A stretch of DNA of 32,000 bases from Paenibacillus sp. (GTDB lineage Bacteria > Bacillota > Bacilli > Paenibacillales > Paenibacillaceae), in assembly GCF_048976745.1 (NCBI RefSeq), contig NZ_JBHGUU010000006.1, positions 1,519,395 through 1,551,394 of the forward strand, read 5' to 3'. Positions 1-32,000 of this stretch are shown here, in pieces (within the stretch, counting starts at the first letter, position 1; every line of letters starts with the position of its first letter). The translations under genes and the position numbers were made by a program. The notes beneath the pieces were generated by a model. That model was not told the DNA's origin, ran no database searches, and saw only the letters and a list, made by a program, of their open reading frames with translations.

Positions 1-414
1 GAATTCCCGTTCTACCCGGATAATTACACTGCTTCCACCTGCGGATACTGTGGCTTCCACACAGCTAGGTTCCTGCGTTGCATCCGCAGATACCTCCACT
101 GTGGAAGTCCGGTGTTTCGGGTCCAGATAGGACAAAGGCACATGTTCTACATACGAGACCGTTTCTTTGGCTACATCCGTCTGCGAATTCTTGTCATAGG
201 AATACCAAATGTTGATATCGTAAGTACCAATAACTTCAATTCCGTCACCCGCTGATACGGCTTCATATTGGTGGTTGATAATCCAAGCCCCCAAAATACT
301 TGTCGGACCATTTGGCGGAGTCACGGTATGTGTTACGGTAGAGAACTTACGACCTTTGCCGCAGATCGCCTTCGTGATAATCTCTCTACATTGATGTTTA
401 TGACTCAATGACAT
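1..414 (-). CDS. cotE: Outer spore coat morphogenetic protein CotE, N-terminal ~138 codons (3' end runs off the window)
   Basis: Absent from the ORF track because it is open at the window edge. Reverse-strand ATG at 414-412, preceded by GGAGGAGG (cctcctcc at 422-429 on +). Translation MSLSHKHQCREIITKAICGKGRKFSTVTHTVTPPNGPTSILGAWIINHQYEA..YDINIWYSY..VIIRVEREF matches B. subtilis CotE blocks recalled from memory (REIITKA..KGRKF, SILGGWIINHKY, YDINVWYSY, AEREF). Confidence 0.85.
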   Translation of the reverse strand, partial: MSLSHKHQCREIITKAICGKGRKFSTVTHTVTPPNGPTSILGAWIINHQYEAVSAGDGIEVIGTYDINIWYSYDKNSQTDVAKETVSYVEHVPLSYLDPKHRTSTVEVSADATQEPSCVEATVSAGGSSVIIRVEREF

Positions 415-447
415 CTTTAAACCTCCTCCATACAATCATTCACTACA

Positions 448-477
448 AGTGTATGCAGGGCATTCGTCTAGGGTGAC
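448..477 (-). promoter_or_regulatory. Candidate mother-cell (sigmaK/sigmaE-type) promoter of cotE
   Basis: On the minus strand, AC (474-473), a 17-nt spacer, then CATACACT (455-448), about 35 nt upstream of the cotE ATG. This resembles the AC-N16/17-CATAnnnT(A) sigmaK and CATACA-T sigmaE -10 consensus. Motif match only. Confidence 0.3.
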
Positions 478-489
478 AACTATTTTCTA

Positions 490-1467
490 TTATTCGTTTG
501 TAGATTGGGACCGGTCCGAGATTGGGGACGGTGCTTTGTCCTTCTTCGCGACTTTCAGATACAGCGCGAGTTCGCGGCACAACTGGAGAATTGCGGAACG
601 AATCTCGAATTCTTCCCTTGTATCCGGCAGTTCCATACGTTTGAATTCTTCTTGCACATCCGCAAGAAGTTTTTCAGTTCGTCCGGTGTAAGATTCGGTA
701 AGAACATCCTGACTAAGTTGATCGAACAGCTCCGACACCATTTCCGCATGTGGCATCTTCTGATAGATCTGGGACACCAGATGCATCATATGCTGGATGG
801 AGTCCAGCTGCGTTTTGCGCATATAAAAGTAGACACTCCATTCCTCATTCGGATGAATCACCTGATTCTCCAGAGAACGCTTGGCTGCATCAATACCGCC
901 AAGAATCGCTTTATCCGCTTCAATCAGCTCTCTCCCCGCCCATGCTTCATTGGGATTACGCAGCGTGGCTGCGAATTCCTTGAAAATCTTCGAAAAGAGT
1001 TCATCGATTCGTTTGCGAATGCGTAACATCTGTGGATCCGCTGCCGGCATATAGGCCAGATTAACCGCCATTGCGGAACCAAGACCAATCAGAAGCAAAG
1101 CAATTTGTACGAGGACAACATGCACGTCCATTTCCCCGCCGCCGAACACCCGAAACACTACGACTGAACCTGTTACAATACCTTCCTTGAAGCCAACCCG
1201 GACAATAACCGGGAATGCGATCAATATGTATACGGCCAGTACCCAGTAATGGAAGCCTAGAAAGTGAAAAAGTACACTTGCAAATAAAAGTCCAACTACT
1301 GAAGCAAAAAATCGGGCCGATATGGTACGAATACTTCGTTTTCTCGTTACATCCACCCCGAGAATGGCAAGCAATCCCGCTGAGGTTGGTCCTGGCAAGC
1401 CGCACCAGTCCGCAATCAGCACGGCCATTAATGCGGCAATTGCGGTTTTTATTACCCTAAAACCCAT
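490..1467 (-). CDS. Aromatic acid exporter (ArAE/FUSC-like, UPF0421/DUF939, YgaE-type) membrane protein
   Basis: 325-aa ORF with SD GGAGATGG 7 nt upstream of the ATG. The N-terminal half has about 5 TM helices (MGFRVIKTAIAALMAVLIADW..). The C-terminal half is a soluble helical domain, which is typical of this family. Confidence 0.75.
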   Translation of the reverse strand: MGFRVIKTAIAALMAVLIADWCGLPGPTSAGLLAILGVDVTRKRSIRTISARFFASVVGLLFASVLFHFLGFHYWVLAVYILIAFPVIVRVGFKEGIVTGSVVVFRVFGGGEMDVHVVLVQIALLLIGLGSAMAVNLAYMPAADPQMLRIRKRIDELFSKIFKEFAATLRNPNEAWAGRELIEADKAILGGIDAAKRSLENQVIHPNEEWSVYFYMRKTQLDSIQHMMHLVSQIYQKMPHAEMVSELFDQLSQDVLTESYTGRTEKLLADVQEEFKRMELPDTREEFEIRSAILQLCRELALYLKVAKKDKAPSPISDRSQSTNE

Positions 1468-1815
1468 TTAACATTCCATCTCCTCTAAGCTGCAAAAAAA
1501 TTCTTAGCCAGCTCGTCGCCTCATTCATTTATCATGACTAGTATGTCTCATCCAAATGTAACCTAGACGACATCAACCGACATGCGCATGCATGCCGGTC
1601 ACAGCAACACGCCCCGAATGAGGGACGCTGGCAAGTTAGATCGTTGCGACAGAACCTCAAGGCCCTCTTCTCCAATCATCGCATTCATTCCGGATCTGTG
1701 CGGAATATTCATACTAAATATGGTACTTGATTTCTCGGTATCGGGCAACGTGACACCCCTTGTGAAATTGTATACATATGATACCCGGTCACATTACGAG
1801 TAAAACACGTCCGAA

Positions 1816-2649
1816 TCACCTGCGGCCAGCCAGCATTTTACGTTCTGCATAGACAACAAGTTGATACATGGCTGTTGCAACTGCTGCAATAATTAACAGA
1901 CTTGATAATACAAGTGTAAAGTTGAATACCTGGAATCCGTAGATAATGAGATAACCGAGCCCTTGTTTGGCGACCAGAAACTCACCCACAATTACACCCA
2001 CCCAGGCCATGCCCACGTTCACTTTCAAAGTGGATACAATCGCTGGAAAAGAAGCGGGCAATACAACTTTGGTAAAAATCTCGGAACGTTCTCCACCAAA
2101 CGTACGAATCACTTTAATATAATTGGGATCCACTTCATTGAAGCTGTTATACACCACCAGTGTTGTAATAATGACCGTGATGGACAACGTAGTCATAACA
2201 ATTGCCGTGAAACCCGCGCCAAACATAACAATAAAGATCGGGCCAAGGGCTACCTTTGGCATACTGTTAAACACAACCATATAGGGGTCCAGCACTTTGG
2301 ACAAAAAAGGAGACCACCAAATTAAAACTGCGAGCAAGGTTCCAACGAGTGTTCCCAGCAAAAAACCAACTGCCGTTTCCCCTACGGTTACCCCAACATG
2401 AGCCCATAATTCGCCACTAGCGATGTCCTTGCCGATCTGAGCAAAAATCTTACTTGGATAACTGAATAACAGTACATCAATCCAACGAAGTCTGCCTGCC
2501 ACTTCCCATAACAAGAACATACATACGAGCATAGATAACTGTACGGCAAGCACTTGGTGTCGCCATCTGGCCACTTGCTGAATATGATTCCGATGCAGCT
2601 GTCCCATCCATTCGTCACGCTTTTCCTGCTTCGGATTCGTTTGATTCAC
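1816..2649 (-). CDS. ABC transporter permease (NitT/TauT family, SsuC/TauC-like)
   Basis: 277-aa polytopic membrane ORF. Its GTG start overlaps the upstream ATPase stop (GTGA at 2646-2649), implying translational coupling. It has a BPD-transporter EAA-like region and sits in a binding protein-ATPase-permease operon. Confidence 0.9.
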   Translation of the reverse strand: MNQTNPKQEKRDEWMGQLHRNHIQQVARWRHQVLAVQLSMLVCMFLLWEVAGRLRWIDVLLFSYPSKIFAQIGKDIASGELWAHVGVTVGETAVGFLLGTLVGTLLAVLIWWSPFLSKVLDPYMVVFNSMPKVALGPIFIVMFGAGFTAIVMTTLSITVIITTLVVYNSFNEVDPNYIKVIRTFGGERSEIFTKVVLPASFPAIVSTLKVNVGMAWVGVIVGEFLVAKQGLGYLIIYGFQVFNFTLVLSSLLIIAAVATAMYQLVVYAERKMLAGRR

Positions 2650-3440
2650 GCGTCTTTCTCACCTCCCCCGGGCTGGTCCAGTTCACTCCATAATGCCTGA
2701 AACAGCTCATTGAACCCTTCTTGCTCCCTGGCATGGAAGGGCTGGGCCTTTCGAATTCCATCGGGAATGATAAATTCACGACGGATGCGGCCAGGATTGC
2801 GATCAAGTACAATGACGCGATCACTGACCGCAATGGCCTCAGACAAATCATGGGTGACAAGTACAGAGGTTTTGCCAAACTGTTTTAACGTATCTGAGAC
2901 GAGATCCTCCAATTGCAGCTTGGTTTGATAATCAAGTGCTGAGAAGGGTTCATCCAGCAATAAAATTCCTGGGTCTGTCGCCAGCGTGCGCACCAGGGCT
3001 ACTCGCTGTCTCATACCTCCTGAAAGCTCTGAAGGGTACTGACTCTCCGTTCCGGCCAGCCCCATACTTACCAGCAGTTCCCGTACACGCTCACGGCTCC
3101 GTTCATCCAGTCTGCCTGTCAGTTCAAGACCGATCAATGAATTATCCAGAATGGTCCGCCATGGAAACAGGTAGTCTTGTTGAAGCATATAACCAATCTG
3201 TGCTGAAGGGCCACCAACGAGTTTCCCTTTAACCTTGACCTCTCCTCGAGTGGGTGTGAGCAGCCCGGCGATGATCGACAACAGTGTCGTTTTACCGCAT
3301 CCGCTCGGTCCAACCAGACTGACAAACTCTCCTTTTTGGATCTCCAGACTCAAGTCTTCAATCACCAATGAAGCTTCCCGCTCGCTGACGTATACTTGAG
3401 AGATCCCCTCCAGTCGGATCACACTTTCGGATTCAGGCAT
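2646..3440 (-). CDS. ABC transporter ATP-binding protein (NitT/TauT family)
   Basis: Walker A GPSGCGKTT, signature LSGGMRQRV and Walker B LLLDEPFSALD. Start moved to the ATG at 3440 (MPESESVIRLEG..) because GGAAAGGAAGTG lies 6 nt upstream. The track's longer start would overlap the binding-protein gene. Confidence 0.9.
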   Translation of the reverse strand: MPESESVIRLEGISQVYVSEREASLVIEDLSLEIQKGEFVSLVGPSGCGKTTLLSIIAGLLTPTRGEVKVKGKLVGGPSAQIGYMLQQDYLFPWRTILDNSLIGLELTGRLDERSRERVRELLVSMGLAGTESQYPSELSGGMRQRVALVRTLATDPGILLLDEPFSALDYQTKLQLEDLVSDTLKQFGKTSVLVTHDLSEAIAVSDRVIVLDRNPGRIRREFIIPDGIRKAQPFHAREQEGFNELFQALWSELDQPGGGEKDA

Positions 3441-3468
3441 TCTGCTCACTTCCTTTCCTGAATACCCA

Positions 3469-4473
3469 TCACTTTGATTTCGCAGCTTCTTCCGCATAGG
3501 CATTATCCACAATTGCATTCAAATCCACGCGTTCTTTCAACTCGCCGGCGGCACTCATGACATCAAGCAGATTATTCCACTCTTCCTCATCAATAATTGG
3601 GTCCGTTGCATAGCTGCCCTGTTCCTTATAACGGTTCACACTGCTTACCAAAATGGCTGGATCGATGTCTTTGAAAAAAGGAGAAATAACTTCAGCAATC
3701 TCTTCAGCCGTATGGGAGTCCACCCATGTCTGCGCTTTGTGCAGACCATCTGTAAACTTCTGTACGATATCCTTATTGTCATTAAGATAACTCTGTTTCG
3801 TCATGAAGACGGTGTAAGGCAGAAGACCACTTTCTGTTCCGAACGATGCAACAACCTTGCCCCGACCTTCTTGTTCAAAAATCGATGCCTGGGGTTCGAA
3901 CAGTTGAACATAATCTCCCGTGCCTGAGGCAAAAGCAGACGCAATGTTGGCAAAATCCACATTCTGTATCAGCTCCAGATCACTTTGCGGATTGATGCCA
4001 TGTTTTTTGAGAGCGAACTCTCCGGCCATTTGTGGCATGCCGCCTTTGCGTTGACCGAGAAATGTGGAATCCCTCAGTTGGTCCCAATCAAAGCTGCCTT
4101 CCGTGTTACGAGCGAACAGAAAAGTACCATCCGTCTGGGTGAGCTGGGCAAAGTTAATGACCGGATCTTCCGCTCCCTGCTGATAGACGTATATGGACGT
4201 CTCTGCTCCTACAAGTGCGATATCCACCGAACCTGCGAGTAATGCTGCCATCGTTTTGTCACCGCCAGCAGTCGTCTGAATGTCCACCTCAAGTCCCTGC
4301 TCCTCAAAAAAGCCTTGAGCCACGGCCACATACTCCGGTGCGTAAAATACCGAACGAGTCACTTCGCCAATCGTAATTTTGGCTTCATTCTCTTCCTTGT
4401 TACAGCTGGTGAGCGCCACAATGATAATCAGCAGAATAACGATGCCCCGGACGAACCATGGCGTATATTTCAT
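3469..4473 (-). CDS. ABC transporter substrate-binding lipoprotein, NMT1/THI5-like (SsuA/ThiY-like fold)
   Basis: Start moved to MKYTPWFVRGIVILLIIIVALTSC, with SD GAAGGAGGGAAAC upstream. Lipobox L-T-S-C. The mature domain resembles NMT1/THI5-type periplasmic binding proteins. Confidence 0.85.
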   Translation of the reverse strand: MKYTPWFVRGIVILLIIIVALTSCNKEENEAKITIGEVTRSVFYAPEYVAVAQGFFEEQGLEVDIQTTAGGDKTMAALLAGSVDIALVGAETSIYVYQQGAEDPVINFAQLTQTDGTFLFARNTEGSFDWDQLRDSTFLGQRKGGMPQMAGEFALKKHGINPQSDLELIQNVDFANIASAFASGTGDYVQLFEPQASIFEQEGRGKVVASFGTESGLLPYTVFMTKQSYLNDNKDIVQKFTDGLHKAQTWVDSHTAEEIAEVISPFFKDIDPAILVSSVNRYKEQGSYATDPIIDEEEWNNLLDVMSAAGELKERVDLNAIVDNAYAEEAAKSK

Positions 4474-4559
4474 GTTGTTTCCCTCCTTCACTGGTTTCAG
4501 CAGTTTCTCTCTATTATGGATATGCCGATGCCCAGCAAAAGGTTAAGAACTTGAATGCA

Positions 4560-4588
4560 AAAAAGAGCCGGGCAATCATGCCCGACTC
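4560..4588 (-). terminator. Rho-independent terminator downstream of the M32 carboxypeptidase gene
   Basis: Minus strand: GAGUCGGGCA-UGAU-UGCCCGGCUC (10 bp, one G.U) followed by UUUUU. It lies 45 nt after the stop at 4633. Confidence 0.8.
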
Positions 4589-4632
4589 TCTAGCTCTTCA
4601 AATTGTTATTCAATATGCTGTTTAAGGGATAC

Positions 4633-6147
4633 CTACAGCTTGTAGATCTCAGCGTATTTGGCTTCCAGATAATCGGCAAGATAATCCGGGTTCAACTCTT
4701 CACCCGTTACGGCAACAATCAATTCGGAAGGTGTGCGGCTTTTGCCATACCGATAGATCTTGTCTGTAAGCCATTCCTTAATTGGAATCAGATTACCTTC
4801 GGCAATAAGGGTATCAAACTCCGGCATTTCCTTTCGCAATGTATGTAGAATTTGAGCTGCATACATATTGCCCAGAGAATACGAAGCAAAGTAACCAAAG
4901 TCGCCACCAGACCAATGAACATCCTGAAGAACGCCGTCTCCATCATTCGTTGGCATAATACCGAGGTATTCCTTGTATTTTGCATTCCAGGTCTCTGGCA
5001 GGTCCTTCACTTCGAGGCCATCGTTGAATAACATTTTCTCAATCTCATATCGGATAATAATGTGCAGGTTATACGTCAGTTCATCCGCTTCAATCCGAAT
5101 AAGTGAACTCTCCACCCGGTTGATTGCACGATAGAAATCTTCCAGTTCAACCTCGCTCAATTGCGGGAAATGCTGCTGCAGATCTTGGTAATAACGTGTC
5201 CAGAATGGCAAGCTGCGACCAATCATGTTTTCCCAAAGACGGGACTGAGACTCATGAATCCCCATGGACGTTCCTTCAGCAAGAAGAGTACCTGCCAGAC
5301 TGTCATCAATATTTTGCTCGTATAGGGCATGTCCGCCCTCATGCAGTGAACTGAAGACTGCGCTTGCTACATCATCTTGCAGATAATGTGTCGTGATTCG
5401 CACATCACCAGGGTTAAGGCCCGTTGCAAAAGGATGAACACTCTCATCCAATCGTCCAGCTTCAAAGTCATAACCCATTTGTTCCAGGATGAACAGACTG
5501 AACTTCTCCTGCTGTTTGGTGTCAAACAACTGATTCAGGAACTCTGTATTTGGTTTGCTGTCCGAAGCATTAATCTTCTCTTGCAAAGGTACCAAACGTG
5601 CTTTGAGTCGGGCAAATACAGCATCCACTTTCTCAACGGTCAGATCCGGTTCATACATGTCAAGCAGCGTATCATAACGCGTATCCTTTACACCCCAATA
5701 ATCAATAAACTCTTGTTTGAGCTTAACGATATCTGTCAGATATGGCGAAAAACCTGCAAAATCACTGTTATGCTTGGCATCTTCCCATGCGGATTCGGAT
5801 TTGGCCGCAAGCACGGTATAGGCTTGTACTTTCTCAGGTGGTACGGATTGACTGCGATCATATTCTTTCTTGCAATCTTCAACCAGACGACGATCTATAT
5901 CTTGGAGTTGTTCCAATACCGCTGGAGTAGTCAATACATCAAGGTAAGTTTTCATGTCAGCCGAGGTTTGCAGCTTAAATGCTTCCGTGGACAACATACC
6001 CAGCGTCTCTGAACGAGTCGGAACGCCTTTTTTCGGCGCACCTGTACGCAGATCCCAGTGAAGCAAACCAATGGCTTCATGGTAACTCTTGATTTTACGA
6101 GCCAGATTACGGAAGGATTCCAGATGTTCCTGTGTTTGTTTATCCAT
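4633..6147 (-). CDS. Carboxypeptidase M32 (Taq-type thermostable carboxypeptidase 1, YpwA-like)
   Basis: HEGGHALY zinc motif plus M32 blocks (HPF, IRIEADELTYNLHIIIRYEIE, DVHWSGGDFGYFASYSLG). Start moved to the ATG at 6147 (MDKQTQEHLE..) with SD GAGGTGG 9 nt upstream. Confidence 0.9.
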   Translation of the reverse strand: MDKQTQEHLESFRNLARKIKSYHEAIGLLHWDLRTGAPKKGVPTRSETLGMLSTEAFKLQTSADMKTYLDVLTTPAVLEQLQDIDRRLVEDCKKEYDRSQSVPPEKVQAYTVLAAKSESAWEDAKHNSDFAGFSPYLTDIVKLKQEFIDYWGVKDTRYDTLLDMYEPDLTVEKVDAVFARLKARLVPLQEKINASDSKPNTEFLNQLFDTKQQEKFSLFILEQMGYDFEAGRLDESVHPFATGLNPGDVRITTHYLQDDVASAVFSSLHEGGHALYEQNIDDSLAGTLLAEGTSMGIHESQSRLWENMIGRSLPFWTRYYQDLQQHFPQLSEVELEDFYRAINRVESSLIRIEADELTYNLHIIIRYEIEKMLFNDGLEVKDLPETWNAKYKEYLGIMPTNDGDGVLQDVHWSGGDFGYFASYSLGNMYAAQILHTLRKEMPEFDTLIAEGNLIPIKEWLTDKIYRYGKSRTPSELIVAVTGEELNPDYLADYLEAKYAEIYKL

Positions 6148-6260
6148 TGTTAACGTCCACCTCTTCAAAAAAAATGTATGTACCCTATTGATGATACTTT
6201 TTGCATTGCGTATAATCAACTTTTAACAGAGGCAAATTGCATTATCCTCCTGAAGATACG

Positions 6261-6369
6261 TGTTCAAAAAGTCTGGTTTTCATTACCGAGAAGATAGAAA
6301 TGCATTTCAACTTCAATGCTGATGATGCCCTCAGACATGACTTGTAATCAAAAGTGGACTTTTTGAACA
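6261..6369. repeat. Perfect 13-bp inverted repeat (TGTTCAAAAAGTC / GACTTTTTGAACA) bracketing 83 bp in a divergent intergenic region
   Basis: 6261-6273 is the exact reverse complement of 6357-6369. The repeat sits between the divergent carboxypeptidase and carbonic anhydrase genes. Confidence 0.6.
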
Positions 6370-6491
6370 ACTTCTAAAAGGTTGGAGTAATGCCATCTGC
6401 TGACGGTGATATACTTTTAAAGTAAAGGCGCGTAGGACAAGCTGCATCAATTGCAAGTGGCCGTGCTCGTCGTATTGGATAACAGGAGGCA

Positions 6492-7073
6492 ATGGACATG
6501 AACAACATTCAAGAGATTTTGGCTTACAACAAATCATTTGTCGAGACTAAAGAATACGAGAAGTATACGGCTAGCAAGTTTCCAACCAAAAAGATGGTCA
6601 TCATCACCTGTATGGATACCCGTCTTGTAGAGATGCTGCCGAAAGCGATGAACCTGAAAAATGGCGATGTAAAAATCATCAAAAATGCAGGTGCAATTAT
6701 CTCCCAACCTTTTGGTAGTGTTATGCGTTCTGTATTGGTTGCTATCTATGAATTGGGCGCTGACGAGGTGTTGGTGGTAGGTCATACAGAATGTGGTATG
6801 GCTTCCCTGCATGCTGAAACGATGATTGGTCACATGACGGAACGTGGAATTTCCGAAGAGGTCATGTCTACGCTTGAAAATTCCGGCATTCGTCTGCAAA
6901 AGTGGCTGCGCGGGTTTGACAGCGTTGAAGAAGGGGTAAAAGGAACCGTGGACGTAATCAAGAAGCATCCATTACTTCCTCCCAATGTACCCGTTCACGG
7001 CATGGTTATCGATTCTGCCACAGGTGAGCTTAATCTTGTCGCTGAGGGGTATGGACAACAGGCATCTCTCTAA
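6492..7073 (+). CDS. Beta-class carbonic anhydrase
   Basis: 193 aa. Zn ligands in CMDTRL and HTECGM, typical of small Firmicute beta-CAs (YtiB/YvdA type). SD AGGAGG 5 nt upstream. Confidence 0.85.
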   Translation: MDMNNIQEILAYNKSFVETKEYEKYTASKFPTKKMVIITCMDTRLVEMLPKAMNLKNGDVKIIKNAGAIISQPFGSVMRSVLVAIYELGADEVLVVGHTECGMASLHAETMIGHMTERGISEEVMSTLENSGIRLQKWLRGFDSVEEGVKGTVDVIKKHPLLPPNVPVHGMVIDSATGELNLVAEGYGQQASL

Positions 7074-7083
7074 ATGGTTTGGA

Positions 7084-7112
7084 GTGCGGACCTTATGGTT
7101 CGCACTTTTTTT
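7084..7112 (+). terminator. Rho-independent terminator of the carbonic anhydrase gene
   Basis: GUGCGGACC-UUAU-GGUUCGCAC (one G.U) followed by UUUUUUU. Confidence 0.85.
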
Positions 7113-7245
7113 GTCTAAATTAAGGCAGTTGCTCTGTCAGGTTGTCAAACCATACAGTTTCAGTGTACACTTTTTATGAAAGCGGTCAAAGAAATTAAAA
7201 TCGTTTATTTTTCTGACCTAGCCCTAATATTAAGGAGACATGTGC

Positions 7246-7812
7246 ATGAACATACTTTCCTACGGATTGCTCGGGCTGCTTACCCGCGAGGAGTCATCGG
7301 GTTATGATCTGATGCTGAAGATTCAGCCTCATTGGCAGGCCAAACACAGCCAGATCTACCCCCTCCTGTCCAAGATGGAAAACGATGAGTTACTGGCCTC
7401 CCGCTGGGTACAACAGTCTGACAAACCGGACAAGAAAATGTACGCAGTTACGGAAAAAGGCATTGAGAAGCTCTTGGAATGGATGATTACTCCTGTTACC
7501 GCACCGGTTACACGCGATGAATTTAATTTGCGTATTTTGTGCGTCGGCATAGCGGAAGACGGAAGCATGAGACGCATTCTGAATGAGCGTAAAAGCTGGT
7601 TTATGGAACGCATACGTTATTTCGAGGATTTGAAGTCACGTATACCTCTGGATAATCTTCGTGTAGGCAACCGAGATTTTGGAAGCTACATCCTGGTACA
7701 AAAAGGTTTAATGCATGCGCAAACAGGGCTTGAATGGTGTAACTGGGTTACCCAATTACTTGATGGCCAAGCTGCAATTCAAGACCCAAGTCCAAGCGTT
7801 TCAGAAATTTAA
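7246..7812 (+). CDS. PadR family transcriptional regulator
   Basis: The N-terminal winged helix (LLGLLTREESSGYDLMLKI..SQIYPLLSKMENDELL..KKMYAVTEKG) is diagnostic of PadR. Start moved to the ATG at 7246, which is 8 nt from AAGGAG; the ATG at 7240 is only 2 nt from it. Confidence 0.9.
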   Translation: MNILSYGLLGLLTREESSGYDLMLKIQPHWQAKHSQIYPLLSKMENDELLASRWVQQSDKPDKKMYAVTEKGIEKLLEWMITPVTAPVTRDEFNLRILCVGIAEDGSMRRILNERKSWFMERIRYFEDLKSRIPLDNLRVGNRDFGSYILVQKGLMHAQTGLEWCNWVTQLLDGQAAIQDPSPSVSEI

Positions 7813-7910
7813 TCAAAATTTGAAACGTTCCTGCAAGTTGACCGTATTACTTGAGTAAGGCCCATTTTTGGGTGTTCAAACAAATTAATCGGGGGGTTAC
7901 GATCTTTACA

Positions 7911-8414
7911 ATGAAGAAAAAATTTGGAGTTAAACATCTAATGATGGTATTTATGGCCTTTACATTATTGTTCGCAACAGTGGGAGTAACAAATCCGGAT
8001 TCTGCGGATGCAAGACGTGGTGGCGGATTCAAATCCGGTACAAAAAGTTATACCAACACACCTAAGAAATCCGATTCCAACAGCAACGTGAATCAATCCA
8101 ATTCCGGTAATAACTCCGGTACTGGTGCAGCCGCAACCCGTGGTGGTGGATTCTTCGGCGGTGGCGGTGGCTTCATGAAAGGCATGATGCTTGGTGGTCT
8201 TGCTGGTATGATGTTTGGCGGACTGTTCGGTGGCATGGGCGCCCTGGGTAACATCCTTGGATTGCTCGTGAACGTTGCAGCAATCATGTTGATTGTTATG
8301 CTGGCTATGGCACTCTTCAGAGCCATCTCCAATCGTCGTAAACCTGCAGCGGATGGCCGTTATGACCGCCGCAATGATCGTGATGATGACCGTAACAGAA
8401 ACGGACGGTACTAA
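7911..8414 (+). CDS. Secreted or membrane-anchored Gly/Met-rich low-complexity protein (hypothetical)
   Basis: Start set at MKKKFGVKHLMMVFMAFTLLFATVGVTNPDSADA, a signal-peptide-like N-terminus. This is followed by an S/N/G-rich tract, a GGGFFGGGGGFMKGMMLGGLAGMMFGGLFGGMG tract running into a TM helix, and an R/D-rich tail. The SD is weak (GGGGGG, 14 nt upstream). Confidence 0.6.
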   Translation: MKKKFGVKHLMMVFMAFTLLFATVGVTNPDSADARRGGGFKSGTKSYTNTPKKSDSNSNVNQSNSGNNSGTGAAATRGGGFFGGGGGFMKGMMLGGLAGMMFGGLFGGMGALGNILGLLVNVAAIMLIVMLAMALFRAISNRRKPAADGRYDRRNDRDDDRNRNGRY

Positions 8415-8419
8415 TCTCT

Positions 8420-8698
8420 ATGGTTCTGAGCATGGATGAAATTGTGAATGCAATCTGTATTCATATGGCAGAACGTAAGGGTGTACGTCCAACGGATGTG
8501 AACGTAGAACTGAGCTGGGAAGAAGATACCGGTTATTCCGCTGAAGTATGGATTCAAGGCCGCAGTCAATATCTGGTGGAGTCCAATATGATTGAAGCGA
8601 TTCTTCGTTACCTGCATAGTGAATACAACATCCGGGCGTACCGTGAGAACGTACGACTTGATCTGGATGAAGAGATCACAGCGATCGTCAATCAATAA
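8420..8698 (+). CDS. DUF2653 (YxcD-like) family small protein
   Basis: 92-aa ORF. The pattern EIVNAICIHMAERKGV.P.DV.VEL..EEDTGYSAEVW..G...YL....MIEAI...L matches my recollection of YxcD/DUF2653. The start is uncertain (ATG at 8420 or 8432, neither with a good SD). Confidence 0.6.
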   Translation: MVLSMDEIVNAICIHMAERKGVRPTDVNVELSWEEDTGYSAEVWIQGRSQYLVESNMIEAILRYLHSEYNIRAYRENVRLDLDEEITAIVNQ

Positions 8699-8736
8699 TA
8701 TTAGGTCAAGCCATGACCTGTTATACAAAAGACCGT

Positions 8737-8787
8737 CTCCGCTCTGTCGCCTGACAGAGATGGAAGACGGTCTTTTTGTTTCTGGAG
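8737..8787. terminator. Bidirectional terminator between convergent DUF2653-like gene and tyrS
   Basis: AAAAGACCGUCU..CUCUGUC-gccu-GACAGAG..AGACGGUCUUUUU. A long interrupted hairpin flanked by an A-run and a T-run. Confidence 0.85.
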
Positions 8788-8798
8788 TTTGTACTGTA

Positions 8799-10061
8799 CT
8801 AGGATTGAAGTTTAACCAGACTGTAATTCTTTTTACCTTTACGGATAATGATAAATTTACCGCCAATGGCATGCTCTGCGGACACCGTAAATTCAAGCTC
8901 CGTGATTTTCTCACCATTCATGGAGATTGCACCTTTGGTAACATCCTCACGCGCTTGGCGCTTGGATGGCTCCAGACCCAGATCCACGAGCCAGTCCACG
9001 ATATTTTTGGCTTCGCCGTCCGTCTCAAATGTTGGCATTTCCTTGAAACCCTGCTCGATTTCATCGGCTGTCAGGGAACGGATATCACCACTGAACAGCG
9101 CCGCTGTAATACGCTTAGCCTGTTCGAGCATTTCTTCCCCGTGAACGAATTTTGTCATTTCTTCCGCGAGTGCTTTCTGTGCTTCACGTCTGTGCGGCTC
9201 TGTCTCTACCTTTTCAGCCAAAGCTTCAATTTCTTCTTTGCTCAGGAAGGTAAAGTATTTCAAGTATTTGATCACGTCACGGTCATCTGTATTCGCCCAG
9301 AACTGGTAGAATTCAAATGGTGTCGTTTTGTTCGGATCAAGCCAGATTGCGCCGCCAGCTGTTTTACCAAATTTCGTACCGTCGGATTTGAGCATGAGCG
9401 GAATGGTCAGACCGTACGCCTTCGCTTCAGATCCTTCTTTTTTACGAATCAGATCAAGACCACTCGTGATATTCCCCCATTGATCGGAACCGCCGATTTG
9501 AAGCTGTACATCTTCGTTCTGGAACAGGTGCAGGTAGTCGAGGGATTGAAGGATCTGGTAGGAAAACTCGGTAAACGAGATTCCGCCTTCCAGTCTGCTC
9601 GCAACGACATCCTTAGCCAGCATGGTGTTGAGGTTAAAGTTTTTGCCGTAGTCACGCAAGAATTCAATGACATTGATTTTGTGCGTCCAATCGTAGTTGT
9701 TCACCATGCGAACCTGATTATCACCGTCTGTTACAAACAACTTCTTCATCTGTGCTGTCAGTGCATCCACATTCTCCTGCACTTGCTCCATCGTTTGCAA
9801 AGAACGTTCTGCCTGACGACCACTTGGATCACCAATCGTGCCTGTAGCTCCCCCAATCAGAATGACTGGACGATGTCCTGCCAGTTGAAACCGTTTCAGC
9901 ATCATGAAGGGAATGAGATGTCCGATATGCATGCTATCCCCCGTAGGGTCAACACCGCAGTACAAAGAAACGGACTTCGTTTCAGTCAATTCACGTAATC
10001 CCTCTGCATCCGTCTGCTGGTTAATGGCGTCACGCCACTGTAGTTCATCAATAATATTCAT
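8799..10061 (-). CDS. tyrS: Tyrosine--tRNA ligase
   Basis: 420 aa. HIGH motif (DSMHIGHLIP), KMSKS-type KFGKT, and a C-terminal S4-like domain. A Tyr T-box leader lies upstream. Confidence 0.97.
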   Translation of the reverse strand: MNIIDELQWRDAINQQTDAEGLRELTETKSVSLYCGVDPTGDSMHIGHLIPFMMLKRFQLAGHRPVILIGGATGTIGDPSGRQAERSLQTMEQVQENVDALTAQMKKLFVTDGDNQVRMVNNYDWTHKINVIEFLRDYGKNFNLNTMLAKDVVASRLEGGISFTEFSYQILQSLDYLHLFQNEDVQLQIGGSDQWGNITSGLDLIRKKEGSEAKAYGLTIPLMLKSDGTKFGKTAGGAIWLDPNKTTPFEFYQFWANTDDRDVIKYLKYFTFLSKEEIEALAEKVETEPHRREAQKALAEEMTKFVHGEEMLEQAKRITAALFSGDIRSLTADEIEQGFKEMPTFETDGEAKNIVDWLVDLGLEPSKRQAREDVTKGAISMNGEKITELEFTVSAEHAIGGKFIIIRKGKKNYSLVKLQS

Positions 10062-10148
10062 TCGTATAACCCCTTTTCCATCCTCAAAATTCAGTCATGA
10101 TCTACGTTAAATTACGAATTTACACGCTGGAACGGCTTTTTTGGACAC

Positions 10149-10397
10149 AAAAAAATCGCCTCCTTGTCTTCATTAGACACAGGGACGATTATCATAACCG
10201 TGGTACCACCCAAATTGCATGAACAACACATAACCTTAACACGTTATCCATACCACTTTTGGCAATATATCGTTTGCCCATCCGCTTGGCATTACCCAAG
10301 TACTCCAGAGTGTAATTCGCAGCCCTTGTATGTATCAGGTTCCATCAACCCCTGACTTTCTGTAACAGGGACAAAGCCGCTACTGCGCTCTATCAAC
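10149..10397 (-). promoter_or_regulatory. T-box riboswitch leader (Tyr specifier UAC) with terminator/antiterminator
   Basis: On the minus strand: T-box sequence AAUUUGGGUGGUACCACGG (10216-10198); terminator AUCGUCCCUGUGUCU-loop-AGACAAGGAGGCGAU plus U7 (10189-10149); stem I start GUUGAUAGAGCGCAGUA; specifier context GAAU-UAC-A with UAC at 10314-10312. Confidence 0.9.
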
Positions 10398-10414
10398 GTG
10401 ATTCATGTATTCAA

Positions 10415-10442
10415 TTTATAGCAAGTATAGCCGAACGTTCAA
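10415..10442 (-). promoter_or_regulatory. SigmaA-type promoter of the tyrS T-box leader
   Basis: On the minus strand, TTGAAC (10442-10437), a 16-nt spacer ending in TGC, then TATAAA (10420-10415), just upstream of the T-box stem I. Confidence 0.55.
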
Positions 10443-10503
10443 GTCATTGCAAGACCAAGTATGCAATCTTTGAACAAACAACGGATGCATAATTGAAACC
10501 AGT

Positions 10504-10962
10504 TTATATAATCATCATGTTCAATTTTCCGTGATAATAACCATAGGCTTTCTCCGCGATCTGATCCTCATTGTTCCAAAATTGCTGATCCAGCGCATCT
10601 AACTGATCCTCTTGTTCCTTTGTCAGTAATTTAGGAATATTCCACAGTTCAGTAAGCCTTTCATCCTCTTTCAGATGCTCCAAGCAGCCGTATGCTGACG
10701 TTATAATCTCCACGACTTGAGTCGCACCAATGGTATGTAATGCCCGCAACGCGTAACGGTATACCTCTTCCCCCCAGTTGCAGAAAAACTGAATCAAACC
10801 GCCATTAAAGACATCTGCCTCCAATAGCCATAGAGCAGCAATTTCCTGCTCGTTCAAAGTTAACGAAGCCCATTCTTGTCCAGATTCATTCTTTTTTTCG
10901 ACAAATGATACGGCATAGTCATACCAGACATCATGGATATCTTGCTCACTCACGTGCCACAC
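10504..10962 (-). CDS. DUF4375 / DMP19-like (DNA-mimic or immunity-type) small acidic protein
   Basis: 152-aa acidic ORF. The block LLEADVFNGGLIQFFCNWGEE matches the conserved NGG..QFF core I recall for DUF4375/DMP19. Start is GTG at 10962 or GTG at 10953; the latter has GAGGTG 6 nt upstream. It lies 11 nt after the upstream gene's stop. Confidence 0.6.
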   Translation of the reverse strand: MWHVSEQDIHDVWYDYAVSFVEKKNESGQEWASLTLNEQEIAALWLLEADVFNGGLIQFFCNWGEEVYRYALRALHTIGATQVVEIITSAYGCLEHLKEDERLTELWNIPKLLTKEQEDQLDALDQQFWNNEDQIAEKAYGYYHGKLNMMII

Positions 10963-10973
10963 CTCACTTTTCC

Positions 10974-11426
10974 CTATTTCATGCCCTCTAACTCCTGGCG
11001 TTTACCCGTCTGATGCCATTGGAAATACGGATCACCGATCTGTTGGAAGGCTTCCTGCATGCCCCTGTTCAGTTCCTCCATCACTTCATCTGAATAGTTC
11101 AGATGCGTCCGTATATTATCCACGCCATGTCTTTCCATCAATTGTACATGCGTCGCAGTGAAAATAATATCCTCCAGCAACCAGTAGATGACTTCGTCTG
11201 ACTGTTTCATCCGTTTCTCCAACGAGACGAGACCACGTTCGTATATTCGAACCGTATATGTATTTTTTCCGCTCTCTACATAGGGGACACCATCCCATTT
11301 TAAGGTCTCGAACAAGCGGTTAACATATTTCTCCATCTGTTCCCTGGGGAAAGATGTTCGTTCTAACAACTGCAAAAGGATCTCAGCTAATTGTTGTTTG
11401 CTTAAGATGTTGGACAATGAATACAC
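10974..11426 (-). CDS. Hypothetical small cytoplasmic protein, Imm63-like (polymorphic-toxin immunity type)
   Basis: 150 aa. The block DGVPYVESGKNTYTVRIYERG...R...SDEVIYWLLEDIIFTAT resembles the DG.PYIE..G..Y.Y...ERG..E.R...D.DELLYW...D.TF pattern I associate with Imm63. Start is GTG at 11426 or TTG at 11417; the latter has AGGTG 6 nt upstream. Confidence 0.5.
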   Translation of the reverse strand: MYSLSNILSKQQLAEILLQLLERTSFPREQMEKYVNRLFETLKWDGVPYVESGKNTYTVRIYERGLVSLEKRMKQSDEVIYWLLEDIIFTATHVQLMERHGVDNIRTHLNYSDEVMEELNRGMQEAFQQIGDPYFQWHQTGKRQELEGMK

Positions 11427-11465
11427 CTGCCTATAGAAGTAACATCGATGATGATATCTAAAAAA

Positions 11466-11494
11466 TGAAAAAGCTGCCCAAGGCAGCCTTTTCT
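11466..11494 (-). terminator. Terminator downstream of selO
   Basis: GCUGCC-uug-GGCAGC hairpin (11473-11487) with a U-rich 3' flank on the minus strand (CUUUUUCAUUUUUU). Confidence 0.65.
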
Positions 11495-11508
11495 TTCATC
11501 CTGTTCAA

Positions 11509-12978
11509 TCAGGTCCCACAAAAAGTCTGGTACGAAGTATTGCATTGTGCAGGTAGTTCAGCATATTCAGCCTGTTCGGGTGAATGCGCAAATGGATCTG
11601 AAAGAACAGCCAAAAGCTTCTGCATCACGCTAAGATCTCCATGATTCTCTGCTCGCTCAAGCGCCTCTTCGACCCGATGATTGCGGGGAATGACGGCTGG
11701 ATTGTTTGTTCGCATCAACTGTACAGAGACTTCCTTCTCTCCTTGCTGTCTGTCCAATCTGGCTTGCCAACGTTCATGCCATTCAGCAAATTCTGACGTG
11801 CCAAACCAAGCTGTTCCTTCCAATGTATCAAAGGTCAAAGCCAGGAACGTATTGGTGTAATCTGCACCATGCTTCTCCATAAGTTCAAGAAGATCCTTGA
11901 TCAATGCCTCATCTTCGGCCTCTTCATCCAATAAGCCCAGTTTGGCACGCATCCCCTTGAGCCAGTGATGATGGTACAATTCAGAAAATTGTGCGATGGC
12001 ATCCTGCGCGAGTTGCACCGCCTGCTCTTCATCTTCATGCAACAACGGCAGAAGTGTCTCCGCAAATCGAGCCAAATTCCATCCTGCAATATAAGGTTGA
12101 TTGCCATAAGCATAGCGACCTTGTCTGTCAATGGAGCTAAATACCGTTGACGGATTGTAAACATCCATAAAGGCGCATGGACCATAATCAATGGTCTCAC
12201 CACTAATGGCCATGTTATCGGTGTTCATCACACCATGAATGAAACCAATACGCTGCCACTGGGCAATGAGAGCCGCCTGCCGCTTAATCACTTCCTGAAG
12301 GAGCAGAAGATAACAATTTTCGGCTTGAGCAACCTCAGGAAAATGTCGATGCAACGTGTAATCAGCCAACGCCCGAAGATCTTCTATAGACCCCCATCTT
12401 GCTGCGTACTGAAAGGTGGCCACCCTGATATGACTCGAAGCCACACGGGTCAAGATCGCCCCAGGCCGCTCTGTTTCGCGAATAATGTTTTCTCCAGTAG
12501 ACACCACCGCCAGACTGCGTGTTGTGGGAATACCGAGTGCATACATCGCTTCACTAATGATATATTCACGCAACATAGGCCCTACAGCAGCCCGTCCATC
12601 TCCACCACGGGAGTAGGGTGTTCTTCCTGAACCTTTCAGCTGGATATCCACTCGCTCGCCCTGTGGCGTAATCTGTTCTCCCAGCAGCAAAGCCCGTCCA
12701 TCACCAAGCATGTTAAAATTGCCGAATTGATGTCCTGCGTAGGCTTGAGCTAAGGGCTCGGCCCCTTCCGGAATCAGGTTCCCTGCAAAAATTTGTGCGC
12801 CTTCATCACTATCAAGAGATTCCACATTCAGCCCCAGACTGGATGCAAGCAGTCTATTAAAAATGATTAGCTTTGGTGATTCAACAGGTACTGCGCCCTG
12901 ACTTGTAAAAAAGGGTTGCGGTAACTGCGCATAACTATTGTCCAAATTCCAGCCTTTGTTCGACGTCTCTTGTTGCAT
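11509..12978 (-). CDS. selO: Protein adenylyltransferase SelO (YdiU/UPF0061 pseudokinase-fold AMPylase)
   Basis: Family blocks [47 protein letters not shown] and IDYGP. Cys-containing C-terminus (..QTFCGT). Start moved to the ATG at 12978 (AAAGGAG 11 nt upstream); the GTG at 12987 is only 2 nt from the SD. Confidence 0.92.
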
Positions 12979-13321
12979 GGTGCTCACAACTCCTTTTCTG
13001 TATCCAGGGGATATCCCTTGGTTTTATTTTAGCCTTGTGAAGCAATGCTCATTTATGTAGTCGCATGGAAATTCAATTCAAAAGGTTGTTGACTTAAACG
13101 AACATCTAAAATGTTCTTGATGAAACTTTAGCATATTTACATCCCTTTTGCATTCCTCATGAACAGTAACTTTGATGTGGGAACTAACTCATCGTAGGTT
13201 TGACAAAAAAAATCCAAGTGGCCTCTCTGGCAAGTGGAGTCAATTCCTTTCATTCCACTTCCCAGAAAAACCGTCTTGGATCTACTCCGTCTACACGATG
13301 ACATGTATGTTATTTCAAGAA

Positions 13322-14638
13322 TTACGTGTGTGCTTCCTGAACCTGTACGGGTTGTACAGGCAAGCTTTCTTTTTTGAAACCGAGGTTAAAGAACACATTG
13401 AGCAGGATCGCTGACAAGCTTCCTGTAATAATACCGTCACTCACAATGATGCGAATACTTTGAGGAAGCTGGGCAAACAGATCGGGTACAGCGGTAACGC
13501 CAAGTCCAAGAGAAACGGAGCAAGCCACGATTAACAGATTGGATTGTTTGCCAAAGTCGACGTTTTGCAGCATTTTGATCCCGGATGAGACGACCATCCC
13601 GAACAGGACAACCGTCGCTCCTCCGAGGACAGCACTTGGAATAATGGTTGCAAAAGCAGCTACCTTTGGAATGAGTCCCAGAAAGATCAGAATACCTCCG
13701 GCTGCAACAACAACATTGGTCGTTTTCACCTTCGAGAGCTGAACCAAACCAACATTCTGTGCAAAGGTATTGTATGGAAAAGCATTAAATATGCCGCCGA
13801 GAATAAACGCGAGACCTTCAGCTCGATATCCCCGTGCCAGATCTTTCTCGTTAATGGGTTGATCACAGATTTTGCTCAAAGCCATAAATACACCTGTTGA
13901 TTCGATGATCACAACCGTACCTACAATAATCATTGTAATGATCGGGCCAATTTCGAAGGTAGGCCATCCGAAGTAAAAGGGTTGGGGCAAATGGAACCAG
14001 GAGGCATCCTGCACAGCGGTAAAATTCACTTTTCCCATGAAGGCTGCGATGAGGGTCCCCACAATAATGCCAAGGAGAACAGCCAGGGATTTCACAAAAC
14101 CGCGAGCATATCGATTCAGAATTAGAATGAAAAGTAATACGCCAAAAGATAAGGCCAAATTGTCCAAACTTCCAAAATTCTCGCTGTTTGCTCCACCCGC
14201 CATGTTTTTAATGCCGGTTGGAATTAAAGCAAGACCGATGATGGTTACCACTGTACCGATCACAACGGGTGGAAACAATTTGACGATTTTGCTGAAAAAC
14301 ACGGCAAAGATGACGATAAACAAACCCGCTGCAATGATCGACCCATATATGGCAGGAATTCCGTATTGCGATCCAATCGCAATCATGGGTGTCACGGCTA
14401 CAAAAGAACTTCCGAGCACCGCTGGCAAGCCAATACCCAGATACTTCCCTTTCCGAGCCTGAAGCCAGGTTGCAATCCCGCACGTTAACAGGTCAATGGA
14501 TACCAGATACGCCAACTGCTCTGCCGTCAGATTTAGTGCTCTGCCCACAAGCAAAGGTACCAGAATTGCTCCCGCATACATCGCGAGTACATGCTGAATC
14601 CCCAGTGAAAATACTCTCATCTTTTTCGTTTCTTTCAT
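13322..14638 (-). CDS. pbuX: NCS2 family nucleobase:cation symporter, xanthine permease PbuX-like
   Basis: Close block-by-block resemblance to B. subtilis PbuX as recalled (LGIQHVLAMYAGAI.VPL.VG, GIGLP.VLG..F.AV.PMIAIG, PPVV.G.VVTIIG, YRAEGLA..LGGIFNAFPY..F.QNVGLVQL, IIPSAVLGGA). It does not resemble PyrP. Start set at MKETKKM (14638). Confidence 0.85.
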   Translation of the reverse strand: MKETKKMRVFSLGIQHVLAMYAGAILVPLLVGRALNLTAEQLAYLVSIDLLTCGIATWLQARKGKYLGIGLPAVLGSSFVAVTPMIAIGSQYGIPAIYGSIIAAGLFIVIFAVFFSKIVKLFPPVVIGTVVTIIGLALIPTGIKNMAGGANSENFGSLDNLALSFGVLLFILILNRYARGFVKSLAVLLGIIVGTLIAAFMGKVNFTAVQDASWFHLPQPFYFGWPTFEIGPIITMIIVGTVVIIESTGVFMALSKICDQPINEKDLARGYRAEGLAFILGGIFNAFPYNTFAQNVGLVQLSKVKTTNVVVAAGGILIFLGLIPKVAAFATIIPSAVLGGATVVLFGMVVSSGIKMLQNVDFGKQSNLLIVACSVSLGLGVTAVPDLFAQLPQSIRIIVSDGIITGSLSAILLNVFFNLGFKKESLPVQPVQVQEAHT

Positions 14639-14952
14639 CCCACGTTGCCCCCCTGAAATTAGAATCAACTGAACCGCTGCAAAATCATGTTATGTTGATT
14701 CACATTATATAAATTATTCAGGGAAGTTCCATGATTCATAACATAGAATTGTGACAAGAGATAAAGAGCACAACTATAATTGGGCATCTTATACAAAAGG
14801 CACTCTCATACCGTTTAATCGGCGTTATGTTAGCTGACACAGAAAATTTGAAAGTGCGCTTTGACAGCCAAAGAAAAGAAAGATCAATGAGCAGTTCACT
14901 TCAATTATTCATGTAAAAATATAACTTCTGGACATCACTTTATTTCATATTC

Positions 14953-15738
14953 TCAGCTTGTCCAGTTGAGAGGCTTAATGTTAAAACGTTGCTCCATGAC
15001 CTCTCCGTTCTGGTGAACCATCTCCGTGAAACACACTTCTTCTCTGTTCATCAGAACAACGGATGAAGCTCTGGTCCCATAGTCGAATTTCTCACTTCTA
15101 ACGAAGATGGGTGATAACAAACGTTCCCACTCCAATGGAACACCTGTATGAGGCAGAAGTTCGTCGACGGAAGGATCTGCCATTTGCAGCAAACCTAATA
15201 TTTGTTCAGCAAGAGTATCTTCGTCCACGTTTTTCCCTTGGATAATTTTCTCCAGCCCTTCTCTCCCACGTTTCACCTTGGGCCAATCTGTATTGATCAA
15301 GTGATTACTAATCCCGTATATTCCCGGTTTCAACTTCATCACGACATTACCCACATTCGAATAATAATAGAGGTTCTCCGGATTACCCACTAACAAATTG
15401 TAGCCAGGATAATGATCTCGGCTTTGCTCCGCATGTTGGATATATTGCTCAGGTGTGGACGTTCCCTTTAAAAAGTCAGCAACCAGATCTCCTCTTGAGC
15501 CCTTGGCATGCACCTCTTCATTCGGATCACGATAATTCGTAACTGCAGCCAGACGCCCACCGGTGGTTACGCCCATCCAAGTTCCCATTTTTGACAAGTC
15601 TCGCCCTGCCAATATTTGAGGGTAATCTTCCCAATAATGTGCTTGAGCCGTAGGTCTGTGATAGAATTCATCTCTGTTTGATCCCAGTATAAGCGGATAC
15701 GTTGGATGCATGTTGTACGCAAATAAAATTAAACACAT
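14953..15738 (-). CDS. NRDE family protein (DUF833, TANGO2 homologue)
   Basis: Start set at MCLILFAY, the N-terminal Met-Cys typical of this Ntn-hydrolase-like family, followed by the GSNRDEF motif. GGAG lies 12 nt upstream. The track start is a TTG abutting the SD. Confidence 0.8.
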   Translation of the reverse strand: MCLILFAYNMHPTYPLILGSNRDEFYHRPTAQAHYWEDYPQILAGRDLSKMGTWMGVTTGGRLAAVTNYRDPNEEVHAKGSRGDLVADFLKGTSTPEQYIQHAEQSRDHYPGYNLLVGNPENLYYYSNVGNVVMKLKPGIYGISNHLINTDWPKVKRGREGLEKIIQGKNVDEDTLAEQILGLLQMADPSVDELLPHTGVPLEWERLLSPIFVRSEKFDYGTRASSVVLMNREEVCFTEMVHQNGEVMEQRFNIKPLNWTS

Positions 15739-15784
15739 GGGAATCTTCAACTCCTATAGTCGTCAAACCTCTATAATTGCAGCT

Positions 15785-16084
15785 TTATATCGCATAATCA
15801 ACGACAATGACATCTTCCACCCAACCATCGAGTGAAGCTACAAATGCCTGATGGGCAGGATGTGGTCCATAAGCACGCAGTCCGTCCTGATCTGCAAACG
15901 TCACTCTCAATCCAATCGTATAACCTTGAATACGGTCTGTTTCTTCCGTTACATTAATCCCTGCGGTCAACGCGATAATCCCCGGGATTTGTTCCTGTAA
16001 AGCGAGCAACTGGTCCACCAGCTCCTGCTGTTTGGCTAGCGTAGTTTTATCGTTAAATTTAAAAACAACCAAATGTTCAATCAT
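15785..16084 (-). CDS. Dabb (stress-responsive alpha/beta barrel) domain protein
   Basis: 99 aa, MIEHLVVFKF..; family end pattern ..HP.H..F......V....VVDY. SD GAGGAG 8 nt upstream of the ATG at 16084. Confidence 0.8.
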   Translation of the reverse strand: MIEHLVVFKFNDKTTLAKQQELVDQLLALQEQIPGIIALTAGINVTEETDRIQGYTIGLRVTFADQDGLRAYGPHPAHQAFVASLDGWVEDVIVVDYAI

Positions 16085-16149
16085 CTTGTCACTTCTCCTC
16101 TGTCCATCGAATAGTAATGCGATTTCATTCATGAAGTTAACTCATCAAG

Positions 16150-16731
16150 TTAATTCAACAATTCCAATCCGCCCATCATATAGGGAACAACTCGCTGAGC
16201 CAAGTCAGCAGGCGATTCCTGTCTTCCATCCATATTCCAACGATACGTCATTCCATAGATCGACCAGCTTAGCATGGTTGCCGTTATTTTCAGCGTTTTG
16301 AGATCTACACGCTTCGCCACTTTGCTCATGAGTTCAAGCAGAAATTGTTCCAGCTGTGTTTTAATGTTTTCTTCAATTATCGGTGCAACCGTCTCATATT
16401 TCTTGATGCAATTATTGCTTGAGACGTGATAATCACATAATGAAAATATAAGTTGCTGTATCGTTTCTGCTGATATCCGGGCATCCGGGTCTACCCTTTT
16501 CGTAACATATTCCATAAAAGCATCTGATAACAAGGCTTCAAGCAGTGCATATTTATCCTGAAAATGGGCGTAAAATGTGGCTCTGTTAATTGTGGCTTGT
16601 TCCGTAATATTCTGAATCGTAATGCTGTTGAAATTTTTAAGATTTAATTGGTGCAAAAACGCATCAAGGATTAATTGCCGAGTGCGAATGACACGCGGAT
16701 CGTTCGAGTTTGGAGACAATACACCGGACAT
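16150..16731 (-). CDS. TetR/AcrR family transcriptional regulator
   Basis: N-terminal HTH (TRQLILDAFLHQLNLKNFNSITIQNITEQATINRATFYAHFQDKYALL). Start moved to the ATG at 16731 with SD AAGGAGGA 7 nt upstream. Confidence 0.9.
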   Translation of the reverse strand: MSGVLSPNSNDPRVIRTRQLILDAFLHQLNLKNFNSITIQNITEQATINRATFYAHFQDKYALLEALLSDAFMEYVTKRVDPDARISAETIQQLIFSLCDYHVSSNNCIKKYETVAPIIEENIKTQLEQFLLELMSKVAKRVDLKTLKITATMLSWSIYGMTYRWNMDGRQESPADLAQRVVPYMMGGLELLN

Positions 16732-16951
16732 GTCCCAATCCTCCTTTGTACACAACATATTTGCCTAGACTCCTTCATTATAGATAAGTGCTATTGGTTC
16801 AACAAGTGAAAGTAAGTGCAAAGACACCATACAATAATCCGTGTCTTTCGCTTAAGCAACAAAACAATAAAACTGTTGGTTGAGTAGGCTTGTTGGGATT
16901 GTTAACATAGCACTCGTACCCACTGAGAGGTACAACATAATGGAGGTGCAT

Positions 16952-18070
16952 ATGTTGAGTAATCCACAATATAACATTATTTCTACAGAGCGTTTGTTTC
17001 AACCATACACCGTTGCAAAGCTAACCCTGTCCTCGCGCATTGTCATGTCTCCCATGGCTCGATCCTTCTCCCCCGATGGTGTCCCGGGCCCCGATGTAGC
17101 CACATATTATCGTCGACGTGCCGAGCATGGTGTTGGACTCATTATTACCGAAGGCGCAACTATTGAGCATCCGTCTGCATCAAGTGAGCCTAGAATCCCT
17201 CATATGTATGGAGAAGCAGCTCTCCAAGGCTGGTCTGAAGTGGTCAAACAAGTTCATGATGCTGGCGGCAAAATCTTTCCTCAGATTTTACACATGGGCA
17301 TCGTTCGTCCTTCTGGATCTGATCCACACCCGGAAGCTGTATCACTAAGTCCATCGGGAATTGATATGGAAGGTACTCAAGTAGGTTCGCCCATGACGGA
17401 GGCAGAGATCGCAACGGTGATTCAAGCTTATGCTGATGCAGCCGTTAATGCGCAACGCATCGGTTTTGACGGAATTGAGCTTCACGGTGCACACGGTTTT
17501 CTGATCGATCAGTTCTTCTGGAAAACGACGAATAGGAGAACAGACCGCTACGGTGGTGACCTTCGGAAAAGAACTCAATTTGCGATTGAACTTGTCATGG
17601 CAGTTCGTGCTGCTGTAGGTCCTGATTTCCCTATTGCAATGCGGATTTCCCAATGGAAGATGAATGATTATCAAGCCCGACTATTCGACACACCGGAACA
17701 ACTGGAACAATTCCTCCGTTTGCTGGTTGACGCAGGTGTAGATATCTTCCACTGCTCCACACGACGCTTTTGGGAGCCCGAGTTTGAAGGATCTGATCTT
17801 GGATTTGCAGGGTGGGTGCGGAAGCTAAGTGGTCAAACCACGATAACGGTCGGTTCTGTAGGCATGGCAGATGAGCCTGGAGCAGAAGGCGATGAAGTCA
17901 AACATCCGGGGATGAGCGAACTTATGAAGCGATATGAGCAACAGGAGTTTGACCTGGTAGCGGTCGGACGTGCACTCCTTGGTGATCCGGCATGGGCTGC
18001 CAAAATACGCGAAGGCCGCGTATCTGAAATTCAGGACTTTACACCTGAAGCACTGGCTACGCTATACTAA
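16952..18070 (+). CDS. NADH:flavin oxidoreductase, Old Yellow Enzyme family
   Basis: OYE blocks (RIVMSPMAR, GLIITEG, Q..H.G, GFDGIELHGAHGFLIDQF, TN.RTD.YGG). Start moved to the ATG at 16952 (GGAGGTG 4 nt upstream). Confidence 0.9.
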   Translation: MLSNPQYNIISTERLFQPYTVAKLTLSSRIVMSPMARSFSPDGVPGPDVATYYRRRAEHGVGLIITEGATIEHPSASSEPRIPHMYGEAALQGWSEVVKQVHDAGGKIFPQILHMGIVRPSGSDPHPEAVSLSPSGIDMEGTQVGSPMTEAEIATVIQAYADAAVNAQRIGFDGIELHGAHGFLIDQFFWKTTNRRTDRYGGDLRKRTQFAIELVMAVRAAVGPDFPIAMRISQWKMNDYQARLFDTPEQLEQFLRLLVDAGVDIFHCSTRRFWEPEFEGSDLGFAGWVRKLSGQTTITVGSVGMADEPGAEGDEVKHPGMSELMKRYEQQEFDLVAVGRALLGDPAWAAKIREGRVSEIQDFTPEALATLY

Positions 18071-18296
18071 GAACAATAACTTATTGTTCCAGACATTTTT
18101 TTCTCCCATATATGTAGGTTTGAACTCATGAATCAACTATACTATGCAAAGGGCTCGCTTTCCCTCCGGGATTGCGGGTAATTTGTTTTTGGAGATATCT
18201 GTACGATCAAACCCTTCGAGCAATAGCAATATCGTTCAAGAAAATTCCTTCTTTGCAACCTATAATGACATTAACATACCAGAAAGAAGGTGCATC

Positions 18297-19148
18297 ATGA
18301 CTCGGGAAGTCCGGACTGTGGTATTTGATACCGACTTACAGCTAGAAGCTTATCAGTTTGAAGGCATTATGCAGAAGTTTCCCAATCACTTTCATGACTA
18401 TTACGTCATTGGATTTATTGAGCAAGGCAAGCGTCACCTCGTCTGCAACAATGAAGAATACATTTTGAATAGCGGAGACATGATTGTCTTTAATCCACAT
18501 GATCCTCATGCCTGCGAACAGGTTGATGGCAGAACCCTCGATTATCGCTGTATCAACGTCCAGCCTGAGGTTATGCGAGAGTACGCGAGAGAGATTACCG
18601 GACAAGCTTACTTGCCACGGTTTACATCCCCCGTTCTCTACCAAAGTGAACTTGTGGGTTCCCTGCATGAGCTGCATCAGACGATTCTGGAGGAGCAATC
18701 GGATTTCTGTAAAGAAGAATTGTTACTCTTGCTGCTGGATCAGTTGATGCGAGATTATTCGGATGCTGAACCGCCTGTTTCCACTCAGGATGTTACTATG
18801 GAGATCAGACGCATATGCGAGTACATCGAATCTCATTACATGGAGAGCATCTCATTAAATGAGTTAGCCGACTTGACGGAGATGAGCAAATATCACCTGC
18901 TGCGCTTGTTCACTCGCCAGAAAGGCATATCACCATACCGCTACCTGGAGACCATTCGTATTAATCAGGCCAAACGCTTCTTAGAACAGGGTCAGCTTCC
19001 GATTGAAGTAGCCGCACAGACAGGATTTAGCGACCAGAGCCACTTCACGAATTTTTTCAAAAAACTGATTGGCCTGACGCCCAAGCAATACAGACGTATC
19101 TTCAATCATGATACCGAGCCGAAACGAACCACCGATCACATCGTATGA
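18297..19148 (+). CDS. AraC family transcriptional regulator with N-terminal cupin domain
   Basis: Cupin region (FPNHFHDYYVIGFIEQGKRHLVCNNEEYILNSGDMIVFNPHDPH) plus a C-terminal AraC double HTH (..SKYHLLRLF....G.SPYRYLE..RI..A...L; GFSDQSHFTNFFKK..G.TP.QYR). Start moved to the ATG at 18297 (GAAGGTG upstream). Confidence 0.9.
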   Translation: MTREVRTVVFDTDLQLEAYQFEGIMQKFPNHFHDYYVIGFIEQGKRHLVCNNEEYILNSGDMIVFNPHDPHACEQVDGRTLDYRCINVQPEVMREYAREITGQAYLPRFTSPVLYQSELVGSLHELHQTILEEQSDFCKEELLLLLLDQLMRDYSDAEPPVSTQDVTMEIRRICEYIESHYMESISLNELADLTEMSKYHLLRLFTRQKGISPYRYLETIRINQAKRFLEQGQLPIEVAAQTGFSDQSHFTNFFKKLIGLTPKQYRRIFNHDTEPKRTTDHIV

Positions 19149-20074
19149 CGAGTCATCATAACACCAAGGCCTCTACCGGACATTTACTCGCTTTGTTTAC
19201 CATAGTGATCTGGGGCACCACTTTTGTCTCAACGAAGGTGCTGCTGATTGACTTTACCCCAGTGGAAATTTTGTTCTTTCGCTTCCTGATCGGGTATTTG
19301 GTCCTCTTGCTGATCTATCCGCGTTCACTGCGGACCGCCTCATTCAGAGAAGAATGCTTGTTTATCGGAGCAGGAATATGTGGAGTGACTCTATATTTTC
19401 TCATTGAAAATATTGCGTTGCTGTACACAACCGCTTCCAACGTGGGTGTTATTGTCTCCATTGCCCCGTTCTTCACTGCCGTACTCGCACACTTCTTCCT
19501 GGATGGTGAGAAGTTAACACGCCGCTTTCTTATCGGATTTGGAGTTGCATTGAGCGGCATCCTACTCATCGCACTGAATGGCAGTTTTGTGCTGCAACTG
19601 AATCCGGCAGGTGATCTGCTTGCTTTTATAGCACCTGCGGTATGGGCGATTTATTCCGTATTAATGCGTAAAATTGGCCAGCTTCGCTATCACACTATTG
19701 GTGCGACTCGCAAAGTATTTTTCTATGGCCTGATCTTCATGCTGCCAGCTCTTTTTCTATTCGAATTCCATTGGGAACTCGGGCGCTTCACAAGTATGAC
19801 CAATCTTTCTAATTTTCTTTACCTCGGTCTGGGTGCCTCCGCGCTGTGTTTCGTGACCTGGAACCGGGCTGTAAATCTTCTCGGAGCTATGCAAACGAGT
19901 GTATATATCTATCTGGTGCCTGTCATTACTGTCGTGTCATCTGCACTCATTCTTCGGGAACAGATCACCTGGGTGATTGTAATTGGTGCGTTCTTAACAT
20001 TATTCGGCTCCTACATTTCAGAGCGCAAAGTACACACGCTTAACAACAAAAACACTAATCCGCGGAGGGCTTAG
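19145..20074 (+). CDS. DMT superfamily transporter (EamA domain, 10 TM)
   Basis: 309-aa polytopic protein with two EamA-like halves. Its ATG overlaps the AraC stop (ATGA at 19145-19148). Confidence 0.85.
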   Translation: MTSHHNTKASTGHLLALFTIVIWGTTFVSTKVLLIDFTPVEILFFRFLIGYLVLLLIYPRSLRTASFREECLFIGAGICGVTLYFLIENIALLYTTASNVGVIVSIAPFFTAVLAHFFLDGEKLTRRFLIGFGVALSGILLIALNGSFVLQLNPAGDLLAFIAPAVWAIYSVLMRKIGQLRYHTIGATRKVFFYGLIFMLPALFLFEFHWELGRFTSMTNLSNFLYLGLGASALCFVTWNRAVNLLGAMQTSVYIYLVPVITVVSSALILREQITWVIVIGAFLTLFGSYISERKVHTLNNKNTNPRRA

Positions 20075-20149
20075 TGTTTGCTTCATTTCATTTTTTTACT
20101 ATATAACTGGAAATCGTGGTTGACCACCGTTGACATGAGCAGAAGTCAT

Positions 20150-20851
20150 TCATTTTATCTCATTCAATTGAGACAGCAGAATCTCCAGTTCCTCTTGCTC
20201 CAGATGACGCCATTGCCCCCGCTCCAGTTGATTCAACGTAATATTCATAATTCGGATACGCTCCAGCTTCAATACGCGGTACCCCAAGGCTTTGCACATT
20301 CTGCGGATCTGCAGGTTAAGCCCCTGTGTCAAAATAATCCGAAATACATGTTCACTCTGCCTATGCACTTCGCAGGGCTTGGTCACCACGTTCAGAATCT
20401 CAACACCTTCGGACATGGACTTTACAAATTCAGCGGTTACGGGTTTATCTACAGTCACTACATACTCTTTATCATGATTATGCTCTGAACGCATCATTTT
20501 GTTCACAATGCCACCATCATTCGTAAGCAAAATCAACCCTTCCGATGCCTTATCCAGCCTACCTATCGCAAATATGCGAGAAGGATAATTCATATATTGA
20601 ATGATATTCCCTTCCACATGTGCTGCTGATGTGCTGACAATACCGATGGGTTTATTTAGAGCAATATAGACAGGTTCGCTGTCATTACGAGGAATCTCAT
20701 TGCCATCAATAAGGACCACATCATGAGGTTCAACTTCGGCTCCTTTTTCACAAACCCTGCCATTGATCGTTATGCGTCCGGCTGCTATTAATCGGTTCGT
20801 TTCCCTGCGGGAGCAGAATCCCGTTTCACTTATGTATTTGTTAATTAACAT
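20150..20851 (-). CDS. rluF: RsuA-family rRNA pseudouridine synthase (RluF-like)
   Basis: N-terminal S4 domain (LNKYISETGFCSRRE..LI..GRI.ING) and catalytic motif GRLDK.SEGL.LLTNDG. The size and sequence are closest to RluF as recalled. Confidence 0.8.
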   Translation of the reverse strand: MLINKYISETGFCSRRETNRLIAAGRITINGRVCEKGAEVEPHDVVLIDGNEIPRNDSEPVYIALNKPIGIVSTSAAHVEGNIIQYMNYPSRIFAIGRLDKASEGLILLTNDGGIVNKMMRSEHNHDKEYVVTVDKPVTAEFVKSMSEGVEILNVVTKPCEVHRQSEHVFRIILTQGLNLQIRRMCKALGYRVLKLERIRIMNITLNQLERGQWRHLEQEELEILLSQLNEIK

Positions 20852-21054
20852 GTGTCACCGCTTCTCATCTGTAATAGTTCAGCTGGTTCATTGATTAATG
20901 ATTCGTTCATTAACTTCACGCAAGAGTTAGTACCTTGTACTGATTCTTATTCCACATCATCTCATTTATACTGAAATGAAGCAATGAATGGTTATATGAC
21001 AGCACATAGAGCAGTACATAGGAAAGCTACTATACACACTGAAGGGAGTTTCAC

Positions 21055-21687
21055 ATGTACAACGTTACTCGATTTACAGTTGACCCCGATGATCCACACC
21101 AAGACTCTGGCATGTGGATTGGTGGAGAGATGGCATATGTTGCAGACTGGCCGCTCAACCCTGATGGGCAACCTTTATTGCATCTGTTCTCCATCCATTG
21201 CAACACACTTTCACAGCAGGTCCATATCCCTTCTTTACCAGAAGATAAATATATCTCGGTCTTCTCGACCTACTCCGCTTCCGAATACTTTCTGGATCAG
21301 GTAACCTATACGGGGGATGAGCTGGAATGGAACGAGAATATTCTCGCCGGATGCACTTATGTCTCGGTATCTTCGAATCCACTAACTTCCGTATGTCCCG
21401 TTCCACCCATTCCATTAAGCGGCGTACGTTTGATTGAAATGGAGCTTCACGATCAGGAGTTTCCTGCATTTTCATTCTTTTCTCCCACTTTACCGAACAG
21501 TGTGAAAGGAATTGACCATCTGCTAGAGGAATATCAACTGGTGTGTCAGATATATTCCGGGGATTTTCCTGATCCATATCGGGATATATTGGGTCTTTCT
21601 GATGCAAATGGTTATTTATTTTTGCGAAGGGGTCCAGCGTCAGCTCACGCACCATTCGATGGAATTTTCTTTGTGCAGACTGCTTAA
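21055..21687 (+). CDS. DUF1963 (YwqG-like) domain protein
   Basis: 210 aa, SD GAAGGGAG 7 nt upstream. The N-terminal GG......WP....G.PL..L..I block and the C-terminal ..D.NGYLFL..GIFFV resemble YwqG features (GG.P..P....G.P..LL.QI; GD.G...FFI). Preferred over the antisense 186-aa ORF, which has no SD or motifs. Confidence 0.55.
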   Translation: MYNVTRFTVDPDDPHQDSGMWIGGEMAYVADWPLNPDGQPLLHLFSIHCNTLSQQVHIPSLPEDKYISVFSTYSASEYFLDQVTYTGDELEWNENILAGCTYVSVSSNPLTSVCPVPPIPLSGVRLIEMELHDQEFPAFSFFSPTLPNSVKGIDHLLEEYQLVCQIYSGDFPDPYRDILGLSDANGYLFLRRGPASAHAPFDGIFFVQTA

Positions 21688-21732
21688 TCGTGATACCTAA
21701 GGGCAGATTCATCATAAAGAACGGCTAATCAG

Positions 21733-21770
21733 AACGTTTCCTGTCTACTCAGACAGTAAACGTTTTTTTT
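21733..21770 (+). terminator. Rho-independent terminator after the DUF1963-like gene
   Basis: AACGUUUC-CUGUCU-acuc-AGACAG-UAAACGUU followed by UUUUUU. Confidence 0.85.
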
Positions 21771-22026
21771 ATATATGTACGGTTTACAATCCTTGATCCT
21801 TACCAGTGACAACACTGTCAGAGTCATATGAATTGGATCGGATTTAACCTTCTACACGAAATCGTTTTAGAAAAATATATACGACGAGGAATATTTTCAG
21901 TCTTCAAAACTTAACATTATTTTACAATAAAAAGCATGTACATTTGGGCAATTATGGTTTAAGTTATATATGAAATAAACATTAATTACATAATATAAAA
22001 TTTTTATCCAACTAGGAGGCAGACTT

Positions 22027-23235
22027 TTGAAAAGAATATTCGCTCTAAGCTGCGGTTTTTATCTGTTAATCGGCATAACCAGCGTTGTGCTCGGTGCCCT
22101 TCTCCCTGTTTTGTTGTCATATTATGAGCGCGGTTACAGTGATGGCGGATTTTTGTTATTTCTGCAGTTTCTCGGATTTCTTGTCGGTGTACTTGTAGCT
22201 CCTGCCCTGACAGCCCGTATCGGAAGAAAAACCATGCTGACCCTTGCCTTGATCTGTATTGTGGCTGCTTATGCTGTTCTCGGATTTTTGCCGTCTTGGA
22301 CCAGCGTTCTTCTGCTTACCATTCTCATAGGCTTTGGCTCAGGCATTATTGAGCCTTCCGTTGGAGCATTCACGATTGAATTCACTGAGAATCAGAAGGC
22401 AGTCGCCATGTCCAAGCTGGATGTTTTCTTTGCACTTGGAGCACTTCTTATCCCGGCTGTCGCTGCTTTATTTATCTGGATGGATCTATGGCATCTTACT
22501 TTCTATGTCGTATCCGGGTTGTCACTGGTTCTCATGCTCCTGTGGATCACCATGCCCCGTCCAGCCGCACGATATCTGGAACAGGCTGGCGAGAATACAG
22601 TGGCACATGCAGCTGGTAAAACTAGATATTCGAGAAAACAGTTGGGGCTACTAATGATTTTTGTCATCTTCTTTTTCATCTACATGGGACTTGAACTGGG
22701 ACTGATGAACTTCCTGCCCTCCATTCTCGTAGAACGATTGCAGCTTCAGGAATCTGTCGCATCACTGAGTGTCTCCATCCTGTGGATCGCGATGATTATC
22801 GGCCGTCTTTTCTCAGGAAAAATAGCGGAAGCGGTCAATTACATGCCTTTCCTGATCTGGAGTACGATCGGCACGCTTATGTTCGCAGTTGCTATGGTAT
22901 TTGTAACGGGTCAGTGGGCAACGTACGTGCTGATCTTCGGAACCGGTTTGTTCATGTCAGGGCTGTTCTGTATCGCACTCGTCTATGCAAATGTTCTGAT
23001 TCCCGGCATGACCGAACGCACAACCAGTATCCTCATCGCATCGGGTGGTATTGGAGGTGCCGTCTTGCAGTATGTGACTGGATGGAGTATGAGTACCTTG
23101 CCTGTTGTGAATACCATCTGGATTTTGGCCGGATTCTGTCTGATCCTGCTTCTCACATTGATGGTCTCTCATCTATGGACGGTAAAAAATAATGCAGTAC
23201 GTGCTGCTCTCACACAACATAGTAAGCAAATGTAA
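22027..23235 (+). CDS. MFS transporter, GlcP-like (glucose/mannose:H+ symporter, FHS-type)
   Basis: TTG start 7 nt after AGGAGG. 12 TM. Blocks MSKLDVFFALGAL, NFLPSIL, W.AMIIGRL and ILIASGGIGGAVLQYVTGWS parallel B. subtilis GlcP (MSKLEVLFGLGAL, NFLPSIM, FIASASFGGAIISFLIGWS) as recalled. Confidence 0.8.
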   Translation: MKRIFALSCGFYLLIGITSVVLGALLPVLLSYYERGYSDGGFLLFLQFLGFLVGVLVAPALTARIGRKTMLTLALICIVAAYAVLGFLPSWTSVLLLTILIGFGSGIIEPSVGAFTIEFTENQKAVAMSKLDVFFALGALLIPAVAALFIWMDLWHLTFYVVSGLSLVLMLLWITMPRPAARYLEQAGENTVAHAAGKTRYSRKQLGLLMIFVIFFFIYMGLELGLMNFLPSILVERLQLQESVASLSVSILWIAMIIGRLFSGKIAEAVNYMPFLIWSTIGTLMFAVAMVFVTGQWATYVLIFGTGLFMSGLFCIALVYANVLIPGMTERTTSILIASGGIGGAVLQYVTGWSMSTLPVVNTIWILAGFCLILLLTLMVSHLWTVKNNAVRAALTQHSKQM

Positions 23236-23325
23236 ACTTTATTCCTTAAGGGAGGTGATGCCCGCATCATCCGGAATTGTTGAGCTTCGTTCGAGTTAGT
23301 ACACCATAATATTGGAGGAAATCGT

Positions 23326-24564
23326 ATGCAAACTTTGACCAACAACCGCTTCGTAGCCGGAAAAGGGATTAAGTTGATTGACGATTCAGGTGTTGAATAC
23401 CTCGATGGCGTGTCAGGTACGTTTAATCTGTCACTGGGCTATAATCACCCACATGTAGTCAGCAAAATTCAGGAACAAGTCGGCAATCTGACGCATATGT
23501 CTTCCTCCTTCACTGAACCATACGTAAATGAAGTACTTGATCACTTAATCGAATATGCTCCAAACGACATTAATGCCGGATGGATGCGGGATATTACCGG
23601 TTCAACTGCAAACGAATGTGCGACCAAAATTGCACAGAAGTATACTAAATCGACAGACATCATCAGCCTGTATCTATCCCATCATGGGCAGACCCAATTT
23701 GCCACCGGGATTTCAGGGAATGCCTTTAGACGGAAACGGTTCCCTAATTCAGCTGTACCTAACGCTGTTCATGTACCTGCCCCATACTGTTATCGCTGCC
23801 CATTCAAATCCTCAAACGGAGACTGCGGCTATCAATGCGTTGAAGCTATCTCTGATGCAATAGAATATGCAAGTTCCGGCTCAGTCGCCTGCATGATCAT
23901 CGAACCCATTCTTGGGAATGGCGGCAATATTATTCCTCCTGCTGGATATTTCAAACGACTGCGTAAACTGTGTGATGAGTACAACATGCTTCTCATTGCC
24001 GACGAAGTTCAGACCGGCATTGGTCGTACGGGAACCATGTTTGCCAGCGAACTGTTTGATATCCAGCCTGACATGATTACCCTTGCAAAAGGTCTTGGCG
24101 GAATCGGCGTACCTGTGGCTGCAGTATTAATGCAATCCCGATTGGATGTGCTCGAAAAGCACGAACACTCCTTCACCTCTGGAAGCAATCTGATCTCCGT
24201 AACCGCTGCCAAATCCACCCTGGAGGTGGTATCCGAACCCGGATTTCTGGATGCCGTGAAACGCAAAGGTGAAATTCTGGGTGAATTGCTGCATGAATTG
24301 GCTGTGAAATACCCAAGTATCGGGGAAGCTCGTGGCGTCGGGTTAATGTGGGGCTTGGAGATCATAGGTGACGGTAATGAACCGGATACACTAAAAACCA
24401 ATGCCATTGTTGACCGTGCTTTTACAGATGAGCATCTGATCCTGAGAAGTTCAAGATATGGCTTCGGTAACGTGGTTAAGGTCCGGCCTTCCCTTACCAC
24501 AACCGAAGACGAACTGGTAGAGATTGTGGAGCGGCTTGATTCGGTGCTTGCCAGCGTTAATTAA
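23326..24564 (+). CDS. Class-III (omega-type) PLP-dependent aminotransferase
   Basis: 412 aa. DEVQTGIGRTG and PLP-lysine context DMITLAKGLGG. SD GGAGGAAA 5 nt upstream. Confidence 0.9.
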   Translation: MQTLTNNRFVAGKGIKLIDDSGVEYLDGVSGTFNLSLGYNHPHVVSKIQEQVGNLTHMSSSFTEPYVNEVLDHLIEYAPNDINAGWMRDITGSTANECATKIAQKYTKSTDIISLYLSHHGQTQFATGISGNAFRRKRFPNSAVPNAVHVPAPYCYRCPFKSSNGDCGYQCVEAISDAIEYASSGSVACMIIEPILGNGGNIIPPAGYFKRLRKLCDEYNMLLIADEVQTGIGRTGTMFASELFDIQPDMITLAKGLGGIGVPVAAVLMQSRLDVLEKHEHSFTSGSNLISVTAAKSTLEVVSEPGFLDAVKRKGEILGELLHELAVKYPSIGEARGVGLMWGLEIIGDGNEPDTLKTNAIVDRAFTDEHLILRSSRYGFGNVVKVRPSLTTTEDELVEIVERLDSVLASVN

Positions 24565-24688
24565 AACATTTCAATGCAACTGTTCGAAGTGGTCGTTTCG
24601 GTTACGAATCGTTCTTATGATCGCTGTTATCCACGGATTTTCTTGATTTTCCTTTCCCAAGGGAAAATAATTATAAGGAGGTTATATC

Positions 24689-25738
24689 ATGCTTGCATTG
24701 GTATACAAATCAGCCTGGGATGTCGCGCTTGAAGAACGTCCTGTCCCGGAAATCACAAGAGATAATCAGGTGTTGGTTCGGATTCGGGCGACAGGTGTGT
24801 GCGGTACCGATCTCGGTATTGTCAGCGGCAAATATCATGCGGTCCCTTCTGTCATTCTCGGTCATGAGTCCGCAGGGGAAGTCATTGATGTTGGCTCTGC
24901 GGTATCGACATTACAACCGGGTGACCGTGTTGTGATCGATCCTACCTACTATTGTGGACAATGTGACATGTGCAGAACAGGCAGACAAAATCATTGCACA
25001 CATAAATCGGTTACGGAGACGGGTGTAAGTGCTGACGGGACATTTACAGATTATTATGTGACCGAAGATCGCTTTTTGTACAAATTAAAGGATCATGTGA
25101 GCTATGAGGAAGCGACGTTGACGGAACCGCTCAGTTGTATGCTGACGGGAATTAATCAGATCCAACTCCTGCCGAATTTCAGAACGATCATCCTCGGTGC
25201 AGGTCCGATTGGCATTCTGTACAGTTACGCGCTCGCTTCCAAAGGGGTTACTGGCTGTCTGGTCGACATCTCGGAGGAACGCTTGGCGATTGCCGACTCC
25301 ATTGCACCCGATCGCTGGCAGGTTCATTCATCCTTCGAAAATGCAATAGAATCGCTGTCACCTGCAACCCATCAGGTTGATATGATTGTGGATACTACAG
25401 GTGTCGTAGGTACACAAGTACTCTCCCAGCTCGCCAGTGGCGGTTATCTGATGCTGGTAGGTCTAAGAGATGGAAATACGTCCTTTAATCCAAAAGAAGT
25501 CGTGGATCGTAGTCTGAAAATTATTGGCTCCATCGATTCTCTGGGCACATTCGCAACAGCACATTATATGATTGAGCAAGAGATCATTCCGGCTAAAAAA
25601 ATCATTACCCACTCCTTCCCGTTAGAGGATTACGAAGAAGCATTCCGCACACTTGGCTGCGATATCCAGGGGCGCACACTTCAAGCCTCTTCACATGCAA
25701 TCAAAGTTGTACTGCAATCCAGTGGTTCCCGTTTCTAA
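24689..25738 (+). CDS. Zn-dependent medium-chain dehydrogenase (sorbitol/threonine dehydrogenase-like, polyol DH)
   Basis: Catalytic Zn ligands GVCGTD and GHESAGEV. Structural Zn cluster CGQCDMCRTGRQNHC. Rossmann motif ILGAGPIG. SD AAGGAGG 8 nt upstream. Confidence 0.9.
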   Translation: MLALVYKSAWDVALEERPVPEITRDNQVLVRIRATGVCGTDLGIVSGKYHAVPSVILGHESAGEVIDVGSAVSTLQPGDRVVIDPTYYCGQCDMCRTGRQNHCTHKSVTETGVSADGTFTDYYVTEDRFLYKLKDHVSYEEATLTEPLSCMLTGINQIQLLPNFRTIILGAGPIGILYSYALASKGVTGCLVDISEERLAIADSIAPDRWQVHSSFENAIESLSPATHQVDMIVDTTGVVGTQVLSQLASGGYLMLVGLRDGNTSFNPKEVVDRSLKIIGSIDSLGTFATAHYMIEQEIIPAKKIITHSFPLEDYEEAFRTLGCDIQGRTLQASSHAIKVVLQSSGSRF

Positions 25739-25809
25739 AGTGGAAAGCCATCCATGAATGGATTAGATTAGATATATATACTTACACAATCCTGGAGGAG
25801 GAATACAAC

Positions 25810-26547
25810 ATGGTAGCAAACCAAGAATTTGGCGGACTGGGTGCAGCCGATGATAACATCATTCAAGCAGTTATTTTTGATATGGATGGTGTACTGATTG
25901 ACAGCGAACCGATATATTTCGAGATTGAGCGCAGCTCCTTTGCCCATTTTGGTGCAGTGATGACGGATGAAGAACACCACACTTATGTTGGAGTTACACT
26001 GGAGTCCATGTGGCAGCACGTTTTGGACAAACATCAACTGACGGCTACGCTGGAAGAAGTATTGGCATATCATCAGCATAATGTGATGCAAACCATGCTG
26101 GCTCATTCAAACTTGAAGGCAATGCCTTCCGTGGAACGCTGGTTAAGCTGGCTGCATGAGCAACACATTCCCATAGCCGTTGCTTCTTCCTCTCCACGTG
26201 CACTGATTGATTTGATCATGGACAAGACCGGACTTGGGCAATACTTTGAGGTACGAATGACCGGAGAGGAAGTCGAACATGGCAAGCCTGCACCAGATAT
26301 TTTCCTGACCACAGCTGAAATGATTGGTGCATCCCCGTCGAATTGTCTGGTGATCGAGGACTCTCGCAATGGTGTTCAGGCGGCCAAAAGTGCAGGCATG
26401 CGCTGCATCGGCTATAACAATCCGGGTTCAGGCAATCAGGACTTGTCCAAAGCCGATCTTCAGATTTCCAGTTACGATGAGTTATGGACCTTGAAGGATA
26501 AAATGCCTTTTGAAGGCAGATCGCCAAGCCTAGCCAAGCTACGCTGA
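25810..26547 (+). CDS. HAD-IA family sugar-phosphate phosphatase (beta-phosphoglucomutase-like subfamily)
   Basis: Motif I FDMDGVLIDSE, motif II ASSS, motif III GKPAPDIF, motif IV IEDSRNGVQAAKSAGM. SD GGAGGAGG 8 nt upstream. Confidence 0.9.
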   Translation: MVANQEFGGLGAADDNIIQAVIFDMDGVLIDSEPIYFEIERSSFAHFGAVMTDEEHHTYVGVTLESMWQHVLDKHQLTATLEEVLAYHQHNVMQTMLAHSNLKAMPSVERWLSWLHEQHIPIAVASSSPRALIDLIMDKTGLGQYFEVRMTGEEVEHGKPAPDIFLTTAEMIGASPSNCLVIEDSRNGVQAAKSAGMRCIGYNNPGSGNQDLSKADLQISSYDELWTLKDKMPFEGRSPSLAKLR

Positions 26548-26590
26548 GAAGGTCGCCTGATCAGATCGTAATTTCTTAATGAGTATATAG

Positions 26591-26645
26591 AAAAAAACAG
26601 CCGGACCCGCTTCAATTCTTTCGAATTGGAGCGGGTCCGGCTTTG
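26591..26645. terminator. Strong bidirectional terminator between the HAD gene and the yjfB-like gene
   Basis: Perfect 13-bp stem AGCCGGACCCGCU / AGCGGGUCCGGCU (26599-26642) with an inner CAAUUC/GAAUUG pairing. A7 upstream and UUUG downstream. Confidence 0.9.
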
Positions 26646-26690
26646 CTTGCTGCAATGGGTGTTACATTAGAACACATGTTGTAATATCAA

Positions 26691-26873
26691 CTAAACCGAA
26701 AGATCGAGACTTCCACCCAGATTCGGATGAGGAGCCGGAAGTGACTTTAACATTTCCGTCATTTGCTGACCCTGCTGCTGTGCCATGTCTTTCGACATAG
26801 ACATCACTTTCAAGCTTGCCGACTGCATTACTGAAGCCTGGCTCATCGCCATTGATAATGCTGCAATATCCAT
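26691..26873 (-). CDS. yjfB: YjfB-family putative motility protein
   Basis: Start moved to MDIAALSMAMSQASVMQ.. (SD AAAGGAG 8 nt upstream). The 60-aa product matches the MDIAALSM.MSQ....Q....V.K.A.D...QQG..L..ML...P.HP.LG..ID family pattern. Confidence 0.8.
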   Translation of the reverse strand: MDIAALSMAMSQASVMQSASLKVMSMSKDMAQQQGQQMTEMLKSLPAPHPNLGGSLDLSV

Positions 26874-26918
26874 GCTCTGTACTCCTTTCTCTATCTTACT
26901 TATGGGCGTACTTATTAT

Positions 26919-26950
26919 ATATCGGTCAGTAAGGTTCAATTGTTGAAGAA
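26919..26950 (-). promoter_or_regulatory. Candidate sigmaD-type promoter of the yjfB-like gene
   Basis: On the minus strand, CCGATAT (26925-26919) matches the sigmaD -10 GCCGATAT. The -35 is a poor TAAA match (CAAC/TCAA, about 16 nt upstream). B. subtilis yjfB is a sigmaD-regulon gene, to my knowledge. Confidence 0.4.
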
Positions 26951-27031
26951 ATACACAAATCTACTTATATGTAAGCAGACTTCATCGGTTCTAGTTGATC
27001 TGTTAAACTCATGTGAGAGAGATGATCATGA

Positions 27032-27133
27032 ATGGAAAAAAAGTTTGTTGTCCTATTCACGCTACTATGTGGTGACTGTCTTGGAACTTTCGGTATATTT
27101 ATCTATTGGGTCCTGTCCGGGATTATGAAATAA
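27032..27133 (+). CDS. Hypothetical 33-aa hydrophobic peptide (MEKKFVVLFTLLCGDCLGTFGIFIYWVLSGIMK)
   Basis: My own translation, in a different frame from the track's 62-aa ORF. It has a single predicted TM helix and a weak purine-rich SD (GAGAGAG, about 10 nt upstream). Candidate promoter TTGAAG-N16/17-TTATAT(G) at 26943-26971. A terminator lies 13 nt after the stop. Confidence 0.35.
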   Translation: MEKKFVVLFTLLCGDCLGTFGIFIYWVLSGIMK

Positions 27134-27145
27134 ACAAATGCCAAA

Positions 27146-27174
27146 CAGGCAACTGCCCATCCGGGAGTTGCCTG
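27146..27174. terminator. Bidirectional terminator (Cof gene on minus strand; sORF on plus strand)
   Basis: Perfect 9-bp stem CAGGCAACU / AGUUGCCUG with an 11-nt loop. U-rich flank on the minus strand (UUUGGCAUUUGUUUAUUU) and a weaker U-rich flank on the plus strand. Confidence 0.75.
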
Positions 27175-27210
27175 ATTCATTTCACTTTATACACTCATAT
27201 ATAAGTTTAC

Positions 27211-28071
27211 TTACCCCTCAATCAATCCATACTTCACAAAACTATGATACAATCCATCTTCCTTAACGGTTCCCGTAATATCGTCGGCAATAGCTTTCAG
27301 ACCTGGCTTTGCATTGCCCATCGCAATGCCGACATTACAAAACTCCAGCATCTCGGCATCATTCATGCCATCCCCGATGGCGAATGTATCCTCCTGGGAC
27401 ATGCCCAGATGCTTCAGCAGATCGAAGATTGCAATCGCTTTGTGAATGCCAGGGATCATCAGCTCACCACTTCCTTCACCAAAGATCGGCACCGTGCACT
27501 GAATGACTTCGAATTTGCCTTCGAACTCCTGCTTGATTTGTTCAAACGGGATCACCGAGCTCTCCAAGAAACATACTTTGTTCACGTCATCCTTGTACAG
27601 GTCTGCCTCTCCATACGTCAATCCGGCAATAAACGGATGCGGTTTCAACTCCTTCTTCTCTCGGGCTACCGGATCATTCTCCACATCACCATAAATGCGG
27701 CGTTCCAGGTGAGGTTGAAGATTGCTACTCGCATACAATGCCGAATTGGATTCAAGGTAGAAGTCAATGCCATGTTCATTGAAGAAATCGACCATATGTC
27801 GAACATCTTCCGCTGTGACCCTTTTGTGATATAGCACGTCCTTACCAAACTCCACATAGCCCCCACCTGCACCGATCAGACCGTCAAATCCGACATCCCA
27901 GATCGAATCATAAATCTCCGCCTTGGAGCGACCCGTACATAAATAGAGCAGATGCCCATTCTCTCTGGCCTGTTTACATGCCTTCTGTGCTGACAACGGA
28001 ATATTTCCGTCATCATCTACCAAGGTACCGTCAATATCAATAAAAACAATTTTCTGCTTCATATCTTGCAT
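27211..28071 (-). CDS. Cof-type HAD-IIB family hydrolase (sugar phosphatase)
   Basis: FIDIDGTLVDD (motif I), LCTGRS, and GDGMNDAEML (motif IV). Start ambiguous (ATG at 28086, 28071 or 28062). I chose 28071 because GGGGG lies 8 nt upstream. Confidence 0.85.
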   Translation of the reverse strand: MQDMKQKIVFIDIDGTLVDDDGNIPLSAQKACKQARENGHLLYLCTGRSKAEIYDSIWDVGFDGLIGAGGGYVEFGKDVLYHKRVTAEDVRHMVDFFNEHGIDFYLESNSALYASSNLQPHLERRIYGDVENDPVAREKKELKPHPFIAGLTYGEADLYKDDVNKVCFLESSVIPFEQIKQEFEGKFEVIQCTVPIFGEGSGELMIPGIHKAIAIFDLLKHLGMSQEDTFAIGDGMNDAEMLEFCNVGIAMGNAKPGLKAIADDITGTVKEDGLYHSFVKYGLIEG

Positions 28072-28145
28072 TTGCCTAGCCCCCATTATGTATGTTGTCT
28101 ATGTCTAACCGAGCGAGTGCCGAGAGGCATTTTCCTTATACCAAA

Positions 28146-28528
28146 TTACCTATTCCATGCTGTTCGCTGATCGATCAACTTTTCCAAAAATCCAGCAAAA
28201 GAATCCGCGTATACTTCAGGTTCCCCATTAAAGTAATCCAAACGCATCACTTTATACTCTCCAAGGTGATCAGCCGTCTGCGTATCAAAGTAATAATATT
28301 CATCCTCGTCCGGTACAAACAGCTCCAGTTTCCCTTCCTTCTTGGCGTCTTCATCGGCAAGTCGGTATCTATATAAAATGTCAACATCTGTATACTCTCG
28401 GTGTTCTGAAGACGTAATCGTCAGAATTTCTGTTCCACTTCTACAATCCAGCTTTCTTGTACTTAATGATTCGGGAACCAGCGTATAGCCTCCGTATGCT
28501 CCAGTTTCTCAATCAGACTTGAATACAT
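28146..28528 (-). pseudogene. Frameshifted small gene, SMI1/KNR4 (SUKH)-like
   Basis: Minus-strand ATG at 28528 with SD GGGGGAG 9 nt upstream gives MYSSLIEKLEHTEAIRWFPNH-stop. A second frame with no start codon continues GYTLVPESLSTRKLDCRSGTEILTITSSEHREYTDVDILYRYRLADEDAKKEGKLELFVPDEDEYYYFDTQTADHLGEYKVMRLDYFNGEPEVYADSFAGFLEKLIDQRTAWNR-stop (28146). The 383-nt length is not a multiple of 3. A 1-nt indel near GAGGCTAT (about 28487) would restore a 127-aa protein. Confidence 0.55.
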
Positions 28529-28585
28529 GGATGGATCTCCCCCGTTACTATCAAAATGTTATTTTCCTTCAATACATTCCAATGG

Positions 28586-29119
28586 TCACTTACATGCCAA
28601 CTTGTCCATATGTACCGTTTGCCAATCGTCATCATCCTGCTCAGTAATAACCGTAAACCCTTGGCGTTTCCAGAAGTCTACGGCTCCTGGCAAAAAGCGA
28701 TGTGTATGCAGATACAGTGTCGTATAGTGCATGTCCTTCACCACATTCTCCAGTTCTTTTACCAGCATCGAACCGATGCCGTATCTGCGATACGCAGGAT
28801 CTACATAACATTTCACAATTTCGGCTGCAGACTCGGCAACATATCGACCGTCAACGGCTTCAATACGTCCATCATATGGTAATATCCCAATAGATCCGAC
28901 GATGCCAGCATCCCCCATCATTGCAACGAGAAAGATCGAACCATCGGAATCCAGATAATGTTCTCTGAACTGCTCGAAGTCGAGAGGTAATCTCGTATGA
29001 TCCAGCATCGGGAACACTTCTCTGCGTACACGCATGGCAAAATCAATAGCATCATCAATCTGGTGTACCTGAACTGGTGTTACTGTCAGTATATTCTGAA
29101 GTTGTGTCAATACATCCAC
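28586..29119 (-). CDS. GNAT family N-acetyltransferase
   Basis: Acetyl-CoA binding motif A in VDPAYRRYGIGSMLVKEL, with a C-terminal ..FWKRQGF. GTG start with AGAGGA 8 nt upstream. Confidence 0.85.
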   Translation of the reverse strand: MDVLTQLQNILTVTPVQVHQIDDAIDFAMRVRREVFPMLDHTRLPLDFEQFREHYLDSDGSIFLVAMMGDAGIVGSIGILPYDGRIEAVDGRYVAESAAEIVKCYVDPAYRRYGIGSMLVKELENVVKDMHYTTLYLHTHRFLPGAVDFWKRQGFTVITEQDDDDWQTVHMDKLACK

Positions 29120-29330
29120 ATTCCTTATCCTCTGTAATAGGAGCTCTTACTGGCCCTTCCTTGAATCATATTCCTGCCAGAGCGGCCCTCTTCCTCTCAT
29201 CTTACCGAATTTATCCCGTCCTATCAATCTATCTACACTACTAACCAAATTGAATAAGTGCCCTCGCAGTCTGATAGAGTTCGCATACGATAAGGCGTGT
29301 CACAATTCCATATTGGAGGGAGAAACACTC

Positions 29331-30491
29331 ATGTGGTTATGGTTAGGTGTTTTTGGTTTCATTTTGCTAACAATCATCGTGTTCGTGTATCGTTATCTGG
29401 ACCAACGTGCCGAGAGCAAGTTTCACCCTCATGCTCCCAAGCAGCTCTTAGTCAAATTCAAGAAAGGTACAACGGAGGATGAGATGCACACCCTTCACAA
29501 AAAAGGGAGATGTAAGGTCGCTGAGACTTATGAAGATTTAGGATGGTACCGTGTGGAATCCCGCAAAAAAATGCACCGGATCCTTAAACATTACAAAGAT
29601 CATGAGCTGATTGAACATGCTGAGCCGAATTACCTTGTTGAGGCATCCTTCATCCCTAATGATCCGTTCTTTCCTTACCAGTATAACCTGTCAAAAATTA
29701 ATACACCCGCCGCATGGGACATTACGCAAAGTAACAGCTCGGTCAAAATCGCCATCATCGATACCGGTGTACAGCTAAACCACCCTGAATTGGCTTCCAA
29801 GCTTCTCCCCGGTTATGATTATGTGGATTATGATAACATCCCTGAGGATGGGAACGGCCACGGCACCCATGTAGCCGGGATCGCTGCCTCCGTTACCAAC
29901 AATGGTGTGGGTATCGCAGGTGTTGCACCACTCGCATCCATCGTTCCGCTCCGGGTACTGGATAACAACGGGCAGGGAACGGTAGGGAATGTCGGTAACG
30001 GGCTTGTTTACGCTGCCAATAACGGTGTACAGGTTGTTAACCTGAGCCTCGGTGGTCCGATGGGAGATGCTTTCCTTCAAGCTGCCGTACAGTATGCTTG
30101 GGATCGGGGAGCCGTGATTATTGCCGCAGCCGGTAACGACAACACTTCATTTCCGATTGTACCCGCATCGTATCCCAACGTCATTGCTGTCGCTTCAACC
30201 AACCCCTCCGATCTCAAATCCAATTTCTCCAACTATGGTTCCTGGGTGGATATGGCTGCCCCGGGTGATACCATTCTATCCACATACCTGGGTGGTTCCT
30301 ATGCTTATCTTAGCGGAACCTCCATGGCTGCTCCTCATGTGGCTGGAGTGGCTGCACTTCTTGCTGCACGTGGGAAAACCAATGCCCAGATTCGGGATGC
30401 GCTTTGTTTTGCTTCTGATCCGGTATCCGGCTCCGGGATCTATTGGACGTATGGTCGACTGAATGCCTATCAGAGCTTGCAGGTCCCATAA
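29331..30491 (+). CDS. S8 family subtilisin-like serine peptidase with N-terminal membrane anchor and I9 propeptide
   Basis: Start moved to MWLWLGVFGFILLTIIVFVY (GGAGGGAG 7 nt upstream). Propeptide LLVKFKKGTTEDEM... Catalytic triad D (IAIIDTGV), H (GHGTHVAG), S (GTSMAAPHVAG). Confidence 0.92.
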   Translation: MWLWLGVFGFILLTIIVFVYRYLDQRAESKFHPHAPKQLLVKFKKGTTEDEMHTLHKKGRCKVAETYEDLGWYRVESRKKMHRILKHYKDHELIEHAEPNYLVEASFIPNDPFFPYQYNLSKINTPAAWDITQSNSSVKIAIIDTGVQLNHPELASKLLPGYDYVDYDNIPEDGNGHGTHVAGIAASVTNNGVGIAGVAPLASIVPLRVLDNNGQGTVGNVGNGLVYAANNGVQVVNLSLGGPMGDAFLQAAVQYAWDRGAVIIAAAGNDNTSFPIVPASYPNVIAVASTNPSDLKSNFSNYGSWVDMAAPGDTILSTYLGGSYAYLSGTSMAAPHVAGVAALLAARGKTNAQIRDALCFASDPVSGSGIYWTYGRLNAYQSLQVP

Positions 30492-30550
30492 TACACCTAC
30501 TATCGATCATAATTGTTCAATGTCATATCCTTACTATGTTAAGAATAAAA

Positions 30551-30587
30551 AACGAAGGGGCATCTGTATGTGAGATGCTCCTTCGTT
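30551..30587. terminator. Bidirectional terminator between the S8 peptidase and RidA genes
   Basis: AACGAAGGGGCAUCU-loop-AGAUGCUCCUUCGUU (15 bp, one G.U). A-run upstream and U-rich downstream. Confidence 0.85.
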
Positions 30588-30606
30588 CGTTAAAACGTAT
30601 TCCTTG

Positions 30607-31005
30607 TTAAACTTTTGCCGCCCAAAGCTCTATTTCAATTTTAATCTCTGGTAGACCTAACTCCGTAATATATCCAATCGTCATTGCAGGATACTCCGTA
30701 CCGAATAGTTGTCCCCACTCGGCATATAAGAAATCCCAATCGATTTTCTCGGTTGCCCAGACGTTCACTTTGATAATATGTTCAGCATCTAAATGCTCCG
30801 ATTCGAGCACTGTTTTAATATTATTAAATGTATTGGTAACTTGCTCATTCAGACTTTCTGGAAAGAGTCCACTGCGATCTGCTCCAATTTGACCCGAAGT
30901 CACAAATAACTCTGCATTCCTCGGGATTCTTGTAATATGCGTGTACTGACCTACAGGAGCCGGCATATTTGTTGGATTTTTTCTAGTAATTTTGTCCATA
31001 TTCAT
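30607..31005 (-). CDS. RidA (YjgF/YER057c/UK114) family protein
   Basis: 132 aa with a RidA-like pattern (P.GQY.H......L...SGQIG ... I.KV.VW .... IEIE..A). SD GAGGT 9 nt upstream. Confidence 0.85.
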   Translation of the reverse strand: MNMDKITRKNPTNMPAPVGQYTHITRIPRNAELFVTSGQIGADRSGLFPESLNEQVTNTFNNIKTVLESEHLDAEHIIKVNVWATEKIDWDFLYAEWGQLFGTEYPAMTIGYITELGLPEIKIEIELWAAKV

Positions 31006-31094
31006 TTGTAATACCTCGTCATTTCCTAAGATTTTTCTGCGTTATTTCCTAGTTTTCTTCCGATTTTGGGCAGACTTCACCCTTGGAATAGATT

Positions 31095-31160
31095 CTAGAA
31101 AAAGACAGCAGTGGAGTATCCATATCCCGAAGATATAAACGCAAGTGATTTTTTCTTCAT
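31095..31160 (-). CDS. Possible 21-aa sORF (MKKKSLAFISSGYGYSTAVFF) with a strong SD
   Basis: GGGAGGAG 9 nt upstream of the ATG at 31160, and a TAG stop at 31097-31095. There is no family resemblance. It lies between the GH1 terminator and the RidA gene. Confidence 0.25.
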   Translation of the reverse strand: MKKKSLAFISSGYGYSTAVFF

Positions 31161-31261
31161 GAGTGGATGCTCCTCCCTTCTTAAGTGACAAGATTATCTT
31201 GATTTTTATTATATCCAAAACCCACATTATGGGTCAACTTCATCCCCTCATAAACAAAGAG

Positions 31262-31293
31262 CAATCTCGTAATAACGAGACTGCCCTTTATCT
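31262..31293 (-). terminator. Terminator downstream of the GH1 gene
   Basis: Minus strand: GCAGUCUCGU-uauu-ACGAGAUUGC (one G.U) followed by UCUUUGUUU. Confidence 0.65.
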
Positions 31294-31318
31294 ATTCTAC
31301 AACGCAGAACACCTTGTA

Positions 31319-32000
<682 letters not shown>

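Follow-up and report, generated by a model that had tools for sequence, protein, structure and literature searches.

We conclude that four adjacent genes in a strain of the Paenibacillus amylolyticus group most probably (we put the likelihood at about 85%) form a Paenibacillus-type azasugar (iminosugar) biosynthesis cassette, glcP1-gabT1-gutB1-HAD. Its orthologue in P. polymyxa belongs to a producer of 1-deoxynojirimycin (DNJ), and published clusters of this kind make glycosidase inhibitors of the nojirimycin/DNJ type. This reading rests on comparison of sequences and gene neighborhoods. A preliminary description of the window, by which we mean the whole 32,000-nucleotide stretch analyzed, had proposed an azasugar-type combination of aminotransferase, phosphatase, and Zn-dehydrogenase, and had set co-conservation of the genes and orthology to GabT1 and GutB1 as tests beforehand. 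Both tests support the proposal, with 81% identity to GabT1, 87% identity to GutB1, and co-conservation at 46 of 46 loci. The same description regarded the arrangement as different from those known. However, the gene order and the HAD phosphatase were already published between 2019 and 2021, and the same order and phosphatase family appear in PMC8382821, where P. amylolyticus-group strains are listed.

Organization of the cassette

On the plus strand, a gene for an MFS_1 transporter with a TTG start (22027..23235; 402 aa) is followed by genes for a GabT1-type class-III PLP aminotransferase (23326..24564; 412 aa), a GutB1-type Zn-dependent MDR dehydrogenase (24689..25738; 349 aa), and a HAD-IA phosphatase (25810..26547; 245 aa; HAD_2, beta-PGM/HxpB-like). 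The open reading frame map of the window gives intergenic gaps of 90, 124, and 71 nt, in exact agreement with the coordinates first described. The observation that each gene has its own ribosome binding site also holds: AGGAGG precedes TTG 22027, GGAGGA precedes ATG 23326, AAGGAGG precedes ATG 24689, and GGAGGAGG precedes ATG 25810. Pfam concurs with the earlier domain calls (MFS, class-III aminotransferase, Zn-MDR, and HAD-IA), with E-values in the 1e-35 range for MFS_1, 5e-80 for Aminotran_3, and 9e-36 for HAD_2; the dehydrogenase consists of ADH_N, Glu_dehyd_C, and ADH_zinc_N domains. The three internal spacers fold no better than shuffled controls, consistent with one operon.

An azasugar three-gene cluster (3GC) is recognized by a PF00202 aminotransferase, a Zn-MDR (PF08240/PF00107/PF16912), and a phosphatase within ±3 ORFs (PMC8382821). 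These Pfam families are carried here by adjacent, co-directional ORFs at 23326-26547. An MFS transporter commonly, but not always, accompanies the 3GC (Beal and Horenstein 2021, PMC8382821), and in the window an MFS_1 gene lies directly 5' of the aminotransferase gene.

Predicted functions of the encoded proteins

The aminotransferase aligns without gaps, at 81% identity, to GabT1 of P. polymyxa SC2 (ADO56555.1), an enzyme whose activity has been measured (PMC10904899). It is 57 to 60% identical to Chitinophaga 3GC aminotransferases and 47.5% identical to the Bacillus-type 3GC aminotransferase of B. pseudomycoides pBTZ_1, and it falls within the GabT1 sequence cluster, defined by at least 40% identity to GabT1 of known producers. 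The signature SGNAFRRKRFPNSAVPNAVHVPAPYCYRC occupies residues 130-158, and the PLP lysine K255 and D226 are present. The published consensus is SGNxFRxxxFPNxxxxxxxLxVPxPYCxRC (PMC8382821); the window version, SGNAFRRKRFPN-SAVPNA-V-H-VP-A-PYC-Y-RC, has V in place of L, and its stretch after FPN is six residues long instead of seven. Among the 120 closest homologues, not one carries the literal consensus, and the characterized SC2 enzyme likewise has the six-residue loop; the relaxed signature SGNxFR...PYCxRC, also in the form SGNxFRR...VPxPYCxRC, is found in the window protein and in 118 of those 120. Scores stay below the NCBIfam cut-offs for argD (244 versus 410), GABA transaminase (207 versus 507), dat (EctB/Dat; 224 versus 402), and bioA (225 versus 405). 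We predict that the enzyme converts fructose-6-phosphate to 2-amino-2-deoxy-D-mannitol-6-phosphate.

The dehydrogenase also aligns without gaps, at 87% identity, to proteins of P. polymyxa listed at NCBI as 2-amino-2-deoxy-D-mannitol dehydrogenase GutB1, whereas the window protein bears a generic name; identity is 43 to 46% to the Chitinophaga proteins and 32% to the pBTZ_1 dehydrogenase. The features by which GutB1 is recognized (Zn ligands, NAD+ site, and acidic Asp283) are all present: it has C38/H59/E60/E146, the structural Zn residues C89/C92/C95/C103, GAGPIG at 170-175, D193, and Asp283 within IGSID283S. In 2014, Wu, Arciola, and Horenstein reportedly tied Asp283 of P. polymyxa GutB1 to amino-substrate specificity. 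The protein does not reach the NCBIfam cut-offs for Tdh (158 versus 380 and 147 versus 458), IolM (168 versus 450), GatD (119 versus 550), or IdnD (115 versus 469). Conversion of aminomannitol to mannojirimycin has been carried out with P. polymyxa GutB1 (PMC10904899), and the window enzyme is predicted to be an NAD+-dependent 2-amino-2-deoxy-D-mannitol 6-dehydrogenase whose product cyclizes to mannojirimycin.

The phosphatase, 73% identical to the HAD protein of the P. polymyxa cluster, scores 124 bits with Pfam HAD_2 (PF13419), 153.2 bits with TIGR02009 (cut-off, 153.35), and 126 with HxpB (versus 191). The HAD catalytic residues are all present, in the motifs D24xD26, S126, K159, and E183-D184. 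Of the proteins scanned between 20 and 28 kb of the window, none matched the IMPase family, PF00459. The idea that the IMPase-type YktC1 is replaced by a HAD phosphatase is upheld, and the protein is the predicted non-orthologous counterpart of YktC1. The same replacement is functional in Chitinophaga pinensis, according to Nunez and Horenstein (2019) as cited in PMC9092360. The predicted substrate is 2-amino-2-deoxy-mannitol-6-phosphate.

The transporter matches Pfam MFS_1 at 121 bits and reaches none of the NCBIfam equivalog cut-offs. Its identity to the MFS protein encoded in the P. polymyxa cluster is 67%, and that to the B. pseudomycoides pBTZ_1 counterpart is 37%. On these sequence grounds, we identify the gene at 22027..23235 as the orthologue of azasugar-cluster glcP1, a name used for the MFS gene of both P. 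polymyxa and Bacillus (PMC8466323; PMC8382821); in P. polymyxa SC2, glcP1 adjoins gabT1 (PMC8466323). We infer the direction of transport, and the protein is probably an iminosugar exporter.

Relationship to known azasugar clusters

Azasugar clusters of Paenibacillus and Chitinophaga have the order aminotransferase-dehydrogenase-phosphatase, a HAD phosphatase (PF13419 or PF12710), and often an MFS gene (Beal and Horenstein 2021, PMC8382821). The window cassette has this order, with a PF13419 phosphatase last. Putative producers in Table S1 of that study include P. amylolyticus, P. xylanexedens, P. pabuli, P. lautus, and P. taichungensis, and two 3GCs are given for some strains of the P. amylolyticus/pabuli/taichungensis clade. 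P. polymyxa (strain DSM 365) is a reported DNJ producer (PMC8382821; PMC10904899), and its cluster matches the window cassette in gene content, order, and strand. The shared features extend to the aminotransferase (81 to 82% identical, with equal loop length), Asp283 of the dehydrogenase, and a HAD_2-type phosphatase. The P. polymyxa cluster differs in having DUF1349 and GNAT genes 3' of the cassette and uxuA, mannitol-dehydrogenase-family, and SDR genes 5' of it, none of which occurs in the window.

The glcP1-gabT1-yktc1-gutB1 DNJ operon of Bacillus velezensis/amyloliquefaciens/subtilis shares the three-step chemistry and a homologous MFS protein, but its phosphatase belongs to PF00459 and lies between the aminotransferase and the dehydrogenase, whereas that of the window is HAD_2 and comes last. 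This comparison used B. pseudomycoides pBTZ_1 (MFS and aminotransferase-IMPase-dehydrogenase) as a proxy, together with the published table. The 47.5% and 32% identities to pBTZ_1 agree with the 48% and 32% published for P. polymyxa versus B. velezensis (Beal and Horenstein, PMC8382821). With no PF00459 phosphatase between aminotransferase and dehydrogenase, a Bacillus-type gabT1-yktc1-gutB1 operon is ruled out.

The DAB-1 cluster of C. pinensis has the order of the window and the same use of a HAD phosphatase for YktC1, and heterologous expression of its three genes yielded an azasugar (Nunez and Horenstein 2019, as cited in PMC9092360). It differs in that its product is a C5 pyrrolidine of proposed origin from xylulose-5-phosphate and in that its phosphatase was reported as PF12710 (PMC8382821), versus PF13419 here. 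At the C. filiformis locus (aminotransferase-dehydrogenase-HAD_2-MFS), the MFS gene follows the enzyme genes, whereas in the window it precedes them.

Conservation across genomes

Searching with the aminotransferase retrieved 46 Paenibacillus loci, and all of them, including those of species without synteny of the flanks, keep the order and strand of the four genes; the flanking genes vary. Because all of these loci share order and strand, the arrangement is not due to chance. Chitinophaga filiformis, B. cereus, and a plasmid of Erwinia tracheiphila also carry the aminotransferase-dehydrogenase-HAD(-MFS) set. P. polymyxa and other Paenibacillus, as well as B. cereus, Streptomyces, and Erwinia, have a DUF1349 gene alongside the cassette; the P. 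amylolyticus/pabuli/taichungensis clade may have lost it. Neither this gene nor the additional neighbors that belong to an eight-gene cluster proposed for P. polymyxa occur in the window, so the end product could differ or synthesis could stop at an intermediate. An AraC-family regulator gene lies 3 kb 5' of the cassette; like the other flanks, it is co-conserved with the cassette only in the closest clade.

Proposed pathway and alternatives

In the pathway that we propose, the GabT1-type aminotransferase would aminate C2 of fructose-6-phosphate to give 2-amino-2-deoxy-D-mannitol-6-phosphate, the HAD-IA phosphatase would take off the 6-phosphate, and the Zn/NAD+ GutB1 dehydrogenase would oxidize the freed C6 hydroxyl. 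In the resulting 6-oxo-aminopolyol, the N on C2 would attack C6 spontaneously, closing the ring to mannojirimycin, and the MFS protein would export the product. Conversion of mannojirimycin to nojirimycin or 1-deoxynojirimycin would need epimerization and dehydration/reduction, for which the cassette contains no genes; we know of no producer studied in which such genes have been identified. The end product in the window strain is one that we infer. In view of the absence of DUF1349 and the double 3GC listing of some clade strains, we give a low probability to an end point other than the DNJ of P. polymyxa (for example, mannojirimycin/nojirimycin or a different stereoisomer). On that reading, DUF1349 may be one long-missing tailoring or self-protection function of azasugar pathways.

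The same enzyme logic could instead act on a pentulose-5-phosphate (xylulose-5-phosphate), giving a pyrrolidine iminosugar such as DAB-1 or another non-DNJ azasugar. The gene order and HAD-type phosphatase are common to the Chitinophaga type (PMC8382821; PMC9092360; the C. filiformis locus), product prediction by sequence networks is not yet possible according to Beal and Horenstein (PMC8382821), and the double 3GCs of some clade strains (Table S1) leave room for product diversity. We nevertheless consider this improbable, and with it the different product suggested in the preliminary description: the enzymes are far closer to GabT1 and GutB1 of P. polymyxa, a reported DNJ producer, which are reported to act on fructose-6-phosphate and aminomannitol, than to their Chitinophaga counterparts.

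Still less probable is a catabolic or salvage operon, in which the MFS protein would import an amino-polyol or amino sugar for oxidation, deamination, and growth. Both transaminases and polyol dehydrogenases can run in reverse, the transporter gene comes first, and the AraC-family gene is nearby. However, such a route would call for a kinase and leaves no place for a dedicated sugar-phosphate phosphatase, the orthologues were characterized in the biosynthetic direction (PMC10904899), and neither the AraC gene nor the other flanks are co-conserved beyond the closest clade. The possibility that unrelated housekeeping enzymes (ArgD/GabT/EctB-like, threonine or sorbitol dehydrogenase, and a generic sugar phosphatase) merely adjoin one another draws on the generic public names ("aspartate aminotransferase family protein," "zinc-binding dehydrogenase," and "HAD family hydrolase") and on the best PDB relatives, which are racemases, GABA aminotransferases, and sorbitol dehydrogenases. 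It is essentially refuted by the ArgD, GabT, and Tdh equivalog scores far under their cut-offs, by the GabT1 and GutB1 identities, and by co-conservation of the four genes despite changing flanks and across phyla. The same verdict applies to the kanosamine (ntdABC) parallel once drawn. NtdA belongs to the DegT/DnrJ/EryC1-type aminotransferases and NtdC to the Gfo/Idh/MocA oxidoreductases, but the cassette has PF00202 and Zn-MDR proteins instead of PF01041 or PF01408 domains.

Leader, spacer, and terminators

The AT richness reported 5' of the cassette is evident at 21750-21999 (28% GC versus about 46% in the genes). On the plus strand, a 28% GC block at 21905..22026 is nearly invariant in eight strains of the P. 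amylolyticus/pabuli/silvae clade, and sequence farther upstream diverges. The block includes a -35-like ATGTAC (21936-21941), a TG-extended -10-like TTTAAG (21958-21963; TATAAG in relatives), and the Shine-Dalgarno AGGAGG. A consensus promoter scan of the leader gave no clear sigma-A promoter; conservation and composition suggest that the block holds a candidate cassette promoter. The aminotransferase-dehydrogenase spacer (24565..24688, plus strand), which contains a promoter-like site from the promoter scan (24643-24671) and the dehydrogenase Shine-Dalgarno site, varies in length among lineages: P. polymyxa and P. vandeheii have 35 nt, the window has 124 nt, and P. amylolyticus NBRC 15957 has 275 nt. 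Each locus contains a single copy of the spacer, which is not a dispersed repeat.

Terminators had been proposed at 21733-21770 and 26599-26642. A simple terminator scan lists neither hairpin. Folding energies bear out both. The first, on the plus strand at 21733..21776, is the Rho-independent terminator of the upstream gene (21055-21687), with a hairpin at 21733-21768 (-16.6 kcal/mol; z, -4.8) followed by T8, and shields the cassette from upstream transcription. The second is a perfect 20-bp GC-rich hairpin at 26599..26642 (-39.7 kcal/mol; z, -8.8), probably a bidirectional terminator shared with a convergent yjfB-like gene (26691-26939, minus strand). Since its plus-strand flanks are A7 on the 5' side and only TTTGCTTG on the 3' side, it apparently terminates the yjfB-like gene better.

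Organization and conservation of the cassette

The cassette comprises four plus-strand genes between 22027 and 26547, encoding an MFS transporter (22027-23235; 402 aa, TTG start; Pfam MFS_1), a class III aminotransferase (23326-24564; 412 aa; Aminotran_3), a Zn-dependent MDR dehydrogenase (24689-25738; 349 aa; ADH_N/Glu_dehyd_C/ADH_zinc_N), and a HAD-IA phosphatase (25810-26547; 245 aa; HAD_2). The intergenic gaps are 90, 124, and 71 nt, and a good Shine-Dalgarno site precedes each of the four start codons. Upstream lies a hairpin with a T8 tail (21733-21768; folding at -16.6 kcal/mol, z -4.8), and downstream lies a perfect 20-bp hairpin (26599-26642; -39.7 kcal/mol, z -8.8). As the latter has an A-run on its 5' side and a weak T-run on its 3' side, it is probably bidirectional and common to the cassette and the convergent yjfB-like gene (26691-26939, minus strand). 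The three internal spacers do not fold beyond the level of shuffled sequence, which fits with a single operon. The 250 nt 5' of the MFS gene have 28% GC, compared to about 46% in the cassette genes. The preliminary description had this layout right, from reading frames, gaps, and Shine-Dalgarno sites to the hairpins at both ends and the AT-rich region in front.

With the aminotransferase as query, a genome scan recovered 46 Paenibacillus loci, the closest of which (97 to 98% identity) belong to P. amylolyticus, P. xylanexedens, and other Paenibacillus strains. Twelve window proteins were compared with all of these loci by tblastn. The four cassette genes occur in identical order and strand in 46/46 loci, while the flanking genes (AraC, EamA, RluF, a 210-aa orphan, YjfB, Cof-HAD, GNAT, and S8 protease) are common only to the P. 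amylolyticus/pabuli/taichungensis clade and are missing from the loci of the P. polymyxa group, P. humicus, P. zeisoli, P. hunanensis, and other distant members of the set. Because the order is kept while the flanks change, we conclude that the four genes behave as a single unit placed in differing genomic contexts; the co-conservation across Paenibacillus that had been proposed as a check on the azasugar reading is thus found throughout.

The orphan (21055-21687, plus strand), directly 5' of the cassette, matches nothing in Pfam or NCBIfam, ends at its own terminator, and occurs only in the closest relatives (73 to 93% identity in comparison loci L001-L011, L015, L018, and L045). On the opposite strand, 0.7 kb downstream of the cassette, is a Cof-type HAD-IIB phosphatase gene (27211-28086, minus strand); a GH1 glycosidase fragment (31319-31984, minus strand) is located close to the end of the window. 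These two are conserved only within the clade, and in other species they are not linked to the cassette, which makes a connection with it improbable.

Relation to characterized azasugar enzymes

A P. polymyxa record (L050) carries the same four genes, with identities to the window proteins of 67% (MFS), 82% (aminotransferase), 87% (dehydrogenase), and 73% (HAD). Its dehydrogenase is annotated as "gutB1, 2-amino-2-deoxy-D-mannitol dehydrogenase GutB1," and NCBI-named GutB1 proteins align gaplessly with the window dehydrogenase at 87% identity. By cluster look-up, the P. polymyxa aminotransferase cluster includes ADO56555.1, which PMC8466323 gives as the strain SC2 GabT1 orthologue studied by Arciola and Horenstein in 2018; it is 81% identical to the window aminotransferase over all 412 residues, without gaps. 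The specific activity of SC2 GabT1 has been measured, and P. polymyxa GutB1 converts 2-amino-2-deoxy-mannitol to mannojirimycin with NAD+ (PMC10904899). These likenesses to GabT1 and GutB1 uphold the original reading of the aminotransferase, phosphatase, and Zn-dehydrogenase as an azasugar set.

As judged from sequence, the catalytic residue set of the cassette enzymes is complete: K255 and D226 in the aminotransferase; C38, H59, E60, E146, four structural-Zn cysteines, GAGPIG, D193 (NAD+ type), and D283 in the dehydrogenase; and D24xD26, S126, K159, and E183-D184 in the HAD phosphatase. D283 was reportedly tied by Wu et al. in 2014 to a preference for amino-polyols. The diagnostic aminotransferase loop reads SGNAFRRKRFPNSAVPNAVHVPAPYCYRC. 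The literal published consensus has one extra residue from FPN to VP and matches 0 of the 120 closest homologues; the characterized SC2 enzyme has the same shorter loop as the window protein. Since the literal form fails on every homologue, the characterized enzyme included, we adopted the relaxed pattern SGNxFR...PYCxRC, present in 118 of the 120.

A scan of NCBIfam release 20 yielded neither a GabT1 nor a GutB1 model, and no curated NCBIfam or Pfam equivalog model reached its cut-off for any of the four cassette proteins, so family placement relies on orthology and literature. A PDB sequence search retrieved only generic relatives (racemases, GABA aminotransferases, sorbitol dehydrogenase, and beta-PGM-like HADs) and no solved GabT1 or GutB1. 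The exact window proteins are present in NCBI under generic names (WP_421890686.1, WP_421890689.1, and WP_421890692.1, from a Paenibacillus sp. MAG), leaving an annotation gap relative to the 87%-identical P. polymyxa dehydrogenase, which NCBI names GutB1.

Placement among published three-gene clusters

The azasugar "three gene cluster" (3GC) was defined by Beal and Horenstein in 2021 (PMC8382821). In that survey, the Bacillus order is aminotransferase-phosphatase-dehydrogenase with an inositol-monophosphatase-family phosphatase, the Chitinophaga and Paenibacillus order is aminotransferase-dehydrogenase-phosphatase with a HAD-family phosphatase, and an MFS transporter is commonly associated (PMC8382821). 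The phosphatase family and gene order, singled out in the preliminary description as the unusual feature, are therefore a published hallmark of the Paenibacillus/Chitinophaga subtype. The survey counted 135 Paenibacillus hits, and the putative producers in its Table S1 include P. amylolyticus, P. xylanexedens, P. pabuli, P. lautus, and P. taichungensis (PMC8382821). For several strains of the P. amylolyticus/xylanexedens/taichungensis/pabuli group, Table S1 gives two separate 3GCs per genome (PMC8382821); only one cassette type was recovered here.

The neighborhoods of distant aminotransferase homologues confirm the cassette pattern. The order is aminotransferase-dehydrogenase-HAD_2-MFS in C. 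filiformis, aminotransferase-dehydrogenase-HAD-MFS-DUF1349 on an Erwinia tracheiphila plasmid, and DUF1349-MFS-aminotransferase-dehydrogenase-HAD in B. cereus; another Paenibacillus has DUF1349 and, after a break, MFS-aminotransferase-dehydrogenase-HAD. Myxococcus has a HAD gene, a break, and aminotransferase-dehydrogenase, together with a sugar kinase and an epimerase, and a Streptomyces plasmid has epimerase-aminotransferase-dehydrogenase-glycosyltransferase-DUF1349-MATE. The Bacillus type is found on a B. pseudomycoides plasmid (MFS, a break, then aminotransferase-IMPase-dehydrogenase). With this plasmid cluster as proxy for B. velezensis FZB42, identities to the window proteins are 47.5% (aminotransferase), 32% (dehydrogenase), and 37% (MFS), the first two closely matching published values of 48% and 32% between P. 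polymyxa and B. velezensis (PMC8382821).

Other functions for the cassette fit these data less well. Housekeeping identities for the aminotransferase and dehydrogenase, which the preliminary description had named as the outcome that would count against its proposal, fail: scores fall far short of the curated cut-offs for every one of the ArgD, GabT, EctB, BioA, Tdh, IolM, GatD, and IdnD models, and even the top PDB relatives are distant. The parallel drawn with kanosamine synthesis is excluded, as the Pfam families of the cassette proteins do not fit such a pathway. Catabolism of an amino-polyol, also entertained initially, fits poorly with both the presence of a dedicated phosphatase and the orthologues' biosynthetic activities. 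The product could be a pyrrolidine derived from a pentose, as in C. pinensis, where heterologous expression of the genes yields DAB-1, with the HAD hydrolase functionally replacing YktC1 (PMC9092360). We disfavor this product because the window enzymes resemble the P. polymyxa hexose enzymes much more closely than the Chitinophaga ones (homologues from Chitinophaga spp. serving as proxies for C. pinensis DSM 2588).

For the hexose-derived azasugar route, which we favor, orthologue biochemistry in the literature suggests that the aminotransferase would convert fructose-6-P to 2-amino-2-deoxy-D-mannitol-6-P. The HAD phosphatase, whose substrate is predicted, would then remove the phosphate to give aminomannitol, and, again by analogy with published orthologues, the dehydrogenase would oxidize C6 with NAD+, followed by spontaneous cyclization to mannojirimycin. 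The MFS transporter would export this product. Genes for epimerization and dehydration/reduction toward nojirimycin or 1-deoxynojirimycin (DNJ) are not encoded within the window.

Given that the architecture, the non-orthologous HAD phosphatase, the MFS association, and the species-group membership are all in print, the finding is already known and brings little scientific gain. DNJ and other iminosugars inhibit glycosidases and find use in drugs and food supplements, and P. amylolyticus-group strains are common in soil and raw milk. The cassette in these strains is useful for strain screening and enzyme sourcing. Since an in vitro cascade already favors Paenibacillus GutB1 as its dehydrogenase (PMC10904899), the 87%-identical window enzyme is a ready alternative. 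Of practical note, public annotation of the exact window proteins is still generic.

Leader, spacer, and associated genes

Within the clade, an AT-rich block of ~120 nt directly 5' of the MFS gene (21905-22026) is near-invariant, while the sequence further 5' is wholly divergent. The block carries a -35-like ATGTAC and a TG-extended -10-like TTTAAG; a sigma-70 consensus scan gave no promoter match in the leader, and we infer a promoter here from the phylogenetic footprint alone. Palindromic TGTACA and TTTTACAATAAAA elements in the block could be operator sites. An Rfam scan was negative for riboswitches and leaders at the cassette; its sole match in the window is an ordinary T-box (10178-10405, minus strand; RF00230, 111 bits) upstream of the tyrosyl-tRNA synthetase gene (8799-10061, minus strand).

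The aminotransferase-dehydrogenase spacer is highly variable among close relatives, measuring 35 nt in P. polymyxa (L050, 7240-7273) and P. vandeheii, about 100 nt in P. lautus, 124 nt in the window (24565-24688), and 275 nt in P. amylolyticus NBRC 15957 (L001, 7240-7514). A mobile repeat was considered and rejected, the spacer being single copy per locus and not dispersed. Because the window spacer contains a promoter-like TTGATT-17-AATAAT (24643-24671), transcription of the dehydrogenase and HAD genes in this lineage might start from a promoter separate from that of the cassette.

A DUF1349 gene (PF07081, GH43_C2-like) adjoins azasugar cassettes in Paenibacillus, B. cereus, Streptomyces, and Erwinia. 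Among the comparison loci it lies at 9528-10139 (minus strand) in L050, 9171-9749 (plus) in L053, 8488-9045 (plus) in L052, 2942-3601 (plus) in L057, and 2611-3261 (minus) in L058, and it occurs also in L026, L030-32, L034-36, L038-42, and L044; neither the window nor any P. amylolyticus/pabuli-clade locus examined has it. Beal and Horenstein placed PF07081 among "HAD-like" phosphatase Pfams (PMC8382821), which looks like a mis-assignment. Our literature search found nothing tying DUF1349 to azasugars, and we regard it as a candidate to fill a missing role in tailoring or self-protection. The L058 locus, from another Paenibacillus assembly, holds a paralogous-looking cassette (aminotransferase 74%, dehydrogenase 75% identity) together with DUF1349.
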